Positions 1 to 64,000 of a DNA stretch of 64,000 bases are shown here, piece by piece (the stretch's first letter is position 1; the number at the start of each line of letters is the position of its first letter). The stretch covers positions 128,001 to 192,000 of the forward strand of contig JAVRCV020000032.1 of NCBI GenBank assembly GCA_034530615.2. Direction: 5' to 3'. Source of the stretch: Aulosira sp. ZfuVER01 (GTDB taxonomy: Bacteria > Cyanobacteriota > Cyanobacteriia > Cyanobacteriales > Nostocaceae). Below the pieces are notes generated by a model. It saw nothing but the letters and a program-made list of their open reading frames with translations. It searched no databases and was not told the origin of the DNA. The position numbers and the translations under genes are program-made.

Positions 1-2
1 AA

Positions 3-1484
3 AATCTCAAAGCAAACACCACAGGCGGTAAATCTTTATTTAATAGCATTGCTTTATTGCTAGGCGGACAGGTAAAGCAAGTTTTTCACAAACGGCTTTT
101 ACCTACTTATGATGTATTTGACGAAAACCGCTATTTTGAACCGGGGTTACAAGCTAACTATTTCACCTTGGACGATCTCCATATTGGTGTGACTGTTTGC
201 GAAGACTTATGGAATGATGAGGAATTTTGGGGCAAACGCACTTATGCAGTTAACCCGATTGCGGATTTAGCTATTTTGGGTGTGGATTTGATTGTGAATT
301 TATCTGCCTCACCTTTCAGTGTCGGTAAGCAGAGATTTAGAGAACTCATGCTGAAGCATAGCGCCGTGCGTTTTCAACAGCCGATGATCTATGCTAACCA
401 AGTCGGTGGCAATGATGACTTGATATTTGATGGTTGCAGTTTCGCCTTAAGTCGTCAAGGTGAAATTGTCTCTCGTATCCGTGGTTTTGAAGCAGATCTG
501 GCAATAGTTGAATTTGACGAGAAACAACGAGATTTTAAATTAGGTAAAGTCGCACCTTTATATCTGTCTGAAGACGAAGAAATTTGGCAGGCTTTGGTTT
601 TAGGCGTGCGCGATTATGCCCGTAAGTGTGGCTTTTCTAAAGTAGTACTGGGTTTGAGTGGGGGGATTGATTCTTCACTAGTAGCTGCGATCGCTGTGGC
701 GGCACTTGGTAAAGAAAATGTCTTCGGTGTCTTGATGCCTTCTCCCTACAGTTCTGAACATTCCATCAGTGATGCTTTGGCATTAGGGGAAAATTTAGGT
801 ATAAAAACTACTATTTTACCAATTGCCGAACCCATGCAAACCTTCGATCGCGCTTTAGGTGAGTTGTTTGCTGGGACTGAGTTTGGCATCGCTGAAGAAA
901 ACCTGCAATCTCGGATTCGCGGTAACTTATTAATGGCGATCGCTAACAAATTCGGCTATCTGCTTTTATCAACTGGTAATAAATCAGAGATGGCAGTTGG
1001 TTACTGTACTCTGTATGGTGATATGAATGGCGGGTTAGCAGTAATTGCAGACGTTCCCAAAACCCGTGTTTATTCAATTTGCCATTGGTTAAACCGTAAG
1101 GGTGAAATGATTCCCCAAAATGTCCTCACCAAAGCACCCAGCGCTGAACTCAAACCAGGCCAAGTCGATCAAGATTCTCTCCCACCCTATGAGATTTTAG
1201 ATGACATCTTAGAACGCCTGATTCACAAACACCAATCAGCAGCCGAAATAGTCACCGCTGGACACGATCCAGTAATTGTAGACCGAGTCATCCAAATGCT
1301 TGCCCGTGCCGAATTCAAACGTCGACAAGCACCCCCAGGCTTAAAAATCACCGATCGCGCCTTTGGTACTGGTTGGCGGATGCCAATTGCTAGTAGCTGG
1401 GCTGCTTTAAAAAATGCCTCCCAATCTAAAACCATTCCTAGCTTAGTAGGTGGGGATGGCAAAGATGACAATCTGCGAATATAG
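3..1484 (+). CDS. nadE: Glutamine-dependent NAD+ synthetase (5' end lies before the window)
   Basis: CN-hydrolase motifs (KRLLPTYDVFDE, VCEDLW), SGGIDS PP-loop, TGNKSE, PSAEL; frame is open back to the window start. Confidence 0.95.
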   Translation, partial: NLKANTTGGKSLFNSIALLLGGQVKQVFHKRLLPTYDVFDENRYFEPGLQANYFTLDDLHIGVTVCEDLWNDEEFWGKRTYAVNPIADLAILGVDLIVNLSASPFSVGKQRFRELMLKHSAVRFQQPMIYANQVGGNDDLIFDGCSFALSRQGEIVSRIRGFEADLAIVEFDEKQRDFKLGKVAPLYLSEDEEIWQALVLGVRDYARKCGFSKVVLGLSGGIDSSLVAAIAVAALGKENVFGVLMPSPYSSEHSISDALALGENLGIKTTILPIAEPMQTFDRALGELFAGTEFGIAEENLQSRIRGNLLMAIANKFGYLLLSTGNKSEMAVGYCTLYGDMNGGLAVIADVPKTRVYSICHWLNRKGEMIPQNVLTKAPSAELKPGQVDQDSLPPYEILDDILERLIHKHQSAAEIVTAGHDPVIVDRVIQMLARAEFKRRQAPPGLKITDRAFGTGWRMPIASSWAALKNASQSKTIPSLVGGDGKDDNLRI

Positions 1485-1942
1485 TAGACATCTTGCAAAC
1501 ATCCGAATTCAAATACAAACAAACCACAGATAAATCAACGTTTATCTAGTCTATCTGTGGTTAATATCCAAAACTCCAACTTTTACAACAAGCCAAATAG
1601 TCATGCTAATAGACCATTGCATTAATTCGTAGCGAATAGACATTATTAATACTCTGCGTACCTCCGCGCCTTCCTCCTTATCCCTCTGCGTTTAAAAAAT
1701 TCATACCCTGATGCACAGCGATACCAACTTCAAACCTCATCTGATTATTATTTTTGCAGAGTGATTAAGTTGCATTAAACATAAATTATCTTTGCCCTCC
1801 TTTACATCTAACTTCAATTTATAAAAAGCAACCTCTTGTGAGACGTTGAGTACTGGCAAGTAGCATAATATTACATTTACAAAACAGCAGACACTGTGGC
1901 ATAAATATGACACTATAGAAGCAGTAAGACATTCTCAAACAC

Positions 1943-2209
1943 GTGAGTCAACCAGACCCAATCTTAGCGAAAATTCTAGCGGGGACTTCTGATACAGCAA
2001 TCCCTTTCGCTCAAATATGGCAACTTTTAATCAGACTAGGCTTTGATGAGCAAATTCGTGGCGGAAATTATATTTTTACCAAAAAAGGTATTGAAGAAAT
2101 ATTAAACATCCAACATAAAAAAGGCAAAGCTAAAGCCTATCAAGTGAAACTAGTGCGTGCAGTCATTCTCAAGTACCAGATAGGAATTAATAATGAACCT
2201 TCACTATGA
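1943..2209 (+). CDS. hicA: HicA family toxin (catalytic His apparently lost)
   Basis: 88 aa, LGF..IRGGNYIF..AKAYQVK pattern, overlaps hicB-like ORF. Confidence 0.8.
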   Translation: MSQPDPILAKILAGTSDTAIPFAQIWQLLIRLGFDEQIRGGNYIFTKKGIEEILNIQHKKGKAKAYQVKLVRAVILKYQIGINNEPSL

Positions 2210-2405
2210 AATAATTCTCTACTGGAGCGAAGAAGACCAAGCATTTATTGCTGAAGTTCCAGAACTACCGGGATGTGCTGCTGATGGGGAAACTTATCAA
2301 GCAGCACTGCAAAATATCCAAATTATTATGCAAGAATGGCTAGAAATTGCTCAAAGATTAGGGCGTCAAATTCCTGAACCTAAACAACACTCATTAACTA
2401 CCTAA
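2193..2405 (+). CDS. hicB: HicB family antitoxin (short form)
   Basis: YWSEEDQAFIAEVPELPGCAADGETY motif. Confidence 0.9.
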   Translation: MNLHYEIILYWSEEDQAFIAEVPELPGCAADGETYQAALQNIQIIMQEWLEIAQRLGRQIPEPKQHSLTT

Positions 2406-2545
2406 GTTAGGAAAACTCCGAGCAATTTACTGTAGGGTTGTCAATGCTATCCCTGTCTACTATGTTTCGTCTAATTATTTAATTTATCATCGCCTGATAT
2501 CTGCTTCAGACGATATATTAATGAGTGCTTGTATAACAGATACAG

Positions 2546-2854
2546 CTATTCATCTTTTTGATCAAATAATTCTAACAACCCAACTGTACCGACAAAAAAA
2601 GTATAAGTAGCATATTGTATTGGCATCTTATTTTTGGAAGGTGCATAAAAAGCTGCTATAAAAGCCTCAATTAAATGGCAGCTAACGGCAAAACGTTCAA
2701 TCCAAAAAATAGGATTCAGGCTGCTTGGTACTTGAATATTATTTGCTCCTGCATAAATATTCAATAATTCTAAGCCAATTGCACTGGCTATCAAAACTGT
2801 AGATATAACTTTTATAATAGGGGAAATTTTTTGCTTTATGTCCTTTAAATTCAT
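2546..2854 (-). CDS. Hypothetical membrane protein
   Basis: 102 aa with hydrophobic segments. Confidence 0.6.
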   Translation of the reverse strand: MNLKDIKQKISPIIKVISTVLIASAIGLELLNIYAGANNIQVPSSLNPIFWIERFAVSCHLIEAFIAAFYAPSKNKMPIQYATYTFFVGTVGLLELFDQKDE

Positions 2855-3094
2855 TTTTTCAACCGATTATTTTATAATAACTTATCTCAAGTAATAATTA
2901 CTAACATAAAGTTAGGCATATTTAGACCATTTCTAGGCAACTGCATTCTGTGGAATTTTAAGTGTTTTCTTTATATTTTTAAGCAGTAGTTAACTATAGA
3001 TTAGCTTAAAGAATTTTTATTTTCAAGATAGAGGACAACGCAGAGAGATCCAGAGTAATGGTGTAATATTTAAATTTGAGATGCAATGTGTGAC

Positions 3095-3370
3095 TTAGGC
3101 TTCAGCATCAAGATTTACTTTAGGACTAATGTTTAAGACATGAATAATTCTGTCTCTATCGTAAATAATATAAATTATACGATAATCAAGCACATAAATA
3201 CGCCATCCTTCAGTTTTAGCTATTCTTTGACAATTTAACGGTCTGGGGTTTTCAGCAAGATTCCAAATCTGATCGATAACTAGTCGGTAATTGTAAGGCT
3301 GACAATTGTGTAAATGTCTCAACTGTTCAAGAGCAGGGCATTCTTTGATAAAAATTTGATACAATTTCAA
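3095..3370 (-). CDS. RelE/ParE family toxin
   Basis: LAENPRP...GWRIYVLDYRIIY...IHVLNI; 4-nt overlap with upstream ORF. Confidence 0.75.
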   Translation of the reverse strand: MKLYQIFIKECPALEQLRHLHNCQPYNYRLVIDQIWNLAENPRPLNCQRIAKTEGWRIYVLDYRIIYIIYDRDRIIHVLNISPKVNLDAEA

Positions 3371-4185
3371 CGCTCCTGTTCAATTTTGGCAAGTGCTTGC
3401 TTAAGCGGAATAGCCTTACCTTCAAAAGTCTGGGTAGCTTTAAAGGCACGAATAGATTCTTCTTCATCCTTATCCATAACTGCTCGCTCAAAAGGAATAG
3501 CCTCAGATATATACGTCTGAGCAGCTAAATAGGCACGAAGAGATTCTGATTCTTCTAAAATTATTTCACGCTTTTTTTTCAGAATTGGTGTTTTGTGTTG
3601 CAAAAAACCTTCAAGCTGAATTGCACTGCAACCCATGTCAAAGGCAAACTCAATAGGAGAACCTCCACCTAATTGGGGTTCGTAAAATCCTAGTGTTTCA
3701 TAAAACCCAGTAGCAAATGTGATTGCAGCACTGTCCCCTATTGAATTATTCATGCCTATTACATAATCAATATGTTGGACAATTGCCTCTGCTTGAAATT
3801 CAGAGTAACAGGCATTCAGCAACACACATTCTATTTGCTTAGAAAACAGACCAAAAAGTCCAGCCAGCGCTTCTCCTGTTACTAGTTTTCCTTTTCCAAT
3901 TTCATGCTCAAACAATAATCCTTGTTTCCCTAGGCCATGTCCACAAAAATGGACAATGTGTGGTTGATACTGTAACAATGCTCGACGAATATCTTTTGGA
4001 CGTACGGCAGAATAAGGCTGGAGTAAAAAATTATCGCGATGTTTAGACCCTCGCAAAGCTTCTTCAATCTCACGCACTTCTTCACCCAAACGTAGGCGTG
4101 CTGTTTGGCTGGGATTTGCTGGTAGAACCAAGATCGTTTTTTTCACGTAATTAAACATTAAAAATGTGAATATCAGCGCATTCAC
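3367..4185 (-). CDS. CHAT (caspase-like) domain protein with C-terminal antitoxin-like tail
   Basis: ANP..LRL.EEVREI, VHFCGHG, LLNACYS (His-Cys dyad); tail has two E..RA..A....AIP...A motifs. Confidence 0.75.
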   Translation of the reverse strand: MNALIFTFLMFNYVKKTILVLPANPSQTARLRLGEEVREIEEALRGSKHRDNFLLQPYSAVRPKDIRRALLQYQPHIVHFCGHGLGKQGLLFEHEIGKGKLVTGEALAGLFGLFSKQIECVLLNACYSEFQAEAIVQHIDYVIGMNNSIGDSAAITFATGFYETLGFYEPQLGGGSPIEFAFDMGCSAIQLEGFLQHKTPILKKKREIILEESESLRAYLAAQTYISEAIPFERAVMDKDEEESIRAFKATQTFEGKAIPLKQALAKIEQER

Positions 4186-4383
4186 ACTTTTTTACCACTC
4201 TCACCAAATAAAAATCTGTAATCCTTGTTTCAAAGGAATTTTTGCAATATCAAAACTGTTAACGATTAATATCAGCACATACCAGATACACAAAGAATTA
4301 CTACTCTGATTTTCAGAGTATGAGTGTGTGTTTTTTTATAACTTAAGAGTGATTTAAATAGGATGGAATATAAACCTACTTTC

Positions 4384-5391
4384 TCATCCCAGACCTAGTA
4401 AATCTGCACGAGGTTTAAAGGTTTCAATTTGGCGGATTTTTTCGTATAGTTCTTGTTCTTCCGGACTAATAGTTTTTGGCGTAACTATTTGAATTTCCAC
4501 CAACTGATCGCCACGTTTACCACTGTCATTAGGGTAGCCTTTATTTGCTAACCGAAATCTTTGACCAGATCTAACTCCTGGGGGAATGGTCATTTTCACA
4601 GGGCCATCAAGAGTTGGTGCTTCTACCTGTCCTCCCAAGACAGCTTCACTGGGAGTTACGGGTATCTGGCAAAATATATTAGAACCGTCTAGTTTAAATA
4701 AGTGATGTGGCTCGACGGTAATTTTTAAGTATAAGTCACCGCCGCCAATGCCTTGGTCACGTAGTCGGATAGTTTGACCTGTGACCATACCAGCAGGCAT
4801 AGTTACTTCTAGCGATCGCCCATCTTCCAGGCGAATGCGTTCGTTACCACCTACATAAGCTTTTTCTAATGGTAGCGTCAATCTGGCTTCTATATCCCGA
4901 CGGGCGGGACGTGGTTGGCTTTTGGGTACTGTGTACTCTACTCTGCTTTTAGGGGAACGGAACGGATCGCTATTTGTGCTGCTAGTTGAACCATTTCTGG
5001 TGTCTTTACGACCAACACCAACACCGATTACTTGATTAATAAAACTTTCAAAATCTGCAAATTGGCTAGGATCTACTTCTTGAGTGCTGTTGCGGTTGTT
5101 AGCACGATTATCCCAAGCTTTACCTTTTGGCGTCTGTTTGTTGGCAAAGCCTTTTTGCTTCCAGTAGCGGCTAAATTGGTCATACTGCGATCGCTTGGCT
5201 GGATCGGAAAGGACTTCATAAGCCTCACCAACAACCTTAAATTTTTCCTCTGCTGCTTTGTTTCCAGGATTCAGGTCAGGGTGATACTGTCGTGCTAAAC
5301 GCCGATAAACCTTTTTAATTTCCTCGCTTGAGGCTTCTTTAGGTACTCCTAAAATTTCGTAGTAATCGCGAAAATTCTGCAAATTTTGCAT
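4384..5391 (-). CDS. dnaJ: DnaJ-class chaperone (CbpA-like, no Zn finger)
   Basis: [11 protein letters not shown] motif, DnaJ C-terminal domain; follows dnaK. Confidence 0.92.
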
Positions 5392-5562
5392 AGTTCAGTT
5401 ATTCAACTTTAAATTTTAGATTTGAGATTTTGGTAATAGGTAATGGATTCTGTCAGTTGTCAGCTAATAACAAATTACCAATTACCAATAACCAAATCCG
5501 AATTTTGAAGCAATTTCACTCGCTTTTCTGGAATACTCAATCCATACGGTAGCTCAGGAGTA

Positions 5563-7824
5563 CTACAACCAATCATCATCATCGTCATCCCAGTTGTCCT
5601 GGTAGCTTGGACGAGGTGGTTTGCGAGAAGACCGATTATCAGAGGAGGAGGAACGATTATCTCTGCCAAAGTCTCTGTTAGAGTCTCTGGTAGAATCCCT
5701 GCCATAATCCCTGTTAGAGTCCCTGCCATAGTCCCTTGTAGAGTCTCTACCATAATCTCTGGTAGAATCCCTGCCATAATCCCTGTTGGCGTCCCTGCCG
5801 TAGTCCCTGGTAGAATCCCTGCCATAATCCCTGTTTGAGTCCCTGCCATAGTCTCTGGTAGAATCCCTGCCATAATCCCTGTTGGAGTCTCTGCCAAAGG
5901 AATCACGATCCCAGTATGAATCTTTGGGATAATCGCGTTCTCGTTCTTTGTCGCCACCAGTAAAGATGTCGCGAATCGTACCAAATAAGTCGTCGTCTTC
6001 GTCCTCAGCATAATACTGACGAACTTCCCGGTTTAGCTCATACAAAGCATCTTGCAGGTCGGCGTAAGATTGGTCAATGCCGCGATCGTCATTGTCTTTT
6101 AAAGCGTCCTTCAGTTCCCGACAGATGTTGTCAATGCGTTGGCGGCGGGTGCGGGCAAACTGCATCCCAAACTCTAACGCTACTTCTCTAAGTTGTCGTT
6201 CGGCTTGGCCAATCAACCCTTCAGAACGAGTCCGCTTTTCTACTCGTTCTTTGCGTTCCCGGTCGATATCAGCATATTTTTGAGCATCCTGAATCATCCG
6301 GTTTACTTCTGACTCACTCAACGTAGAAGCACCTTGGATGGTTATACTTTGCTCTCTACCAGTGGTTCTATCCAGGGCTGTTACTTGTAAAATCCCGTTA
6401 GCATCAATATCAAATGACACCTGAATTTGGGGAATACCTCTCGGCGCTGGGGGTATGCCATACAACTTGAAACGTCCTAAAGACTTGTTATTTGTTGCCA
6501 TTTCCCGTTCGCCCTGAACTACGTGGATTTCCACAGTATTCTGGTTATTTTCTGATGTGGAGAAGATATCAGAACGGCGTACTGGGATGGTGGTATTGCG
6601 GGGAATCAATTTTTTCATGACACCCCCGATGGTTTCCAAGCCTACAGATAGGGGTGTTACATCCAAAAGCAGCACATCTTTGAGTTCGCCTGCCAGAATA
6701 CCAGCTTGAATTGCTGCGCCTACTGCTACTACTTCATCGGGGTTGACGTTTTCATTGGGTTCTATGCCAATTAGGTCACGCACTAACTGCTTAACCATTG
6801 GAATTCGGGTGGAACCACCTACTAACACCACTTCTTCAATGTCTGTAGGTGAGAGTCCAGAATCTTTTAATGCTCGTTTGACTGGAGTCCGCAACCTTCC
6901 TACTAAATCACCGCACAAATCCTCAAATTGGGAACGAGTGATGCGAGTTTCTAGATGTTTGGGGCCATCCTCAGTCGCGGTGATAAAAGGTAAATTAATA
7001 TCGGTAACGCTGACAGCAGAAAGTTCGATTTTGGCTTTTTCCGCAGCTTCCATCAGACGTTGTAAAGCTTGGCGATCGCGTCTTAAGTCTACACCTTCTG
7101 CTTCTAAAAATTGCTCTGCTAACCAATCTACAATTTTTCTGTCAAAATCATTACCACCAAGCTGAGTATCTCCACTAGTAGCTTTAACTTCAAAAACTCC
7201 ATCACCAACTTCTAGAATCGACACGTCAAAGGTACCGCCACCTAAATCGAATACTAAGATAGTTTCCGTACTACCACGATCCAATCCGTAAGCTAAAGAA
7301 GCGGCGGTAGGTTCATTGAGAATCCGTAAAACATCTAAACCAGCAATTCTGCCAGCATCGCGAGTGGCTTGCCGCTGAGAATCATTAAAATAAGCAGGAA
7401 CCGTAATTACTGCGCCGGTTACTGTTTCGCCCAAGTAGGTGCTGGCATCATCTGCCAATTTCTTCAGCACCATTGCCGAAACTTCTTCGGCGGCAAATTC
7501 CTTATTCAACCGGGGACAAGCAATCTTAATATTACCAACTTCGTCTTTGCGGATAGTATAGGGTACACGCTTTGATTCTGGACTCAGCTCGCTATACCTG
7601 CGCCCAATAAAGCGTTTCACCGCAAAAAAAGTATTTTGGGGATTCAGGACAGTTTGTCGCCGTGCCATTTGTCCCACTACCCTTTCGCCTTCTTTACTAA
7701 AGCCAACAACGGAGGGGGTTGTGCGCATTCCTTCTGCATTGGCAATCACCACCGGCTTGCCACCCTCCATCACGGCGACTACTGAGTTGGTTGTACCCAA
7801 GTCGATGCCGACTACCTTGCCCAT
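5563..7824 (-). CDS. dnaK: Hsp70 chaperone DnaK paralog with repetitive C-tail
   Basis: [27 protein letters not shown]. Confidence 0.97.
5660..5900 (-). repeat. 24-bp coding tandem repeat (RDYGRDS[N/T]) in dnaK tail
   Basis: About nine imperfect units such as GTAGAATCCCTGCCATAATCCCTG on the + strand. Confidence 0.9.
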
Positions 7825-8129
7825 GCGTTACTCTTCTCCTAAATGTGTCTTACTATTACTATATTTATTATGATTGGGCGAGACTGCTTCTAGCTTTTTG
7901 CTCTGGGATGAAAACCCCTCAACGGTATAATAGTCATTATTAGGTGAGGTTTTAGCGAAAGAAGCTAGTTGCAAGACTAGGATAACATTGAGGATGGTTG
8001 GTGTGTCCAAAGACTATCCATACCTGTTTTCCAAAGATTTTACTGGTTAATAGTCAAAAGTCATTTCTCTCCCTCATCTCCTCCTCCCCTCCTGTCTGCA
8101 AACTTTGATATTGCGACTATATTTAAACA

Positions 8130-8975
8130 TTGAATTTAAAAGAACGATTACAAACTCACCTGACAGAAGTAGCCAGAGAACGCGATCCTTACATGGCGAC
8201 AGCGGGACATTTTTTTGTCCAAGAATATATTCGTCAGCAATTTGCCCAATGGGGAAGTGTGGAAATCCACACCTTTGAAGTCAGGGGCAAAACCTGCCAG
8301 AATCTCATACTAAATTTACCTGTTGAAGCTCGGCAAAAACGGAAGTTGCCACCGATTTTAATTGCTGCTCACTATGATGGTGTACCGGGAACAGTAGCAG
8401 CTGATGATAATGCTACAGGTGTGGCGGTTTTATTGGAATTGGCAAGGAAGTTTGCAGATGAACCAGCCAGATATCCTTTAAGACTGGTTGCGTTTGATAT
8501 GGAAGAATATGGCTTGCTGGGTAGTGCTGACTATGCAGCTTTGTTACGCCAGCAAAAGCAACCATTACGCTTGATGTTGTCTTTAGAAATGCTGGGTTAT
8601 AAAGATTCTACGCCTGGTAGCCAAAGTTACCCACCGCCCCTGGAACGCTTTTATCCAAATTGCGGTGATTTTATTGGTTTAATTGGTAATCTGCGCACAA
8701 TACCTGACTTAGTTAGCATGAGTCGGAGTATTCGCAAAGTGGGTGTAGCTAGTCAATGGCTACCCGTACCGAATCGGGGTTTAATTCTACCGCAAACTCG
8801 ACTAAGCGATCATGCACCATTTTGGGATGCAGGCTATCCCGCAATTATGGTTACAGATACATCATTCTTACGCAACCCACATTATCACAAGCCCAGCGAT
8901 ACTATTGCTAGCTTAGATTTAGATTTTCTCACAGGGGTATGTGAAGGGTTAGAAATTGCAATTAGGCAGTTATGA
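8130..8975 (+). CDS. M28 family metallopeptidase
   Basis: AHYD, ADDNATG, DMEE, SDH, YH motifs. Confidence 0.9.
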   Translation: MNLKERLQTHLTEVARERDPYMATAGHFFVQEYIRQQFAQWGSVEIHTFEVRGKTCQNLILNLPVEARQKRKLPPILIAAHYDGVPGTVAADDNATGVAVLLELARKFADEPARYPLRLVAFDMEEYGLLGSADYAALLRQQKQPLRLMLSLEMLGYKDSTPGSQSYPPPLERFYPNCGDFIGLIGNLRTIPDLVSMSRSIRKVGVASQWLPVPNRGLILPQTRLSDHAPFWDAGYPAIMVTDTSFLRNPHYHKPSDTIASLDLDFLTGVCEGLEIAIRQL

Positions 8976-8984
8976 ACAGTCAGC

Positions 8985-9917
8985 CTAGTTGCCAACGCTG
9001 AAATCTTCGGTATTAGTTAAATTGTCACGACGCCGCACATTTGGAGTTAGGCTAATCAAATCTTCGATATTGCGCTTCATTGTATTGCAAATTGTATCTA
9101 AGGGTAAGTCGTTGGCATCATAACCAAAAGGGTTTTCTATTTCTAAGCCAATCGCTTCAATACCAAATAAAGTAAAACTCACTAAAGCCGTAATTACACC
9201 CGTCCACCAGCCTAGACTATCTACCATTTGAAAAGGTAGTAAGAGGCAATAAAGTAGTAAAAGTTGCTTCAGATGAATAGCATAAGCAAGTGGCATGGGT
9301 GTTCTTAAAATTCGCTCGCAAATTCCTAAATTATCTACCAGATTATTCAATAACTCTTGCATAGATGTTAATTGATAGCTATTTAAGCAATTGCGATTAT
9401 ATTGCCGTTGTAGGTAATCTCCAATCCAAAAAGCCACCTCTATCGGAGGATTATTCATAATCTTCAGTTCTAAATACATCGAAGGTGGCATTAATTCTTG
9501 TAACTCACGATTTACAGACTCGCCCCGTAAATGCAATTTAGTTGCTACAGCAAAAGCCACTAATAGATGTAATGCTGTAATTTTATCTTTTCTATCCTCT
9601 GGGGAAACTTCATCAACACTCACCCAGATTTGCCGCGCCAGGTTCCGGACAGTATTGACTATAGAACCCCAGCTTTTTCTACCTTCCCAAAAACGCTCAT
9701 AAGCTGTATTTGTACGGAAGACAAGTAATAAACCTAAAACAATACTAGGAATCACACTGCCTAAAATAGGCTGGGAAACAGGCAATTTAAAATAGTGAAG
9801 TATCGAAACAACAGTACCGAAAATCCCACACCCTAGCACATTTTTAGCAATTGCTTTGAGAACTGAACCTTTTAGCTGTAACACTATTGGAACCCGTTGT
9901 TCTTTGTCAGTTGTCAT
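8985..9917 (-). CDS. Bestrophin family ion channel
   Basis: LLVFRTNTAYERFWEGR, IENPFG.D.NDLPL. Confidence 0.92.
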   Translation of the reverse strand: MTTDKEQRVPIVLQLKGSVLKAIAKNVLGCGIFGTVVSILHYFKLPVSQPILGSVIPSIVLGLLLVFRTNTAYERFWEGRKSWGSIVNTVRNLARQIWVSVDEVSPEDRKDKITALHLLVAFAVATKLHLRGESVNRELQELMPPSMYLELKIMNNPPIEVAFWIGDYLQRQYNRNCLNSYQLTSMQELLNNLVDNLGICERILRTPMPLAYAIHLKQLLLLYCLLLPFQMVDSLGWWTGVITALVSFTLFGIEAIGLEIENPFGYDANDLPLDTICNTMKRNIEDLISLTPNVRRRDNLTNTEDFSVGN

Positions 9918-10243
9918 GCAATTTACCTAGATAACCAATAAGGTGTGCGAATGATATTTTAAAAATAATAACTCTAGGCGTAGCACAATTGACAACAATG
10001 ATTCTATAGGATGATACCTACAGCCAGAACTTTTTACTAGTTTTTTGGCGATAAATCTCTACTAATTCTCCTCTGCTGGAGGATGTTCGCCCATAAAATC
10101 CAACACGTGACGCAAATTAACTACATCCTCTCGATTTAATCATAGTGTTTCTATTTAAAGTAGGTTTTATGTCTCTTGACTGATAAATTAGCCTGCCGCA
10201 GTCAACATAATGGGCAGAGATAAAACAGTAGCAAGGACAAATC

Positions 10244-10459
10244 ATGACTGAAAAGTTAAACAAAGGCGACAAGGTGAAGTGGAATACAGCCCAAGGCGAA
10301 ACCACTGGCGAGGTGGAAAAAAAATTGACTTCACCTACAGATATCAAAGGCCATCATGTCGCTGCTTCAAAAGACAATCCCCAATACTTAGTCAAAAGCG
10401 ACAAAACAGGGAAAGAAGCTGCTCATAAACCTGATGCTTTGGAGAATATTGAGGAGTAG
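10244..10459 (+). CDS. DUF2945 (Hva1-like Tudor) protein
   Basis: GDKVKW...G.V......PQYLVKSDKTGKEAAHKP. Confidence 0.8.
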   Translation: MTEKLNKGDKVKWNTAQGETTGEVEKKLTSPTDIKGHHVAASKDNPQYLVKSDKTGKEAAHKPDALENIEE

Positions 10460-10468
10460 TTTGTCTTT

Positions 10469-10807
10469 ATGAGTAAAGATGTCAAATCAGTAATAGATGA
10501 GTTTTATTCCTCAGTCAACATGACACCCAAGGAACTAGAATCTTGGTTGAAGACAGAAGAATCGCAATCGGTAGGACAAAAAAAGAACGACGATGAGTCA
10601 ATCGGGCATAAATCCGGTAAGCGGATCGTAGAAATGTTGCATAAGGAAAAAGATGACTACACTGATGATGATTTATCGCAGATGAAAAAAGTCGTCAGCT
10701 ATATCCATCGTCACTCAGCGCAGCCGCCGGAAGGTGATGTAGAAAATACGCGCTGGCGTTATTCATTAATGAATTGGGGATACGATCCTTTGAAAGTTAC
10801 AAGTTAA
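10469..10807 (+). CDS. DUF3140 protein
   Basis: VNMTPKELESWL...WRYSLMNWGYDP. Confidence 0.85.
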   Translation: MSKDVKSVIDEFYSSVNMTPKELESWLKTEESQSVGQKKNDDESIGHKSGKRIVEMLHKEKDDYTDDDLSQMKKVVSYIHRHSAQPPEGDVENTRWRYSLMNWGYDPLKVTS

Positions 10808-10847
10808 CACGGAGGAGTTGTTTTAACTCCTCACTCGTAGCTATAGT

Positions 10848-11231
10848 TCAGCCAAACCAGTGAGATGGTTCCAAACCAGGTTGAACTTTTTCACAAAGAT
10901 GATGGCTAATCCAATCTGACTTTTCTTGGAATATTGAGTAAATACCTTGATGAATCAAATTTTGGACATGGAGTTGTTGTTCTAAAGGACTACGAGGTAG
11001 CTTGTAGTTTAGCAAGCATTCTTTTTCTACCTCACCATAGGGAAGCCCTTCAGACATAGGGTAAAAAAGGCAAGGAATACGGCTAAGAACAAAAGCAATT
11101 AACTCTTGGCGCAAGTCAGGAATGGCAAAAGCTTGTTGGTAAGGCTGGTATGGATATGTATCCAATACACTTTCAATTTCTCCTAAAACGGATTGTTGTG
11201 TTAAATTAACTACCGTTTTCATAAATTTCAT
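10848..11231 (-). CDS. ComFB family protein
   Basis: YPYQQAFAIPDLRQELIAFVLSR; C-terminal EPSHWFG. Confidence 0.75.
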   Translation of the reverse strand: MKFMKTVVNLTQQSVLGEIESVLDTYPYQPYQQAFAIPDLRQELIAFVLSRIPCLFYPMSEGLPYGEVEKECLLNYKLPRSPLEQQLHVQNLIHQGIYSIFQEKSDWISHHLCEKVQPGLEPSHWFG

Positions 11232-11924
11232 CTCCTTTGTTATCCAGTCAATAACTTGTATAGGAACAAATTTCTAGGTGCTAATCTTTTCAAGATAACC
11301 AGCTAGAAGGAATTTGCATTAAGAGATGGTCTAACCCTGAATCAAAATTTCTATCTCGGTACAATTATTAAACATCTATCTTCTGTATATTAGTAGTTAA
11401 AACTTATACTTAAAATTAGTACAAATTCTAGGAACAGCACTCAATAGGATGAGAAAGTACCGATGTTATATCTCTCTAATGCTAATTATTCCAAAATTTT
11501 CAATTTAGTATCAGGAAACTACACAAAACGCAGCATAACTTTTGGGGATCAATTCTTTTGGTAAATCAGCAGAATTAATTCTTGTTAAATGTTAACTAAG
11601 CTTAACCGTGTTTTGTCCTTTACATTACTTATTGAAAGTAATAACACTTATTACCAAAGTATTCTGATTTTTGAATTATGCAGTCTAAACAAATTACTGT
11701 TTTGTACATTCATTTAGCAAATTCCTAAAATAGTAACTTACTATACTGAAAAACCAGTCTATTCATAGATAAATTCATTCGGGGAAAAAGTTGAAAAAGT
11801 TAACATTATATTGAAGTGGATACCGCAGCTGATTGTTAATTACAACATCAACAGCTATGTCCGAAAAAACTCATATCCCAAGCAATACTTTTCGGATAAG
11901 TACCAAACACCTCTTTGGCGATTT

Positions 11925-11992
11925 GGGAAAAGGGTAAAGGGTAAGGGGCAAAGGGTGCATTTCAACCTTTTCCCTTTTACCTTTCCCCTTTA
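11925..11992. repeat. Inverted heptamer (STRR-like) repeat hairpin
   Basis: AAAGGGT-type units followed by CCTTT(T)CC-type complements. Confidence 0.6.
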
Positions 11993-12229
11993 ACCGAAAA
12001 GTCTTGATATCCCAAGAGAGTGATACGCTATTTTTATACTTTGTTAAAAGAAAATTTACCAAACTTGCTTTTACAAATTTTTGTAACAAGTTAATTTAAA
12101 AATGATTGTGATACTAGATGGCAATAAAACCTATAGTTGAAATTGTGAAATTGCCTCAGCTAACGTACACCTAGATCAAATGTTCTGATGTTATGGCTGT
12201 CCAGCAGTCAAGAGGGGTCAAAGCTGGAA

Positions 12230-12258
12230 TATTAGCGTAGCGGCTTGCCCGCAGGGTA
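12230..12258. mobile_element. Small dispersed repeat (TA-flanked)
   Basis: TA-TTAGCGTAGCGGCTTGCCCGCAGGG-TA; same core as the insertion at 53248-53275. Confidence 0.6.
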
Positions 12259-12523
12259 GCAACTGGCTTCAAAAGTCCAAGCTAGGGTTTGACCCTAAAT
12301 TTGTGAGAACTTGAGCGCTCAATATACTAATTTAAATGCGTTATAGCTTATTAGTAAAGATGTACCGTTAATAAAGTTGATAAACTTATGCGATCGCCTA
12401 ATTCATCCCAATTTAAAAAAGAATGGGATAGATAGATTCACATCAAACTATACCCAGAAATTCCCAATCTAAAATCTAAAATGTTACAAGTTCTTAATAT
12501 ATAAAATTGTTCACAAACCCCAG

Positions 12524-13825
12524 CTAAATAGGCAGAATCATTATAAAGGTTGTTCCCTTACCGGGGCTTGATAAGCAATTGATTTGCCCGTTGTGTTTAT
12601 CAACAATAATCTGGTAGCTGATAGCTAATCCCAGCCCGGTGCCCTTGCCTACAGGCTTGGTGGTGAATGATGGCTCAAAAATCTGAGCTTGCACCTCTGG
12701 AATCATTCCCGGGCCATTATCTTCGATACAAATAGTGACAGTTTTTTGTTGAGGCTCAATCGATGTAGCGATCGTAATAGTATTAGGTTCAGCAGCAATC
12801 TCTGGATAACACTGGTTGCGATCGCAGTCATCAAATGCATCGATAGCATTGGCTATGATATTCATAAATACCTGGTTGAGTTGTCCAGGATAGCAAGCGA
12901 TGGGGGGTAATTTCCCGTATTTTGTGACAACTTGGATTTTAGGGCGATCGCCATTACCTTTGAGCCTATGTTTCAACAGCATCAAGGTGCTATTTATCCC
13001 TTCGTGAATTTGATACTCCACCTTAGATGACATATCTGAGCGCGCAAAGGTTCTCAGCGATAAGCTGATTTCCTTGAGGCGCTCAATTCCTTGAGCCATT
13101 GATGCCAATAATTTGGGCAAATCCTCAGTCAGATACGCTAAATCGATTTCTTTAACTAACTCTTCAATGTCCGCATCTGGATGTGGTAGCTTTTCTTGAT
13201 AGAGGTGTAACAGGCGCAACAGATCTTTGACATATTGCTCAATATGAGAGTAATTACCGTTAATAAAACCAACCGGATTATTAATCTCATGCCCAATACC
13301 TGCAACCAGTTGTCCTAAGGTAGACATTTTTTCACTTTGGATGAGCTGTAGTTGGGTTTGTTTTAACTGTTGTAGAGATTGGCTTAATTCGGCTGTGCGT
13401 TCTTGCACTCGTTCTTCTAATGTTTTTGTGAGATGGGAAATTTTCAGGTGTAACTTTAATCGGGCAATTACTTCTTCTTGTTGAAAAGGTTTGGTAATGT
13501 AATCAACTGCACCAATTTCCAGCCCTTTTACCTTATCTGTAGCATCAGATAAAGCTGTCATAAAAATGACTGGAGTATTTTGGGTAAGTGGATTAGCTTT
13601 CAGCCTGCGACAGGTTTCAAATCCATCCAGACCAGGCATCATCACATCCAGGAGAATCAGATCGGGATGGGCGTATTCTGTTTGTTCGATCGCTGATTCC
13701 CCATCTGTGGCCATGAGTGCTTTCCAGCCACATCCTTGAATCGCTTCTGATAGCACTTTGAGATTGTTGGGGTTGTCATCTACTAAGAGAATATGCATTG
13801 GCTTCAAAAGAGGATTGGTCATCAT
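12524..13825 (-). CDS. Hybrid response regulator / histidine kinase
   Basis: REC (LLVDD, LDVMMP), HEINNP, HATPase GTGLGL. Confidence 0.93.
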
Positions 13826-16596
13826 TGGTGTAACTCCGTTGTGACAAAAGATTTAAGGAATTTACGGATTTTTGCGGTTTGGAAGTTGGCAGTAAATTTG
13901 CTCAACTCAGTTGCAAAAGGAGTTAGCTGACTGTCTTGCTGAATTAGCTCTTTTATCATTCCCTCAATCGCCGCAATATCTCCCATCATTGCCAGATGAT
14001 AGAGTTGTTGCAAAACATCCTGTGAAGGTAGAACCAATTCAGCAGGTGCTTTTTGCTCAGGTTGGGGAAATGACTTCTCTGGTGTGGACTGAGCATAAAT
14101 CCACTCGACTTTGAGCAGCGAGCGCAATGCATTGAAGAGTTCATTAATTTGCAGGGGTTTAGGTACAAATGCCGTTGCGCCTGCTTGCAAACTCCGCTGC
14201 TGATTTTCCTCAAATACATTAGCGCTAGAGACAATAATCGGAATATTACGAGTTTGGGGATTTTCTTGTAAATGAACCATGAGTTCAAAGCCATCCATAT
14301 TAGGCATGGCTAAATCAAGCAAAATTACATCCGGGTGATGTTCATTTAGTATCTCTAACCCATATTTGCCGTCGCTTACTTCCAGGGTTCGACAGCCAAT
14401 TCCTTGCAGCAAAGTGGTCAACATACAACGGTGCTTGGCATCATCATCAACAATGAGAATTAGAGGTGCAGTACCCTGAATGCCGATGATTTTCTGATTT
14501 TTGGGAGGAATTGTTCCTGTTTGCCAGTCATGGGTTACTGGTATTGCTACTGTCAAATCCAGCCAAAAGAGACTACCTTCGCCTAAATGGCTCTGTACTT
14601 GAATTTGGCTGTCCATCAATGCGGCAATTCTTTGACTGATCGCTAATCCCAAGCCAGTACCTTCAGATTTTCGTCCAGCTTCACCTACTTGCTCAAAAGC
14701 CAAAAAGATTTTTTCTAGTTGGTCTGGTGACATCCCAATACCTGTATCTTCAATTTGGAAGCGCAACTTCTGATGTGTCATTTGGGGAAACTCTCGATCG
14801 ATGACATCTACTTTGAAGGTGACGCTACCTTTGTCTGTGAATTTGATGGCGTTACCTAGTAAATTGATCAAAACTTGCCGTAGTCGCTTTTCATCTATTT
14901 GAATGGCAACTGGTAGGCGATCGTCTATTAAGACGTTAAATGCAATTCCTTTCTGCTCAGCTCGAATACTGCAAATCTCGGTGACACTATGTAAGAAAGT
15001 GGGCAGATGTACATTAGTCGCAACCAATTCTAATTTACGAGCTTCAATTTTTGAAAGGTCAAGAATATCATTGATCAGCATCAGTAGGTGTTTCCCACAA
15101 TCGTGGATAATGCTGACTCCTTCTAGGTTTTTCTTTGTCAAGTTTGGCGATGCTTCTAATATCTGTGCAAAACCAAGGATGCCATTAAGAGGTGTGCGTA
15201 ACTCATGGCTCATATTTGCCAGAAACTCACTCTTGGCTTGGTTAGCAGCATCAGCCGCTTGCTTTGCTTCTAATAGTTCGCGAGTTCTTTCTTCAACTTT
15301 GAACTCCAGAGTTTTGGAATAATCCAATAATTGAGCGTTAGCAATTTCTAGTTGTTGATTTGCCTCTTCTAACTTCTGCTGTTTATAGGCATTTGTTGTG
15401 GCAATCACGCTGCTAACGAATGCGGCTAAAACAGGTGTGACTGGAATGAGAACACCATGTAAAAACATTCCGTAGCTACCGCCAATGAATGCTCCACTGA
15501 TGCCAAGAGTTGCCCAAAGAATTTTACCACCTGGAATCCGTCGCCCAGTACGCGCACTTGCTAAGTACCAACTACCACTTGAACCGATCGCAGTCCACAA
15601 AATAATCCACAATGACAAAGAAACTTGAGAAACGCCATGTAGGCTTGTTTGTCCTGTTTTTGCCTCTCGCACCAGTTGAAGAGCAATATTGGCATGGATA
15701 ACAACGCCGGGTGTGGGCTTTTGGGCAGAAATTAAGGAGGAACTAAAGGGTGTGCTAAAGAAGTCATTGGTACTAGTGGCAGTAGAACCAATAAACACCA
15801 TGCGATCGCGCATGAGATTGGCTGGAATGCGCCCTGCTAAGACATCACGCATTGCAACTGTGCGAAATGCCGCTTCTGAACCATGCCAATTCAGCAGAAT
15901 TTGATAGCCACCTAAATCAGCATCGGGGTACCCTGCTTCTCGATCGCCTAGTGGTAAATAAATTGCCTTACCTAATTGAAACTTTTGCTGCTTGGGGTCA
16001 ATGCTTTCTAAAGTAATCTTTTCCGCTTCTAGGTACTTGAGCGCCACAAGGGTTGCCAGCCCAGCTTTCAGCGTGCCTTGCTCTTTGGCATCAACCGCTG
16101 TCAAAAGGGCACGACGCACAAAGCGATCGCCATCTAACACCAAATCTGCTAATCCTACTTGCTCGAGTTTTTTCAATTCCGGCGGCGGATTGACACGTTC
16201 TCCGGTGATTTTCTCAACACCAATTAAATTGGGAGTGCTGCGAAAGATTTTAGCAAGTTCTTCATGTCCGCTTCCCTCTGGTAAATCTCGATACAGATCC
16301 AAGCCAATGGCTCTAGGTTGCTGCGCTCGAATTTTATCTAGTAATTTTGCTAATGCCCAATCTGGAACTGGCCATTTACGCACAGATTGAATATCTTGTT
16401 CATCGATTGTGACAATCACAATTTCATCAGCGATCGTTTCAGGCGATCGCTGACGAACCCATTCATCACGAATTTTCCATTCAACTAAATTGAAAAATCC
16501 CAATGATTGCCCGGCAATGACAGTCAAAGCAACACTGGGAGTAATAATTAAAATACTACGAGTACGTTGGATAAAGGTCTTAAATCTGCGCCACAT
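13822..16596 (-). CDS. CHASE2-domain hybrid sensor histidine kinase
   Basis: CHASE2 ([16 protein letters not shown]), 3 [10 protein letters not shown], HATPase, REC. Confidence 0.93.
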
Positions 16597-16740
16597 ATTT
16601 GCGCCAAATAGGAGTTAAAGGCTGGGTGGACGGGAAGGCAGACAAGGAAGTGTGGGGAGTGTGGGGAGTGTGGGGAATTATCTTCCCTATCTCCTCATCT
16701 TCCCTCCATATCTTCCTTTTGCCCCCTTCCCAAATTGCTC

Positions 16741-17874
16741 TTAGTTCGCAGATGCTAATAATGGAGCTGTGACAATCTCTTTCAAGCTAACTGACGAAAG
16801 AAGTTCGTCCCATTGCTTGGAAAGAGTTACATTGTTAGGTTGTGTAGTATGTAGGGCTGCAAGTGTTGCCACACAGTCATACCAAACACCATTTTTACCA
16901 AAAGCAGCTGCCCGTTTCAGTGCATCTTCCTGTTGCATCGCTGCTGCCAGTTCGGCAGTAGGCTGGATGCGCTGAATCCAACCATCTACGTAAGGTGTAC
17001 TGGGGCCGAGTTGTCCGTCAACTTTAACAGCTAGGAACCATTGGTAGTTTTTCCCAACTGCTAAAGCGGGTGCATTAGCTGGTAATTTAACTGCGATGAC
17101 TCCAGCTTTCCCTGCGATCGGAATGGTCATTTGATGCTGGGTATTGCCAGCTTCATCCTTGAGGCTGAATACAGCTTCTTCCGCATTAGAAGCAGGGAGA
17201 TATACCAGAATTGTCGGACGTTCAGACACAGTTGTGCCATAGAAGTTTTGAGGTAGGAGTGCAATTAGGGCTGCGGGGCCTCCTGCTGCTACAGTTGAAG
17301 GATTTAAGTAGTAAGTACCAACGCGAGAAGCTCCCCCACTAGCTTGTTGAGGAGCCTCTTTCCCAGAAGCAGGTGTAAAGAGATTGCCTCTGGAAGCGCC
17401 TCCGGTTGCTTGTTGGGGCGTACCCTTCCCGGCGCTAGGTGTAAAGAGATTGCCTCTAGAAGCGCCTCCGGTTGCTTGTTGGGGCGTACCCTTCCCGGCG
17501 CTAGGTGTAAAGAGATTGCCTCTAGAAGCGCCTCCGGTTGCTTGCCTAGGGGCACCTTTACCTGCACTTGGTGTAAAGAGGTTGCCTCTAGAAGCGCCTC
17601 CGGTTGCTTGCCTAGGGGCACCTTTACCAGCGCTAGGTGTAAACAGATTACCGCGAGAAGCACCTCCGGTTGCTTGACTAGGAGCGCCTTTACCAGAAGC
17701 AGGGATAAAGAAACTACCACGAGAAGCACCGCCGGTTGCTTGGCTAGGAGCACCATTATTGATTGGTGGGGTAAATGTCACAGCATGAACGCTATTCCAT
17801 GTACTACTAGTAAGCAGAGCGATGACGCTCAATGTACTGGCTAAATATCGATGTTTCACAAGCTTGTACCTCAT
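16741..17874 (-). CDS. DUF928 protein with signal peptide and seven tandem peptide repeats
   Basis: Signal peptide ending VHA; repeats NLFTPxxGKGxPxQATGGASRG; DUF928 C-domain (PTILVYLP, YQW, GVWYD); start placed at MRYKL. Confidence 0.88.
   Translation of the reverse strand: MRYKLVKHRYLASTLSVIALLTSSTWNSVHAVTFTPPINNGAPSQATGGASRGSFFIPASGKGAPSQATGGASRGNLFTPSAGKGAPRQATGGASRGNLFTPSAGKGAPRQATGGASRGNLFTPSAGKGTPQQATGGASRGNLFTPSAGKGTPQQATGGASRGNLFTPASGKEAPQQASGGASRVGTYYLNPSTVAAGGPAALIALLPQNFYGTTVSERPTILVYLPASNAEEAVFSLKDEAGNTQHQMTIPIAGKAGVIAVKLPANAPALAVGKNYQWFLAVKVDGQLGPSTPYVDGWIQRIQPTAELAAAMQQEDALKRAAAFGKNGVWYDCVATLAALHTTQPNNVTLSKQWDELLSSVSLKEIVTAPLLASAN
17323..17775 (-). repeat. 66-bp coding tandem repeat, 7 units
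   Basis: Period of 66 nt, e.g. AGGTGTAAAGAGATTGCCTC at 17371, 17437 and 17503. Confidence 0.93.
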
Positions 17875-18046
17875 AGGCAAAGTAACAAAAAATACTATTA
17901 TTCTGATTGTGGGAAGAAACTTGTAAAATCGGTTTCTACAAAAGTCAAAGGTTGAAATACCTACTAGCAATATAAACGAATTTTGACTGTCGAACCGTAA
18001 AAAATATGCGTAAATTACTGGCTTTCTAGTTCAGTATATTTACGTA

Positions 18047-20608
18047 TTAAAGCCAATTACCAACCAAAACAAAGGCAGACCAAAAGAAAGGATCGTGGAA
18101 ATCAGTTTGGCGAATCAGGTTGATTTGAGCTTGGCGCAGTGCCTCGGCTTTGGTGATTTTGGGCTTTCGTAATTGCTCATAAAAGCGCGTCATCAGCATC
18201 TCAGCTGCTTTATCTTTAACAGGCCAGAGAGTGGCAATAGTTGAGCGAGCGCCAGATTTGACAGCCAAGCCAGCTAGTCCCAGAACGGCGCGATCGTCGC
18301 CAGCTGCTGTATCGCACGCACTTAGTACTAGCAACTCGATCGCTTTTGATGAATCACCAGTACGATTTTTGAGGAGTTCGGACAATTCTTTGACGTTCAC
18401 TTGTCCATCCCACGTAAGTAAGAAGGTATCTTCGAGACGGGAACTAAACTGTCCGTGGGTTGCTAGATGGACAACATCAGCACTAGTAAATTTCACGCTA
18501 TTGGCAAGGGCTTGATTGGTGAATTGCTGGTTGAGCAACATTGAAGATGGCACTGCCTTCGAGATTTTCTTGACTTCTGATTCCACAGCAGGCAAAGCAC
18601 TAAAGCCATTACGAGATTCGCTGATACCGCCAACGATCGCATCAATGCGCTTTTCCTGAAGCGATCGCGCAGTCATCAATTGCATTCCTGGTGAGAGGGC
18701 CACCGCATACTTCTCGATTAGATATTGCTTACCGTCATACAGGGCTGCTATAGGAATATTACGTAAGCGTCCATCTAAAACGAATACTAGTGTTTTGCTG
18801 TCTTGGAAGGCTCGATCCATCTCCGCAGGGCGAATTAGCCAACTATACACTTCTTCGGATAGGCGATCGCGCTCTTTGGAATCTGAGACAGGATTCAAGC
18901 CAACTAATAATTTATCTAGAGTTTGTTCGATGTCGGCTTGAGATTTTTGTGTCACATAGTAACGCAACGGTTGTCCAGTTTTGGAGAGGATGACTGCAAG
19001 GCGATCGCTTAAGATAATTGGATAGACAACAGTTGCATTCGGGTCAACTTGGTCAATCTGCTGTGCCCGATCTAAACAAGCTTCCCTAAAAAAGTTATCG
19101 AGTTCTGCGACTTGCAATGCTTCAATCAGATCGCGAGCTTCCGTCAGTGCAGACTGACTGGGTTGTCCATCTAGGAGTAAACTGACAAGTTCGCGGTAGA
19201 CAGGCTCTACGCTTTCACGGAAGGAGAACTGCACATCAGGGTTGACAGCAACCAAATCCCCTCGTAGGGACTTTAAGGCTTTGACTGCTTCAGTATAGGC
19301 ACTAATTGCTTGGGGGCGATCGCCTTGTTGTTTGTACAACTGTCCTACCTGCCAAGCAGATTGAGCAATAATATCGTCAGCTTGGAGTTGACGCGCAATG
19401 TTCAGGGATTTCTGAGTTAATTCCTGTGCTTGTGATAACTGCTGTGTACGACGATAGAGTTTTCCCCATTGATGTAGTGCATAAGCTTCTGCTTGAGCAT
19501 CTTGGATTTGTTGTGCAGACTTGATTGTACTCGCCATCAGTTGTGCCAAGTCTTTCAGCGGTACGATTTGGTAAGAATTTGACAGCCGATTTACACTGGC
19601 AACAAAATTAATAGCTGCGTAGAGGGAAGTGTGGCTAGGAGGCAGTTCTCCTAGTTGTTGTAGTAGTTGCGGTGCGAGTGGAGTAGCCAACTCAAGTTTG
19701 TCATAATCGAGCAAAAGTTTGAAACGCCCTAAACTTGCTTGTAAGCGATCGCCTGGATTTGTTGCTACCTGTTCTGCCTGTTCAAAATAATCTAATGCTG
19801 TCTGTGGATCTTGCAAGTCAGCGGCGATTTTTCCTAGGTTCAACAGGATAGAACTTAATTGAGGTTTAGTTTCAAGTTTGCTGGCGATCGCTAAACTTTG
19901 TTCTAACACTTGTTGACTTCTACTAGAATCACCAATCGTTTGCAAAGCTAAACCAACCGATCGCAACCCACTAACTTTAACTTCCGAATCTGGCATTGCT
20001 CCTAACTTTTGATTTAGCGCCTCCAACTGCTGTTTAGAACGACGATAAAATCCCAAACTTTGTAAAGCTTGTGCAGAGTTGATTTGACTACCCAAGCTGC
20101 CCAATTGGTCGCCTGCTTGTTCATAATATTTTTGCGCTTGTTGCCAACTTTCCAGGGCGATTTCCGCTTTACCAGTATGTAGTTGTAAATTCCCTCGTGT
20201 ATTCAGTACTTGTGCCCAAACAATTGCGTCGGCAGGAGGTGACATTGTTTGCAATAGTTTGATGCTTTGTTCAATAGATTGGCTAGCTGCTTCCCACTGA
20301 TTAAGTTCTTGTTGCGCTAATGACAGGTAACTCAAGCTGAGAGCTTCATTGGTGCGATCGCCTTGGGTATGGTAGTTTTGTACTGCCGTTTGCCAAATCG
20401 TCACTGCTTCTGCAAAGCGTCCCGAACGGTAGAGGTTTCGCCCTTGTTCTAGCCAATTGTTAGGCTGAGTTGATGCTGATACATTTAGGGTAGAAGTTGT
20501 CAGTAATGGCACGGATGCTCTAGCAGGTGTAATAGTCACTGCCAAACACAAACTTAAAATACTCAGACAGATATATAGCCAATAGTATTTTTTAATCGGG
20601 AAGGTCAT
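18047..20608 (-). CDS. Secreted TPR-CHAT domain protease
   Basis: Signal peptide (ARA), TPRs, VHLATHG and LSACDTA catalytic motifs, HDPFFWSAFVLVGNWL. Confidence 0.93.
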   Translation of the reverse strand: MTFPIKKYYWLYICLSILSLCLAVTITPARASVPLLTTSTLNVSASTQPNNWLEQGRNLYRSGRFAEAVTIWQTAVQNYHTQGDRTNEALSLSYLSLAQQELNQWEAASQSIEQSIKLLQTMSPPADAIVWAQVLNTRGNLQLHTGKAEIALESWQQAQKYYEQAGDQLGSLGSQINSAQALQSLGFYRRSKQQLEALNQKLGAMPDSEVKVSGLRSVGLALQTIGDSSRSQQVLEQSLAIASKLETKPQLSSILLNLGKIAADLQDPQTALDYFEQAEQVATNPGDRLQASLGRFKLLLDYDKLELATPLAPQLLQQLGELPPSHTSLYAAINFVASVNRLSNSYQIVPLKDLAQLMASTIKSAQQIQDAQAEAYALHQWGKLYRRTQQLSQAQELTQKSLNIARQLQADDIIAQSAWQVGQLYKQQGDRPQAISAYTEAVKALKSLRGDLVAVNPDVQFSFRESVEPVYRELVSLLLDGQPSQSALTEARDLIEALQVAELDNFFREACLDRAQQIDQVDPNATVVYPIILSDRLAVILSKTGQPLRYYVTQKSQADIEQTLDKLLVGLNPVSDSKERDRLSEEVYSWLIRPAEMDRAFQDSKTLVFVLDGRLRNIPIAALYDGKQYLIEKYAVALSPGMQLMTARSLQEKRIDAIVGGISESRNGFSALPAVESEVKKISKAVPSSMLLNQQFTNQALANSVKFTSADVVHLATHGQFSSRLEDTFLLTWDGQVNVKELSELLKNRTGDSSKAIELLVLSACDTAAGDDRAVLGLAGLAVKSGARSTIATLWPVKDKAAEMLMTRFYEQLRKPKITKAEALRQAQINLIRQTDFHDPFFWSAFVLVGNWL

Positions 20609-20714
20609 AGATATTTACAGATAGTGTAAGAGTTTGTTTAGTAAAGTAATTGTGTAGCGACAGAGTGGGTTTTTATTAAGAGATTGCCTGTTAAGTTTGA
20701 CTTTCTCCAGAGAA

Positions 20715-23207
20715 TTAACTCTTAGGAAGTGCTGCACAAGTTAGCTGTGGCTGTATGTTTGTAGGAGATTTTGCCGCAACTAATTCAACTTTGCCTTGGG
20801 CGTTACGATGCCAGGAAGTTGCTTGGACAAGAACCTCTGATGATGTAGGCGTTTGGGCAGTCACATTGCCAGTTTTGCGGAATGCAGAGATATCGCGAGT
20901 GTCAGACCAAGTGCGATCGCTCCCTACTTCTCTTGTCGGATTTTGCGGCACACCACCTCGTCCTGTCGCCACGAAAGTACTACCAGTATTGGCAGAACAA
21001 CCTGTAGCTATTTGTTGGGATGGATCGGTGATATTTACTGGTAATTCAACTAAACCAGAATTGGGATCGATACCAATATTATTAATTTCCACTGTCCCAT
21101 TGACATTAAATGCGGAACTAGCTGTAATATCATTGGTCAAATCTGCTCTAGGAGTTAGAGTATTGACGTATTCTAGACCGATAATACCTTGAGTAGTGAT
21201 GTTAATATTACCACCACGACCTTGAACCGCATTGGCGATAATGTCGCTGTTTTCTAAACCTACAATCACAGGCGAGGTAATTGACAAGTTACCACCATTA
21301 CCTGTGCCCGCAGATGTAGCAGAAATAACGCTATCGTGACGCATCAGCAGGTAATCTTGTAAGTTTAATCTGACATTTCCCCCGTGACCAGAGGCGGTAG
21401 ATGCAGTGATGTTGCCTTGTTGGTCTAGAACAATTGAGTTAGCATTTATCTGTAAATCTCCAGCTTTACCAGTTCCATCATTTTTGACGCTCACTGCTCC
21501 GCCATCGATCAGGCGTAACAATGGTGTGTTGATTATTAAAGAACCTGAATTGCCAGTAGGTACCGGAGGGAGTTGAAAGATAGCTTGAGTAACAGGATCG
21601 GTCTTCTCGGCGTTGGAAAAAATGCGTGCGGGTAATTCAGTGACAGGACCTTCGGTAAAGCGATCTGCAATATCTATGGATTTAGAAGCGTTGACTACCA
21701 CGCTACCAGCCGAACCACTTGCTACAGTCGTAGAACCTAAAGATCCTCCCTTTTGGATTGTTAATCTAGCAGTATTGATAACTGCGCTATTTGCATTACC
21801 CGATCCCTGAGTGAAGGTAGCGAGACTACTGCCAGGATCTGTAATTTCCACTAGATCCGCGGCATTCACTTGGATTGCTCCACTCTGTCCAGAACTGACA
21901 GCAACAGAAACAATATTACCATTATCGAAAAGCTTGACATCCCCAGTGGATACTGTGATATTTCCTGCATCACCGCTATTTACTGAAAATGTGACGAGCG
22001 CAGTATAAATCGCTGGATTGGCGCGGTTAAAGCCACCGATCTCGGTTATACCGCCCACATTGGTGACAATGTTTGCACCTGCTGTTTGAGACCGAGTTCT
22101 AGTCACAATTCTTCCGCCATCTTGAAGGAAGAGGTTGGTGGCCGAGATTGCTATATCTCCTACCTCACCTGTACCAAAATTGTTACTTTGGATCAAACTT
22201 CCCAATTGACCGTTGGCTGTATTTCCTGTAATACTTAGGGAACCTGTGGCATTAGCTGTAATTCCCCCAGAGGATTGTGTTCCCAGGTTTTGGAGCAAAG
22301 CAGCAGAACCCTCAGTCAAACTAATATTTTGTCCTTGTAATAGGATTGAGCCGTTGCTGCCACTGGCATTCAGCAGCGATTGTTGCGCCAGATGAATATC
22401 ATTAAATTGTTGCACGTTGGAATAATCACCAATCCAGCCTGTTGGAGTAGGTTTAAGTCCAACTTGTCCATTCCTGACACTGCCCACTTCTAGATGCCCA
22501 CTACCCTTGGTGGAAGCAACCCCACCGGAAAAGTTCACTCCAGCGCCAATCAACGCCAGTGTTTGATTTGTTCCAGCTTGTAATCCGGGGGGGCTTTTGC
22601 TGGCATTAGCTTGACCAAAGCCAGTACTATCTGTCAACAGGTTTCCCAGTCCCTGTACGGTAATGGTTCCTGAGTTTTGACCCATCTGCAAGCCGATAGG
22701 TACACTCATAGTTAGTAAAGGAGTACTATTAGCATTTACTGCACTAAACTCTGCACCATCGCTAAATTTAATACTATTTGCTGTCGTTCCTAGAAATGAA
22801 CCACCTATATTTAAACTGGCATTTTCTCCAAAAATAATCCCATTAGGATTTAACAAAAATAAATTGGCGCTACCATTGGCTTTGATTAAACCATCAATAT
22901 TAGATGTACTACCGCCAGTGACTCGCGCAAAGATATTCTCAATGGTGGTGGCATTGTCGAACAAGGCAGAGCCTTTGCTGGGAATGGAAAATTGGCTGAA
23001 GCTGTGAAACAGATTATTGCCTGTGACAGTGCCATTAGTAATCGTGAAGTTATTGCCATTCTGGAAGACAGTAGTATTGAGGCTGCCATCTGAAGCTATC
23101 TGAGCATTTGCGTAGCTGTTGCCAAAGAACATGATTCCGATTGGTAGCAGTATAGAACCTGCCCATATTCGATTCATCAAACTCAAATAAACAGAAAGCA
23201 GCCTCAT
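20715..23207 (-). CDS. Filamentous hemagglutinin-like TpsA exoprotein
   Basis: NLFHSF, NPNG TPS motif, beta-helix repeats, C-terminal FVATGRGG. Confidence 0.9.
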   Translation of the reverse strand: MRLLSVYLSLMNRIWAGSILLPIGIMFFGNSYANAQIASDGSLNTTVFQNGNNFTITNGTVTGNNLFHSFSQFSIPSKGSALFDNATTIENIFARVTGGSTSNIDGLIKANGSANLFLLNPNGIIFGENASLNIGGSFLGTTANSIKFSDGAEFSAVNANSTPLLTMSVPIGLQMGQNSGTITVQGLGNLLTDSTGFGQANASKSPPGLQAGTNQTLALIGAGVNFSGGVASTKGSGHLEVGSVRNGQVGLKPTPTGWIGDYSNVQQFNDIHLAQQSLLNASGSNGSILLQGQNISLTEGSAALLQNLGTQSSGGITANATGSLSITGNTANGQLGSLIQSNNFGTGEVGDIAISATNLFLQDGGRIVTRTRSQTAGANIVTNVGGITEIGGFNRANPAIYTALVTFSVNSGDAGNITVSTGDVKLFDNGNIVSVAVSSGQSGAIQVNAADLVEITDPGSSLATFTQGSGNANSAVINTARLTIQKGGSLGSTTVASGSAGSVVVNASKSIDIADRFTEGPVTELPARIFSNAEKTDPVTQAIFQLPPVPTGNSGSLIINTPLLRLIDGGAVSVKNDGTGKAGDLQINANSIVLDQQGNITASTASGHGGNVRLNLQDYLLMRHDSVISATSAGTGNGGNLSITSPVIVGLENSDIIANAVQGRGGNINITTQGIIGLEYVNTLTPRADLTNDITASSAFNVNGTVEINNIGIDPNSGLVELPVNITDPSQQIATGCSANTGSTFVATGRGGVPQNPTREVGSDRTWSDTRDISAFRKTGNVTAQTPTSSEVLVQATSWHRNAQGKVELVAAKSPTNIQPQLTCAALPKS

Positions 23208-23240
23208 TATTAGTCTCCTTTTATACCTATTTAATATTCC

Positions 23241-25766
23241 CTAAATGTTATTGTTCCTAACATTCAAAATGTTTGAATTGCTGGACAAATCAACTCTTGG
23301 AACCGCAGCACAAGTTAACGGCGGTTGGATATGTGCAGGAGATTGTGCCGCAATTAATTCAACTTTGCCTTGGGCGTTACGATGCCAGGAAGTAGCTTCG
23401 ACAATGACAGTTGGTGATGTAGGTGTTTTGGCAGTTACATTACTAGTTTTGCGATATGCAGAGATGTCACGGATATCAGACCAAGTGCGATCGCTCCTCA
23501 CTTCCTGCGTGGGATTTTGTGGTACACCACCCCGTCCCGTAGCCACAAATTTACTGCCTTGTTCGCTGGCACAACCTGTAGCAATTTGCTGCGATGGATC
23601 GGTAACATTTGCAGGTAATTCTACTAAGCCAGAATTGGGATCGACACCGATGTTATTAATTTGAACTGTGCCACTAACACCAAATTGGGAACTGGCGGTG
23701 ATGTCATTTTCTGGGGTAAGTTCAGGACGAAACTGCAATCCAATTAAACCCTGAGTGGTGATTTGAATATTGCCGCCCTTCCCTTGAAAGGCATTCGCAA
23801 TAATGTCACTGTTTCCCACTCCAGCAACGATTGGTGCATTGATATTGATATTACCGCCATTACCATTACCGCCTGCGGTAGCTGCGATCGCGCTATTGCT
23901 ACGCAGCAGCAACAACTTCCCAACATCTAAAGCGATATTCCCGCCATTACCCGATTCTGTTGCTGCTTGGATGCTGGCTTGACGCTCTAATCGAATGGTA
24001 TTAGCTGTAATGTTGAGACTGCCACCATTGCCGCTACCTTGACTAGTAACACTCACTGTTCCACCATCCATCAATTTCAGGTTGGGTGTAGTAATGCGCA
24101 CATTACCCGCATTGGCTGTTAGTATGTCTGGCAAACGAAATAGCTGCTGAAATTGTGGATCTAATCGTAAGACAGATGAGTTGATGCTGCTGTTATTGCT
24201 CTGATTGCGTCCAGCGATTTCAATCGATTCTGTAGCGTTAATACTCAGATCTCCACCATTACCAATAAAAAATGTAGTTGCAGCAACAGCTCCCCCATCG
24301 AGAATTTGTAACTTAGCTGTATCTAGGGTTAAGATTTTGGCATTTCCCATTGCAAATGTAGTAGAGCTAATGTTGCTATATAGTCCGAAAGGGTTTTCTC
24401 CCATCACAGTGGTGCGATCGTTGCGAATTGTCACCTTACCACTAGAGCCACTACCAAATGTAGCTGAACTCAATGAAGCGCCACCTGATACTACTAAACT
24501 ATTGCCATTAACAAAGATGTCGCCTGCGTTCCCCGAACTATAATAGCTAGATGTGCTTAGGGTACTAATGCCTGTAGGATTGATTGGTGAAAAGCCAGAT
24601 AATTCAATTGCACTTGCCTGAATTTCGATATTGCCACTTGCAGCCTTTCCTAGAGTAGAACTATTCAATCCTGCTCCCTGTTGGAGTGTCAGCTTGGGAG
24701 TAATGACGCTGATATCGCTACCAGCTGCACTGCCGAAAGTTTCACTGCGAATCCCACTCCAAATTGCAGCATCGGTTCTACCAATCATGTCTATCGCTGC
24801 TGATGCTTGCAGGTGAATTTTACCTCCGGCTAAATCACCGAAATTTTGTGCCAGTATCAGTGAACCATCCGTGAATTCAATATGTCGCCCCTGAACCTGT
24901 ACAGATCCCGCATTGATTCCACTTACATTAACTAGCGATCGCTGTGCTAGTTGAATATCGCCAAAGCTTTGCCCATTTTCATAACCCAAGGTATAGCCTT
25001 GTACTGTGGGTATGAGGCTGACCAATCCTACACCACTCACGCTGCCTAATTCTACTTGCCCCTGTTGAGCAGTTAGAGTTGCCCCATTCAGATCCAAATT
25101 GCCCCCTACCAAAGCTAGGGTTTGTCCTGGCTGTACCCGCAGTTCGCTAGCACTAGGAGTCACAGTTATTGGCGGCAATCCATTGGGATTGGGATTTCTT
25201 AAGGAGTGTCCGGTGCCTTGGACAATGATCGCCGCCGGATTGCTGCCCATTTGCAAACCAATGGGAACATTAATGCTTAAAAGGGGCTGAGTTTGGGAAT
25301 TAATTGCACTAAACTCTGCACCATCAGCAAACTTAATGCTATTTGCAGTTGTACCAACAAACGATCCACCAATATTCAGTTGAGCATTAGGGCCAAATAA
25401 AATGCCACTAGGATTAATCAAAAATAGGCTCACAGGATGATTGCTGTTGATGGTTTGAATTATGCCATCAATGTTAGAAATGCTACCTCCTGTAACCCGG
25501 CCAAATATAGTAGTTATGTTTGGTGTGTTGACTACATCAAAGATAGCTGAAGTACCAGTAGGAACGCTAAATTGCTGGAAACTGTGAAATAAATTACTGT
25601 TGGCAGCACTGCCGTTATTGATGATAAAATTGCTACCACTTTGTGAAACATTTGTATTAAGAGTGCCATCGGACGTAACCTGGGCGTTAGCAAAGCCACA
25701 CCAGAGAAATATGCTACCTGTCAAAATTCCATTAACCAAATTCCAGCAAATAGAAGGCGCTTTCAT
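23241..25766 (-). CDS. Filamentous hemagglutinin-like TpsA exoprotein (paralog)
   Basis: NLFHSF, NPSG motif; C-terminus nearly identical to the neighbour. Confidence 0.9.
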   Translation of the reverse strand: MKAPSICWNLVNGILTGSIFLWCGFANAQVTSDGTLNTNVSQSGSNFIINNGSAANSNLFHSFQQFSVPTGTSAIFDVVNTPNITTIFGRVTGGSISNIDGIIQTINSNHPVSLFLINPSGILFGPNAQLNIGGSFVGTTANSIKFADGAEFSAINSQTQPLLSINVPIGLQMGSNPAAIIVQGTGHSLRNPNPNGLPPITVTPSASELRVQPGQTLALVGGNLDLNGATLTAQQGQVELGSVSGVGLVSLIPTVQGYTLGYENGQSFGDIQLAQRSLVNVSGINAGSVQVQGRHIEFTDGSLILAQNFGDLAGGKIHLQASAAIDMIGRTDAAIWSGIRSETFGSAAGSDISVITPKLTLQQGAGLNSSTLGKAASGNIEIQASAIELSGFSPINPTGISTLSTSSYYSSGNAGDIFVNGNSLVVSGGASLSSATFGSGSSGKVTIRNDRTTVMGENPFGLYSNISSTTFAMGNAKILTLDTAKLQILDGGAVAATTFFIGNGGDLSINATESIEIAGRNQSNNSSINSSVLRLDPQFQQLFRLPDILTANAGNVRITTPNLKLMDGGTVSVTSQGSGNGGSLNITANTIRLERQASIQAATESGNGGNIALDVGKLLLLRSNSAIAATAGGNGNGGNININAPIVAGVGNSDIIANAFQGKGGNIQITTQGLIGLQFRPELTPENDITASSQFGVSGTVQINNIGVDPNSGLVELPANVTDPSQQIATGCASEQGSKFVATGRGGVPQNPTQEVRSDRTWSDIRDISAYRKTSNVTAKTPTSPTVIVEATSWHRNAQGKVELIAAQSPAHIQPPLTCAAVPRVDLSSNSNILNVRNNNI

Positions 25767-25805
25767 CTAGCAGTTTCCAACAATACTTATATAAATAGAG
25801 TTCCC

Positions 25806-27578
25806 TCAAAACGGTGAATACTGCACGGAGAAGTACAAACCATTTTCCTGAAGCGATCGCTTTTCACCCTCTACTGATGTCAGCGGAATACCCCAATCCA
25901 AACGGGCTGAGAAGTTATTACCCTGTTTCCATAGCAGCCCTAATCCAGTACCTACTAACATACTTGGTGAAGGATTGTCGCCTTTGGTATTCCAACCTTT
26001 ACCAATATCGATAAAGGGTGTCAGTTGTAGCACTCCTCCCAGCTTGGGCGCGCGTAAAATCGGCAAGCGAAACTCTGCCGAAAACAACATGCCATTGTCT
26101 GTGAGTAATGTGTCTTGGCGATAGCCCCGCACACTTACCTGTCCGCCCAGGCCAAATTGTTCTAAGGGCACTAAGGAATCTGCTGCTAGTTGTAAATCAC
26201 CTCTAGCTAAAAACAAAGTATCTGGTGCCAACTGTCGCACCCACTGCGCCTGTCCCCGCCAAGCGAAAAAGCGGCTATCTGGTTCATCTTCGCTCACATT
26301 GGCATCAAACCAATCTACACCCAAGCTAAATTGCGATCGCACTGCAAACACGTGCTGATTGCTGCGCTGGGTATACTCCTGAAAAAAGCGGAGAGCCGAA
26401 ATATTGGTTCTTCCTTGGGCATCTGCACCAGGTGAAAGTCGAAACGGGCCAATGTTATCAATGCCCAACTCTGTTTGGCTTTCTTGGCGCGAGAACGATA
26501 ATCCCACAGCTAAATCCTGAGTAGGTTTTTGCAGTAATGGTTGGCGATAGCCAAATTCGTAAGATGTCGTATTTGATTGAATATCTAAGACGCTGAATGG
26601 TTCTTCAATCACGTTGTTCCAACCCTGATTAAAACCAAACCAGAGAGTGCCGTTGTCAGGATTAATCGGTAGTGCGTAATTGAGATTGATTGTATTACTG
26701 CCATCGGTATTGGCGTATCCCACATTCAGGGTATCGCCTAAACCAAGTAAATTAGCTTGTTGTAGATCTATTCCCCGACGGAAACTACCAACACTGGGCG
26801 ATCGCCCATTATCGAGGGTAGCTGTGAGGGAAAATGTGTCGGCTTCTTGAATCTCGACTTGCAATATATTGGTTCCCGGACTTACACCCATCTGCAATTC
26901 AGCTGATAGATTTTGAATTCGCGGATCGAGGCGTAGCAGTTGGAGTTTTTCCATTAAGCGCGGTATATTTAAAGGCTTTCCCGCCCCAAGTTGAATGCGA
27001 TCGCGAATGTATTGACTACGCAATCGTCTATTACCTCTGATTTTGATTTCTTGCAGACTACCTTCGATAACCTGAATTTTAATCGTCCCAGCTTCTACTG
27101 TCTGCGGTGTAATTAATGCCCCTGTAGTGACATAGCCTTTATCAGTGTAAAGCTTCGTAATCGCATCTTTGATTTGCAGTAATTCTGCAAATGTCAATTC
27201 TCTGCCAACGAAGGGATTGGTAATTGCAGCCAACTGTTCTGGTTTGAAGACTGTACTGCCAACAACTTCAATGCGATCGACCCGAAATTTGATATTAGAA
27301 TCATCCTGTGCGGGAATTGACGGCTCTGGTAGTGTGGGCGGTGGAAGTAATTGATTGTTTTCTGGCGGCTTTGGCAACACATCCGCAGGTAAGGGGGTTA
27401 CAGGAACCTCTTCTATCCTTCCAGGCGGCAAGTTCTGAGGATTTGGAGTTTGGGCGTAGGCGTAGCCCGACGTAGTCATCGCGTCCTGATAGTTACTCAG
27501 TACCGTGGCTAAAACAAAGCTAAATGTCAGAGATTTGAGAGGTCTATTCAATGTTGACGTATATCTGACGGTAGTCAT
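25806..27578 (-). CDS. ShlB/FhaC/HecB family TpsB outer-membrane transporter
   Basis: POTRA (YTDKGYVTT), VRGY motif, terminal Phe. Confidence 0.92.
   Translation of the reverse strand: MTTVRYTSTLNRPLKSLTFSFVLATVLSNYQDAMTTSGYAYAQTPNPQNLPPGRIEEVPVTPLPADVLPKPPENNQLLPPPTLPEPSIPAQDDSNIKFRVDRIEVVGSTVFKPEQLAAITNPFVGRELTFAELLQIKDAITKLYTDKGYVTTGALITPQTVEAGTIKIQVIEGSLQEIKIRGNRRLRSQYIRDRIQLGAGKPLNIPRLMEKLQLLRLDPRIQNLSAELQMGVSPGTNILQVEIQEADTFSLTATLDNGRSPSVGSFRRGIDLQQANLLGLGDTLNVGYANTDGSNTINLNYALPINPDNGTLWFGFNQGWNNVIEEPFSVLDIQSNTTSYEFGYRQPLLQKPTQDLAVGLSFSRQESQTELGIDNIGPFRLSPGADAQGRTNISALRFFQEYTQRSNQHVFAVRSQFSLGVDWFDANVSEDEPDSRFFAWRGQAQWVRQLAPDTLFLARGDLQLAADSLVPLEQFGLGGQVSVRGYRQDTLLTDNGMLFSAEFRLPILRAPKLGGVLQLTPFIDIGKGWNTKGDNPSPSMLVGTGLGLLWKQGNNFSARLDWGIPLTSVEGEKRSLQENGLYFSVQYSPF
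27457..27477. mobile_element. 21-nt small dispersed repeat inserted in a HIP1 site (SDR5-like)
   Basis: GCG-[TAGGCGTAGCCCGACGTAGTC]-ATCGC; removal restores GCGATCGC; in frame (MTTSGYAYA). Confidence 0.8.
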
Positions 27579-28277
27579 TTTTTATCCTTTTTGTCGCTCC
27601 CAGACAAAGAAAATATGTGAGTCAAGTCAGTTGATATAAAGCTTTTGGTCAGTCAATCGCACCCACCCTCCGATCGCAGATAACTGTGTCCGTCAGATGT
27701 TTAATCAAAAATAACCAGTAAATTTCCCCTGTGCTGCTTGCGGTAATTGAGCTAAAGATAGAGAAACTACCATGAAGCAACAACTAAATGGATACAAATT
27801 AATGATATTTTTTAGACTTCTATTATAAGTACTAATTCTGAGGATAATCTGAAGATTTATTTTTTAAAGGCTCAAATAGCCTGGTTTATAAGGCTATGAG
27901 TTGAGAGAGCCGCATGACTGTTGATTTACTAAGTGCCTATATTTACACTAGTATATAAGTAAATAGAAAACTGACTAAAATTATAGATTTGAGCAATACT
28001 TATGAAGATGGGCGATCGCCTTTGACAACAAACAAGCAATTGATGCCGTTAAGTTATGAATATGGCAACAATGGTTAAATATTCTCAACTAAATTAATAA
28101 CTGCTAACTGCAACTACAGTTCATACCCTCCGACCTGATGTAACATAGTCAAGCACTAGATCGTGCAGATAAATTTGCCGATCAAATTCCGATCTTGCAA
28201 CAAACGTTACTAAATGGCTGCTGAAGGCTAATAGTAGAATAGGGTACAGAAAGCAGCACGGAAGGGAGGAAGGGAAA

Positions 28278-29120
28278 TTGGATGAACTGAGGGCGGCTCT
28301 AGAGCTAGCAACTGAAGAAGAATTGCAAGATTTAACGGCAATTCTGTTTAGTCGTAAGTTCAATCCTTTAGACTACGTTCACACACCTGAACCAATCGTA
28401 GTTCAAAGTCAAGACCGCAAGGCTTGGTTAGATACACTAGAGGATCGTTTTCGCTTTTTGGCAGCAGATGGGATGACGGTATTGCGAGGACGCACCAGCC
28501 AGGTAACTTACCGACAAGCGTTAATTCAAGTATGTAAGTATTTAAAAATACCCTATTCTAGCCAACTGGCAACAGTTGATTTAGAAGCAGAAGTATTTTT
28601 GCATTTATTAGGGCACGTATGGAAAAAATTGCCTGAACAAGAAAAGCAAAAATTAACTTTACAGGTGCAGCGTCACCTAATCAAATCAGAAGCTAAAGAA
28701 CCATTACCACTTTTATTGCAACGTGACCCCTTAGGATTAATTTTTAAAGGTGGTAGTGCCATAGCCGTAACTTCTGTGATCCAACCGCTTGTGCTGAAAC
28801 AAATTGCCCGCCAATTTGCTGCACATTTTGCGACCTATCAAGTAGCCAAACAAACTGCTATTCAAGGGACAGCAGCCACGACTACGCAGTTTCAAAGCTA
28901 TGTAGCCCTGCAAATGGCACGGCGGGGTATGACGGTAAATGCAGCTCGTTATGGGGCGGTGCGTAGTGTTTTTGCTTTTGTTGGGCCAGTAATGTGGGCT
29001 TGGTTTTTTGCAGATTTGGGTTGGAGAGCGATCGCCACTAACTATGGTCGCATTATTCCGACTATCTTTGCGTTAGCGCAAATTCGTCTTACCCGTAGTG
29101 AATGTTGGGAGCCAGCTTGA
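28278..29120 (+). CDS. YaaW family protein
   Basis: Conserved cyanobacterial sequence MDELRAALELATEEEL...FNPLDY. Confidence 0.75.
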   Translation: MDELRAALELATEEELQDLTAILFSRKFNPLDYVHTPEPIVVQSQDRKAWLDTLEDRFRFLAADGMTVLRGRTSQVTYRQALIQVCKYLKIPYSSQLATVDLEAEVFLHLLGHVWKKLPEQEKQKLTLQVQRHLIKSEAKEPLPLLLQRDPLGLIFKGGSAIAVTSVIQPLVLKQIARQFAAHFATYQVAKQTAIQGTAATTTQFQSYVALQMARRGMTVNAARYGAVRSVFAFVGPVMWAWFFADLGWRAIATNYGRIIPTIFALAQIRLTRSECWEPA

Positions 29121-30421
29121 AACAAGCTTTTTATCATCCCAATCCCGCTTTGCAATTGCCTTGGAATTTGACTCAAGTGGGACTTGTTCTCTTCCCATTG
29201 AGTCCCTTTTTGGGGGCTGTATTAATAGTTTTGGCATCCTTAATTACTGTGGTGCGCCAATGGGGCAAAATTATCAGCCGCCCTCTCAATTGGGGATTTG
29301 CTGTTCTGAGTATATTGCTGATTGTGACTGCTGGATTTGCATATCAAAAAACCCCAGCTTTCGTCGGTTTATTTAATTTTATACCCTACTTTATCGTTTT
29401 TGCCGGACTGAGTGCCCTAATTCAGAAAATCCCCCAATTGCGGCAAATAGCTTGGATTTTAGTAATTGCTTCTGTGCCAATCACTATTCTGGGCTTGGGA
29501 CAGTTATTTTTAGGCTGGAGCCTGAATTTAACGTTTTTATGGGTTGTATTAGAGTGGGCGATCGCACCTGGAGGAGAACCACCAGGTCGGATGTCTTCAA
29601 TATTAATGCACGCTAATACCTTAGCTGCTTATTTAGTCATAATTTTTACTTTAGGTTTAGGGTTAGGGTTGGAACAATGGCAGTTAATTAAGAAAACAAT
29701 TCAAAATTCACAAGTTCCCCTTATCTTTCTGATTTTCACGGGAATTCTCAATTTCATTGCCTTAATTTTTACCAACTCACGCAATGGCTGGGCGATCGCA
29801 ATTTTTATCTGTTTAGCTTATGCACTATACCAAGGTTGGCGCATCCTTGTAGGTGGCGTTGCTAGCATCGTTACGTGCGTTCTGTTAGCAGCTTTTTCTC
29901 CCTCACCTATCGCCCAGTTTTTTCGCCGCTTCGTTCCTGCTTTCTTTTGGGCGCGGTTGAACGATGATATGTATCCCGATAGGCCTGTTGCTTTAATGCG
30001 CAAAACCCAATGGGAATTTGCCTGGTCTTTAACTCAGCAACATCCTTGGACTGGTTGGGGTTTACGCAATTTTACTGGACTATACCAAGCTAAAACGCAG
30101 ATTTCCTTAGGTCATCCCCACAACTTATTTTTGATGCTATCGTCTGAAACTGGTCTGCCAAGTACTCTGTTATTTTGTGGCTTAATCGGTTGGATCTTAA
30201 TAGCATCTATTCAACTACTAGGAAATTCAAAATTTCTACATCAAGAAGATAGATTGATATTTTTCACTTATCTCGTAGTTTTGTTTGGCTGGTTGTTATT
30301 TAATACTGTTGATGTCACCCTCTACGATTTCCGGCTAAATACGCTTTCATGGTTAATGTTATCTGCTGTTTGTGGATTAGTTTATCGCTATGAACAAGAC
30401 CAGAGATTGAAAGCTCAATAA
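29102..30421 (+). CDS. O-antigen ligase family membrane protein
   Basis: Multi-TM; T.SR.GW, PWTGWG, HPHN motifs. Confidence 0.85.
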   Translation: MLGASLKQAFYHPNPALQLPWNLTQVGLVLFPLSPFLGAVLIVLASLITVVRQWGKIISRPLNWGFAVLSILLIVTAGFAYQKTPAFVGLFNFIPYFIVFAGLSALIQKIPQLRQIAWILVIASVPITILGLGQLFLGWSLNLTFLWVVLEWAIAPGGEPPGRMSSILMHANTLAAYLVIIFTLGLGLGLEQWQLIKKTIQNSQVPLIFLIFTGILNFIALIFTNSRNGWAIAIFICLAYALYQGWRILVGGVASIVTCVLLAAFSPSPIAQFFRRFVPAFFWARLNDDMYPDRPVALMRKTQWEFAWSLTQQHPWTGWGLRNFTGLYQAKTQISLGHPHNLFLMLSSETGLPSTLLFCGLIGWILIASIQLLGNSKFLHQEDRLIFFTYLVVLFGWLLFNTVDVTLYDFRLNTLSWLMLSAVCGLVYRYEQDQRLKAQ

Positions 30422-30828
30422 AATTAGTCTTGCAGTCAATTTTGAGTATTAGGCTGTAAAGTATTGAATTTGCACGCTGAATCATAAGTTTAGCCCGAGT
30501 GTTTAACAGCAAACATTGCAATATACCTCTTACATAAGTCGATTTTGTGGATAGCAAACCACAGATGAACACCGATATTTATCTGTATGCATCTGTGATG
30601 ACTTTTGTCAGATTTTTGCAAGCAGTCTAATATTTAAGCAGATCGCCTGAATGACATTCATGTATAGATAACATCCTATTTTCAGTGTATACACCGGAGC
30701 CATTTATGATTGACAGTTAATAAAATTACTATATTCACGTCTGTGAGTGTGGCTAATCAAAGTTAGTCACTGTTGCTGATTGTTGGGAAGGTGTACGGAT
30801 AACCCTTCTGGGGGTTTTCCTGCATGAT

Positions 30829-30855
30829 AGGCATCTCTTGTAGATGCCTTTTTTT
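30829..30855 (+). terminator. Rho-independent terminator
   Basis: AGGCATCT-CTTGT-AGATGCCT followed by T-run. Confidence 0.75.
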
Positions 30856-31496
30856 ATATCTTTTTTGTTATAAAAATATCTTTTTTGTTATAAAAGTATC
30901 AAGAATATTGCCTTAAGAAATCTCAGGATTTACTAATGAAAACATATCGAGATGTTTCAATTTATGAGGATGGTAGTCTATTGATTAATTGTCAGCATTA
31001 CTAATAATATAAGCTGCTGGAGTTTTGGACTTGGACAAAAATTACAAAGTTTGCATATTTCGTTATTCTTTTCTGATGCCTATAATAAACGAGGTATTGC
31101 CCATTTCCAATTAGGAGACAGAGAGCAGAGGCTGATTGGCAAAAAGCAGCCGATATGCTTCAGTAAATGAAAAATTAACCCAGAAATAAAACAGAGATGC
31201 ACACCGATAAATTCTCTGTGTTTATCGGTGTGCATCTATTGTGAAAAAGATTTCTTATACCATTTCACCAAAAATATGATGCAGACGCAAACCCTGGAAC
31301 CTTTGCTGAGTCTCAATTTCTTAATTTTGAATTTTGAATTTTGAATTGGTATCACTCCTTGGAAACAAGAGGATTATAGAAACAAATCTGAGTTGCATTC
31401 ACATCAAAGCGATCGCCGTAGTAACTCCTATGGTGTAAGCACTCGGTAGAATGGTTTTGTCTGTAATCAAAAAATCATGCCTCAGTAGCCAACCTT

Positions 31497-32018
31497 ATGC
31501 TCACAACAGCTGACTTTCTTCAATACACCCAATGGTCAGGTATTGCCACGTTGGTGTTTGCCGCCTTAGCAGTCCTGAGTTTTATTTTTAAATGGGGCAT
31601 CCGCTTTCGGCTGGTGGGTACAACTGGCTTTATGCTCGTACTAACGGGTGGTTTATTTGCTCTATCGTTAGTACCCTTGAGTCGCACTGTGATTCCTGGT
31701 GCGGTGCGGTTCACTCTCGTTTATGACAATGGTTCAACACAAGCAGTAATTGCTACCTCACCGCAGATTACTCCTTCAGAATTAGAAGCTACCTTACGTC
31801 AAGCGGCTAGTAATCTGTATTCTTATGGTCGCTTAGGTTCGCGAAATGAAAACTACCTAACGATTCGTGCCCGGACTCTGATCCACCCAGAACCAGGGGT
31901 TTCAGTACCACTATACTTGGGAGAGGTAAAGCGATCGCTAGTTAGTCGTGAAGACTCGGAGATAGCTGTGGAAATTTACCCAGAGAAATTTGCTCAGTTG
32001 CCAAAGCCCACCGTTTAA
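31497..32018 (+). CDS. ycf51: Ycf51 family protein
   Basis: WGIRFRLVG.TGF, VYDNG, TLRQAA.NL.S.GR. Confidence 0.85.
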   Translation: MLTTADFLQYTQWSGIATLVFAALAVLSFIFKWGIRFRLVGTTGFMLVLTGGLFALSLVPLSRTVIPGAVRFTLVYDNGSTQAVIATSPQITPSELEATLRQAASNLYSYGRLGSRNENYLTIRARTLIHPEPGVSVPLYLGEVKRSLVSREDSEIAVEIYPEKFAQLPKPTV

Positions 32019-32289
32019 AATTATCGGTAAAAGTTTCAACTCAGAGGGTAGAGTGCAGTATTCTTTTTGCCTTCTACACTCTGCCTTTCTAGCGAACAAT
32101 CGTCAAGCTTGGTTTAAGTTCACATTAGTTTACTAAGATTGATTTCGGTTCAATTTGCGATCGCTTCTTTAAGCTTGATACACCAGAGCTACCAGTCTAT
32201 CAACCGAGTTACGCAATTTAAAAAATTAGCTGTTTTTAATTAGGATATAACGAGTTGAAAAATATACCTTAGCTCATAACTTACACTGT

Positions 32290-33495
32290 ATGCGAGTTCT
32301 TTTTCTCCATAGTAATTTTCCGGCTCAGTACCGCCACGTAGCTTTAAATCTGGCGCAAGATCCAAACAACGTGGTTGTATTTGGTACGAAAAATCGCGAA
32401 GTCACTCTACCTGGTATCCATAAAGCTATTTTTGAACCCAGCCGCAATCCTCATCCCACAACCCATCATTACGTCCGACCATTAGAGAATGCGGTTTTGC
32501 ATGGCCAAGCTGTATATAAGCTAACTGAGCAACTCAAAGCACAAGGTTTTGTCCCCGATGTAATTTGCGGTCATTCTGGCTGGGGCCCAACTTTGTTTGT
32601 CAAGGATGCATTCCCAAACACACCGCTAATCTGTTATTTTGAATGGTTTTATCATGCTCATGGCTCAGACGCAGACTTTGATCCTACAGAACCACTAACT
32701 ATTGATGATATTGCACGTATCAGAGTAAAAAACGCACCGATATTAATTGATTTATATACTTGCGATCGCGGTTTGTCACCAACTAATTGGCAAAAATCTC
32801 AATTTCCCCCAGAATTTCAAAGTAAGATTTCTGTGCTACACGATGGAGTTGATACAGAATTTTTTCAACCCAAACCAAACGCTCAACTTGTACTACCTAA
32901 TCTTGACCTTTCTGGTGTGGATGAAATTATCACCTATGTAGCTAGGGGTATGGAGCCATATCGCGGTTTTCCTCAGTTTATTGAAGCCATTGCTTATGTA
33001 CAAGAGCGAAGACCAAATTGCCATGTCGTCATTGTTGGCGCAGATAGAGTTTGCTATGGCAAACCTTTACCAGATGGTGACACCTACAAAGACCTGATGC
33101 TGAAAAAAGTCTCTCTCGATTTATCACGGGTTCACTTTACTGGGACTTTACCCTATGGACAATATCTGCAAGTAATTCAAGCATCATCTGTACACGTTTA
33201 TTTAACCAGACCGTTTGTACTTTCTTGGTCGATGATTGAAGCCATGTCCGCAGGGTGCTTAGTCTTAGGTTCTGATACTGCACCTGTGACTGAGATTATT
33301 CAAGAAGGCGAAAACGGTTTATTGGTCGATTTCTTCTCACCACAAAAGATTGCTGACCGCATTGATGAAGTTTTAGACCATCCCACAAGGATGGAGCAAA
33401 TTCGCGTAAATGCTAGGAAAACGGTGATAGAGCGTTACGCTCTAGCTGATTTACTACCTAAACATCTTCAAATGATTAAAGATATAGGCAATTAA
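32290..33495 (+). CDS. Glycosyltransferase family 4
   Basis: HSNFPAQY, GHSGWG, RGMEPYRGF, SWSMIEAM. Confidence 0.9.
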   Translation: MRVLFLHSNFPAQYRHVALNLAQDPNNVVVFGTKNREVTLPGIHKAIFEPSRNPHPTTHHYVRPLENAVLHGQAVYKLTEQLKAQGFVPDVICGHSGWGPTLFVKDAFPNTPLICYFEWFYHAHGSDADFDPTEPLTIDDIARIRVKNAPILIDLYTCDRGLSPTNWQKSQFPPEFQSKISVLHDGVDTEFFQPKPNAQLVLPNLDLSGVDEIITYVARGMEPYRGFPQFIEAIAYVQERRPNCHVVIVGADRVCYGKPLPDGDTYKDLMLKKVSLDLSRVHFTGTLPYGQYLQVIQASSVHVYLTRPFVLSWSMIEAMSAGCLVLGSDTAPVTEIIQEGENGLLVDFFSPQKIADRIDEVLDHPTRMEQIRVNARKTVIERYALADLLPKHLQMIKDIGN

Positions 33496-33546
33496 TGAAT
33501 ATCAAAAATTTTCGTAGTAAGGACTTTAGTCCTCACTACCAAATTC

Positions 33547-34326
33547 TTAGATAACTAATGCACGTTTATTTAATTGCAGTTCAATGCGATCGCCTGGTAA
33601 TGGTTCAATTACTTGTGTGGTAAGATTGTTTTTTGCTAGCGACGCACGAAATTCCTCAACACTACCTACAGCCTTGAGAAATTTATTAATCAATCCTTCA
33701 AATATGACATCTCCTCCTGCTGCTGTAGGCAGCATTACCTGCGGTTGTAACCACTTTGCAACTTCTAAAGCACTGTTTGTTCCCTTAATAATTGGCCCCA
33801 CTAAGGGTAGTGCTAAGTCAATCAAAGGCGTAATTACCACATCAACTGGTGCAGCTTGCTTCATCTGAGAAGAATGAGTTCCGTGAGGCTCGTAGTAAAG
33901 GGTTAAACCACTCTCCAACTCTTTTAAGAGATAACCATTTTCTACTAAATTCGGACCAATCAGGGAACCAGGAGTAGCTTTGATTTCTATTTGATGATTG
34001 AATGTGAAAGTTTCACCGTGAGTAAGGACTGTAACAGAGGTGTAACCCAACTTCTGCACTACTTTTGCTGCATTCGGAGAAGCCACAACTGGAATTTGGC
34101 GATCAAGCTGCTCAAGTGTTGGTGGGTGAGCATGGTCTTCCAAACCCTGAGACAGCAGAATCAAATCAATATTGTCTGGTATTGGTCGTTCTTGCAGTCG
34201 CGTACCTTTAAATAGCCAATCCAAATTACTGAAGGTTAACGAACCCACTAGCCAAGGATCAAGTAGTATTCGGTTGCCACCAATTTCAATCAGCCAACTA
34301 TTGCTGTCTAACCAAGTTAAATGCAT
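33547..34326 (-). CDS. MBL-fold metallo-hydrolase
   Basis: ILLDPWL, SQGLEDHAH. Confidence 0.85.
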   Translation of the reverse strand: MHLTWLDSNSWLIEIGGNRILLDPWLVGSLTFSNLDWLFKGTRLQERPIPDNIDLILLSQGLEDHAHPPTLEQLDRQIPVVASPNAAKVVQKLGYTSVTVLTHGETFTFNHQIEIKATPGSLIGPNLVENGYLLKELESGLTLYYEPHGTHSSQMKQAAPVDVVITPLIDLALPLVGPIIKGTNSALEVAKWLQPQVMLPTAAGGDVIFEGLINKFLKAVGSVEEFRASLAKNNLTTQVIEPLPGDRIELQLNKRALVI

Positions 34327-34392
34327 AGCACAGTGAAGATAACACCTGCCTTATATTATGAATGGCTTTTCAATTCTTCACAAAGATGATTT

Positions 34393-35163
34393 TCAAAAAA
34401 ACAACTTAAACCTTGCTAGCTGGGCTTTAATCGCTCCTGTGAGGATTTTATTCAGTTCTTTACTATCTTGGAATTGGAGAATTTGCTGCTTGGGTAAATC
34501 AAAGGGAAATTCCCCTTCTAAGTCTGGGCGTTGCATTTGCGCTAGTAAAATTTGTTCCGATCGCTTACTTTGGATCGCATAGCCCATTTCAATACAGACA
34601 TTGGGACTAGGAATCAATTGGGCAGTGTCTTTACTAGCAATGCTAGCAATAGCTGTGGTGTCTGCAATAAACAATAAACTCTTGCGGATTTTTCGCAGAA
34701 TACCCACAGAAAGCCGTAGGGGGCCATTCCCCGGACGGAATGATTCTACTAATGTTAGGGGAAGGCGCGATCGCAAGTTCAAAGTTTCCAAACTTTTTTG
34801 CACCCCTTCTCGCAGAGCCTCACTCGCTGGGGCATACTCGGTTTGATAGCATAAAAAAATTGTTGGTTCTAATTGAGCTAAAATCGCCTGCTTGGTGAAA
34901 TAAATCTCATGGCTAATCAAGTCAATATTAGCTACGCAATAGCCACCACTACCTTCAATATAAAATTCAATATTTTCCCCTTCCAGATAGCGCCCAAACC
35001 AAGTTGATTTCTTTACTTCATCACTATCTTCTAAAAAGTCTGCTCTTAATCCCGATCTCAGCAGGCTTTTTTTACTCAGACGAATGTCTGGTGGACGCTT
35101 TTCCAGTTCAGGAATCGGCTCATAATCTTGAATGTACCATGCTCTGAGCGCAATAATTGACAT
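34393..35163 (-). CDS. Conserved hypothetical protein with TIR/nucleoside-deoxyribosyltransferase-like C-terminal region
   Basis: FIADTT...PNVCIEMGYA...FPFD. Confidence 0.6.
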   Translation of the reverse strand: MSIIALRAWYIQDYEPIPELEKRPPDIRLSKKSLLRSGLRADFLEDSDEVKKSTWFGRYLEGENIEFYIEGSGGYCVANIDLISHEIYFTKQAILAQLEPTIFLCYQTEYAPASEALREGVQKSLETLNLRSRLPLTLVESFRPGNGPLRLSVGILRKIRKSLLFIADTTAIASIASKDTAQLIPSPNVCIEMGYAIQSKRSEQILLAQMQRPDLEGEFPFDLPKQQILQFQDSKELNKILTGAIKAQLARFKLFF

Positions 35164-35895
35164 AAGGCGCTATTTCAACTGTCTTTTGCTATTTAACTTC
35201 GTACAAGCTTATACCAATTTTGCTTCAGGTAGTCAAAAGTTCATAGTCCAAAGTCAAGCGATTTTAGATTTTGGATTGACCCCGACACCAGGATACGGGG
35301 CTTGAGGATTTTGGATTTGTTTCACCCACAAGAGGTGAGGCATGAACCGAAAAAATCTAAAATCGGCAATCTAAAATTGGCACGGTCAAGAGTCCAAGAA
35401 CTATTGACTATTGACTCTTGACCCCACACAGCGAAGCGAAGTGAGTGAAGTGAGTATTAAACAAAACAACACCCAAGCATTTACTCCCTGAAGACTTTCC
35501 TCTGATTGTTTATCCTAGCCAGGGATGTACTAAATTTCATCACTTAAGCAATAAAGCAATGAAAACCAGTTACAGCGCCCCCTGATGTTTACTATTTGAG
35601 GAAATATCAGTTTTCGCGTTGGGTGTTGCTGTTTTTTTGGCGAGACAGACGTAAAATCAAACAGCGTATACCTCTTATTAAATTTCCAATGCAGCTGTTA
35701 TATCTGCCAGGGAAGCTTATTAGCTTCAACTATTAGATTAGCACCCGAGAATTTTTAGAGATTTTTTTGCTAATAAACTTTACTTTTTATATTAATAAAT
35801 AGTGACAAAATATGAAGTGATTGTTTGCAAACCCATCAAGTAATCTATTTCAAATGTTTAGCTTGCTGAGTCATTGCTCATTTATTACTTAAGTT

Positions 35896-38679
35896 TTAAA
35901 AATTAGTTTGAACCTCCCACCTCTGGGAGGTTGGAAGTAAAGAATTTATATATTGATTATTGACTTTACATTGGGGGTTCATGGCTATCTCCATCCAGAA
36001 CTCTGTACCCTTACCAACTTCTGAGATACACTCAATCACTCCGCCATGCTTTTCCACGATAATTTGGTAGCTGATAGCTAGACCTAGTCCTGTACCTTTG
36101 CCTACAGGCTTGGTTGTGAAAAATGGGTCAAAAATCCGCCTTTTCACATCTTCTGCCATTCCTGGCCCATTATCGGCCATGCGAATCAGTACAAAAGAGT
36201 TATCTGCTGAAACTCTAGTTGAAATACAGATTGAAGGGATAAAGGATTGATTATTGTGTGCGTGCATTTCCAAAGCATCAAGAGCATTGCTGAGAATATT
36301 CATGAATACTTGGTTCATTTGACCGGCATAACATCTGACTAACGGTAAGTCACCATAGTCTTTAACTACCTTCACACCAGGGAAATTGACAGTGGATTTC
36401 AGGCGATGTTGCAAAATTAGTAAAGTATTATCAATACCTTCGTGTAAGTCAACAGGCTTATGTTCTGCCTCATCCAAACGAGAAAAATTGCGTAAAGATT
36501 GTACTATTGAGCAAATCCGATCGGCTCCTACTTGCATAGAAGAGATGATTTTTGGTAAGTCTTCTGACACAAAGTCCACATCAATCGCTTTTTCTAAGGA
36601 GCGAATTTCTTGATCTGGTTCGGAATAATGCGACTGGTAGAGGCGTAAAAGTTGTAGAAGTTGTTGGGTGTAGTCATTGGCGTAAGATAGATTACCGTAG
36701 ATAAAGTTAACAGGGTTGTTAATTTCGTGTGCTATCCCTGCAACTAACTGTCCCAAACTAGACATTTTTTCGTTCTGAATCAATTGTGTCTGTGTTTGTC
36801 GCAGTTCATTTAAGGTACGCTCTAACTGTTGAGCTTTAGCCTTGGCCTGATTTTCCGCAGTATGGCTTTGTTCGTAGAGTTGTGCCTGCTGAATAGCGAT
36901 CGCAGCCTGGTCTCCTAACTGTAGCATTAACTCCATTTCCGCATCTTGCCAATTTCGCGGACCACTACATTGATGGGCAATTAGTAATCCCCATAGTTGC
37001 GTACCCATTTTAATGGGAATAATTAAATTGGCTTTTACTTGCATACTCTGCAAGAACTCTCGATGACAATCACTCAAAGTAGCTGTGGACACATCATTCA
37101 TTGCCCCCACTCTTCCATGAATGTAAAGACTAGCATACTCATCAGGAAAGCATCCCGGTGGTGCTTTGATTCCCAAAACTGATGGATAGTTGCCATTGAT
37201 CTCTTCTACAATTACCTGACCATCAAACTCACTGAATATTTGGTAAATTAACACCCGGTCAGAATTGAGTAGAGGGCGGACTTCCTGCACAATAGTTTGC
37301 AGAGTAATTTTTAAGTCTAATGTACTGCGTATTTGCTCAGTGATTTGCTTGATGACCTTGGTAAACAGTAATGATTTTTCCAGTTCACCAGTTTGCTCCT
37401 GCACTCGCTGTTCTAGGCTAGTATTCAGTACTTGCACCTGTTGATACATTTGCTGTTGCTGAATTGCCATTGCGAAATGATAGCCCAAGGCTTGTCCGAG
37501 AAAAATATCTTCAAGTTTCCATTCAGGTGCTTGTCCCTTTTTTTGCTCTCGCCATACTTCAAAAGAAAGCTGAGGTAGCCTTTGTCTCTGGTTTTGCTCG
37601 CAGCGTCCAGCCCATAAGATTTCGGTATCAAACTCCGGACGAAAAATGCTGAATACACCGAGAAAACTTTTGCGGTAATATAGGGGAATTACTAAAATTC
37701 CCCGAATCTTAGTAGGTTGAAACCCCACTGCTAAAACTCGCAAATGCGCTTCTTTATAAAGGTCTGGAATTGCTAAAACTTGACCTTGTTTGCACTCAGC
37801 CATCCAGTTTTGCCACACGGGATGCTGTTCAATGACAATATTTTGTGACTCGTAGGGTAATTGTGGTTGTTCGCCCCAAGTATAAAGTTCTCCACTCTGC
37901 TCAATATAAAGTCTGCCGCCTACACCACCAAAAGCGGCAATAGTGGATTCTAAAGCGGTTTGGAATTGGATTGTCGGCAGTTGATTTAACAGGATGGCAA
38001 TTTGGTTAATCAGGGCTTGTTGTTGTCGCTGAGAACGAGCTTCCGAGAGGAGATTGCTTTGCGCGATCGCAATTTCTACCTGATCGGCAACTTGTTGCAA
38101 TAATTTCAATTCCCACGGCAAAATACTTCGTGGTTGACTGTGGTGCGATACTAACAATCCCCACAGTTGAGGCTTTGCTGATTGCTCTTGAGGGTCGCGA
38201 TGTAAAATTGGCACTACCAGGGAAGACTGTACGCCCAATGCCGTTAAGTATTGAATATGACATGGGTCTACCTGTCTATAGTACGTGTCATCCGTTTGTA
38301 GGAGCTGACCAGTTTCTAGTGAATATAGGGGCGATAACCTAATCTTGCCATTAGCTACATCCACAATTGCCCTTTGTCGGGTTTTGAGTAACATCTCTCT
38401 TGACTGCTGGGGGATATCATTTGCTGGAAAGTGCAACCCCAACAGAGATGACAAACGCTGCTCTTGAATAGACTCGGCAATCACTTCACCGTTATCATCA
38501 GTATCAAACCGATAGACCATCACTCGGTCTGTACCCAAAAATGACCGAACCTGGGCAACAGTAGCTGCTAATATTTCTGGAAGTTCAAGCGATCGCCTAA
38601 TCTGGTTAGTCATTCTGTGGAGTAAACCTTCAGGGTCAAAGGCTTGCTGCCACCCACTTGGTTGATCGATAAATGCCAT
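35896..38679 (-). CDS. aphC: Knotless phytochrome / cyanobacteriochrome histidine kinase (AphC-like)
   Basis: GAF1 FPANDIP..DPCH, GAF2 with LPQLSF tongue, GAF3 GCF..SDCH, HEINNP kinase. Confidence 0.75.
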
Positions 38680-39170
38680 TAGTTATATACACTTAAGTAA
38701 TGTATAAAAAAGAATCTTCAACTTTCCCTTAATTAAAGTTTGTTCGCTGAATTTGATTTAACCTCTCTCCAAAAATTTCTTCTTGCCAGAGAAATCTTTA
38801 TAACCTTGACTTGGCCTTTGTCTTCTCTCTTTGTCGAAGGAGTAAGGCTATATATAACAGGTCTATCAAACTCATACTTACCAGAACTTTCTACGGAAAA
38901 CTTTGAAGTTTCAACGTGAAATGCTTAAGAAAAAGTTAATTATTAAACAATTAATTTTATAACCTTAAATCTTGAGATGTATACGGTAATATTATGCAAA
39001 TTCAAAAAATTGAAGCAATTTTCTATAATTAGTATATAAAATCACAACTTACTGATATTTATCTTCAAAAAAATAATTAAATATCACGAACACTATAGAG
39101 CGGAAGCCTAGTGAAACAGGGGAATGTAGTTATTCCCCTTTGGCTATGAATGTCCAAGCTTACAATGTAA

Positions 39171-39656
39171 TTAATATTGCAAGTATTTTTCGGGAATTGC
39201 TGTTATAGATACTAACTTGCGGATTTCTTCACGTACACTCATAAGAACTTTACCAAGATGGTTTTGACCAGTTTTATTTGCACCACAGCCCCAAAAATAA
39301 TCTCTTGGGGAATTTTCTACTAAAGTTTCATTGCCTGTAGACAGAAGAATATCTTGAATCTCAGCATGAGTGAGAAACTTTTTGAGTACAGCTTCTCGCA
39401 TCACCTGAGTTTTGACTAGTTCCCAATCCGCGCGGATTTGGCGGGTACTACAGCGTCCTAAAGCAGCAGCTTCTTCTGGTGTTTGGGCATTATGGATCGC
39501 GGGTATAATTACCGCATCTATACTGCCAACAAACTTTTGTGCTTGATAATAATGTTCAACGGTTGGCCAGTAAGTACCCTGGATTTGAATTCCGTGAGGA
39601 GAAAAGTTAGAAAAACAGCCATAAGGCTGCCAAACCTTATAAAAGTAAATAGTCAT
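39171..39656 (-). CDS. NADAR (YbiA-like) family protein
   Basis: FSNF, TVEHYYQAQKF, D.FWG, GQNHLGKVLM.VRE. Confidence 0.92.
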   Translation of the reverse strand: MTIYFYKVWQPYGCFSNFSPHGIQIQGTYWPTVEHYYQAQKFVGSIDAVIIPAIHNAQTPEEAAALGRCSTRQIRADWELVKTQVMREAVLKKFLTHAEIQDILLSTGNETLVENSPRDYFWGCGANKTGQNHLGKVLMSVREEIRKLVSITAIPEKYLQY

Positions 39657-39837
39657 TTGAAAATTGCTCTTGAATATCAACTTATATCATGCCTGTATAT
39701 GGTAATTAGCGTCTTCAAGGACTCCCTAGAAGAAAATTGTCCACTTTAAATGAAACGCTAGCATTTGCCTCAAGACAGAAGATATCGCTTGCTAAAAAAT
39801 TCTATGGTGGTAAAAATGCCTGTCTATGAGGTTGAAT

Positions 39838-40320
39838 ATGGAGGCTAAGAGTGAGAGCATTAACCGACCTACACCGCTGATTACTGCGGGAATTTTCCTT
39901 GGTTTAGGTCTAGGAGGGTTTATCGATGGCATTGTGCTACATCAGATTCTCCAATGGCATCATATGTTAAGTAATGTTAGACCCCTAACCAACACCTCAA
40001 ATATAGATTTGAACATGGTATGGGACGGGTTATTTCATGCTTTAGATTGGGTACTGACTGTGGTGGGAGTAGCCTTGTTATGGCGGGCTGGCGGGCGTGA
40101 TGATGTTCCTTGGTCATCACAAACTTTTATCGGGTCTATACTTTTCGGCTTTGGATTGTTCAACGTAGTTGAAGGGCTAATAGATCACCAAATTCTTGGT
40201 ATTCACCATGTGAAACCCGGGCCAAATCAGTTAGTTTGGGATTTGGGATTTCTCCTCTTTGGTACGCTACTTGTTGTCGTTGGTTGGCTCATGATAAAAA
40301 GTAGCAAATTTACAAAATAG
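39838..40320 (+). CDS. DUF2243 membrane protein
   Basis: DGIVLHQILQWHHM, DGLFH, DHQILGIHHV. Confidence 0.9.
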   Translation: MEAKSESINRPTPLITAGIFLGLGLGGFIDGIVLHQILQWHHMLSNVRPLTNTSNIDLNMVWDGLFHALDWVLTVVGVALLWRAGGRDDVPWSSQTFIGSILFGFGLFNVVEGLIDHQILGIHHVKPGPNQLVWDLGFLLFGTLLVVVGWLMIKSSKFTK

Positions 40321-40417
40321 TCAAGGGTCAATAGGCAATAAATAGTAAAAAGACAATTGTTATTTCTTCCCCTGCTTCCTTGTCTCCTTTGTCTCCCTTA
40401 CCTTCCTATCATCTTCT

Positions 40418-41026
40418 ATGTCCACAGACACTTTTGAAAAAACAAGCTGGGATTGGCAGCTTTCTCAGTTACAACAACAAGTTGGAGAATGGATAGAGTA
40501 TCAGTTTTCTCGCTTAGAATCAGCGTTACCAGGATTACCGCCCGGTTGGTCAATAAGTCCTTGGTTAAGTGAGTTATTGAAGTTGCTGTTTTGGCTTGTA
40601 ATCGGTCTATTCGTGGTTTGGTTGGTTTGGCTATTATGGCGAGAATTCAGCCCTTATGTGTATTCTTGGTTGACTGGGAGAAACAATCAGACTGCGGCGG
40701 GCACAACAATCACCACCAGTGAGTTATCCGTTAGTGTGTGGTTAGCGCGATCGCAAGAATTTTACTATCAGGGTAATTACAGAGAAGCTTGTCGTTGTTT
40801 ATATCATGCAATATTGCAGCAATTGCATGATACTAGCGTTGTTCGCCACCAACCCAGCCGCACTGATGGTGAATATCTGCAAGTGCTACGTTCTTCTGTA
40901 ACGCCCATCCATCCCTATGAAACCTTAATTACTACTCACGAACAATTATGTTTTGGCGATGTTGAAATTCTGCCGGAAAATTATGAGAATTGCCAGCAGG
41001 CGTATCGGGAGATTGCGGGGGAGTAG
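40418..41026 (+). CDS. DUF4129 protein
   Basis: GNYREACRCLY, SRTDGEY. Confidence 0.8.
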   Translation: MSTDTFEKTSWDWQLSQLQQQVGEWIEYQFSRLESALPGLPPGWSISPWLSELLKLLFWLVIGLFVVWLVWLLWREFSPYVYSWLTGRNNQTAAGTTITTSELSVSVWLARSQEFYYQGNYREACRCLYHAILQQLHDTSVVRHQPSRTDGEYLQVLRSSVTPIHPYETLITTHEQLCFGDVEILPENYENCQQAYREIAGE

Positions 41027-41152
41027 GGTTGGGGAGTGGAGATGAGGGGGACAAGGAAACAGAGGAGAAATAACAAATGACAAATGACCTTTACTTGGTA
41101 CGTCTTATAGCCGTACAGTAAAAGATAGAGAGCAAAAAAAGAGTCACTTATT

Positions 41153-41470
41153 ATGCCCAATAGGCAGAATTCGGAAAGAACAGAACAAAGACGCAGCAAA
41201 CCGGAGCGTCTAGAAGCACGCCTGACTAGCGAGCAAAAGGAATTTTTGCAGCGGGCGGCAGATTTGGAAGGCAGAACTCTCACCGATTTTGTGGTAAGTC
41301 ATGCTCAAGAAGCCGCATTACGAACGATTGAAGAACACACCATCATCAAACTTAGTCGGGAAGATAGTCTGGCGTTTATCAATTCTCTCCTCAATCCTCC
41401 TGAAATTCAGCCTGATGAACCACTGGCGCGGGCTATACGTCGTTATAAGGAAAGTATGGGGCTAACGTGA
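41153..41470 (+). CDS. DUF1778 (TacA/AtaR-like) antitoxin
   Basis: RLEARL...AADLEGRTLTDFV..A. Confidence 0.9.
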   Translation: MPNRQNSERTEQRRSKPERLEARLTSEQKEFLQRAADLEGRTLTDFVVSHAQEAALRTIEEHTIIKLSREDSLAFINSLLNPPEIQPDEPLARAIRRYKESMGLT

Positions 41471-41988
41471 ATATCCCGGCTTTCGCGTATACCATTGAGT
41501 TGCTGAACTCCCAGCATAATCGGGTAGATTTCCAATGTGGAATCGAAGCCCTCAATCGTTATTTACGAGAAAAGGCAAGTCAGGATTTGCGGCGTTATGT
41601 AGCAACACCTTTTGTGCTGTATGATGTGGACGCAGACCGGATAGCAGGCTACTACACACTGGCAGCCACATCGATTCAAGTAGAAGACTTGCCAACAGCA
41701 ATACGAGCGAGGCTGCCAAAGTATCCGCTTGTGCCAGCAACATTGCTAGGTAGGCTTGCTATTGATGAACGCTATCAGGGGCAAGGGTTAGGGGCATTCT
41801 TGCTTGTAGATGCGCTGCGGCGCAGCCTGATGAGTGAAATCGTATCAATGGCGGTAGTAGTAGATGCAAAAGATGATCGGGCACGGGCTTTTTATGAACA
41901 TCATGGATTTGCCCCGCTTCCTGGGCAGCTGCGACGGCTGTACCTGCCGATGGCGATTGTTGCCCAACAGTTCAGTTCGGACGCATAA
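41467..41988 (+). CDS. GNAT acetyltransferase toxin (TacT/AtaT-like)
   Basis: F.CG..ALN.YL, LLGRLAID..YQGQGLG, VDAKD..A.AFY..HGF. Confidence 0.9.
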   Translation: MNIPAFAYTIELLNSQHNRVDFQCGIEALNRYLREKASQDLRRYVATPFVLYDVDADRIAGYYTLAATSIQVEDLPTAIRARLPKYPLVPATLLGRLAIDERYQGQGLGAFLLVDALRRSLMSEIVSMAVVVDAKDDRARAFYEHHGFAPLPGQLRRLYLPMAIVAQQFSSDA

Positions 41989-42063
41989 GTAATCTTGGCT
42001 AGCAGTCCTTTACTGGATTACTATCTACAATATCCATAAATTCAGTATAAAGCTGTACATTAA

Positions 42064-43152
42064 ATGAAGCGCTCAAACCGCTTGGCTTGGCTGGGAGCGA
42101 TCGCCCTGGCAGTCATAATTTTAGTAAGCTTGATAGCTGCTCCCAGGAACAGCACAATCAATAGTGGTTCCACTTATAATCGTGCTGCCGATGGCTATGG
42201 TGCTTGGTATGCTTTTATGCAAGAGCAGGGAACTTCAATCAATCGCTGGCAAAAACCTTGGGATGATATCAAGGCACAGAAAAGCCCAGTTACCTTACTA
42301 CAGGTAAACAGCAATCTCAATCCACCAATCGTCAATTCGGAGAAACGTGCATGGCTAGAAAAAGGTAATACCTTGGTAATTTTAGGTGTGCGTTACCAAA
42401 CAACAGCAGCAGACTTTCACACCATGCAAAAATCGCCCTTTGGCGATGTTAAAATTGCTACAACTAGACGGCATCAAAAAGCAGGTAAAGCAGAAATTTC
42501 TTTAGGCGATCGCTTCGGTGCTGTGGTTTGGCAACAAAATTATGGCAAAGGAAAAGTTATTTTTTCCACAACTCCCTATTTAGCAGCTAATGCTTATCAA
42601 GATTATTTAAGTAATTTTAAATTTCTTGCAGATTTAGTAAGTAAACAAAATAACGCCATTTTTGTTGATGAATATATTCATGGCTATAAAGATGCTGATG
42701 TGCGAAAACAAGAAGGTAAAGACGACTTATTTAGTTATTTTGCTAATCAACCCTTGATTGTGGCTTTATTGCAGGCAGGTATATTACTAATAGTCCTAAT
42801 TTGGGCACAAAATCGACGCTTTGGTAAGCCAGTACCTTTAGAAACACCAGTTTTAGATAATAGTGAAGCATATATCCAAGCTTTAGCAGGAGTCTTACAA
42901 AAAGCTGAATCCACCGATTTTGTTGTGGAAATGGTGGGTAAAGAAGAACAACTACAACTACAAAAGGCTTTAGGGTTAGGTGAAATTTTACTAGAACCCC
43001 AAGCTTTGATTGATATCTGGGTTGAGAAAACAGGTAGTAATTCTGTTGAACTAGCTACGCTTTTAAAGCGGCGATCGCAAAAACGCCCCATGCGCGAACG
43101 AGAACTATTAAGCTGGTTGGGACAATGGCGAACTATAAAAAATAATTACTAA
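42064..43152 (+). CDS. DUF4350 protein
   Basis: GSTY....DGYGAW, DEYIHG, RFG.P. Confidence 0.8.
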   Translation: MKRSNRLAWLGAIALAVIILVSLIAAPRNSTINSGSTYNRAADGYGAWYAFMQEQGTSINRWQKPWDDIKAQKSPVTLLQVNSNLNPPIVNSEKRAWLEKGNTLVILGVRYQTTAADFHTMQKSPFGDVKIATTRRHQKAGKAEISLGDRFGAVVWQQNYGKGKVIFSTTPYLAANAYQDYLSNFKFLADLVSKQNNAIFVDEYIHGYKDADVRKQEGKDDLFSYFANQPLIVALLQAGILLIVLIWAQNRRFGKPVPLETPVLDNSEAYIQALAGVLQKAESTDFVVEMVGKEEQLQLQKALGLGEILLEPQALIDIWVEKTGSNSVELATLLKRRSQKRPMRERELLSWLGQWRTIKNNY

Positions 43153-43369
43153 TTCGTAATTCGTAATTCGTAATTTTTTTGTGGGTATCTTCTGAGCATG
43201 AGGGGTTATCCCCTAATGGGTGGTGAAGTTCCGATAATTTCATGATGAATTACAAATTGTTAATTAAAAATAATAATTTCTAGCGATCGCCTAAAATCAG
43301 GCAATAATTTCCACGGCTTTGGTCCCAAATTTTGAATATGTAAAATTTATAAGTATTTTGTAACCTTAT

Positions 43370-44320
43370 ATGAACGAAATTCACTCTATTTTAATTCACC
43401 TTGAACAAGGTCTTAACCAAATAATTGTCGGACAGTCCAACCTTATACAACAGCTAATAGTTGCACTGCTAGCAGGTGGGCACATCATTTTAGAAGGAGT
43501 ACCGGGAACTGGCAAAACACTTTTAGTAAAAGTATTGGCGCAGTTAATTCAAGCAGAGTTTCGCCGGATTCAATTAACACCAGATGTATTACCATCAGAT
43601 ATTACTGGTACAAATATTTTTGACTTAAATAGTCGTAGTTTTACTCTAAAAAAAGGCCCAGTTTTTACAGAAGTACTACTAGCAGATGAAATTAACCGCA
43701 CTCCGCCTAAAACACAAGCGGCGCTGTTAGAAGCAATGGAAGAAATGCAAGTAACTCTAGATGGTGAAAGTTTGCCTTTGCCAGAATTATTTTGGGTAAT
43801 TGCTACACAAAACCCCCTAGAGTTTGAGGGAACTTATCCCTTACCAGAGGCGCAACTAGATAGGTTTTTATTCAAATTAGCCGTAGATTACCCCGATCGA
43901 GCTGCGGAAAAGCAAATGTTACTCAATCGTCAGGCTGGATTTGCGGCGCGACGTGGAGATATCGATCGTCTCAAACCCATAGCAACAGTCAACGAAATTT
44001 TGCAGGCGCGACAAGCTGTGAAAGAGGTGAAGGTATCTGAGGCAATTATTGATTATCTGCTAGCCTTGGTAAAAGCATCACGCCAACATCCCGAATTAGC
44101 TTTGGGTGCATCACCGCGTGCTGCTGGTGCTTGGTTGCAGACATCTCAAGCATCTGCGTGGTTAGAAGGAAGGAATTTTGTGACGCCAGATGATATCAAA
44201 GCCGTTGCATCGCCGTTGCTGCGTCATCGTCTGATTCTCAAACCAGAAGCTATGCTGGATGGTTTACAAATTGATGCCGTAATTGCGTCGGTAATAAATC
44301 AAGTTCCAGTTCCAAGATGA
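43370..44320 (+). CDS. MoxR family AAA ATPase
   Basis: GVPGTGKT, DEINR, ATQNP.E.EGTYPLPEAQLDRF. Confidence 0.95.
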   Translation: MNEIHSILIHLEQGLNQIIVGQSNLIQQLIVALLAGGHIILEGVPGTGKTLLVKVLAQLIQAEFRRIQLTPDVLPSDITGTNIFDLNSRSFTLKKGPVFTEVLLADEINRTPPKTQAALLEAMEEMQVTLDGESLPLPELFWVIATQNPLEFEGTYPLPEAQLDRFLFKLAVDYPDRAAEKQMLLNRQAGFAARRGDIDRLKPIATVNEILQARQAVKEVKVSEAIIDYLLALVKASRQHPELALGASPRAAGAWLQTSQASAWLEGRNFVTPDDIKAVASPLLRHRLILKPEAMLDGLQIDAVIASVINQVPVPR

Positions 44321-44997
44321 AGGGCCTTATGAATGAAGGAAAATCACAGAAGCGGCGTTATTTAATTTTGATTTCTGGAGCTACTCTTAGTATTTTGATT
44401 ATTTTAGCTCTTGTTTTAGCTGCTAGACAAAAAACTGCTCAAAATCAAGCTGTAGATCAATGTATTGCTTCACCTTTAGCAGTACATACGCCATTACGGA
44501 TACCATCACCTTCGCCATCACCTTTTTTAGGGAGTAATTACCCGGTAAATAAAGAAAATTTAGAACAGTTGAAACGCGATATTTGTAAAAATCTTATTGG
44601 CAAATATGAATCTTCCAGTAATCTAAATTGGTATTGGAATCTGCTCATATTGTTCGGAACTTTAATTACAACCCTAATTGTTTCAGTAATAGATGATGTC
44701 AAAACTAGAGCTTTTTTAGGAGGTTTTGCTGCTAGTTTAGTTTCTATTCGGGCTGTAATTCCAGTAGATCGATGGTCTACTTTTCATCAAAGTTTAGCTG
44801 CTGATGGTCGAGCCTTGCTCATTAGACTTAATTATAGCGTCACTGAACCTGCCGAATTTCAAGAGGTTGTTAGGCAATATGAAAAAGCAATTTTACGTGC
44901 GGGTGACGAATCACCTCTTGTTAGTCCTAGCTCAAATTTAAATGTTAGTCCGAACCCTTCAAATACTGAAGTAAATCCCCAGCCAAATGCGAAATAA
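44317..44997 (+). CDS. Hypothetical membrane protein
   Basis: N-terminal TM, Pro/Ser linker, two further TMs. Confidence 0.6.
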   Translation: MKGLMNEGKSQKRRYLILISGATLSILIILALVLAARQKTAQNQAVDQCIASPLAVHTPLRIPSPSPSPFLGSNYPVNKENLEQLKRDICKNLIGKYESSSNLNWYWNLLILFGTLITTLIVSVIDDVKTRAFLGGFAASLVSIRAVIPVDRWSTFHQSLAADGRALLIRLNYSVTEPAEFQEVVRQYEKAILRAGDESPLVSPSSNLNVSPNPSNTEVNPQPNAK

Positions 44998-45544
44998 TCT
45001 GAATAAATTACTTAATTTAAATATAATACATCGTCTAAAAAAATCAATCTCAACTATTCCTGATACTGATTTTTGGTTGAATACAGTAGTAAGATTATTA
45101 TTAATTTATACATTAATTTCTTTGCCATTAGGTTTATATTTTGGCTTTCTTCAATTCGGTTTTAGCAAATTAACATTAGAAGAAATTATCAAGATTTTAG
45201 CAATTTGCTTGCTGACACCTGCAATTACTGAGGAGATGTTTTTTCGAGTTTTATTATTGCCTCATATCACAGAAGATGTTTCAAGAACTAAAAAATGGAT
45301 ATGGGGATGTATAAGTTTGGTAATTTTTATTGTTTACCATCCTTTAAATGCTTTAACAGCATATCCTGCTGGGTTCCCAACATTTATGAACCCAGTTTTT
45401 TTATTACAGGCAACACTTTTAGGTATTATTTGTACTATTGCTTATTTCCAAAGTGGCTCTTTGTGGCCCTCTGTTGTGATGCATTGGATAATTGTAGTAG
45501 TCTGGCTAGTCTTTTTTGGTGGATATGAAAGACTGAATACTTAA
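44987..45544 (+). CDS. CPBP (Abi/CAAX) intramembrane protease
   Basis: EEMFFR, F..YH, SGSLWP.V.MHW. Confidence 0.85.
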   Translation: MRNNLNKLLNLNIIHRLKKSISTIPDTDFWLNTVVRLLLIYTLISLPLGLYFGFLQFGFSKLTLEEIIKILAICLLTPAITEEMFFRVLLLPHITEDVSRTKKWIWGCISLVIFIVYHPLNALTAYPAGFPTFMNPVFLLQATLLGIICTIAYFQSGSLWPSVVMHWIIVVVWLVFFGGYERLNT

Positions 45545-45561
45545 TTTATTAAATATAAAAA

Positions 45562-46884
45562 ATGCTTCCAGCAAGTAGAGTTTATTTATTATTAGTCATA
45601 GGAATTGCGATCGCCCCCATCTTAGCGATGTTGTTTGGTATTCCGGTAAGTATCGCGATTACACTTCTATTTGATACCCTGGTTCTCGGATTGATGGTTG
45701 TGGATGGTTTGCGGGTGAAACGCGATCGCGTGCAAATTAGCCGTGAATTACCATCGCGATTGTCTATTGGTCGAGATAATCCGGTTGTGCTAAAGGTAAT
45801 ATCGGGAAATACTAATGCTGTCATTCAAATCCGCGACTACTACCCCACAGGCTTTGGTGTTTCTGCACCGGAACTTCAAGCTAATGTAGCGATGAACAGC
45901 ACCCAAGAATTGACATATACCGTCCATCCAACACAGCGAGGAGAATTTTCTTGGAGAAATATTCAGGTAAGACAATTGGGTTTATGGGGATTAGCTTGGG
46001 ATGATTGGCAAATTCCCCAAAATATGGAAGTGAAAGTTTATCCAGATTTAGTGGGGTTGCGATCGCTTTCAATTCGTCTAGCACTGCAATCATCTGGATC
46101 GATCCGTCAACGCCGCATGGGTATTGGTACAGAGTTTGCTGAACTGCGTAACTATCACACTGGTGATGATTTACGCTTAGTTGATTGGAAAGCTACCGCC
46201 CGTCGTGTAGGGGGAAATCCCAATACACCGCCATTGGTAAGGGTTTTAGAACCAGAACAAGAGCAAACTTTGCTGATTTTGCTAGATCGTGGCAGGTTGA
46301 TGACAGCACAAGTACAAGGTTTGCAGCGATTTGACTGGGGATTAAATGCAACTTTATCCTTAGCTTTAGCAGGATTGCATCGAGGCGATCGCGTCGGAGT
46401 CGGTGTATTTGATCGCCAAATGCATACGTGGATTCCCCCCGAACGCGGTCAAAATCATCTCACTCAACTAATCGATCGCCTGACTCTCATTCAACCTATA
46501 TTACTGGAATCTGATTATTTAGGGGCTGTAACCAATGTTGTCCAGAGGCAAACTCGTCGGGCGTTAGTAGTATTAATCACCGATATAGTTGATGTCACCG
46601 CCTCCACCGAACTTCTCGCCGCCCTTTCTCGGCTAGCACCTCGTTATCTGCCATTTTGCGTGACACTCCGCGATCCACAAGTCGATCTTCGGGCGCATAC
46701 CTTTACTGAAGATGTCACAAATACTTATGTCCGGGCGGTAGCTTTAGATTTATTAGCACAAAGACAAGTTGCATTTGCCCAGTTAAAACAAAAAGGTGTG
46801 TTGATACTTGACGCACCAGCTAATCAAATTACAGATCAGTTGGTTGAAAGATACTTGCAACTCAAAGCCCGAAATCAGTTATAA
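45562..46884 (+). CDS. DUF58 protein
   Basis: GTEFAELRNY..GDD.R..DWKATAR. Confidence 0.92.
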   Translation: MLPASRVYLLLVIGIAIAPILAMLFGIPVSIAITLLFDTLVLGLMVVDGLRVKRDRVQISRELPSRLSIGRDNPVVLKVISGNTNAVIQIRDYYPTGFGVSAPELQANVAMNSTQELTYTVHPTQRGEFSWRNIQVRQLGLWGLAWDDWQIPQNMEVKVYPDLVGLRSLSIRLALQSSGSIRQRRMGIGTEFAELRNYHTGDDLRLVDWKATARRVGGNPNTPPLVRVLEPEQEQTLLILLDRGRLMTAQVQGLQRFDWGLNATLSLALAGLHRGDRVGVGVFDRQMHTWIPPERGQNHLTQLIDRLTLIQPILLESDYLGAVTNVVQRQTRRALVVLITDIVDVTASTELLAALSRLAPRYLPFCVTLRDPQVDLRAHTFTEDVTNTYVRAVALDLLAQRQVAFAQLKQKGVLILDAPANQITDQLVERYLQLKARNQL

Positions 46885-47020
46885 ATCAAATATTTTTATC
46901 TTATGCAAAAGTGCAGAGAAGAACGCAAGGACAAAAGCTAAACAATAGATTGATTGCAAATCTCTTTTCTCTGTGTTCTCTGTGCCTCTGTGGTTCGTTT
47001 TTTCATTGCCTTACTTAAGA

Positions 47021-47989
47021 TTAACTCTGCATTTGTGGGGTAATTTTACGACTACAATACATCACCAAAATCACAAACAATCCCATCCCGGCAAGATATT
47101 TTAAAGAGTCTGGGATGCTTGGATTAGGAGAGAAAAAACCCTCGATAGTACCCGCAATTATCAACATCGGCACAATTCCAAATACTAACTGCACCGCTTG
47201 GGAACCATACAATTTGAGCGCATCACGACGACGATATTCACCAGGGAATAATATCGCCTTTGCTAATAACAATCCTGCACCACCAGCAAAAAAGATAGCG
47301 GGTAATTCTAGGGAACCATGCGGAAACACAAACGCCCAAAAAGGATAGGCAAGTTGATTTTGACCTACCAAAGTGCCAATAGCACCAATCAATAAACCAT
47401 TAAATAACATTAAATATGTTGTGTATGCCCCGGCTGTAATCCCACCAGCAACAGCCCCGAAGGAAACCGACAAATTATTAATCATAATACTGCTAGATGC
47501 TAAGGGTTCAATGCCAACAATTGACCCCATCCACAATTTATGATCGTCGCGCACACGGGAAATCAAGCTTTCAGGTACAATCAGCGACATAAAATTTGGA
47601 TCTTGCCAAGCGTACCACCAAGCAACTAACGCCCCCAACAAAAACAAGCCCGTAGCAGCAGCAGTATATGCGAATGTTTGCTGTACTACAGCTGGTAAAC
47701 CCCATTTATAGAATTTCACAACAGCTTGCCATTCTTGACGACGCGAACCTTGATAAATCTGCGTATAGGCGCGAGTTGTTAAAGATTGTAAACTGTGTAT
47801 CAAAGTATTGCCGACTTGATGAGTACGGGCACGTGCTAAATCTGCGGCTACTGAACGATATAAACTCGCCAATTCCCGAATTTCTAATGCCTTCAGCGAC
47901 TTTAACCCTTTTTTTTCTACCTGCCGTAATAGGGTATCCAAACGCTGCCAATTTATTTCCCGTCGTGCAATCCAACGTTGAATATTCAT
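47021..47989 (-). CDS. SpoIIM-like membrane protein
   Basis: NNL.V, PHGSLEL, AG.IEGF. Confidence 0.9.
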   Translation of the reverse strand: MNIQRWIARREINWQRLDTLLRQVEKKGLKSLKALEIRELASLYRSVAADLARARTHQVGNTLIHSLQSLTTRAYTQIYQGSRRQEWQAVVKFYKWGLPAVVQQTFAYTAAATGLFLLGALVAWWYAWQDPNFMSLIVPESLISRVRDDHKLWMGSIVGIEPLASSSIMINNLSVSFGAVAGGITAGAYTTYLMLFNGLLIGAIGTLVGQNQLAYPFWAFVFPHGSLELPAIFFAGGAGLLLAKAILFPGEYRRRDALKLYGSQAVQLVFGIVPMLIIAGTIEGFFSPNPSIPDSLKYLAGMGLFVILVMYCSRKITPQMQS

Positions 47990-48068
47990 AAGTTTTGCCA
48001 GGATTGGGTTGAGTTTACCTTAAGATAGCCTCAATTCATCTCCGTACTTGCAAGGAAAATTTAACATC

Positions 48069-48923
48069 ATGTCTGGCGATTTTGGTTCTCCCAGCCCTAT
48101 GCAACCCCTCAGTGTGGGAAATGTCGTGAGTGCAGGAATGCGATTGTATCGTTCTCACCTCAAGGAATACTATTTACTGGCTCTGAAGGCTTATTTTTGG
48201 ATACTAGTTCCAGTTTATGGGTGGGCAAAGTTTTATGCTCTGTCCGCACTGATTTCTCGCTTGGCTTTTGGCGATTTAGTCGATCAACCCGAAAGCATCG
48301 CCACTGGTGAACGTTATGTCAATTCCAGATTATGGCAATTTTTGCTGACGATGCTATTAATGTTGATTGTAGGTATGGGAATTGTCTTTGGTGTTGGGTT
48401 TATATTTGTCTTGATTGGCGTTTTATCAGCTGTTGTGGTGGGAGGGATAGGTCAACAATCAAGTCCTGCTGCTGCTTTACTGGTTGGTTTAATCGCTTTT
48501 ATTTTAGGTTTGGGGGCATTTGTGGCAGTTTTGTGGCTGTTGACACGTTTTTATTTAGTGGATGTGCCCCTGGCAATTGAGGATAACATTGATGCTACTT
48601 CCACTATCGGTCGTAGCTGGGAGTTAACTCAAGGTTACGTGTGGCGAATTCTCTTGATCGGGTTTGTGGCTTTTTTGATCACAATACCTATTCAAATTTT
48701 GGTGCAAATTCTATCGACAATTGTGCAGCTAATTTTTATGCCTTTGATACAACAAGGAAATAGTGCTATTGGCGTGCTTATGTTCTTGTTAATCTTAGCT
48801 TTAAGTTTTGCCACTGGGGCTGCGATCGTTCCATTTTGGCAAACCGTCAAAGCTGTGATTTACTATGACTTGCGCAGTCGTCGTGAAGGCTTAGGCTTGA
48901 AGTTACGCGATCGCGAAATTTAA
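48069..48923 (+). CDS. Membrane protein (DUF975-like)
   Basis: Multi-TM, RSWELT.G..WR, YYDLRSRREG. Confidence 0.75.
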   Translation: MSGDFGSPSPMQPLSVGNVVSAGMRLYRSHLKEYYLLALKAYFWILVPVYGWAKFYALSALISRLAFGDLVDQPESIATGERYVNSRLWQFLLTMLLMLIVGMGIVFGVGFIFVLIGVLSAVVVGGIGQQSSPAAALLVGLIAFILGLGAFVAVLWLLTRFYLVDVPLAIEDNIDATSTIGRSWELTQGYVWRILLIGFVAFLITIPIQILVQILSTIVQLIFMPLIQQGNSAIGVLMFLLILALSFATGAAIVPFWQTVKAVIYYDLRSRREGLGLKLRDREI

Positions 48924-49056
48924 ATGCTAGTAATGTGGAAGTCAATAGTCAAGAGTCAATAGGCAAGAGTAAAAGGACAGTTTGTTATTTCTCCTTCTGC
49001 TCCTTGTCTCCCTTGTCACTGAGACTTCCTTCTAATGAGCGAATTTTAAATTGCTT

Positions 49057-49836
49057 ATGCACCTTTTTAATCGTATTAAGTTCCGTACCCCAGAAAGTGT
49101 CGAACTAGAATTTACTCTCGCAGGAATTGGTAATCGTGCCTGGGCTTTGATAATTGATTACCATATTTTAGCCTTAATTTTAGTAGCTTTTTATATTATT
49201 TTTTGGATTCTGATAGTACAATTTTCAGATTTTTGGATAACAGTTTTTGGCTCTACTTTAGGTTTGTGGATGATGGCGATCGCATTCTTGATCGCGTTTG
49301 CCATTTATGCTGGTTATTTCGTATTTTTTGAAACTCTATGGCAAGGGCAAACCTTTGGTAAGCGCTTTGCTAAAATCCGCGTTGTCCGAGATGATGGTAG
49401 ACCAATTGGACTACAACAAGCAGCTTTACGTGGTTTACTACGTCCCATTGATGAATTCTTATTTATCGGCGCTTTTTTAATTATGTTAGGTCGTCAAGAA
49501 AAGCGCTTAGGTGATTTCGCGGCAGGGACAATTGTCATTCAAGACCAAATACCCACTGGTTCAGCAACTATTACTATCTCAGAACAGGCAAAGTCACTCC
49601 ATGAAGAACTAAGTCAAATTGCTGATTTATCACCATTGTTACCAGATGATTTTGCTGTAATTCGAGAATATTTACAAAGACGTAGTGGAATGTCAGCTAG
49701 GTCAAGATCCTCACTATCCTTAAAGTTATCCCAACAGGTTCAAGCTATTATTAACTTAGAGCAAATGCCTCCAGGTGTTTCACCTGATGTATTTTTAGAA
49801 GCTATTTATATTGCTTATAAACAGAGAGAGTTTTAA
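49057..49836 (+). CDS. RDD family protein
   Basis: TPE.V.LE..LAG.G.R..A..ID, GQT.GK, RLGD..AGT. Confidence 0.92.
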   Translation: MHLFNRIKFRTPESVELEFTLAGIGNRAWALIIDYHILALILVAFYIIFWILIVQFSDFWITVFGSTLGLWMMAIAFLIAFAIYAGYFVFFETLWQGQTFGKRFAKIRVVRDDGRPIGLQQAALRGLLRPIDEFLFIGAFLIMLGRQEKRLGDFAAGTIVIQDQIPTGSATITISEQAKSLHEELSQIADLSPLLPDDFAVIREYLQRRSGMSARSRSSLSLKLSQQVQAIINLEQMPPGVSPDVFLEAIYIAYKQREF

Positions 49837-49923
49837 ATATAAAATTTAAATGTTTTAGATAATTTATGCTAAATCAATAGTCAAAAGTCCAGAATGTTAT
49901 GACTAATGACTATTGACTAATGA

Positions 49924-50718
49924 CTATTGACTAAAAACTAAACTCGGCCAGTCAATTTGGCGATAATAGCGTGTCATGTCGTCAAATTTTCTCAGTTCAA
50001 CGCGATCAACTAAAAATCCTGGTGAGTTTAACAGCCATTGTTGATTCAAATTAGAGAGCATGGTACTAAAACCTGTACGGTCTAGTTCGGGTGAAACTTC
50101 TCCAAAATAACCTAATGTAATGTGGGCAGTGAAGTGATAATGTTGTTCAATACCCAAAGCCATTAACTGGGGATTTTGATAAACAGTGCGGCGAAATTTA
50201 ATCACCTGTTCGTAGCAACGCTCATCCTGCGGTACTAAACAAACTCCGATAGCTCTGGGCATGACTATCAATCCCAGTACTTGCCAATATATAGGTTGAC
50301 GATCGTTTGCGATCGCTTTTTGATAGTCCTGAAATATTTCAGCCAAGCAAGAACATAATTGCTGTTCAAATTCGGGGTTTTTCTCGCAGGCGTCACGGAA
50401 AGCACTATCCCAAATCAAATCTGCTAACGTCAAATGAAAGCTAGTATCTGGTACAGGCACAATCAAATCACTGTTGGCAGACAACTGTAACAATTGTTGT
50501 TGATAACTTTGTAACTGGGAGTAGAAAGCAGAGTTTTCTGTTGCTTCTACCGCCGGTGGGGTAATTAGCGTGTAGCCAGGAAATGGTACTGCTTGTCTCA
50601 ACCCGGAATCTGGCTGAAATTTAGAAGACTCCTGAATATGTTGGACTTGGGATCTGTAAGCTTCTGGTAGCATCATTCGTGCTACCCGATTCAAGTAAGT
50701 TTGATAATTGTCGTCCAA
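49924..50718 (-). CDS. 2H phosphoesterase (DUF1868-like)
   Basis: Two HxT motifs (FHLTL, AHITL). Confidence 0.8.
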   Translation of the reverse strand: MDDNYQTYLNRVARMMLPEAYRSQVQHIQESSKFQPDSGLRQAVPFPGYTLITPPAVEATENSAFYSQLQSYQQQLLQLSANSDLIVPVPDTSFHLTLADLIWDSAFRDACEKNPEFEQQLCSCLAEIFQDYQKAIANDRQPIYWQVLGLIVMPRAIGVCLVPQDERCYEQVIKFRRTVYQNPQLMALGIEQHYHFTAHITLGYFGEVSPELDRTGFSTMLSNLNQQWLLNSPGFLVDRVELRKFDDMTRYYRQIDWPSLVFSQ

Positions 50719-50879
50719 TCTCGTTGGCCTCGCGCTCTCACTGGATAGATTTTAGCTGAATAGGCGGGAAGCCTCGCATTCCATCTGTAAGGGTGAGCTT
50801 ATAAATGAGAGTCTATGAAATTTATCCGCTTAAACAGACTTTACCAAAAGCGTTGAGAAAGCGATCGCATTTTAACAAT

Positions 50880-50950
50880 CCACCAGAGAGGTACTGCCCC
50901 TCCTGTTACCGCGTTATCAGCACGGTGCCTCACTTTTCGGCTTCTGGTGG
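50880..50950 (-). ncRNA. Structured ncRNA at the 3' end of the tRNA array (Y-RNA-like candidate)
   Basis: Closing stem CCACCAGAA/CUCUGGUGG, GCCGAAAAG loop, inner GAGGCAC/GUACCUC and CCGUG/CGCGG stems. Confidence 0.45.
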
Positions 50951-50954
50951 AAGG

Positions 50955-51037
50955 CGGAAGATGGAGGAATCGAACCCCTAGGTGTTACCCCACCCCGGTT
51001 TTCAAGACCGGTTGCCGACCATTCAGCGGCATCTTCC
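50955..51037 (-). tRNA. trnS: tRNA-Ser(UGA)
   Basis: Cloverleaf, long variable arm, G73. Confidence 0.9.
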
Positions 51038-51044
51038 ATTCAGG

Positions 51045-51119
51045 GGTGTCTGACGGGGCTTGAACCCGTTATGACTGGTTCCACAAACCAGCACCGCGAC
51101 CACTTTGGCTTCAGACACC
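51045..51119 (-). tRNA. trnH: tRNA-His(GUG)
   Basis: Anticodon GUG, G-1:C73. Confidence 0.9.
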
Positions 51120-51124
51120 ACCAG

Positions 51125-51198
51125 TGGAGCCAAGGGGATTTGAACCCCTAACCTTCCGCTTGCAAGGCGGATGCTCTAGCCAGTTGAGCTATGGTCCC
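51125..51198 (-). tRNA. trnA: tRNA-Ala(UGC)
   Basis: Anticodon UGC, G3:U70. Confidence 0.9.
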
Positions 51199-51201
51199 AT
51201 T

Positions 51202-51276
51202 TGGCAGGAGTGGTAGGACTTGAACCTACATCGGTCGATTTAGAAGATCGATGCCCATCCATTAGGCGACACTCCC
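51202..51276 (-). tRNA. trnR: tRNA-Arg(UCU)
   Basis: Anticodon UCU, encoded CCA. Confidence 0.9.
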
Positions 51277-51282
51277 ATAAAT

Positions 51283-51358
51283 TGGTAGCCCTAGCAGGGA
51301 TTGAACCTGCGACTTCCTCTTTGTAAGAGAGGCACTCTCCCCACTGAGTTACAGGGCT
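51283..51358 (-). tRNA. trnV: tRNA-Val(UAC)
   Basis: Anticodon UAC, encoded CCA. Confidence 0.9.
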
Positions 51359-51363
51359 ACGAG

Positions 51364-51435
51364 AGCGAGTGATGGGATTTGAACCCATGCGCTGAGTGTG
51401 GCGCACTCAGATGCTAGCCACTACATCACACCCGC
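51364..51435 (-). tRNA. trnG: tRNA-Gly(GCC), atypical anticodon loop
   Basis: GCGGGUG acceptor, U73; loop GC-GCC-AC (C33). Confidence 0.75.
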
Positions 51436-51458
51436 ATCGAAGAACCTATACGGTTCAG

Positions 51459-51529
51459 AGCGATCGACGAGACTCGAACTCGTACCGTGAGTTTGGAAGA
51501 CTCTGATGCTGCCTTTACACCACGATCGC
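51459..51529 (-). tRNA. trnG: tRNA-Gly(UCC)
   Basis: Anticodon UCC, U73. Confidence 0.88.
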
Positions 51530-51533
51530 ATTA

Positions 51534-51607
51534 AGCTGGTAACAGGAATTGAACCTGCAACCTACTGATTACAAGTCAGTTGCTCTGCCAGATTGAGCTA
51601 CACCAGC
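51534..51607 (-). tRNA. trnT: tRNA-Thr(UGU)
   Basis: Anticodon UGU, canonical arms. Confidence 0.92.
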
Positions 51608-51610
51608 ATT

Positions 51611-51688
51611 TGGTAGCGGAGGTGGGATTTGAACCCACTACGTGAAGGCTTATGAGACCTCAGAGCGCACCATAGCTCTATCTCCGCG
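51611..51688 (-). tRNA. trnM: tRNA-Met(CAU), C1:U72 mismatch (initiator-like acceptor)
   Basis: Anticodon CAU, encoded CCA. Confidence 0.82.
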
Positions 51689-51689
51689 A

Positions 51690-51763
51690 TACCCCTGACT
51701 GGATTTGAACCAGCAACTTCCAAATTTTAAGTTTGGCACCTCTTCCAATTGGGTTACAGGGGC
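51690..51763 (-). tRNA. trnL: tRNA-Leu(UAA), intronless, short variable arm
   Basis: Anticodon UAA, A73. Confidence 0.85.
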
Positions 51764-51769
51764 AAGTTT

Positions 51770-51844
51770 TGGTGGGCGCTACAGGAATTGAACCTGTGTG
51801 AGCCTGATTAAGAGTCAGGAGCATAACCGTTCTGCCAAACGCCC
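51770..51844 (-). tRNA. trnK: tRNA-Lys(CUU)
   Basis: Anticodon CUU, encoded CCA. Confidence 0.88.
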
Positions 51845-51850
51845 TAGTTT

Positions 51851-51925
51851 TGGTGGGTCGCCCAGGGGTTGAACCTGGATAAGTCTACTTAAAAGGTAGC
51901 TGCATATCCGCTCTGCCAACGACCC
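51851..51925 (-). tRNA. trnK: tRNA-Lys(UUU)
   Basis: Anticodon UUU, encoded CCA. Confidence 0.88.
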
Positions 51926-51929
51926 AAGT

Positions 51930-52007
51930 TGGTACTCCCGACAGGATTTGAACCTGCAACAATTCCGTCCCTCAAACGGAAGCGTTTACCAATTTCGCCA
52001 CGGGAGC
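51930..52007 (-). tRNA. trnL: tRNA-Leu(GAG), short variable arm
   Basis: Anticodon GAG, encoded CCA. Confidence 0.85.
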
Positions 52008-52012
52008 ATCAG

Positions 52013-52086
52013 TACCCCTGACAGGAGTCGAACCTGCAAAACACTCGGTCTAAACGAGCGACGGTTTCCAATTACGTCACAGGGGC
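52013..52086 (-). tRNA. trnL: tRNA-Leu(UAG), short variable arm
   Basis: Anticodon UAG, A73. Confidence 0.85.
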
Positions 52087-52089
52087 AAA

Positions 52090-52166
52090 TGGTCGGGATG
52101 GCAGGATTTGAACCTGCAACCTTCAGCTCCCAAAGCTGCCGCGCTACCAAGTTGCGCCACATCCCG
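52090..52166 (-). tRNA. trnP: tRNA-Pro(UGG)
   Basis: CGGGAUG acceptor, anticodon UGG, CCA. Confidence 0.93.
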
Positions 52167-52167
52167 T

Positions 52168-52248
52168 TGGTACTCCTGACGGGAGTCGAACCCGTACAAA
52201 ATAGACTGTTTTTGAGACAGCCGCCTCTTCCAATTGGGCTACAGGAGC
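52168..52248 (-). tRNA. trnL: tRNA-Leu(CAA)
   Basis: Anticodon CAA, CCA. Confidence 0.85.
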
Positions 52249-52254
52249 ATAATT

Positions 52255-52330
52255 TGGCTGCCCTGCCAGGGTTTGAACCTGGAATCTCCTCGTTCAAAGC
52301 GAGGGATGTTGCCAGTTACACCACAGGGCA
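52255..52330 (-). tRNA. trnQ: tRNA-Gln(UUG)
   Basis: U1-A72, anticodon UUG, CCA. Confidence 0.9.
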
Positions 52331-52335
52331 ATGAT

Positions 52336-52412
52336 TGGCTGCCGAGGTTGGGGTCGAACCAACATCTCCGTGATTCAGAGTCACAGCGACTTTCCAAGTC
52401 GTCCACTCGGCA
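52336..52412 (-). tRNA. trnQ: tRNA-Gln(CUG)
   Basis: U1-A72, anticodon CUG, CCA. Confidence 0.88.
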
Positions 52413-52417
52413 ATGAA

Positions 52418-52493
52418 TGGCTGCCCAAGTAGGAATCGAACCTACAACAAAGCGGTTAACAGCCGCTTGCTCTGCCAATTGAGCTATGGGGCA
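52418..52493 (-). tRNA. trnN: tRNA-Asn(GUU)
   Basis: Anticodon GUU, CCA. Confidence 0.92.
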
Positions 52494-52502
52494 ATGTGCC
52501 AG

Positions 52503-52577
52503 TCCCCCAGATCCGGATTGAACGGATGACCTCCTGTTCTTCAAACAGGCGCTACTACCAACTGAGCTACCAGGGGA
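52503..52577 (-). tRNA. trnF: tRNA-Phe(GAA)
   Basis: Anticodon GAA; one U:U mismatch in acceptor. Confidence 0.85.
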
Positions 52578-52582
52578 TAAGG

Positions 52583-52656
52583 CGAGAACGGAGGGACTTG
52601 AACCCCCACTCTTCAGGTTCGTAATCTGAGATGTTATCCAGTTACACCACGTTCTC
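52583..52656 (-). tRNA. trnR: tRNA-Arg(ACG)
   Basis: Anticodon ACG. Confidence 0.87.
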
Positions 52657-52662
52657 ATAAGG

Positions 52663-52747
52663 CGGAGAGAGAGGGAATTGAACCCACAGTGGACTTGCAT
52701 CCACGACTGTTTAGCAAACAGCTTGCCCTGCCAATAGCAATCTCTCC
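52663..52747 (-). tRNA. trnS: tRNA-Ser(GCU)
   Basis: Anticodon GCU, long variable arm, G73. Confidence 0.88.
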
Positions 52748-52751
52748 ATGA

Positions 52752-52832
52752 TGGGTCGGGCTGGAATTGAACCAGCAACGCAAACGCGGCGGTTTTACAG
52801 ACCGTTGCCCACACCAATAGGCGAGCCGACCC
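52752..52832 (-). tRNA. trnY: tRNA-Tyr(GUA)
   Basis: Anticodon GUA, variable arm. Confidence 0.9.
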
Positions 52833-52850
52833 ATATATGTTTGAGTAATT

Positions 52851-52922
52851 ACTTGAGATTTCTGGGTGAAATAAAGGAATGGAGAGACCAGTTTTCCTGT
52901 TCTCTGCCATCCCAACTCAAGT
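52851..52922 (-). ncRNA. Structured non-tRNA insert within the array
   Basis: Nested stems ACUUGAG/CUCAAGU, UGGG/CCCA, AUGG/CCAU, AGAGA/UCUCU with a pyrimidine-rich bulge. Confidence 0.45.
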
Positions 52923-52925
52923 CAG

Positions 52926-52999
52926 CAGTGCCGACGGGGATTGAACCCGCAATCTCCTGCTTGAAAGACAGGTGGCTTTACCAATTTGCCTACGGCACC
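52926..52999 (-). tRNA. trnE: tRNA-Glu(UUC)
   Basis: Anticodon UUC. Confidence 0.9.
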
Positions 53000-53010
53000 A
53001 AGATTGAGAT

Positions 53011-53152
53011 TTCTACCACGCGCAAGTTTGAGAAGCTGTTTTTAACAGCCTCCAAGTTTGGTTTGGCGGAGGCTGTAGGAGTCGAACCTACTTCGGTTTT
53101 ATAGACCGATTAACCAGTTTGTAAGCTTCTGATGTTGGGGCACGTGGTAGAA
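53011..53152 (-). ncRNA. Circularly permuted tRNA-like RNA (YrlA Y-RNA-like)
   Basis: Variable arm, T arm (GUAGG-UUCGACU-CCUAC) and AGCCUCC-G-CCA precede the acceptor 5' strand GGAGGCU; enclosed by AGAAGCU/AGCUUCU and a 13-bp terminal stem. Confidence 0.7.
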
Positions 53153-53223
53153 CGCAGAGACTAGGATTTGAACCCAGACCAAAGGTTTTGGAGACCCTTA
53201 TGCTGCCGTTACACTATCCCTGC
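53153..53223 (-). tRNA. trnW: tRNA-Trp(CCA)
   Basis: Anticodon CCA, G73. Confidence 0.87.
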
Positions 53224-53226
53224 ATT

Positions 53227-53327
53227 TGGTCGCAGCGGCGAGAGTTGTAGACGCGGAGCGGCTTCCCGAAGGGTACTCGCATAATCTCGGTTATGAGCCG
53301 AGTACCTTGCCGTTAGGTTACACTGCA
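53227..53327 (-). tRNA. tRNA-CAU (Met or Ile2) interrupted in the T-loop by a 26-nt insertion; possible pseudogene
   Basis: CUCGG-CUCAUAA-CCGAG anticodon arm, CCA; T stem GCGAG/CUCGC encloses the insert. Confidence 0.78.
53248..53275. mobile_element. Small dispersed repeat with TA duplication
   Basis: TA-GACGCGGAGCGGCTTCCCGAAGGG-TA. Confidence 0.75.
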
Positions 53328-53332
53328 ACGTT

Positions 53333-53407
53333 TGGAGTCCGAGGTGGGAATTGAACCCACGATGATTGATTTTGCAGACCAACGCCTTTCCACTTGGCTA
53401 CTCGGAC
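53333..53407 (-). tRNA. trnC: tRNA-Cys(GCA)
   Basis: Anticodon GCA, U73, CCA. Confidence 0.92.
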
Positions 53408-53412
53408 ATTTT

Positions 53413-53489
53413 TGGAAGCCTCGACGGGAGTTGCACCCGCTTCTCTCTGACTGAGAATCAGAGCGACTTTTCTATTCGTCCACAAGGCT
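53413..53489 (-). tRNA. trnE: tRNA-Glu(CUC), atypical T-loop
   Basis: Anticodon CUC; T-loop UGCAACU; U73; CCA. Confidence 0.78.
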
Positions 53490-53492
53490 ACA

Positions 53493-53568
53493 CGGGGATG
53501 ATGGGATTTGAACCCACGTTCTTTCGCTCGACAGGCGACTGCTTTTAACCGGACTAAGCTACACCCCC
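53493..53568 (-). tRNA. trnD: tRNA-Asp(GUC)
   Basis: Anticodon GUC, G73. Confidence 0.9.
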
Positions 53569-53583
53569 ACGTTGGGTGGCAAT

Positions 53584-53602
53584 TATTCAGTTTTCAAGGT
53601 TC
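53584..53602 (-). promoter_or_regulatory. rRNA-type boxA antitermination element
   Basis: Minus strand GAACCTTGAAAACTGAATA in the array leader. Confidence 0.7.
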
Positions 53603-53644
53603 AGAGGTGTTAGCGCTGTGCCTTTTGCAGAGGCTCTTTTGCTT

Positions 53645-53695
53645 CACTACATGTATACTACATATATACTACAAAACTGTCAAGGGCATACTACA
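53645..53695 (-). promoter_or_regulatory. tRNA array promoter with repeated operator boxes (TrcR-type)
   Basis: -35 TTGACA (53683-53678), 17 bp, -10 TAGTAT (53660-53655); TGTAGTAT x3 plus TGTAGTG. Confidence 0.85.
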
Positions 53696-53771
53696 ATTTT
53701 TTTTTAGAAGTGAGAGGACAGGATTATGTAATCGTTGTATTGCCCTCTCTGACTGGCTTTAGGGGAGTGAA

Positions 53772-54308
53772 TTACTCATTCTCGGTTAGGCGTTGTGCAT
53801 TCCAAAACTGTTCGGCAAATGCAACCGCTGGGTGGATTGGCGCTTTAGGCTTGGTTTTGAGTACCATTCCTGCTTCATGTAGAAGGCGATCGCTCTTAGT
53901 TGAGTTGCACTTGTCACACGCTGTTACAACGTTGTCCCAGGTATGCTGTCCACCTTTGGAACGCGGAATCACGTGGTCGAGGGTGAGACGTTTTGTGCTA
54001 CCGCAGTATTGGCAGGTATGGTTATCGCGCTTGAGTACTTCACGACGGTTGACAGGCGGTACTTTCCAATGACGTTCGGGATTGCCAACAGTTAGACGGA
54101 TGTGTTCGGGAACTTGTAGTACGATGCTGGGAGAGCGAACTTCCCAAAGCTTGGTGCTGCCGAACTCCAACGACTCTGCTTGACCTGTAACTAACAGCAC
54201 AACAGCTCGTTTAATGTTGATGCGTGCTAATGGTAGGTAGTTTTTGGAGAACACTACCACCGAATTTTGTAATATCTGTGGTTCCTGAGTTTGTGGTTGA
54301 GCTTGCAT
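53772..54308 (-). CDS. HNH endonuclease
   Basis: RDNHTCQYCG, TLDHVIP.SKGG..TWDNVV.AC..CN..K; RBS GAGGAG. Confidence 0.93.
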   Translation of the reverse strand: MQAQPQTQEPQILQNSVVVFSKNYLPLARINIKRAVVLLVTGQAESLEFGSTKLWEVRSPSIVLQVPEHIRLTVGNPERHWKVPPVNRREVLKRDNHTCQYCGSTKRLTLDHVIPRSKGGQHTWDNVVTACDKCNSTKSDRLLHEAGMVLKTKPKAPIHPAVAFAEQFWNAQRLTENE

Positions 54309-54325
54309 ACCTTAATTCACTCCTC

Positions 54326-54365
54326 AAAAAACAACCCCCACCTCTGATTACCAGAAGCGGGGGTT
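54326..54365 (-). terminator. Intrinsic terminator (attenuator) directly before the HNH RBS
   Basis: AACCCCCGCUUCUG-GUAAU-CAGAGGUGGGGGUU-G-UUUUUU. Confidence 0.8.
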
Positions 54366-54386
54366 AAGTAGTTGATACTTCTTGCC

Positions 54387-54605
54387 TTATATCGGTGCTA
54401 GAGAACACTTGCACCTCCCGCTGTGGATAAGTCGATCTGGATTCAGCCATCCACCAATTGCTCCAAAAATGTCAACAATTGCAGATTTACCACTGTGAAA
54501 CTGATATGTCTCCTCAAATGCCAATAGCACAATTGCACTGCCCGAACCCTTGCTGGGTCGGCAATGTATCGCACTGCGTAAGGTTGAGGAAAATCTGAGT
54601 CTCAT
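54387..54605 (-). CDS. Putative leader peptide (uORF) of the HNH gene
   Basis: 72-aa ORF between promoter and terminator; its last codons carry the antiterminator strand. Confidence 0.5.
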   Translation of the reverse strand: MRLRFSSTLRSAIHCRPSKGSGSAIVLLAFEETYQFHSGKSAIVDIFGAIGGWLNPDRLIHSGRCKCSLAPI

Positions 54606-54612
54606 CGAATTT

Positions 54613-54667
54613 TGTAGTATTTGTAATCGGATAAATTAATAATACAGTTGTAGTATATATTTGTCTA
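54613..54667 (-). promoter_or_regulatory. HNH promoter with two TGTAGTAT operator boxes
   Basis: -35 TAGACA, 17 bp, -10 TATTAT; boxes at 54613-54620 and 54649-54656. Confidence 0.7.
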
Positions 54668-54810
54668 TTTTTCAATAGTGCTTTAGCTAAACGCTTCCAT
54701 AGCATTGGAGCGATTGCCCGTTTGAGAAGATGGAGAAATTGTCGAGGCGATCGCATCTCCCAAGCTTCTGCTTACACAGGTGCGTCTTGATTGGAGGCTC
54801 ACATTATTAC

Positions 54811-56409
54811 TTAATGACCAATAGGTGCTTTGGCTCCAGCGCCTCCCTTACCAAGAAACAGCAGTAATGGTAGTGAGCAGAGAAAAATAATGCCAACAAA
54901 GCGAAAAATGTCTGCGTAGGAGAGAACGGCAGCTTGGGTACTGACCAATTGGGAGAGCGAAGCGATAGCTTGTTGTTGTGCAGTTGTTGGATCGGCACCG
55001 CGACTTTGGAATAGTCCTGTCAGATCGTTAAGCCTCTGACTCGTTTCTGGATCGTAAGGCGTTAACTTTGCCAACAAAATTGCTCGATGAAAAGCCTCTC
55101 GTTGAGCCAGTAAAGTCGTCAAAATGGCAATGCCAATGCTACCGCCCAATTGACGGGTTAAATTATAGAAGCCAGATCCAGCCGATACGTCTTGTTTGGG
55201 GATAGAACCTAATGTTGCCAAACTTAAAGGCAGAAACATCAAAACCGTGGTTGCACCCCGCCAGACCAGCGGCCAAAATAAGTCATCAGTTCCGGTTTGG
55301 GGCGTAATTTTTGCCAGATCAAACATGACTGTTGTGGTGCCAACGGCTCCTAGCCCAATTAAAATCCGCGCATCTATCTTAGTCGAGATTTTGCCCAGTA
55401 AAACCATCATGATGGCGGATGCTAAGGCTCCCGGAGCAAGTAACCATCCAGTTTGTGTGGCTGAAAAGCCCAGCACACCTTGAGCAAATAGCGGTACGGC
55501 AAACAAAGCTCCGTATAGTCCCATGCCTAAAATACCAGAGTAAACGCTACCGGCGGACAGAGATTTATAACGCAGAACTCGTAAGTCAACTGCTGGTGCT
55601 TTCGTGCTGAGTTCTCGCCAGATAAACAGAATTAGGCTAATAGCTGCCATGAGGGCTAGTGTTGTAATGAAACCCGATTCAAACCAGCCGTCTTTTTCTC
55701 CTTCTTCCAAAAAACCCTGCAAACTACCCACCGTAATACACAGCAATATAATTCCTGCCCAGTCTACTGTCTTCTGACTCTGGGAGTGTTGCTTTACATC
55801 GGGTCTAAGGAACACAAGCGCCATAATTACGGCGACAATGCCAACAGGCAAGTTAATAAAGAAGATCCAGCGCCAGCCTAATGTATCAGTTAGATAGCCG
55901 CCCAGAGTCGGGCCAATCGCCGGACCCGCAATTACTCCTACCCCAAACACCGACTGTGCCATCCCCTGTTCGGCTGGGGGAAAGGTCTCGAACAAAATCG
56001 CTTGCCCTTTGGCTAGTAGTCCACCGCCGCATAAGCCCTGAATAATCCGAGCCACCACCAGCATCGGTAGGTTAATCGCTAGACCACATAACACCGAAGC
56101 AGCTGTGAACCCGATCAGAGAAAAGACAAAGTAGGTTTTTTTACCGAAAAAGTCGCCCAACCAAGCAGAAAGCGGAATCAGGACAACGTTAGCGATCGCA
56201 TAACCGGTGACCACCCAACCAATCTCGGTCACAGTTGCCCCTAAAGTTGCCTGCATATCCGTCAAAGCAACGTTCACAATGCTGGTATCAATAACTTCAA
56301 GAATGGCTCCTAAAGCAGCTGTCATCGCGATCGCCCATTTGAGCGGTCCTTGGATGTACCCGGCCTTGTCATAGGTAGATTGTGACGAGGGATGATTAGT
56401 AGTTGACAT
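54811..56409 (-). CDS. emrB: DHA2 family MFS efflux permease (EmrB-like)
   Basis: DTSIVNVAL, WVVTGY, GPAIGPTLGG, WRWIFFINLPVG. Confidence 0.9.
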   Translation of the reverse strand: MSTTNHPSSQSTYDKAGYIQGPLKWAIAMTAALGAILEVIDTSIVNVALTDMQATLGATVTEIGWVVTGYAIANVVLIPLSAWLGDFFGKKTYFVFSLIGFTAASVLCGLAINLPMLVVARIIQGLCGGGLLAKGQAILFETFPPAEQGMAQSVFGVGVIAGPAIGPTLGGYLTDTLGWRWIFFINLPVGIVAVIMALVFLRPDVKQHSQSQKTVDWAGIILLCITVGSLQGFLEEGEKDGWFESGFITTLALMAAISLILFIWRELSTKAPAVDLRVLRYKSLSAGSVYSGILGMGLYGALFAVPLFAQGVLGFSATQTGWLLAPGALASAIMMVLLGKISTKIDARILIGLGAVGTTTVMFDLAKITPQTGTDDLFWPLVWRGATTVLMFLPLSLATLGSIPKQDVSAGSGFYNLTRQLGGSIGIAILTTLLAQREAFHRAILLAKLTPYDPETSQRLNDLTGLFQSRGADPTTAQQQAIASLSQLVSTQAAVLSYADIFRFVGIIFLCSLPLLLFLGKGGAGAKAPIGH

Positions 56410-56444
56410 CGTAAATTTAGAATACTTCTCAAGAAATAACGGGA

Positions 56445-57890
56445 TTAATGACCCATCTGGGTTGATGCAGACTTTACCCCTGTGGTCGTATCGACTGTGA
56501 CCTTAACGCTTAATCCTGGTCTAAGCTTATGTTGCAAGTCGGTGTCGGGGTCAAACACAAGTCGAACCGGAACCCATTGCACAACTTTGTTGAAGTTGCC
56601 GGTGGCATTATCAGGTGGAATCAGAGCAAAACTGGAACCGGTAGCTGGACTAATACCGGCAATCGCGGCGGAGAAAGTTTCACCAGGATAAGCATCAACT
56701 TCAATCTCAGCTTTCTCACCAATTCGCAACTTGCCTAATGCCGTTTCTCGAAAGTTGGCATCCACATAAACCTCATCAGTTGCTAGCGGTACCACGGATA
56801 ACAAAGGCTGTGCAGCTTGGATTTTTTGACCTACCTGAGCAGTCAGTTGTCCTACATAGCCATTAATCGGTGCTTTGATCGTCGTGTAGGTTATTTGCTT
56901 GCGGGCAAGTTCCAGTGCCGCTTGTGCCTGTTCGACTTGCGCCTGCGCCTGCTGCTGCTGGTCTTTTTGCGTAGCGATCGTTTGTCCAGAAACTTTTGTT
57001 TCGGTAACTTGGCCTCTAGCCGCTTCAACCTCTGCTCTTGCAGTTTGCAGTTGCGCCTGAGCGTTTCTCACCTCTGCTTCGGACTGAGCCACGGTTTTAT
57101 TCGCCCCTCTCAGTTGTGCGATCGCATTCTCATAGGTAGCCCGTGCAGTATCTAACTGTTGTGCGGAAATTGCCCCTTCTTTGTAAAGCAATTGATAGCG
57201 ACGGAAATCAGCTTGTGTCTTGCGAACAGCAGTTTGTGCCTGCGCTACGTCAGCTTGATTGGTTTCAACTTTTGCTAGAGCTTGATTCACATTCGCCTGC
57301 GCTGCCCTCACACTAGCTTCTTTTGCTGCCAGATTAGACTGGGCTTGTTGCACTAGTGTGGGATTCGTCTGGCTGGTAACACTCACAGTATCTTTAGCCG
57401 CTCTCAACTGAGCTTGAGATGCTGCCAGATTTGCTTGTGCTTGTTGCAATTTCAGCTGCAAATCCTCGTCTTCTAGAACCAGCAAAGTTTGCCCCGCTTG
57501 GACGCGATCGCCATCATTGACCAACACTTTTTGTACTGTTGCCGGAACTTTGGCAGAGATTGGGGAGAGATGCCCTTTGATCTGGGCATTGTCAGTAGAA
57601 ACACGAGTGCTTTGAAATTGCCACCACTGTAATCCAAAAATAGAACTAGTCCCTATGACAATCGCGCCAATTACAAGCAGCAATCCCCGACGTTTCTTCT
57701 TCGTGCCTGTTTTTGGTTGTGGTGTTTCGTTTTCTCGATCGTCAAGGTCATTTTTTGGCTGTGTATCAACTGTTTTGGTGTAACCATTTAGTGGCTCGTC
57801 TTGATGTTCCGACTCTTCCAAATTGCTCAAATCCTGAATCTCAATAACATCTGGTTCGGTGGTCTGACTCTCTATTTGAGGTCGCTTCAT
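56445..57890 (-). CDS. emrA: HlyD/EmrA family membrane fusion protein
   Basis: STDNAQ, coiled coil, PPDNATGNFNKVVQ.VPV. Confidence 0.9.
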   Translation of the reverse strand: MKRPQIESQTTEPDVIEIQDLSNLEESEHQDEPLNGYTKTVDTQPKNDLDDRENETPQPKTGTKKKRRGLLLVIGAIVIGTSSIFGLQWWQFQSTRVSTDNAQIKGHLSPISAKVPATVQKVLVNDGDRVQAGQTLLVLEDEDLQLKLQQAQANLAASQAQLRAAKDTVSVTSQTNPTLVQQAQSNLAAKEASVRAAQANVNQALAKVETNQADVAQAQTAVRKTQADFRRYQLLYKEGAISAQQLDTARATYENAIAQLRGANKTVAQSEAEVRNAQAQLQTARAEVEAARGQVTETKVSGQTIATQKDQQQQAQAQVEQAQAALELARKQITYTTIKAPINGYVGQLTAQVGQKIQAAQPLLSVVPLATDEVYVDANFRETALGKLRIGEKAEIEVDAYPGETFSAAIAGISPATGSSFALIPPDNATGNFNKVVQWVPVRLVFDPDTDLQHKLRPGLSVKVTVDTTTGVKSASTQMGH

Positions 57891-57936
57891 TTGTGTCTCT
57901 ACTTCTATAAAATTGCAACTGGTGAGAGTGCTTCAA

Positions 57937-58587
57937 TCAATTTTCAGGAACATATCCAAGAGACGAAATCTGACTGACAGAGGACTTGGCTGTGCTAACC
58001 CCCCGCACAAATAAATCCACACATCCTTCCATGTATCTTTTACGGCTATAGCCCCGCTCAAGCAGGGAAACATGGCGGCGAATCATTCCAGCCAGTAGCA
58101 TTCCCGTCAATTGATCCACTGCCATCGGCAATTCAACATCAGGACGAATAATGCCCCGTTCCACACAGGTTTGCAGATAGGAAATTAGTTTTTGACGTAG
58201 CGGTAAAAATGATTGCTGAAGTACCTCTATTGCTTCTGTCGGATGCCGTTGAGCTTCCCCAATAAACATCCGAAATAAGGCTTCATATTCCTCCAGCATC
58301 TCGTCGTGGAGCTGTGCATAATGTAGAAGGTCGCGGCGGAGGTCATACGTCCACTCATCTGGATGGGTGAATGCTTCTGTTCGCAGTGCTGTAATATGCT
58401 GTGCAACCGCACTCAGAAGCTGCTCTTTGCTTTGAAAGTGGCGAAATAAAGTAACTTCAGTCACATCTGCAACGCGAGCAATTTCCCGGGTTGACGCTCC
58501 AACGTAACCTTTGGTGGAAAATACTTCAATTGCAGCTTTTAACAGGCGATCGCGGGTTTTTGTTGCGCCTCTACTTGTTTGACTCAT
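57937..58587 (-). CDS. TetR/AcrR family regulator
   Basis: HTH: A..VF...GY..ASTREIA..A.V.E.TLFRHF.SKE. Confidence 0.92.
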   Translation of the reverse strand: MSQTSRGATKTRDRLLKAAIEVFSTKGYVGASTREIARVADVTEVTLFRHFQSKEQLLSAVAQHITALRTEAFTHPDEWTYDLRRDLLHYAQLHDEMLEEYEALFRMFIGEAQRHPTEAIEVLQQSFLPLRQKLISYLQTCVERGIIRPDVELPMAVDQLTGMLLAGMIRRHVSLLERGYSRKRYMEGCVDLFVRGVSTAKSSVSQISSLGYVPEN

Positions 58588-58595
58588 AGCAATTA

Positions 58596-58615
58596 ATGTA
58601 AGCACTTACTTACAT
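58596..58615. promoter_or_regulatory. Putative TetR operator
   Basis: Palindrome ATGTAAG-N6-CTTACAT just upstream of the tetR start. Confidence 0.6.
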
Positions 58616-58860
58616 ATTGTAGATGAACGAGCTATGATGGCTTGAGTACAAAGACGGATTTTTTTAATGCGTGCGGTTTTGCATCTAGTGGTAGTGTTAC
58701 GGAATCTGCAATTTATAAACTAAACGGTTTAGTTTGTACACTGAAGTTTGCAAATCCAGTTTCGCTAAGTCCGCAACAAATCTACTAAAACCCTGATGAT
58801 TGCGTTATACAACTGTTAGCCAAAGAAGAAATAAAATGGCGTGACTATGGGCATTAATAA

Positions 58861-60147
58861 CTATTGACTGTCCGGAAGAGTCTCAAGTAAGCTACCTGCA
58901 AATGCGATCGCCTCTTGTGGCGTTGAGATTTTTCCTTCAGCTTGCGCTATGGCAATTTCGGTAAGTAGTTTGCCAATCAATGGTGAAGGTGGGACTTTTA
59001 ATGCTATAATGATTTCCTTCCCACTCACGATTGGAGCGGGATGAGCGACCAGATCATCAGGGTTCAGGTAGCGGCCGATCAAAGGTGCGTAAACACTAAG
59101 TTGTTTATCGCCAGGCATCGCCCCTACCAGATTATCGCAAGCTAAGGCAAACGCTACAGCAGTACTAAATCCAGTGCCTGCTTCCTGAAAGAGAAAATAT
59201 TGTTCTCTCAAAGACATATTGGCTAGTTTTAGCCGGGGGATCAGTCTTAAAACTGTAGTTACAGATTGGATTTCAGCACGGCTGTAGGTGAGTTGCATTA
59301 GCTCTATTTCCGCAGCTTCGGGATCGGGGTGGACGAGACAAGTAAGTTTAGCAATACCTAAGCGAGTCGTTTTGATGGTATCGCGGATGTAATCTCGCAG
59401 TTCCACCCCCAAAGGCTGCCAATTTTTGGCGATGAAGGCGGCGGCGGTATCAACTGCTGCTAGTTTTTGAAAGCTTTCATCTGTGGCATTTTTCCAGAAA
59501 GGTGCAAGTACACCATCTTTCCACGCAGCTGCGATCGCAGGTGTACCTTCAGGAATTGCCAACAAATAGCCAATTTCTACTCGGACTCGTTCTGCGGCTA
59601 CTTTTATGATGTGTGATGCTAAAGAACGAATCGTTTCTTGGGTAGCTGGCTCAATCGTCAAACCAAGTTGGGCGGATTGGCGATAAGCTCGCAATAATCG
59701 TAAAGGATCGTCTTCTAAGTTGGCAGGTGATACCATGCGCAACACACCCTGTTGTAAGTCAGATAAGCCTTGCAGGGGATCGATGATTTCTTGGGTATAG
59801 GGATCGTAAGCGATCGCATTGACTGTAAAATCCCGTCTGTGCAAATCGGTTTCTAAACTGGCTCCTTCCTGTTGAGCAATGTCAACTGTAGCGTTGGGAA
59901 AGACTACCCGCGCAATTTGCCTTTCGGGATCGAGTAATACAAAACCTGCTTGATAATGTTGAGCGATCGCACGTGCTACTTTGACTGCATCCGTGGGGAT
60001 GACAAAATCTAAATCTAGGTATTCACGACTTCTACCTAAAAGCGCATCTCGGACTGCACCACCTACCATGTATGCAGGTTGTGGCAATAATGCCAGACTA
60101 AAGGGCCAAGTTTCGGGAGCTAAGGTAGAAGAAACTGAAGGATGCAT
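58861..60147 (-). CDS. tRNA nucleotidyltransferase (probably CC-adding)
   Basis: VGGAVRD..LG....DLD, DLHRRDFTVNA, DDPLRLLRAYR. Confidence 0.9.
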   Translation of the reverse strand: MHPSVSSTLAPETWPFSLALLPQPAYMVGGAVRDALLGRSREYLDLDFVIPTDAVKVARAIAQHYQAGFVLLDPERQIARVVFPNATVDIAQQEGASLETDLHRRDFTVNAIAYDPYTQEIIDPLQGLSDLQQGVLRMVSPANLEDDPLRLLRAYRQSAQLGLTIEPATQETIRSLASHIIKVAAERVRVEIGYLLAIPEGTPAIAAAWKDGVLAPFWKNATDESFQKLAAVDTAAAFIAKNWQPLGVELRDYIRDTIKTTRLGIAKLTCLVHPDPEAAEIELMQLTYSRAEIQSVTTVLRLIPRLKLANMSLREQYFLFQEAGTGFSTAVAFALACDNLVGAMPGDKQLSVYAPLIGRYLNPDDLVAHPAPIVSGKEIIIALKVPPSPLIGKLLTEIAIAQAEGKISTPQEAIAFAGSLLETLPDSQ

Positions 60148-60233
60148 TGTAATAAAAATCAACCCAGCAACTAATGAATATAAGTTTGCCTTAAGCTAGA
60201 TTAACAATAAAGGTTCCTGGAGTTGGTTCTATT

Positions 60234-60482
60234 ATGTGTATTTGCGTGAACTGCCACTATGTAGACCGCTGTTTAACCTATAACGCCGTAGAAACGCAGC
60301 ATCAACAGCCCCATTTGACTGAAACGCCTGATTTTGACCCGAATGAACCTTCAATCAATGTTAACATCCGCACTAAAGGAGAAATCATTGAGATGGAATG
60401 GGATGTAGTCGGTTGTCTCAGCTTTAAGCGAGAAACTGGTAAGTGGGCGAAGTTGCGTCCAGGTGAATTAGTGCCAACCTGA
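60234..60482 (+). CDS. ycf34: Ycf34 family protein
   Basis: MCICVNC..V.RC.TY, EWDVVGC.SF. Confidence 0.93.
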   Translation: MCICVNCHYVDRCLTYNAVETQHQQPHLTETPDFDPNEPSINVNIRTKGEIIEMEWDVVGCLSFKRETGKWAKLRPGELVPT

Positions 60483-60519
60483 GATTATGAGTTATGAGTT
60501 TTGCAAGGCGGGTGATTTG

Positions 60520-60558
60520 GAAAAACAAGATACCCGACTTCTTTGAAAAGTCGGGTAT
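60520..60558. repeat. Intergenic palindrome
   Basis: ATACCCGACTT-CTTTGAA-AAGTCGGGTAT. Confidence 0.6.
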
Positions 60559-60669
60559 GTAACTTTTGTCATTCTCACAAATCAGATAAGATTGCTACAT
60601 TCATAAGTTATTGACTTTTAAATACTTTTGTTTCTAAAGTTAGAAAGCTCATAAATATTTGAATTAATT

Positions 60670-61326
60670 TTGACTACTGAACTTCAAAATCTTGCAGTTA
60701 CACAATATAGTTTGGCACTGCACACTACAACGCCTGAATTAGGTTTGGCAATTAATAACTTTGCAGGTGACTCTCGCGCTCAGGTATGGAATTTAGGGCG
60801 CGATCTGTCTAGTCTAGTACATCAATACTTAATTGAATTTATCCAGCCACAAACGTGGTCAGATATAGCATTTCTGGCGGTAGCCAAAGGGCCTGGTGGC
60901 TTTACAGGAACGAGGATTGGCGTTGTTCTAGCTAGGACTTTAGGACAACAATTAGAGATTCCTGTATTTGCGATTTCCACTTTAGCCGCAGTGGCTTGGT
61001 CAGAAATAGGCAAAGGCCAAAAGACAGATGCGATCGCTATCCAAATGCCAGCTCAACGAGGTCAAGTTTTTGGTGCGATTTATCAACCTAGCCTTGATAA
61101 TTTAGGACTCACAGCTTTATTACCAGATACTGTATTGACGCCAGAAGCATGGCAGGAAACTCTAGCAACTTGGCAGACAACTTACCAACTAATTGAAGCA
61201 AAATCTGCATTAGCGGCGACGGTAACAAGTATTTTGGAACTAGCTTATTTAGATTGGCAACAAGGCAAGCGTCCTCATTGGTCTGAGGCTTTACCTTATT
61301 ATGGGCAGCATCCAGTAGAAGTTTGA
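60670..61326 (+). CDS. tsaB: tRNA threonylcarbamoyladenosine biosynthesis protein TsaB
   Basis: LALHTT, AVAKGPGGFTGTRIG, ALPYYG. Confidence 0.92.
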   Translation: MTTELQNLAVTQYSLALHTTTPELGLAINNFAGDSRAQVWNLGRDLSSLVHQYLIEFIQPQTWSDIAFLAVAKGPGGFTGTRIGVVLARTLGQQLEIPVFAISTLAAVAWSEIGKGQKTDAIAIQMPAQRGQVFGAIYQPSLDNLGLTALLPDTVLTPEAWQETLATWQTTYQLIEAKSALAATVTSILELAYLDWQQGKRPHWSEALPYYGQHPVEV

Positions 61327-61503
61327 TCGGTAATTAGATATCAGAACACCAAGAACGAACGCGATCGCACACAACTTTTCAACTGGACACATCTCACCCC
61401 AATTAAAAAAAAGAATGCGACAGATGGGTTTGCAACAAGCCAGATACAGAGAGCAATTTTCAATCCAAAATCCAAAATCTAAAATCTAAAATCCAAAGTC
61501 GTC

Positions 61504-61674
61504 TCACCTCACGCCGGATGAATCTGAATAACCACTTGGGTAGTTTTGATCCTGTGGTAATTGACATTGAGCTACTATAGCCACAGTTAAGCCTAACGAC
61601 ATAATCAAAACACAATTTATGAAAAACTCTATATTAAAAAATTGGTGCAAAAACCACTTCATGTAAGTCATCAT
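61504..61674 (-). CDS. Small hydrophobic protein (56 aa, below ORF-track cutoff)
   Basis: Manual translation MMTYMKWFLHQFFNIEFFINCVLIMSLGLTVAIVAQCQLPQDQNYPSGYSDSSGVR. Confidence 0.4.
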   Translation of the reverse strand: MMTYMKWFLHQFFNIEFFINCVLIMSLGLTVAIVAQCQLPQDQNYPSGYSDSSGVR

Positions 61675-62075
61675 TGTTTTTGCCTTCAGTATTGCACTGG
61701 CAAAATAACTAAAAAAATTCTTATAAAATATCCATTAATACAATTCAGTTCATGAATTTCTCTATTTCAAGCTCCCTATTTAAAAATATCCCCAAGCACC
61801 ATTGATAATCAAAGGCTAAAAAGGCTGATCTGAATTGTATTTACTTATGTTGTGGTAATGCACCCAAAAGAGTATTTTTAAAATCGGTAATCTAGTCAGT
61901 TTAAATACTAGATATTTTAGGTTTTCGTAACATCTGTCATTAGGTATATTATTGATAAATAACACATTGATTTTTTAGCCAAAAATATCAAATATTTCAA
62001 TATAATAAAATATAAAAATATTTATCATATTGATGATTTTGAATTGATAATCCATTGACTGTAATAAAAATCCGC

Positions 62076-63989
62076 TTAAAAATTATATTTACTGTCATCT
62101 ATCCTCTGAGTCAGCCAAAATTTGGGCACAGGCCATGATAACTCACAAAGAGTACCTCTAGGATAAAGGGAAACTCTCCGAAATTTCCCTTTGAGTTGTC
62201 GAGCTAAATTTCTAAATTGCTGTGTTCCTCTGCCTTCTCTATATGAACTGATAGCTAATCCATCATCTACAATGCTAAGAGTCTGCCAGCCTTCAGACAA
62301 AGAACTAGTAACTTCCAAGCGAGTAACTCTGGTTGCGTGTTTGCCAACATTACATAAAGCTTCTTCTAGAAAGCGGCAAAGTCTTCGTTTGTCTTCAATG
62401 CTCAAATATCCTTCATCTATTGGTTCAAAAGTGCGGATTTTTACTCTGAGACTTTTAAAGCAGGGAAAGTCTCGTTCTAAGGTATAGCTGTAAACTTGAT
62501 AGAGAATTTCATGCATCGGGTCTTGTAAATTAATTAATAGCCCCTTTTCTAGATACAAGCTACTATCTTGGTTTATCGGTTCTCGTTGCAAAAATTCATA
62601 AATTCCTCGGAGATCCTGATTTAATTTTTCCAATTCTTTTTGCACTTCTGGCAGTAATTTCTCTGTAGGTAGGTTGCGATCGCGAACCAACTTCAAAACT
62701 TTAGCCAGAGTTTGCAGCGGCCCATTGTGAATTGTTTCAAATGTTAGTTCCATCATAGAATGACGAGCGTTAATTCCAGAACGCAAAGCTTGTTCGTATT
62801 GATATAAAGCTGTGAGTCCTAGAGCATTCAAAGTATAAATAATTATTGCTGGTGTGACTGGAATCCACCATCCCCAAGTTAAGAATAAATAACTAACAAA
62901 CACTAAGATAAAACTAACGCCAGTAATAGCCAAAAGGTTAATCAAAGGGAATTTAGTCAGCCTAGCATGAGCAATTCCTAAAAAAGCCCAAGCGACAATC
63001 CAGATATATTCCCATTCATCTGGCCAAGTATTTAAGAGTGGTCGAGAATTCAAAACTGCACTGATAATTTGACTAACAGCATGGGCATGAATTTCTACTC
63101 CATAAACTTGGCCTGGTGGTGCAAATTTGGCAGATGGAATCGCGGAAGTAGTGGTAAAGTCTTTAGCACTAGGGGCAGTCATCCCAATAATCACAATGCG
63201 ATCGCGTATCCACTCTGGTGGGACTTTTCCGGCTTTAATATCGCCAAGAGTAACTGTTCTAAATCGTTCTCGACCACTGCGAAAGTTAAACAGTACTTGA
63301 AATCCGCCTGCATCGGTTCGCACATATCCCCCAGAGTTACTGAAGACACGAGGTAGTTCAGTATTGCCGAATTTGATAGTGTTGCGATCGCCAGTTCCAT
63401 GTTCTAGGTTAATACCCTTAGCAGCTAAATAAGCCTCTGCCAAAAGTAGAGACAAGGCAAATTTATTTCCTTGAGGTGTTGTTGTTCTTAAGAGACTGCG
63501 CCTTAATTTCCCATCAACATCCGGGATTTGATCTACAAAACCTACTTGTGCACTGGGTAAATCTGGTGGTGGATCAACTGTCTTAGGTAATACTTTTGCA
63601 ATACCAATTAAATTTTTAGTATTTCTAAATATACTTTCTAGTTCTGAGTGTCCAGGCTCAACAGGTATATCCCTAACAATATCAAGACCAATAACTTTAG
63701 GCGCGTAAGATTGTAATTTTCTTACCACCGCAGCCATTTCCCGATCTGCTACAGGATATCCTACCTGATGGATATCATCTTCATTAATCCCTACAATCAG
63801 AATTCGTTCATCTATATTTTCTGTAAGACGCAGACGCAGAAAAGTATCAAAAACTAGCCATTCTAAAGATTGCATTGAACCAGTAAGACGAGCAATCATC
63901 ACCAGACAAAGAACTACAATGCCTGGTAATAGACCTACACGCCAAACGGCCAGTTCTGCGGTGATTCTTTGCCAAAGTCCAGGCTGCAT
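62076..63989 (-). CDS. CHASE2-domain sensor histidine kinase
   Basis: CHASE2 (IGLDIVRD, YGVEIHA), 3 TM, TIHNGPLQ H-box, EEALCNVGKHA, DDG. Confidence 0.88.
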   Translation of the reverse strand: MQPGLWQRITAELAVWRVGLLPGIVVLCLVMIARLTGSMQSLEWLVFDTFLRLRLTENIDERILIVGINEDDIHQVGYPVADREMAAVVRKLQSYAPKVIGLDIVRDIPVEPGHSELESIFRNTKNLIGIAKVLPKTVDPPPDLPSAQVGFVDQIPDVDGKLRRSLLRTTTPQGNKFALSLLLAEAYLAAKGINLEHGTGDRNTIKFGNTELPRVFSNSGGYVRTDAGGFQVLFNFRSGRERFRTVTLGDIKAGKVPPEWIRDRIVIIGMTAPSAKDFTTTSAIPSAKFAPPGQVYGVEIHAHAVSQIISAVLNSRPLLNTWPDEWEYIWIVAWAFLGIAHARLTKFPLINLLAITGVSFILVFVSYLFLTWGWWIPVTPAIIIYTLNALGLTALYQYEQALRSGINARHSMMELTFETIHNGPLQTLAKVLKLVRDRNLPTEKLLPEVQKELEKLNQDLRGIYEFLQREPINQDSSLYLEKGLLINLQDPMHEILYQVYSYTLERDFPCFKSLRVKIRTFEPIDEGYLSIEDKRRLCRFLEEALCNVGKHATRVTRLEVTSSLSEGWQTLSIVDDGLAISSYREGRGTQQFRNLARQLKGKFRRVSLYPRGTLCELSWPVPKFWLTQRIDDSKYNF

Positions 63990-64000
63990 AAATTGATTTC

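Follow-up and report, generated by a model that had tools for sequence, protein, structure and literature searches.

The window, the whole stretch of 64,000 nucleotides that was analysed, carries seven ORFs on the minus strand between positions 12524 and 27578, and Pfam matched all seven domain assignments that a sequence-only reading of the same DNA had made for these co-oriented genes. The first encodes a TpsB/ShlB-type outer-membrane transporter of 590 aa with POTRA and beta-barrel domains (25806..27578; PF08479, PF03865). It adjoins the genes of two paralogous exoproteins, namely TpsA1, a short filamentous-haemagglutinin-like protein of 841 aa with a TPS domain (23241..25766; PF05860, TIGR01901), and TpsA2 (830 aa; 20715..23207), whose TPS domain is likewise a Pfam match; the adjacency of such a TpsB to a TpsA with an N-terminal TPS domain is that of type Vb two-partner secretion. 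Both exoproteins end in a tail with two cysteines, Cys732...TGRGG...Cys819 in TpsA1 (23310..23573), predicted to form a periplasmic disulfide hook and a docking site for protease TPRs, and Cys737...TGRGG...Cys824 in TpsA2 (20736..20999, from sequence and alignment). Next come the genes for a predicted exported TPR-CHAT caspase-like cysteine protease of 853 aa (18047..20608; Pfam) and a predicted secreted DUF928 protein of 372 aa (16741..17859), composed of a signal peptide, seven peptide units and an Ig-like plus helical domain with an MtxA-like fold. The last two genes encode a CHASE2 membrane hybrid histidine kinase of 924 aa, CHASE2-HisKA-HATPase-REC (13822..16596; His464, receiver Asp761), the ectodomain of which was modelled with a pLDDT of 91, and a soluble REC-HisKA-HATPase kinase of 433 aa (12524..13825; Asp60, His179). 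The phospho-accepting His and Asp are intact in both kinases, and their genes share the overlap noted in the sequence-only reading, which measures 4 bp. From the TpsB gene down to the CHASE2 kinase gene the intergenic gaps are 39, 33, 106, 187 and 144 bp, and promoter and terminator scans of the locus gave matches at chance level.

Nostoc, Calothrix and Tolypothrix contain close relatives. In the genome that holds the window there are five DUF928 proteins, ten CHASE2 proteins, ten tailed TpsAs and one TpsA-CHAT fusion, so that several sister modules are represented. One of them (L002:4358-19168, G000:C25) combines the TpsA-CHAT fusion, in frame behind a glycosyltransferase-2 domain, with a free TPR-CHAT, DUF1822, a CHAT-CHASE2 fusion and DUF928; partial modules at C71 and C7 have TpsA (and TpsB) with CHAT, and neither DUF928 nor CHASE2. 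The window itself contains a second CHASE2 gene (62076-63989) with no cytoplasmic output domain recognised by Pfam, a weak ComFB-like gene downstream of the two kinases (10848-11231) and, in the purine-biased spacer between DUF928 and CHASE2, three copies of a 9-bp repeat (16649-16676). A clear ComFB gene (L005:6933-7481) lies inside another CHAT/DUF928/CHASE2-GGDEF-EAL locus.

The protease retains the catalytic residues that had been claimed for it. His718 (HLATHG) and Cys765 (LSAC) provide the His-Gly and Ala-Cys dyad of a clan CD CHAT domain, both motifs recur in 77/77 orthologous CHATs, and the domain is conserved rather than polymorphic. Its proposed signal peptide corresponds to a hydrophobic N-terminal segment at residues 11-29; export signals were assigned from hydrophobicity and AxA-like sites rather than by a dedicated predictor, and the protease and the TpsA tail would both lie in the periplasm. 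Specificity for Arg is plausible from comparison with relatives. HetF, a cyanobacterial CHAT, cuts after Arg according to the accessible part of the published account (PMC9457339), and Asp799 may be the residue that binds Arg, being invariant in 40/40 CHATs and common to a protein of the window's own genome that its size, order of domains and membrane segment mark as HetF-like. The position of the separase P1-Arg aspartate, mapped via Craspase numbering (PMC9729208), is unconserved in the TPR-CHAT family (Ala in 26/40), which counts against the scheme that we favour below.

The DUF928 protein had been described as secreted and repeat-bearing, and its repeats, its family (PF06051, 197 bits against a cut-off of 26) and its predicted signal peptide all stand; the start had been placed at 17970 and is most likely the GTG at 17859, judging by the database protein and by most orthologues, which start there. 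Seven tandem units of 21-22 residues, F-x-P-(x6)-P-x-Q-A-x-G-G-A-S-R (17323..17781), begin at the predicted mature N-terminus and are candidate peptide ligands. In the structural model the repeat region is disordered and the remainder forms a beta-sandwich and helices. Each unit is an amplified copy of the single N-terminal motif of the DUF928 family, F..P...G.P....GGxxR, and the repeat form occurs in 28/81 genomes of the family. Among 121 close proteins, one (a partial record) has two repeats, 8 have three, 48 four, 37 five, 23 six and 4 seven; full-length orthologues carry three to seven copies. A crude count over 300 units from 79 loci gave a pN of 0.125 and a pS of 0.379, indicating purifying selection, and the terminal Arg is invariant in these units, yet silent differences affect 43% of its codon pairs; inner repeat junctions are nearly always Arg-Gly (1% amino-acid difference). 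More widely, the motif Arg is present in 132/140 distant DUF928 representatives and in 68/68 CHASE2-adjacent proteins. It is followed by Gly in 83/132 representatives and by Pro in 1/132, and by Pro in 4/43 CHASE2-paired DUF928s, a bond that proteases usually avoid. Conservation of the Phe and Pro that precede the Arg by 16-18 residues is equal to that of the Arg, a pattern which suggests recognition of the entire unit and not of a cut site alone. The family also has a cysteine pair, the first Cys at most six residues after the Arg (122/132) and the second in the beta-sandwich (127/140 representatives); the repeat subfamily has other residues at both positions and lacks the conserved pair. Upstream motif copies in four single-motif DUF928s (P0130, P0147, P0168 and P0188) end in Gly or Thr, not Arg, and are possibly non-cleavable. 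Literature available in part notes DUF928 beside CHASE2 and WD40 genes and offers no explanation for it (PMC5587647).

Conservation of the gene order was assessed in orthologous loci, taken as the best 80 of 155 genome matches and counted only where enough flank was present. CHAT lies directly upstream of DUF928 in 77/78, the CHASE2 kinase downstream of DUF928 in 75/75 and the REC-kinase after the CHASE2 kinase in 74/74, while TpsA is present at 61/73, the other 12/73 having none within 10 kb on either side. These counts define a core of the last four genes and a variable secretion arm. One orthologous locus (L064), in which the CHAT gene is absent between TpsA and DUF928, counts against the scheme favoured below. 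In a natural variant (L120:9974-10921), DUF928 is split across two ORFs. We conclude that CHAT, DUF928, CHASE2 kinase and REC-kinase form a real, conserved gene module, which has no description in the searchable literature.

A wider sample of DUF928 loci was drawn from 150 listed of 224 matches, as 80 regions from 23 other genomes with long contigs favoured; dropping one overlapping region left 79 loci, which are not a random sample, include 4 of the repeat subfamily and were scanned with domain profiles that miss divergent domains. Gene-neighbourhood statistics, which the sequence-only reading had named as a check, showed clustering far above chance in this sample: in the 20-kb stretch that holds DUF928 there was CHASE2 at 51 loci, CHAT at 32, TPS at 25 and TpsB at 12, against 2.7%, 5.5%, 3.1% and 1.5%, respectively, of random 20-kb windows from the genome of the stretch analysed here. 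The gene adjoining DUF928 is CHASE2 in 49/79 loci and CHAT in 20/79; CHASE2 occurs without CHAT in 27/79, neither CHAT nor TpsA is found in 41/79, and CHAT is present at 21/27 TpsA-bearing loci. Copy numbers of DUF928 and CHASE2 rise together over 46 genomes of the same class (rho 0.92, with kin not independent). CHASE2 is the more widespread of the two, occurring in 117/121 sampled genomes as against 39/121 for DUF928, and at 4/14 CHASE2 loci in genomes that lack Pfam DUF928 the partner is FecR instead. DUF928 would accordingly serve one class of CHASE2 receptors, and its peptide cannot be the ligand for every CHASE2 domain. The FecR-domain genes that stand beside CHASE2 genes in L220, L222, L225 and L226 encode secreted proteins. 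One cyanobacterial genome of 2.7 Mb has a minimal module (L219:4302-12666) that consists of Crp, a DUF928-like protein, a CHASE2 cyclase, TpsB and a TpsA-CHAT fusion; the DUF928-like protein, of 213 residues, keeps the motif and has a barely detectable domain, the genome as a whole giving no Pfam DUF928 match.

The tail of free TpsAs, in which two conserved cysteines flank a G-R-G-G motif, matched no Pfam family. In 49 non-redundant tails, both Cys are conserved at 95% and R745 at 89%, and Arg is present in 162/167 tail motifs. Fusions of TpsA to CHAT point to a partner for this element: the tail is found in 132/137 free TpsAs and 0/4 TpsA-CHAT fusions, TPRs in 107/107 free CHATs and 0/3 fusions, and across all five natural fusions, including that of L219, tail and TPRs are lost together and replaced by a Pro/Thr-rich linker. 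On the strength of this co-loss, the TpsA tail and the CHAT TPRs are likely to be a periplasmic docking pair. Since the tail carries its own conserved G-R-G-G, TpsA could be a substrate of CHAT instead. Two single-chain TpsA-tail-TpsB fusions (L155:12831-17153 and L166:1-4422) retain the tail immediately before the POTRA domain, with Gly for Arg in the tail motif of L166. A RiPP-like cluster (L009:1192-10345, G000:C16) that comprises a C39-peptidase ABC transporter and a YcaO enzyme also encodes a tailed TpsA of 889 aa; two short precursor-like ORFs of this cluster carry a Peptidase_S74 (endosialidase chaperone) domain after a leader end of the double-glycine type, an odd domain for such ORFs.

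Which neighbour reads the DUF928 motif can be approached through co-variation. Distances among DUF928 proteins correlate with those among their CHASE2 neighbours (rho 0.43 for 43 non-redundant pairs, a value reached by 0/2000 within-genome shuffles), the two trees have eight supported clades in common, and the 20-residue motif follows CHASE2 better than does any of 32 equal windows from DUF928's own domain. At 18 loci that also have a free CHAT, rho for the motif is 0.55 with CHASE2 and 0.15 with CHAT (0.32 with the catalytic part alone), and for the DUF928 domain 0.47 and 0.35. Because the samples (43 and 18 loci) are small and related, we treat these values as suggestive of a motif whose variation follows the adjoining CHASE2 and not CHAT, a pattern to which shared ancestry contributes. 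Whether freed or still attached to its precursor, the motif probably binds CHASE2, a domain whose ligands are called unknown in the part of the literature available (PMC10581220).

We tentatively propose a scheme of outside-in, protease-gated peptide signalling by a TpsA-docked periplasmic CHAT, DUF928 and CHASE2. The exported TPR-CHAT would dock on the periplasmic two-Cys tail of TpsA filaments and cut secreted DUF928 after the Arg of each repeat, and the freed peptides of 21-22 residues would switch the adjoining CHASE2 kinase and, perhaps by phosphotransfer, its partner REC-kinase. In the repeat subfamily, three to seven peptide copies would raise the signal obtained per precursor, and the Ig/helical domain may serve as carrier or adaptor; the peptide would be an agonist of the kinase rather than an inhibitor. 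The least supported step, a guess, is the trigger, which may be a shift in the export state of TpsA upon contact with a surface or a cell. The sequence-only reading had TpsA activating CHAT, to which the joint loss of tail and TPRs in five fusions lends weight and the 12/73 orthologous loci with no TpsA nearby do not. Its second step, processing of DUF928 by CHAT, agrees with the disordered motif, with the invariance of its Arg, after which small residues predominate, and with Arg cutting by HetF as described in the accessible text (PMC9457339), and is weakened by the presence of CHAT in the 20-kb stretch at only 32/79 loci, by the Arg-Pro junctions (4/43) and by the G-R-G-G of the TpsA tail. 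That the product is the CHASE2 ligand is made more credible by motif-CHASE2 co-variation, by the tracking copy numbers and by the MtxA pairing described below. If the scheme holds, the repeat peptide is the ligand for which the CHASE2 sensor domain has long been studied in vain. Its fullest form is doubtful: cyanobacteria would possess a hormone-like periplasmic circuit with a type Vb filament as contact antenna, the tail of which would switch on a caspase-like convertase that turns a polyprotein into up to seven Arg-ended CHASE2 ligands, with a peptide code for each paralogous receptor and a gain set by repeat number.

The co-variation of motif and CHASE2 would fit equally well an alternative that we consider unlikely, in which the motif binds CHASE2 while attached to DUF928 and so fixes the state of the kinase; CHAT would cut the regulator away or be dispensable, and the repeats would give avidity or cluster receptors. 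The DUF928 domain also follows CHASE2, CHASE2 often occurs without CHAT, and Arg-Pro junctions exist, all of which suits a tethered ligand; however, conservation ends sharply at the Arg, the inner junctions are almost always Arg-Gly, CHAT adjoins DUF928 at nearly every locus of the repeat subfamily and every unit repeats the sequence of the mature N-terminus, as we infer a polyprotein precursor would. Less probable is an inside-out release of the LapD/LapG/CdrA kind, in which CHAT would cut the TpsA tail at G-R-G-G within the cysteine hook and free the filament, with the protease tuned by the DUF928 repeats in the role of inhibitors or decoy substrates. Although the conserved tail Cys and Arg, the co-occurrence of CHAT with TpsA and, in the accessible description, the anchoring of CdrA by a cysteine hook and its release by periplasmic LapG (PMC11898600) are as this model would have them, TpsA-CHAT fusions that lack the tail still keep DUF928, together with CHASE2 in L176 and L219, the motif follows CHASE2 and not CHAT, and CHASE2 proteins bear cytoplasmic enzyme outputs (kinase, cyclase, GGDEF/EAL) as an outside-in receptor would. 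Less probable again is that two separate units lie side by side and share only their regulation, TpsB, TpsA and CHAT for exoprotein maturation and DUF928, CHASE2 and the kinases for sensing something else. The persistence of CHAT beside DUF928 after loss of TpsA and the small-genome locus L219, which keeps every part in one block, argue against such a division, to which the partial modules C71 and C7 and the many wider loci without CHAT and TpsA would correspond. Very improbable is contact-dependent delivery of CHAT by TpsA into neighbour cells as a toxin or kin signal, DUF928 being the target or an immunity protein: the fusions do place the protease at the position of a polymorphic-toxin domain, and C-terminal caspase domains have been proposed as toxins (PMC3482391), but free CHATs have predicted signal peptides of their own and a conserved domain, the TpsAs are short (about 830 aa), and the toxin table of that source lists Tox-Caspase with T2SS, T6SS, T7SS and PVC export, not type V.

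Set beside described systems, the locus belongs to none of NsrA-CyaK, CdrA/LapG and HetF/EACC2. Its TpsAs have a CdrA-type C-terminal cysteine pair, and Pfam gives CHAT and a CHASE2 kinase in a locus where no LapG-family protease or LapD-type receptor was found. LapG belongs to a protease family other than CHAT and is controlled inside-out by c-di-GMP through its link to LapD. Pseudomonas CdrA/CdrB with LapG resembles the present locus in the cysteine hook at the C terminus of TpsA, the TpsB pore and the periplasmic protease, and differs, in the part of the description available (PMC11898600), by having neither DUF928 nor CHASE2, whereas the tail discussed here is lost when the protease is fused. 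In the Sinorhizobium NsrA-CyaK/CyaD1/D2-Clr pathway, an outer-membrane protein likewise passes a proteinaceous signal from outside on to CHASE2 enzymes of the inner membrane (PMC7529298, PMC13001267). Where the present locus has a TpsB/TpsA pair and a histidine-kinase output, that pathway has NsrA, a receptor made of a single beta-barrel, and a cAMP output, and the accessible text of both papers describes no TpsA/TpsB pair, periplasmic protease, peptide precursor or direct CHASE2 ligand. Cyanobacterial CHAT proteases take part in signalling in HetF-PatU3 (PMC9457339) and in EACC2-caspase-CHASE2 systems with ECF sigma and DUF1822 (PMC8195603), as far as these sources are available; domain order suggests that those CHATs are N-terminal and face the cytoplasm, whereas the present one is C-terminal, TPR-led and predicted to be exported. 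A CHAT-CHASE2 fusion with DUF1822 and DUF928 exists elsewhere in the genome of the window, and among the seven genes and the scanned neighbours there is no EACC2-caspase protein with ECF sigma and DUF1822.

The best fold match of the DUF928 model is MtxA (PDB 4Z29), with which it shares the Ig-like and TPR-like C-terminal fold of the MtxA family. At the sequence level an ESM-Atlas hit at 0.78 is the sole lead, with no PDB profile match and no MtxA family among 25 families listed of 53 (150 members). The N-terminal domain of MtxA is folded and mainly beta, unlike the disordered repeats of DUF928. The shared fold makes no statement on DUF928 function, and in the accessible part of the mtx report (PMC4439547), which names no TpsA or protease, mtxA deletion had no phenotype and MtxA function is given as unknown. 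The same report places mtxA directly before a CHASE2 adenylate cyclase gene in the mtx cluster of magnetotactic bacteria; as far as that description extends, DUF928 resembles MtxA in that both are secreted, combine an Ig-like with a TPR-like part and have the gene of a CHASE2 receptor immediately downstream.

Follow-up and report, generated by a model that had tools for sequence, protein, structure and literature searches.

The window analysed here is a stretch of 64,000 nucleotides from the cyanobacterium Aulosira sp. ZfuVER01. It carries an array of 28 tRNA genes on the minus strand (50953-53569), all called by ARAGORN and 25 of them also confirmed by Rfam. Upstream of the array lies a gene for an HNH endonuclease (53772..54308, minus strand; Pfam HNH), and directly downstream a gene for a 2H phosphoesterase of the LigT-like type (49924..50718, minus strand), for which the Pfam matches are weak (PF08975, 23.9 bits; PF02834, 20.7 bits). 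The accessible text of PMC8421152 describes an HNH gene that is conserved upstream of cyanobacterial L-operons and co-induced with them. The array of Anabaena sp. PCC 7120 is of the same kind and shares this upstream gene with the window; the available parts of PMC8421152 and PMC10272220 report that translational stress induces its trn operon and that rtcB is regulated together with it. The co-regulation of rtcB and the 2H phosphoesterase gene fit a setting of RNA repair or quality control.

The gap between tRNA-Trp(CCA) (53153..53223, minus strand) and tRNA-Glu(UUC) (52926..52999, minus strand) is filled by a non-coding RNA gene of 142 nt (53011..53152, minus strand), which was delimited by sequence, fold, homologues and covariation. 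The 3' end of tRNA-Trp at 53153 directly abuts the first base of the element. Its last base lies 11 nt from the start of tRNA-Glu at 52999, and 5' processing of tRNA-Glu would define its 3' end. The element consists of a paired-end stem, here called the handle, and a tRNA-like head. A preliminary description of the locus had placed an anticodon-less tRNA mimic inside the array and had listed its parts in order along the minus strand; there is indeed no anticodon arm between tRNA-Trp and tRNA-Glu, and every listed part was found again.

Read 5' to 3' on the minus strand, the handle begins with a terminal stem of 12 bp (53140..53151, paired with 53012..53023). An internal loop follows, with CCCAACAUC on its 5' side (53131..53139; family consensus CCYNAY.., a motif also present upstream of the RL2 gene discussed below) and CAAACUU on its 3' side (53024..53030), in which AACUU is almost invariant by letter frequencies and pattern counts. 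The inner stem pairs AGAAGCU (53124..53130) with AGCUUCU (53031..53037). Both stems are supported by the fold, by RNAalifold and by covariation, and in the window copy the termini thus form a 12-bp helix followed by a 9 x 7 internal loop. From the inner stem, the conserved single strand UACAAACUGGUUAA (53110..53123), identified from letter frequencies and containing an almost invariant UACA, leads into the head. The head opens with a variable-arm-like hairpin, UCGGU/ACCGA, of 5 bp with a 7-nt loop (53093..53109; supported by covariation) and a T arm, GUAGG-UUCGACU-CCUAC (53075..53091; sequence and fold). Immediately after the T stem, as in a tRNA, come the acceptor 3' strand AGCCUCC (53074-53068), G73 and CCA (together 53064..53074). 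A linker of 10 nt (53054..53063), the predicted site of RNase P cleavage and 3' trimming, closes the acceptor helix, whose 5' strand GGAGGCU (53047..53053) gives an A3-U70 pair in this copy. The A-rich linker GUUAAAAAC (53038..53046) stands in place of a D arm, and a GUU/AAC pairing within it is not conserved. The minimum free energy fold of 53011-53152 has this same layout at -50.9 kcal/mol, compared with a mean of -28.0 (sd 3.6) for 200 dinucleotide shuffles, none of which was as stable (z -6.4). The structure exceeds chance.

BLAST searches of 201 genomes from this family detected full-length copies with 74-89% identity in 16 of them, counting the genome of the window itself; because these genomes span 9 genera, the effective sample is smaller than 16. 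A pattern scan of public genomes, with one genome per species, returned 51 loci. Full-length copies account for 44 of these, defined by a score of at least 93 bits against a covariance model built from the 16 BLAST copies. One further locus (L043) is chimeric and joins a tRNA to the 3' part of the element, and six non-cyanobacterial loci (L037, L048, L052, L069, L076 and L077) were dropped as chance matches on the basis of unrelated flanks and no model match. As the scan demanded the acceptor and T stems, the apparent invariance of these two helices is partly imposed. Judged by record titles, the carriers include Nostoc, Calothrix, Tolypothrix, Fischerella, Cylindrospermum, Microseira, Argonema, Leptolyngbya and Oculatella; the element is conserved across several cyanobacterial orders, and the 3' end of tRNA-Trp is its upstream flank in nearly all homologues. 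A plasmid collection contained a single match, in Kovacikia, from which we conclude that the Anabaena model array probably does not carry the element, although the collection may not include the model plasmid. A 2.3-kb contig from a relative covers the whole stretch in two metatranscriptome runs of one study; as contigs, these runs attest the presence of the relative's array rather than transcription, RNA ends or cleavage.

The covariation check proposed in the preliminary description came out in favour of the structure. RNAalifold recovered the same 36 pairs from the 16 homologues, and in an alignment of 55 distinct sequences, which was fitted to the model and so is biased toward the structure, 96.4% of the cells pair and 22 of the 36 pairs show two-sided changes. 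None of 500 shuffles matched the pairing of the element, and slid controls on the same 55 sequences were 31-45% paired. Two-sided changes affect 10 of the 12 terminal-stem pairs across the family, and the frequent G.U pairs in this stem fix the strand as minus. All five pairs of the variable-arm-like hairpin covary (UCGGU/ACCGA, CUGAU/AUCAG and other versions), and its loop is not conserved. The T arm is invariant among the 16 BLAST copies, and two of its five pairs covary when paralogues are included. Conservation extends to unpaired bases. Across 47 distinct copies, the mean frequency of the commonest letter is 0.98 for CAAACUU, although it is unpaired, and 0.87 for the UACAAACUGGUUAA strand; within the main family, the unpaired bases of the handle are conserved as strongly as the stems. 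Judged from these alignments, the handle (long stem plus internal loop) is the most conserved part of the element.

Parts of the head are more variable. The mini D-like hairpin noted in the preliminary description can be seen in the window copy, but the sequence at this position in most relatives is GAAAAAAC, an A-rich linker. The 10-nt linker after CCA likewise holds for the window copy and one relative, with 4-5 nt in most other relatives. R-CCA is found in 43 of 48 distinct copies with the remainder of the loop varying, five copies have no CCA, and the loop is inverted in one lineage.

We compared the element with known RNA classes. ARAGORN, which called the 28 tRNAs around it, made no tRNA or tmRNA call within it, and no known Rfam family covers it at the gathering threshold or at E<=10. 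The only tRNA signal from Rfam was tRNA-Sec, at 17.7 bits and E 0.83. A decoding tRNA was rejected in view of the missing anticodon and D arms, the ARAGORN result and the unconserved hairpin loop; two alternative anticodon readings were also discarded, CUUACAA for want of a pairing partner and the hairpin loop for want of conservation. A circularly permuted tRNA gene was likewise discarded, there being no terminal bulge-helix-bulge, no complete tRNA and no conserved trailer. Bacteria are not known to have the splicing endonuclease. A permuted tmRNA does not fit either, given the absence of an ARAGORN or Rfam call and the A3-U70 pair in the window copy, and a short tmRNA-like frame starting from GCU (AYKLV...) is not conserved and is frameshifted in several copies.

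Under E. coli rules, tRNA-Ser identity comprises G1-C72, G2-C71, A3-U70, G73 and a long variable arm. The serine identity proposed in the preliminary description fits the window copy, whose G1 G2 A3 / G73 is the acceptor set of the two tRNA-Ser genes of the array, but it does not extend to the family. Among the 48 distinct copies, those with R-CCA comprise 25 with A3/G73, 13 with G3.U70/A73 and five with G3/G73; A3 with G73 rises to 27 of 48 when two CCA-less copies are counted, and G3.U70 occurs in 18 of 48, including the 13 with A73. G3.U70 with A73 is the identity set of AlaRS substrates and tmRNA. As the acceptor set varies, it is unlikely that serylation of the product is conserved. CCA followed by an A-rich spacer is also encoded by about half of the ordinary tRNAs in the array, so the CCA of the element may partly be inherited.

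The preliminary description had also likened the topology to that of bacterial YrlA RNAs, which partner Ro60/Rsr. The window copy does have the T arm, the closed 7-bp acceptor helix and the paired ends in the YrlA order, but in place of the D arm it has the A-rich linker, which is not conserved; paralogues on the same handle do have a D arm. The suggested Rfam check was negative for the window copy, as a search of 52830-53340 gave no YrlA, Y_RNA or tmRNA match at E<=10 (the gathering threshold of YrlA, RF02553, is 69 bits). The motif GNCGAAN0-1G, described in the accessible text of PMC4201824 as the Ro60-binding motif in the 5' strand of the YrlA terminal stem, is absent from the element, in which this strand reads UUCUACCACGUGCCCCAACAUC.

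Model searches of the same arrays revealed weaker paralogues at L036, L055, L059, L070, L074 (three copies) and L023. These share the terminal stem, the internal loop GUGCCCUNAY / YNAACUUGCAY and the inner stem AAGCU/AGCUU, followed by UACA, and differ in what is inserted: in some it is a permuted tRNA-like module whose D arm is complete, in others a hairpin alone. Two of the former, L074:1846-1911 and L074:2047-2109, have matches to Rfam YrlA that are confined to model positions 24-84, the tRNA-like core (41 bits, E 1e-7, and 36 bits, E 3e-6). In paralogues of normal order, UACAUAC pairs as an acceptor-like strand. Some arrays have copies consisting of the handle only (L023; L074:1699-1790), which suggests that the handle, and not the acceptor end, is the selected constant part. 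We compared its internal loop with the kink-turn, loop E, tetraloop-receptor, hammerhead and bulge-helix-bulge; none of them fits.

Exact sequence patterns for the handle were then used as probes. The 5' pattern and the 3' pattern each occur once in the window, with none expected for either (100 shuffles in the case of the 5' pattern). Across 401 genomes of the phylum, the 5' handle pattern was found in 25, and a reversed-pattern control in none. Of the four copies in the source genome, three are clustered within 1.7 kb of another contig, C68. The C68 handles carry tRNA-like cloverleaves of normal order (Leu-UAA-like and Lys-UUU-like), one permuted module and one insert that is not tRNA-like. 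On the same strand of C68 there are an 84-nt tmRNA tRNA-like domain and a bL12 paralogue, and then, downstream, a gene for a protein of 476 aa, which we call RL2 and which has the handle modules upstream of it.

RL2 and the handle are genetically linked. Handle motifs were present at most 1.5 kb upstream of RL2 in all 20 loci examined, and the gene's own 5' leader includes a minimal handle of 77 nt. A phage record of 595 kb encodes an RL2 of 48% identity with three handle matches just upstream. RL2 was detected in every one of the 16 genomes that carry the array element, compared with 75 of 201 overall, and in 24 of 25 pattern-positive genomes of the phylum, compared with 24 of 376 pattern-negative ones; G046 is the sole pattern-positive genome with no RL2 match. 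These co-occurrence and synteny counts come from related genomes and are not independent samples. In an independent check, a model (R2) built solely from 16 RL2-leader handles matched 53015-53149 of the window end to end, with 27.6 bits and E 1.9e-4. This was its only match in the window, and the alignment treats the tRNA-like head as an insertion. In a whole-genome search with R2, which scored 150 of its 5156 candidates, the matches listed were the two strongest copies on C68 and did not include the window element.

Pfam recognizes only a vWA domain in RL2, and its TROVE model does not detect the protein. A single-sequence phmmer search nevertheless aligned residues 71-440 with the Ro60 of a Thermus phage (9l5y/9kop; E 1e-4). 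A profile of 49 diverse relatives matched Ro60 structures 9nen (4.8e-16) and 9l5y (2e-14), Xenopus Ro60 1yvp (1.1e-12) and Deinococcus Rsr 2nvo (1.7e-7), and 11 of the 49 relatives match the Pfam family vWA_Ro60. A first AlphaFold (AF2) model from a shallow alignment was discarded (pLDDT 57.8); the model from the alignment of 49 relatives has a pLDDT of 91.8 and a pTM of 0.83. In a Foldseek search with this model, Ro60/Rsr chains took the first 12 places, aligned over the full length with TM scores of 0.61-0.71. On the evidence of profile searches and the predicted structure, RL2 is a Ro60 homologue with a Ro60 fold. Its clade numbers 1054 cluster representatives at E<=0.001. A ThiF/E1-like gene and two open reading frames of 277 aa and 69 aa are conserved in the RL2 cluster, and all three also accompany the phage RL2.

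The genome search for Ro60/TROVE proposed in the preliminary description thus yielded two Ro60-family genes outside the window, with the handle tied to one of them. Canonical TROVE (PF05731) is encoded in 104 of the 201 family genomes, but its absence from 5 of the 16 element genomes led us to reject it as an obligate partner. The canonical locus has differently built, tRNA-ordered RNAs upstream, with GACGAA/GCCGAAG motifs, and a model that includes the handle (R1) gave no match at the RtcB or canonical TROVE loci.

The recurrence of the same stem in front of the RL2 gene makes the element a likely Y-RNA-type partner of RL2. As to Y RNAs in the broad sense, genetic linkage and co-occurrence with a Ro60-family gene are seen in the RL2 counts, the loci examined and the phage record, and a Ro60 partner for the element is plausible. 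Our preferred interpretation, which we hold to be probable from comparative sequence evidence, is that the element is a conserved non-coding RNA of the Y-RNA type, similar to YrlA and distinct from decoding tRNAs, whose handle is likely bound by RL2.

A possible course of events can be outlined. The element would be co-transcribed with the array, and by homology to the Anabaena trn operon it would be induced by translational stress. RNase Z and RNase P, in maturing tRNA-Trp and tRNA-Glu on either side, would free an RNA of 142-153 nt with paired ends, and its handle could then dock on RL2, in the manner of Y RNA stems on Ro60. The head would consist of the T arm stacked on the 7-bp acceptor helix, which is closed by the R-CCA loop, and of the long variable arm; it may shield the RNA and keep it stable, or anchor RL2 to enzymes that handle tRNAs. 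RNase P may also cut the head at G1 and leave a CCA end, as for M. smegmatis YrlA; with this published precedent, cleavage into two pieces is plausible. On this scheme, a Ro60-like quality-control particle would receive a tRNA-shaped RNA at just the time at which spare tRNAs and RNA-repair genes are turned on.

Three other explanations were weighed. One is a functionless remnant of a tandem tRNA-Ser duplication with a chance inverted repeat; the preliminary description had spoken of a decayed tRNA-Ser fragment. A head-to-tail dimer junction would indeed be expected to give the order 3' half, CCA, A-rich spacer and 5' strand, and the window copy lacks D arm and anticodon. However, homologues in 16 of 201 and a further 44 genomes, from several orders, with 74-89% identity and the same array position in nearly all, contradict decay, as do compensatory changes in 22 of 36 pairs and almost invariant unpaired motifs; we regard this origin as very improbable. 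A less improbable alternative, though still an unlikely one, is that the handle is read by another component (the 277-aa or 69-aa protein, the E1-like protein, an RNase or RtcB) or acts as a processing or stability cassette, and that its link to Ro60 reflects a shared mobile island. Any of the other conserved genes of the RL2 cluster (ThiF/E1-like, 277-aa, 69-aa) could encode the true partner; all three stay beside RL2 even in the phage. The missing Ro60 motif points the same way, as do the 2H phosphoesterase gene after the array and the co-regulation of rtcB with the Anabaena array reported in the accessible part of PMC8421152. Against this stand the minimal handle within the RL2 leader and the failure of R1 to find matches at RtcB or canonical TROVE loci. 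Moreover, Ro60 proteins are known, from the available text of PMC4201824 and PMC12135203, to bind the terminal bulged stems of Y RNAs encoded just upstream of their genes.

The remaining alternative gives the head the leading role. RNase P cleavage at G1 and trimming to G73-CCA would yield a two-piece tRNA mimic that is charged by SerRS or AlaRS and serves, with or without Ro60, as decoy, sensor or amino-acid donor. The 7-bp acceptor helix stacked on a perfect T arm would suit such a role, as would the R-CCA that 43 of 48 copies retain within an otherwise variable loop. The acceptor set shared with both tRNA-Ser genes of the array would favour SerRS, and the 13 copies with G3.U70 and A73 would favour AlaRS. 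There is also a precedent in M. smegmatis YrlA, which likewise has a 7-bp acceptor; Chen et al. (2014, PMC4201824) report that in vivo RNase P cleaves this RNA and CCA is added to it. The same family data argue against the proposal: the mixture of 25 A3/G73, 13 G3/A73 and five G3/G73 copies indicates that no single amino acid is selected, five copies are CCA-less, one lineage has an inverted loop, and some arrays retain the handle alone. With the D arm missing, the variable arm would not be oriented for SerRS, and the CCA with its A-rich spacer, shared with about half of the ordinary tRNAs, is perhaps partly inherited. We judge such charging to be improbable. Slightly less probable again is a more elaborate version, in which the two-piece, CCA-ended mimic sits on the Ro60-like ring, its head charged with Ser (A3/G73) or Ala (G3.U70/A73), and reports on or buffers tRNA charging or tRNA-cleaving toxins during translational stress. 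If the charged-mimic reading were true, it would add a new regulatory layer within spare-tRNA operons.

If the element is a Y-type RNA that partners RL2, as we favour, it would be made only upon induction of the array and released by tRNA-processing enzymes, and it would tie Ro60-type RNA surveillance to the translational-stress response, a link that can be tested in genetically tractable Nostocales. The placement of a Y-type RNA inside a stress-induced tRNA operon, as proposed here from the sequence comparisons, would be new. A search of the accessible literature on permuted tRNAs, tRNA-like RNAs in arrays, and cyanobacterial Y RNAs and Ro60 found no description of the element, and the parts of PMC8421152 available make no mention of tRNA-like, permuted or Y RNA elements; the supplements of PMC8421152 and PMC4201824 may list related loci. 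The analysis also exposes a large clade of Ro60 proteins, annotated just as 'vWA domain protein', with an RNA handle of its own; the standard TROVE and YrlA models miss both. The element bears on the role of tRNA-like modules in bacterial Y RNAs and on that of the long 'spare' tRNA arrays, and its natural variants (A3-U70/G73 or G3.U70/A73, with or without CCA, or handle only) provide ready-made controls.

Among known systems, two-piece (permuted) tmRNA resembles the element in its permuted tRNA-like domain, with the acceptor 3' strand and CCA placed before the 5' strand, and in the G3.U70 and A73 of some family members. It differs in that the element receives no ARAGORN or Rfam call, has A3-U70 in the window copy and a GCU frame that is not conserved, and would have the wrong topology for any coding part. 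Circularly permuted tRNA genes, known from Cyanidioschyzon merolae and Thermofilum (PMC3978253, PMC3218864), also have the 5' strand of the acceptor preceded by the 3' half of the tRNA, with its T arm, acceptor 3' strand and CCA, but the element has no terminal bulge-helix-bulge, anticodon or D arm and forms no complete rejoined tRNA.

Among solved structures, a single-sequence search places the Ro60 of Thermus phage phiLo (PDB 9KOP, 9L5Y) nearest to RL2. As far as the available text of PMC12135203 goes, the Yrl1 and Yrl2 RNAs of phiLo are encoded upstream of Ro60, and RL2 with its handle RNAs occurs in a phage record as well. In contrast to the RL2 system, CGAA motifs served to identify the Yrl RNAs of phiLo and tRNA arrays play no part there, and phiLo Ro60 has low sequence identity to RL2. 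The nearest parallel is YrlA with Rsr/Ro60 (RF02553; Salmonella and Mycobacterium smegmatis), which, in what is accessible of the published accounts, has its ends paired in a long stem and a T arm followed by a loop-closed acceptor helix, with several paralogues adjoining a Ro60-family gene, as here. Unlike YrlA, the window copy has no D arm, no match to RF02553 and no GNCGAAN0-1G motif, and its handle has a conserved internal loop of its own. The predicted partner also belongs to a Ro60 clade that Pfam TROVE misses, and the element lies inside a tRNA operon rather than beside a Ro60 gene.

The tRNA array on the minus strand of the window (50953-53569) holds, between tRNA-Cys and tRNA-Trp, a tRNA-Met(CAU)-like gene (53230-53327, minus strand) whose T loop carries a 31-nt insertion beginning UACCCUUCGGGAAGCCGCUCCGCGUC. 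This gene scored 40.1 bits against the Rfam tRNA model, was not called by ARAGORN, and stands at an array position occupied by an ordinary tRNA-Met in relatives. Two versions of the insertion, UACCCUKCGGGAAGC..., occur, one short and one long. The same insertion was found in the T loop of the Y-like RNA itself in several lineages (L011, L017, L050, L053, L056, L058, L059, L064, L071 and L072). It was also found in further array tRNAs, and tRNA-like RNAs lying upstream of the canonical Ro60 gene have it too; examples outside the Y-like RNA are L088:2850-2900 and the upstream tRNA-Trp of L042. By its behaviour, the insertion resembles a reusable T-loop module.

Two further kinds of rearrangement were seen among copies of the Y-like RNA. 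In one lineage (L020 and L049), the acceptor hairpin has a loop, AAGUUUGGU, whose sequence is exactly that of the usual loop, ACCAAACUU, reverse-complemented; this change is a hairpin-loop inversion, by which the CCA is lost. In Planktothrix paucivesiculata (L043:490-672), the 5' part of the Y-like RNA has given way to the greater part of an ordinary tRNA, with the fusion point in the T arm, and the acceptor hairpin and 3' handle (the 3' side of the conserved terminal stem, internal loop and inner stem) are retained. This copy is recombinant or decaying.

The operon combines different types of tRNA 3' end, since about half of the array tRNAs have an encoded CCA with an A-rich spacer after it, a feature that the rest lack. 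A 2H phosphoesterase/LigT-like gene, identified by a weak match, lies directly downstream of the array (49924-50718, minus strand), and genes of the CCA-adding/poly(A) polymerase family (58861-60162, minus strand) and the TsaB/TsaD family (60670-61326, plus strand) are nearby; the neighbourhood is thus rich in RNA processing genes. The 91-nt gap between tRNA-Tyr and tRNA-Glu (52834-52924, minus strand) contains a strong hairpin by eye (GGAAUGGAGAGACCAG... on the plus strand) and returned no family match. The nitrogen-stress sRNA NsiR9, which the window also encodes (30727-30849, plus strand; 102.7 bits in Rfam), fits a heterocyst-forming cyanobacterium.

The cluster around RL2, the divergent Ro60 homologue, occupies positions 4004-8085 (minus strand) of the extracted locus C68:95000-110000. 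On that strand it includes RL2 itself (4004-5434), a bL12 paralogue (5695-6087) and a TLD-only mini-tmRNA (8002-8085, 43.8 bits), together with 69-, 239- and 277-aa ORFs, a ThiF/E1-like gene and at least five handle RNAs whose inserts differ between copies. A homologue of RL2 with 48% identity is encoded in a 595-kb uncultured phage record (LR756511.1:277741-295234), where three handle RNA matches lie upstream of it; the 277-aa, ThiF-like and 69-aa proteins of the cluster have homologues there as well.

Upstream of the canonical TROVE gene on contig C15 are tandem RNAs (L002:2600-3192, minus strand) that follow the normal tRNA order of acceptor, D arm, T arm and CCA-like end, with a hairpin carrying GACGAA/GCCGAAG motifs instead of the anticodon region. 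Rfam gave these RNAs a weak tRNA score (37.7 bits), and the locus in a relative yielded a YrlA match of 30 bits.

Follow-up and report, generated by a model that had tools for sequence, protein, structure and literature searches.

A conserved leader before an HNH endonuclease gene of Cyanophyceae as a probable ribosome-mediated transcription attenuator

Results

The window, the whole 64,000-nucleotide stretch from Aulosira sp. ZfuVER01 analyzed here, carries on its minus strand an HNH endonuclease gene (53772 to 54308) encoding the orthologue of All8564 from plasmid pCC7120delta (160 of 178 residues identical). Ahead of it, also on the minus strand, lie a sigma-70-type promoter (54639 to 54667; TAGACA-17-TATTAT, 10 of 12 consensus matches) orthologous to P-all8564, a 72-codon upstream open reading frame (uORF; 54387 to 54605) with the C-terminal end HSGRCKCSLAPI, an intrinsic terminator (54326 to 54366), and a Shine-Dalgarno-like GAGGAG for the HNH gene, assigned from its letters (54320 to 54325). 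Behind the HNH gene lies an L-type tRNA array of 28 genes (50953 to 53569, minus strand) with a separate promoter containing TrcR boxes (53646 to 53683, minus strand), recognized from its sequence together with PMC8421152 and PMC10272220. The preliminary description of this DNA had listed a promoter, a 72-codon uORF, and a hairpin with a U tract at the HNH ribosome-binding site, and we found each of them where it had been placed. By sequence, this is the L-array locus known from Anabaena PCC 7120.

According to work on Anabaena, separate direct-repeat promoters serve all8564 and the trn operon, and chloramphenicol induces both (PMC8421152). TrcR represses both (PMC10272220). The all8564 promoter was mapped by 5'-RACE (PMC8421152, Supplementary Fig. 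S9); an "orf1" before all8564, to which our uORF corresponds, is labeled in that figure only, the main text being silent on it. In raw RNA-seq data, we found the RNA 5' ends at the orthologous locus just 3' of the promoter.

In the window, a TrcR operator (54640 to 54656, minus strand) overlaps the -10 box and matches the motif footprinted in PMC10272220, which identifies the repressor boxes of the preliminary description as TrcR sites. With a TrcR box overlapping the -10 element of its all8564-type promoter, the HNH gene belongs to the TrcR regulon. A further candidate, a TrcR-like repeat in the 5' leader (54613 to 54626, minus strand), stands directly before the uORF start. Loss of TrcR alone raises all8564 17-fold (PMC10272220), so the gene can be induced without relief of attenuation. 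Because the tRNA array carries its own TrcR-box promoter, the leader element governs the HNH gene and not necessarily the tRNAs, and the control "towards the array" that had been proposed is not needed.

Several neighbors are recorded here in their own right. An EmrAB-like efflux operon (TetR regulator, HlyD-type fusion protein, and MFS transporter; 54811 to 58605, minus strand) lies directly upstream of the promoter, and the upstream neighbors vary between homologues. A gene for a 2H-phosphoesterase-like protein (49924 to 50718, minus strand) lies directly behind the array, a tRNA nucleotidyltransferase/poly(A) polymerase gene (58861 to 60162, minus strand) is near it, and an NsiR9 small RNA (Rfam) is found at 30727 to 30849 on the plus strand. 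A conserved element (53600 to 53589, minus strand) directly before the first tRNA is present in many arrays; we take it to resemble the boxA antitermination site of rRNA operons.

We gathered homologous loci by DNA similarity, by the HNH protein, by a sequence pattern, and with a covariance model (R1); an open frame was no criterion in picking them. Loci L064, L136, and L139, which have no full module, were dropped before the counts on 55 leaders. Before the counts on 89 non-redundant modules, we dropped L174, L176, and L217 (no module), L215 and L216 (weak), and L137 and L143 (duplicates of the window). Alignment A1 was made without L061, L085, and L086, which carry insertions. R1 matched in 71 of 150 Cyanophyceae genomes (E ≤ 0.1), and no match was found among 98 genomes from other classes of the phylum. 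Twenty pattern matches in viral contigs were judged to be chance, none of them matching R1.

The first gene behind the module was an HNH gene in 68 of the 89 modules. The preliminary description had suggested looking for the leader upstream of other genes, and the module is indeed reused, before alr0857-like genes (18/89) and rtcB (1/89). In the 2 modules with none of these genes behind them, the tRNA-array promoter comes next. In several loci, the module lies 100 to 220 nt before the gene start, which favors transcriptional control over control of the ribosome-binding site.

Genome G000, to which the window locus belongs, has two strong R1 copies. The second, on contig C77, precedes an HNH paralogue and a gene of the alr0857 family and is in divergent orientation to trcR. 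In PCC 7120, the paralogous locus reads asr0855-alr0856-alr0857 and is also divergent from trcR (PMC10272220). The counterpart of the second copy there is asr0855 (252 nt), and the matching frame of L243 likewise has 83 codons. Among the TrcR-type promoters of G000, a crude scan, which missed the strand of the known paralogue, found a leader terminator at the window locus only. A TrcR-type box also stands at C55:49805 (minus strand) of G000, before a GTPase gene whose product we take, from its N-terminal motif, to be EF-G-like.

Some homologous loci differ in arrangement. At L200 (1121 to 2699, plus strand), rtcB lies behind the module, divergent from a trcR-like gene, and the terminator arms carry a compensatory change. 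At L181 (1096 to 1414) and L190 (1396 to 1785), an intact promoter, uORF, and terminator remain without an HNH gene, and the array promoter follows 70 to 240 nt on. Array-type modules accompanied by a divergent, more distant trcR paralogue (43 to 55% identity) occur at L146, L147, L149, L150, L152, L154, L155, L157, L178, L179, and L182, and several HNH genes in this group look frameshifted. The tRNA-array leader (290 to 380 nt) of L098, L102, L107, L181, and L190 holds a second conserved ORF of 67 to 73 codons, for example L181:1489-1692 (plus strand), ending in (S/P/H)LERR(C/W)(F/L)L. We found no clear terminator behind it at these loci, and it is missing in the window, where the array leader is about 80 nt long. 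It is possibly another ribosome-dependent control, acting directly on the array.

The terminator of the window comprises a hairpin (54366 to 54332; -26.4 kcal/mol; 14 to 15 bp, including 2 to 3 G-U pairs) followed by six U (54331 to 54326), and a terminator stands before the HNH gene in all 110 loci L001 to L110, duplicates counted. Near the uORF end, positions 54422 to 54413 read AGCGGGAGGU and positions 54364 to 54356, in the terminator 5' arm, read ACCCCCGCU. The preliminary description had taken these stretches to be complementary. We found the letters to be as given; in the window alone, however, the duplex is not beyond chance, being equaled by 7.2% of 1,000 leader shuffles (z = -1.64 for the antiterminated fold), and we rejected its significance on that basis. 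The case for the pairing therefore rests on the homologues. The antiterminator helix is likely shorter than had been proposed, namely, a 6-bp core (AGCGGG element, 54417 to 54422, minus strand; predicted partner, 54361 to 54356), because the last four bases (54415 to 54412 region) also serve as the 5' arm of another hairpin, H2 (54415 to 54394).

Across the homologues, the core keeps its letters even at synonymous sites (AGC in 49/55 and GGG in 50/55). A stretch perfectly complementary to the 5' arm is kept 54 to 82 nt upstream of that arm. Within the approximately 280-nt leader, the 5' arm finds its best partner in the core in 50 of 55, and when the predicted nascent RNA is cut before the 3' arm, the core is paired with a probability of >0.5 in 52 of 55; the homologues behind these and all other pairing and frame counts are kin, not independent samples. 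Thus, the pairing is conserved at homologous loci, as the preliminary description had required. Compensatory evidence for the antiterminator is thin, since the core is almost invariant: only 2 of 8 pairs changed on both sides, which 497 of 500 shuffles equaled. The sole three-way compensatory change, with all three strands changed together, is in L211. At the central G, the core retains C in 83 of 89 modules, while the 3' arm takes U in 16. The central-G pattern and L211 are signs that point to a core under double constraint. We set aside a comparison of cognate and swapped duplex energies (-17.5 versus -17.0 kcal/mol; 0.2% of permutations), since kin share sequence.

H2 (54394 to 54415, minus strand), a conserved hairpin within the last uORF codons, had been overlooked. 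Five of its 7 pairs changed on both sides, one of them being G-C in 30 of 52 and A-U in 16 of 52 sequences. H2 and the terminator covary, with none of 500 shuffles as good. One possible role of H2 is to make the antiterminator loop shorter; another is to delay the ribosome on the core. In considering H2 as a possible polymerase pause hairpin, we saw no conserved pause motif by eye.

Folding predictions across the homologues bear out the earlier proposal that antiterminator and terminator are mutually exclusive. In the full-length RNA, the terminator is predicted to win in 54 of 55 (median, 10.4 kcal/mol); because it wins at equilibrium by about 10 kcal/mol, antitermination must be kinetic. In the window, the predicted antiterminator persists as the free RNA grows to 54340, and the flip comes at 54338 to 54336. 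About 14 nt of transcript lie inside the polymerase. With these counted, the flip point corresponds to a polymerase on the U tract, which makes a kinetic switch feasible.

We found that the uORF is held open while its peptide varies. At least 50 open codons run through the core in all 89 modules, and at least 55 do so in 54 of 55 leaders, compared with 11% of shuffled leaders. Of the 81 distinct uORFs in the array-linked class, 78 run from a conserved ATG through the core. Their lengths range from 54 to 112 aa, with differences that are multiples of 3 in 31 of 33 cases (exceptions, L092 and L095), and dN/dS is 0.61 for the uORF versus 0.07 for HNH. Broken cases also occur: in L087, the stop falls 27 nt ahead of the core; L064 has lost the core and uORF and retained the terminator; and in L191, the frame continues through the terminator. 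The counts support selection for a frame that would stay open through the element. The uORF is more likely to serve as a track for ribosomes than to supply a functional peptide; the window uORF had no match in Pfam or NCBIfam. We did not find a clear Shine-Dalgarno sequence before it.

The core is read in another frame in 4 of 55 leaders (L092, L095, L115, and L135), all with a stop soon after the core all the same; the count is from the 55-leader set, as several of the 13 nonzero frames among the 89 modules are anchoring slips. Stops fall 15 to 57 nt past the core in the 55 leaders. With these frames and stops, we rejected SGR(C/Y) as an arrest peptide. Cys- or Arg-specific sensing was rejected as well, since the codons result from the conserved RNA sequence and Tyr replaces Cys in the trcR-linked class. 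Because L061, L085, and L086 carry palindromic insertions of 14 to 24 nt between the uORF stop and the terminator, that spacing tolerates insertions.

We examined expression in four stranded raw RNA-seq runs from 2 studies, which are not condition resolved and of which approximately 25 to 43% each was used, mapped to L045 (98.9% identical to the PCC 7120 region). Sense RNA at L045 begins 9 to 12 nt before the uORF ATG, and in two runs, fragment ends pile up at 2947 to 2950, the foot of the hairpin. The ratio of leader to HNH depth was 18.5, 20.2, 45.8, and 2.0 in the four runs, bearing in mind that libraries of this kind sample short RNAs and hairpins unevenly. Depth returned to a low level in the stretch separating HNH from the array promoter, and no read-through into the array was seen. 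At the trcR-linked paralogue L243, the ratios were 0.67, 0.85, 0.65, and 8.2. Published values likewise put alr0856 above asr0855 (97 versus 23 and 701 versus 215; PMC10272220). At the hairpin, where an RNA 3' end had been predicted, depth thus fell 18- to 46-fold in three runs and 2-fold in the fourth for the orthologous locus; for the paralogue, it fell 8-fold in one run and showed no drop in the other three. Expression fits attenuation at the former and is mixed at the latter.

Discussion

The leader has a conserved anatomy, and at one orthologous locus it appears to be present as a short, abundant RNA. We regard the conserved leader as a probable attenuator through which ribosomes control transcription of the HNH gene. 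We infer that the uORF is translated and that the RNA switches structure in a given direction in response to stress, as follows. Release of TrcR would come first, and the promoter would fire. A ribosome keeping pace with the polymerase, its P site near codons 58 to 68, would cover the core while the terminator emerges, so that the hairpin folds and the polymerase releases a leader RNA of about 300 nt. If ribosomes stalled within the first ~57 codons or failed to load at all, the core would be left to pair with the 5' arm while the 3' arm is still unavailable, and this pairing would let the polymerase continue into HNH. The long variable frame would allow the leader to gauge the rate of translation in general, in series with TrcR.

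The main alternative is that the hairpin marks a boundary of RNA processing or stability, or acts as a terminator with a fixed leak. Full-length transcripts would then make up a constant fraction, with the HNH part decaying faster and TrcR providing all of the regulation. The depth ratios, which cannot separate termination from decay, are compatible with it, as are the paralogue without a sustained drop in 3 of 4 runs, the dominance of the terminator in equilibrium folding, and the induction by TrcR loss alone (PMC10272220). It leaves unexplained, however, why a frame stays open across the core in 89 of 89 modules and why a complement of the 5' arm is frozen 54 to 82 nt upstream of it. We consider this alternative unlikely.

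Our attenuator reading also fixes a direction, and the same parts might work with the opposite logic. A ribosome at the uORF end would then block the terminator or park past the core, so that good translation gives read-through and a stall on the core gives termination, in the manner of pyrBI. Two observations count for this logic and against our reading. First, the stop falls 57 nt past the core, about 4 nt before the terminator 5' arm, in 8 of 55 leaders. Second, in a footprint model (+15/-13 nt; steric effects of a ribosome in the loop lie outside it), a ribosome at codons 69 to 72 would leave the core free. The earlier claim that a ribosome near the uORF end masks the antiterminator thus holds in the model with the P site at codons 58 to 68, the only positions at which masking is predicted, and fails for a ribosome parked at the stop codon. 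In contrast, most stops lie 25 to 55 nt from the 5' arm, and some lie just 15 to 21 nt beyond the core, so that a terminating ribosome covers it. Leader depth also exceeded HNH depth in runs at the orthologous locus, and chloramphenicol induces the gene and does not repress it (PMC8421152). We regard the opposite direction as very unlikely.

The least probable of the three alternatives is a leader product, either a small protein or an RNA, that acts in trans and binds the HNH nuclease as an antitoxin or a guide, much as HEARO/omega RNAs bind IscB. The leader RNA is abundant and discrete, the HNH domain resembles those of IscB and Cas9, a weak long stem is partly retained in the 5' half of the leader, and Asr0855 is among the clade signature proteins (PMC2823733). 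Against this, the peptide varies in length, sequence, and frame; 21 of 89 modules do not have HNH as the first gene behind them; and the leader has no Rfam match. The 178-aa HNH protein scores 62 bits against an IscB cutoff of 175, and the consensus fold of the 5' half reaches just -5 kcal/mol, so we rejected a HEARO/omega RNA with IscB as well.

The closest parallel to the attenuator that we propose is the whiB7/wblC leader of Actinobacteria, as described in the parts of three reports that we used (10.1101/2023.06.02.543512, 10.1101/2025.10.10.681568, and PMC11550727). Both have a long uORF (83 aa in Mycobacterium smegmatis and 72 codons here), the last codons of which join an antiterminator (here by prediction and conservation) with an intrinsic terminator next. 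There, translation leads to termination and a stall leads to read-through, the logic that we propose here by analogy. The whiB7/wblC attenuator is layered on promoter-level control and reacts to translation stress in general, and we propose the like for the present leader. The two differ in phylum, in target (a transcription factor there; HNH, alr0857-like, and rtcB genes here), and in the partner layer (an autoactivator there and the repressor TrcR here). The whiB7/wblC uORF is alanine rich, whereas Ala makes up 8.5% of residues across 78 uORFs here, and here an extra covarying hairpin follows the core. The leader would work like the whiB7/wblC attenuator and, judged by target and Ala content, is no member of the whiB7/wblC leader family.

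Antibiotic attenuators of Firmicutes have very short uORFs, on which a drug-specific stall opens the switch, while the trp, his, and ilv attenuators carry control codons in a row within a short leader. The Firmicutes systems (rli53/lmo0919, PMC11550727; vmlR) are like ours in having a uORF-dependent terminator and antiterminator opened by ribosome inhibitors, and they differ in that the long variable frame here would report any delay before the core. We rejected an amino acid-specific leader-peptide attenuator: the 78 uORFs use all 20 residues, none above 11%, and the window uORF has no run of one control codon. No family of Rfam 15 reached its gathering threshold, the best being rnk_leader (23 bits versus 50; E = 0.14).

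The TrcR regulon, with the trn (L-array) operon of Anabaena PCC 7120, is the same locus, including the TrcR-box promoter, orf1, all8564, and the separate trn promoter (PMC8421152 and PMC10272220). The promoter, TrcR repression, and the ORF are already known. The two reports, in the parts used here, explain induction by derepression alone, and we propose an RNA-level layer on top. Their main texts contain neither "attenuat" nor "terminator" (0 occurrences each). In the parts of the literature searched, which included PMC8421152, PMC10272220, PMC13613805, PMC8632094, PMC2823733, and PMC7858274 and had subscription papers outside its scope, we found no account of this attenuator, and transcription-translation coupling in cyanobacteria was not established. 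According to PMC10272220, TrcR would be lost by an "unknown pathway."

By a narrow preference, we favor the broader view that Cyanophyceae have their own, independently evolved, portable, and peptide-independent ribosome speedometer, forming an AND gate with TrcR and licensing the HNH nuclease, an Alr0857-family protein, or RtcB only when ribosomes lag behind the polymerase. The class of mechanism is itself already known from whiB7. If this view is true, the leader would be a direct sensor of translation stress in cyanobacteria, present in two copies in the model strain, and orf1 and the "hypothetical protein" Asr0855 would be explained as regulatory tracks. It would be an RNA family new to Rfam 15 and would give a phylum that lacks Rho a defined attenuator. 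It would also offer a direct assay of kinetic transcription-translation coupling in cyanobacteria and, for engineering these organisms, a compact part that responds to stress. The nuclease beside the tRNA arrays would then be held under a double lock.
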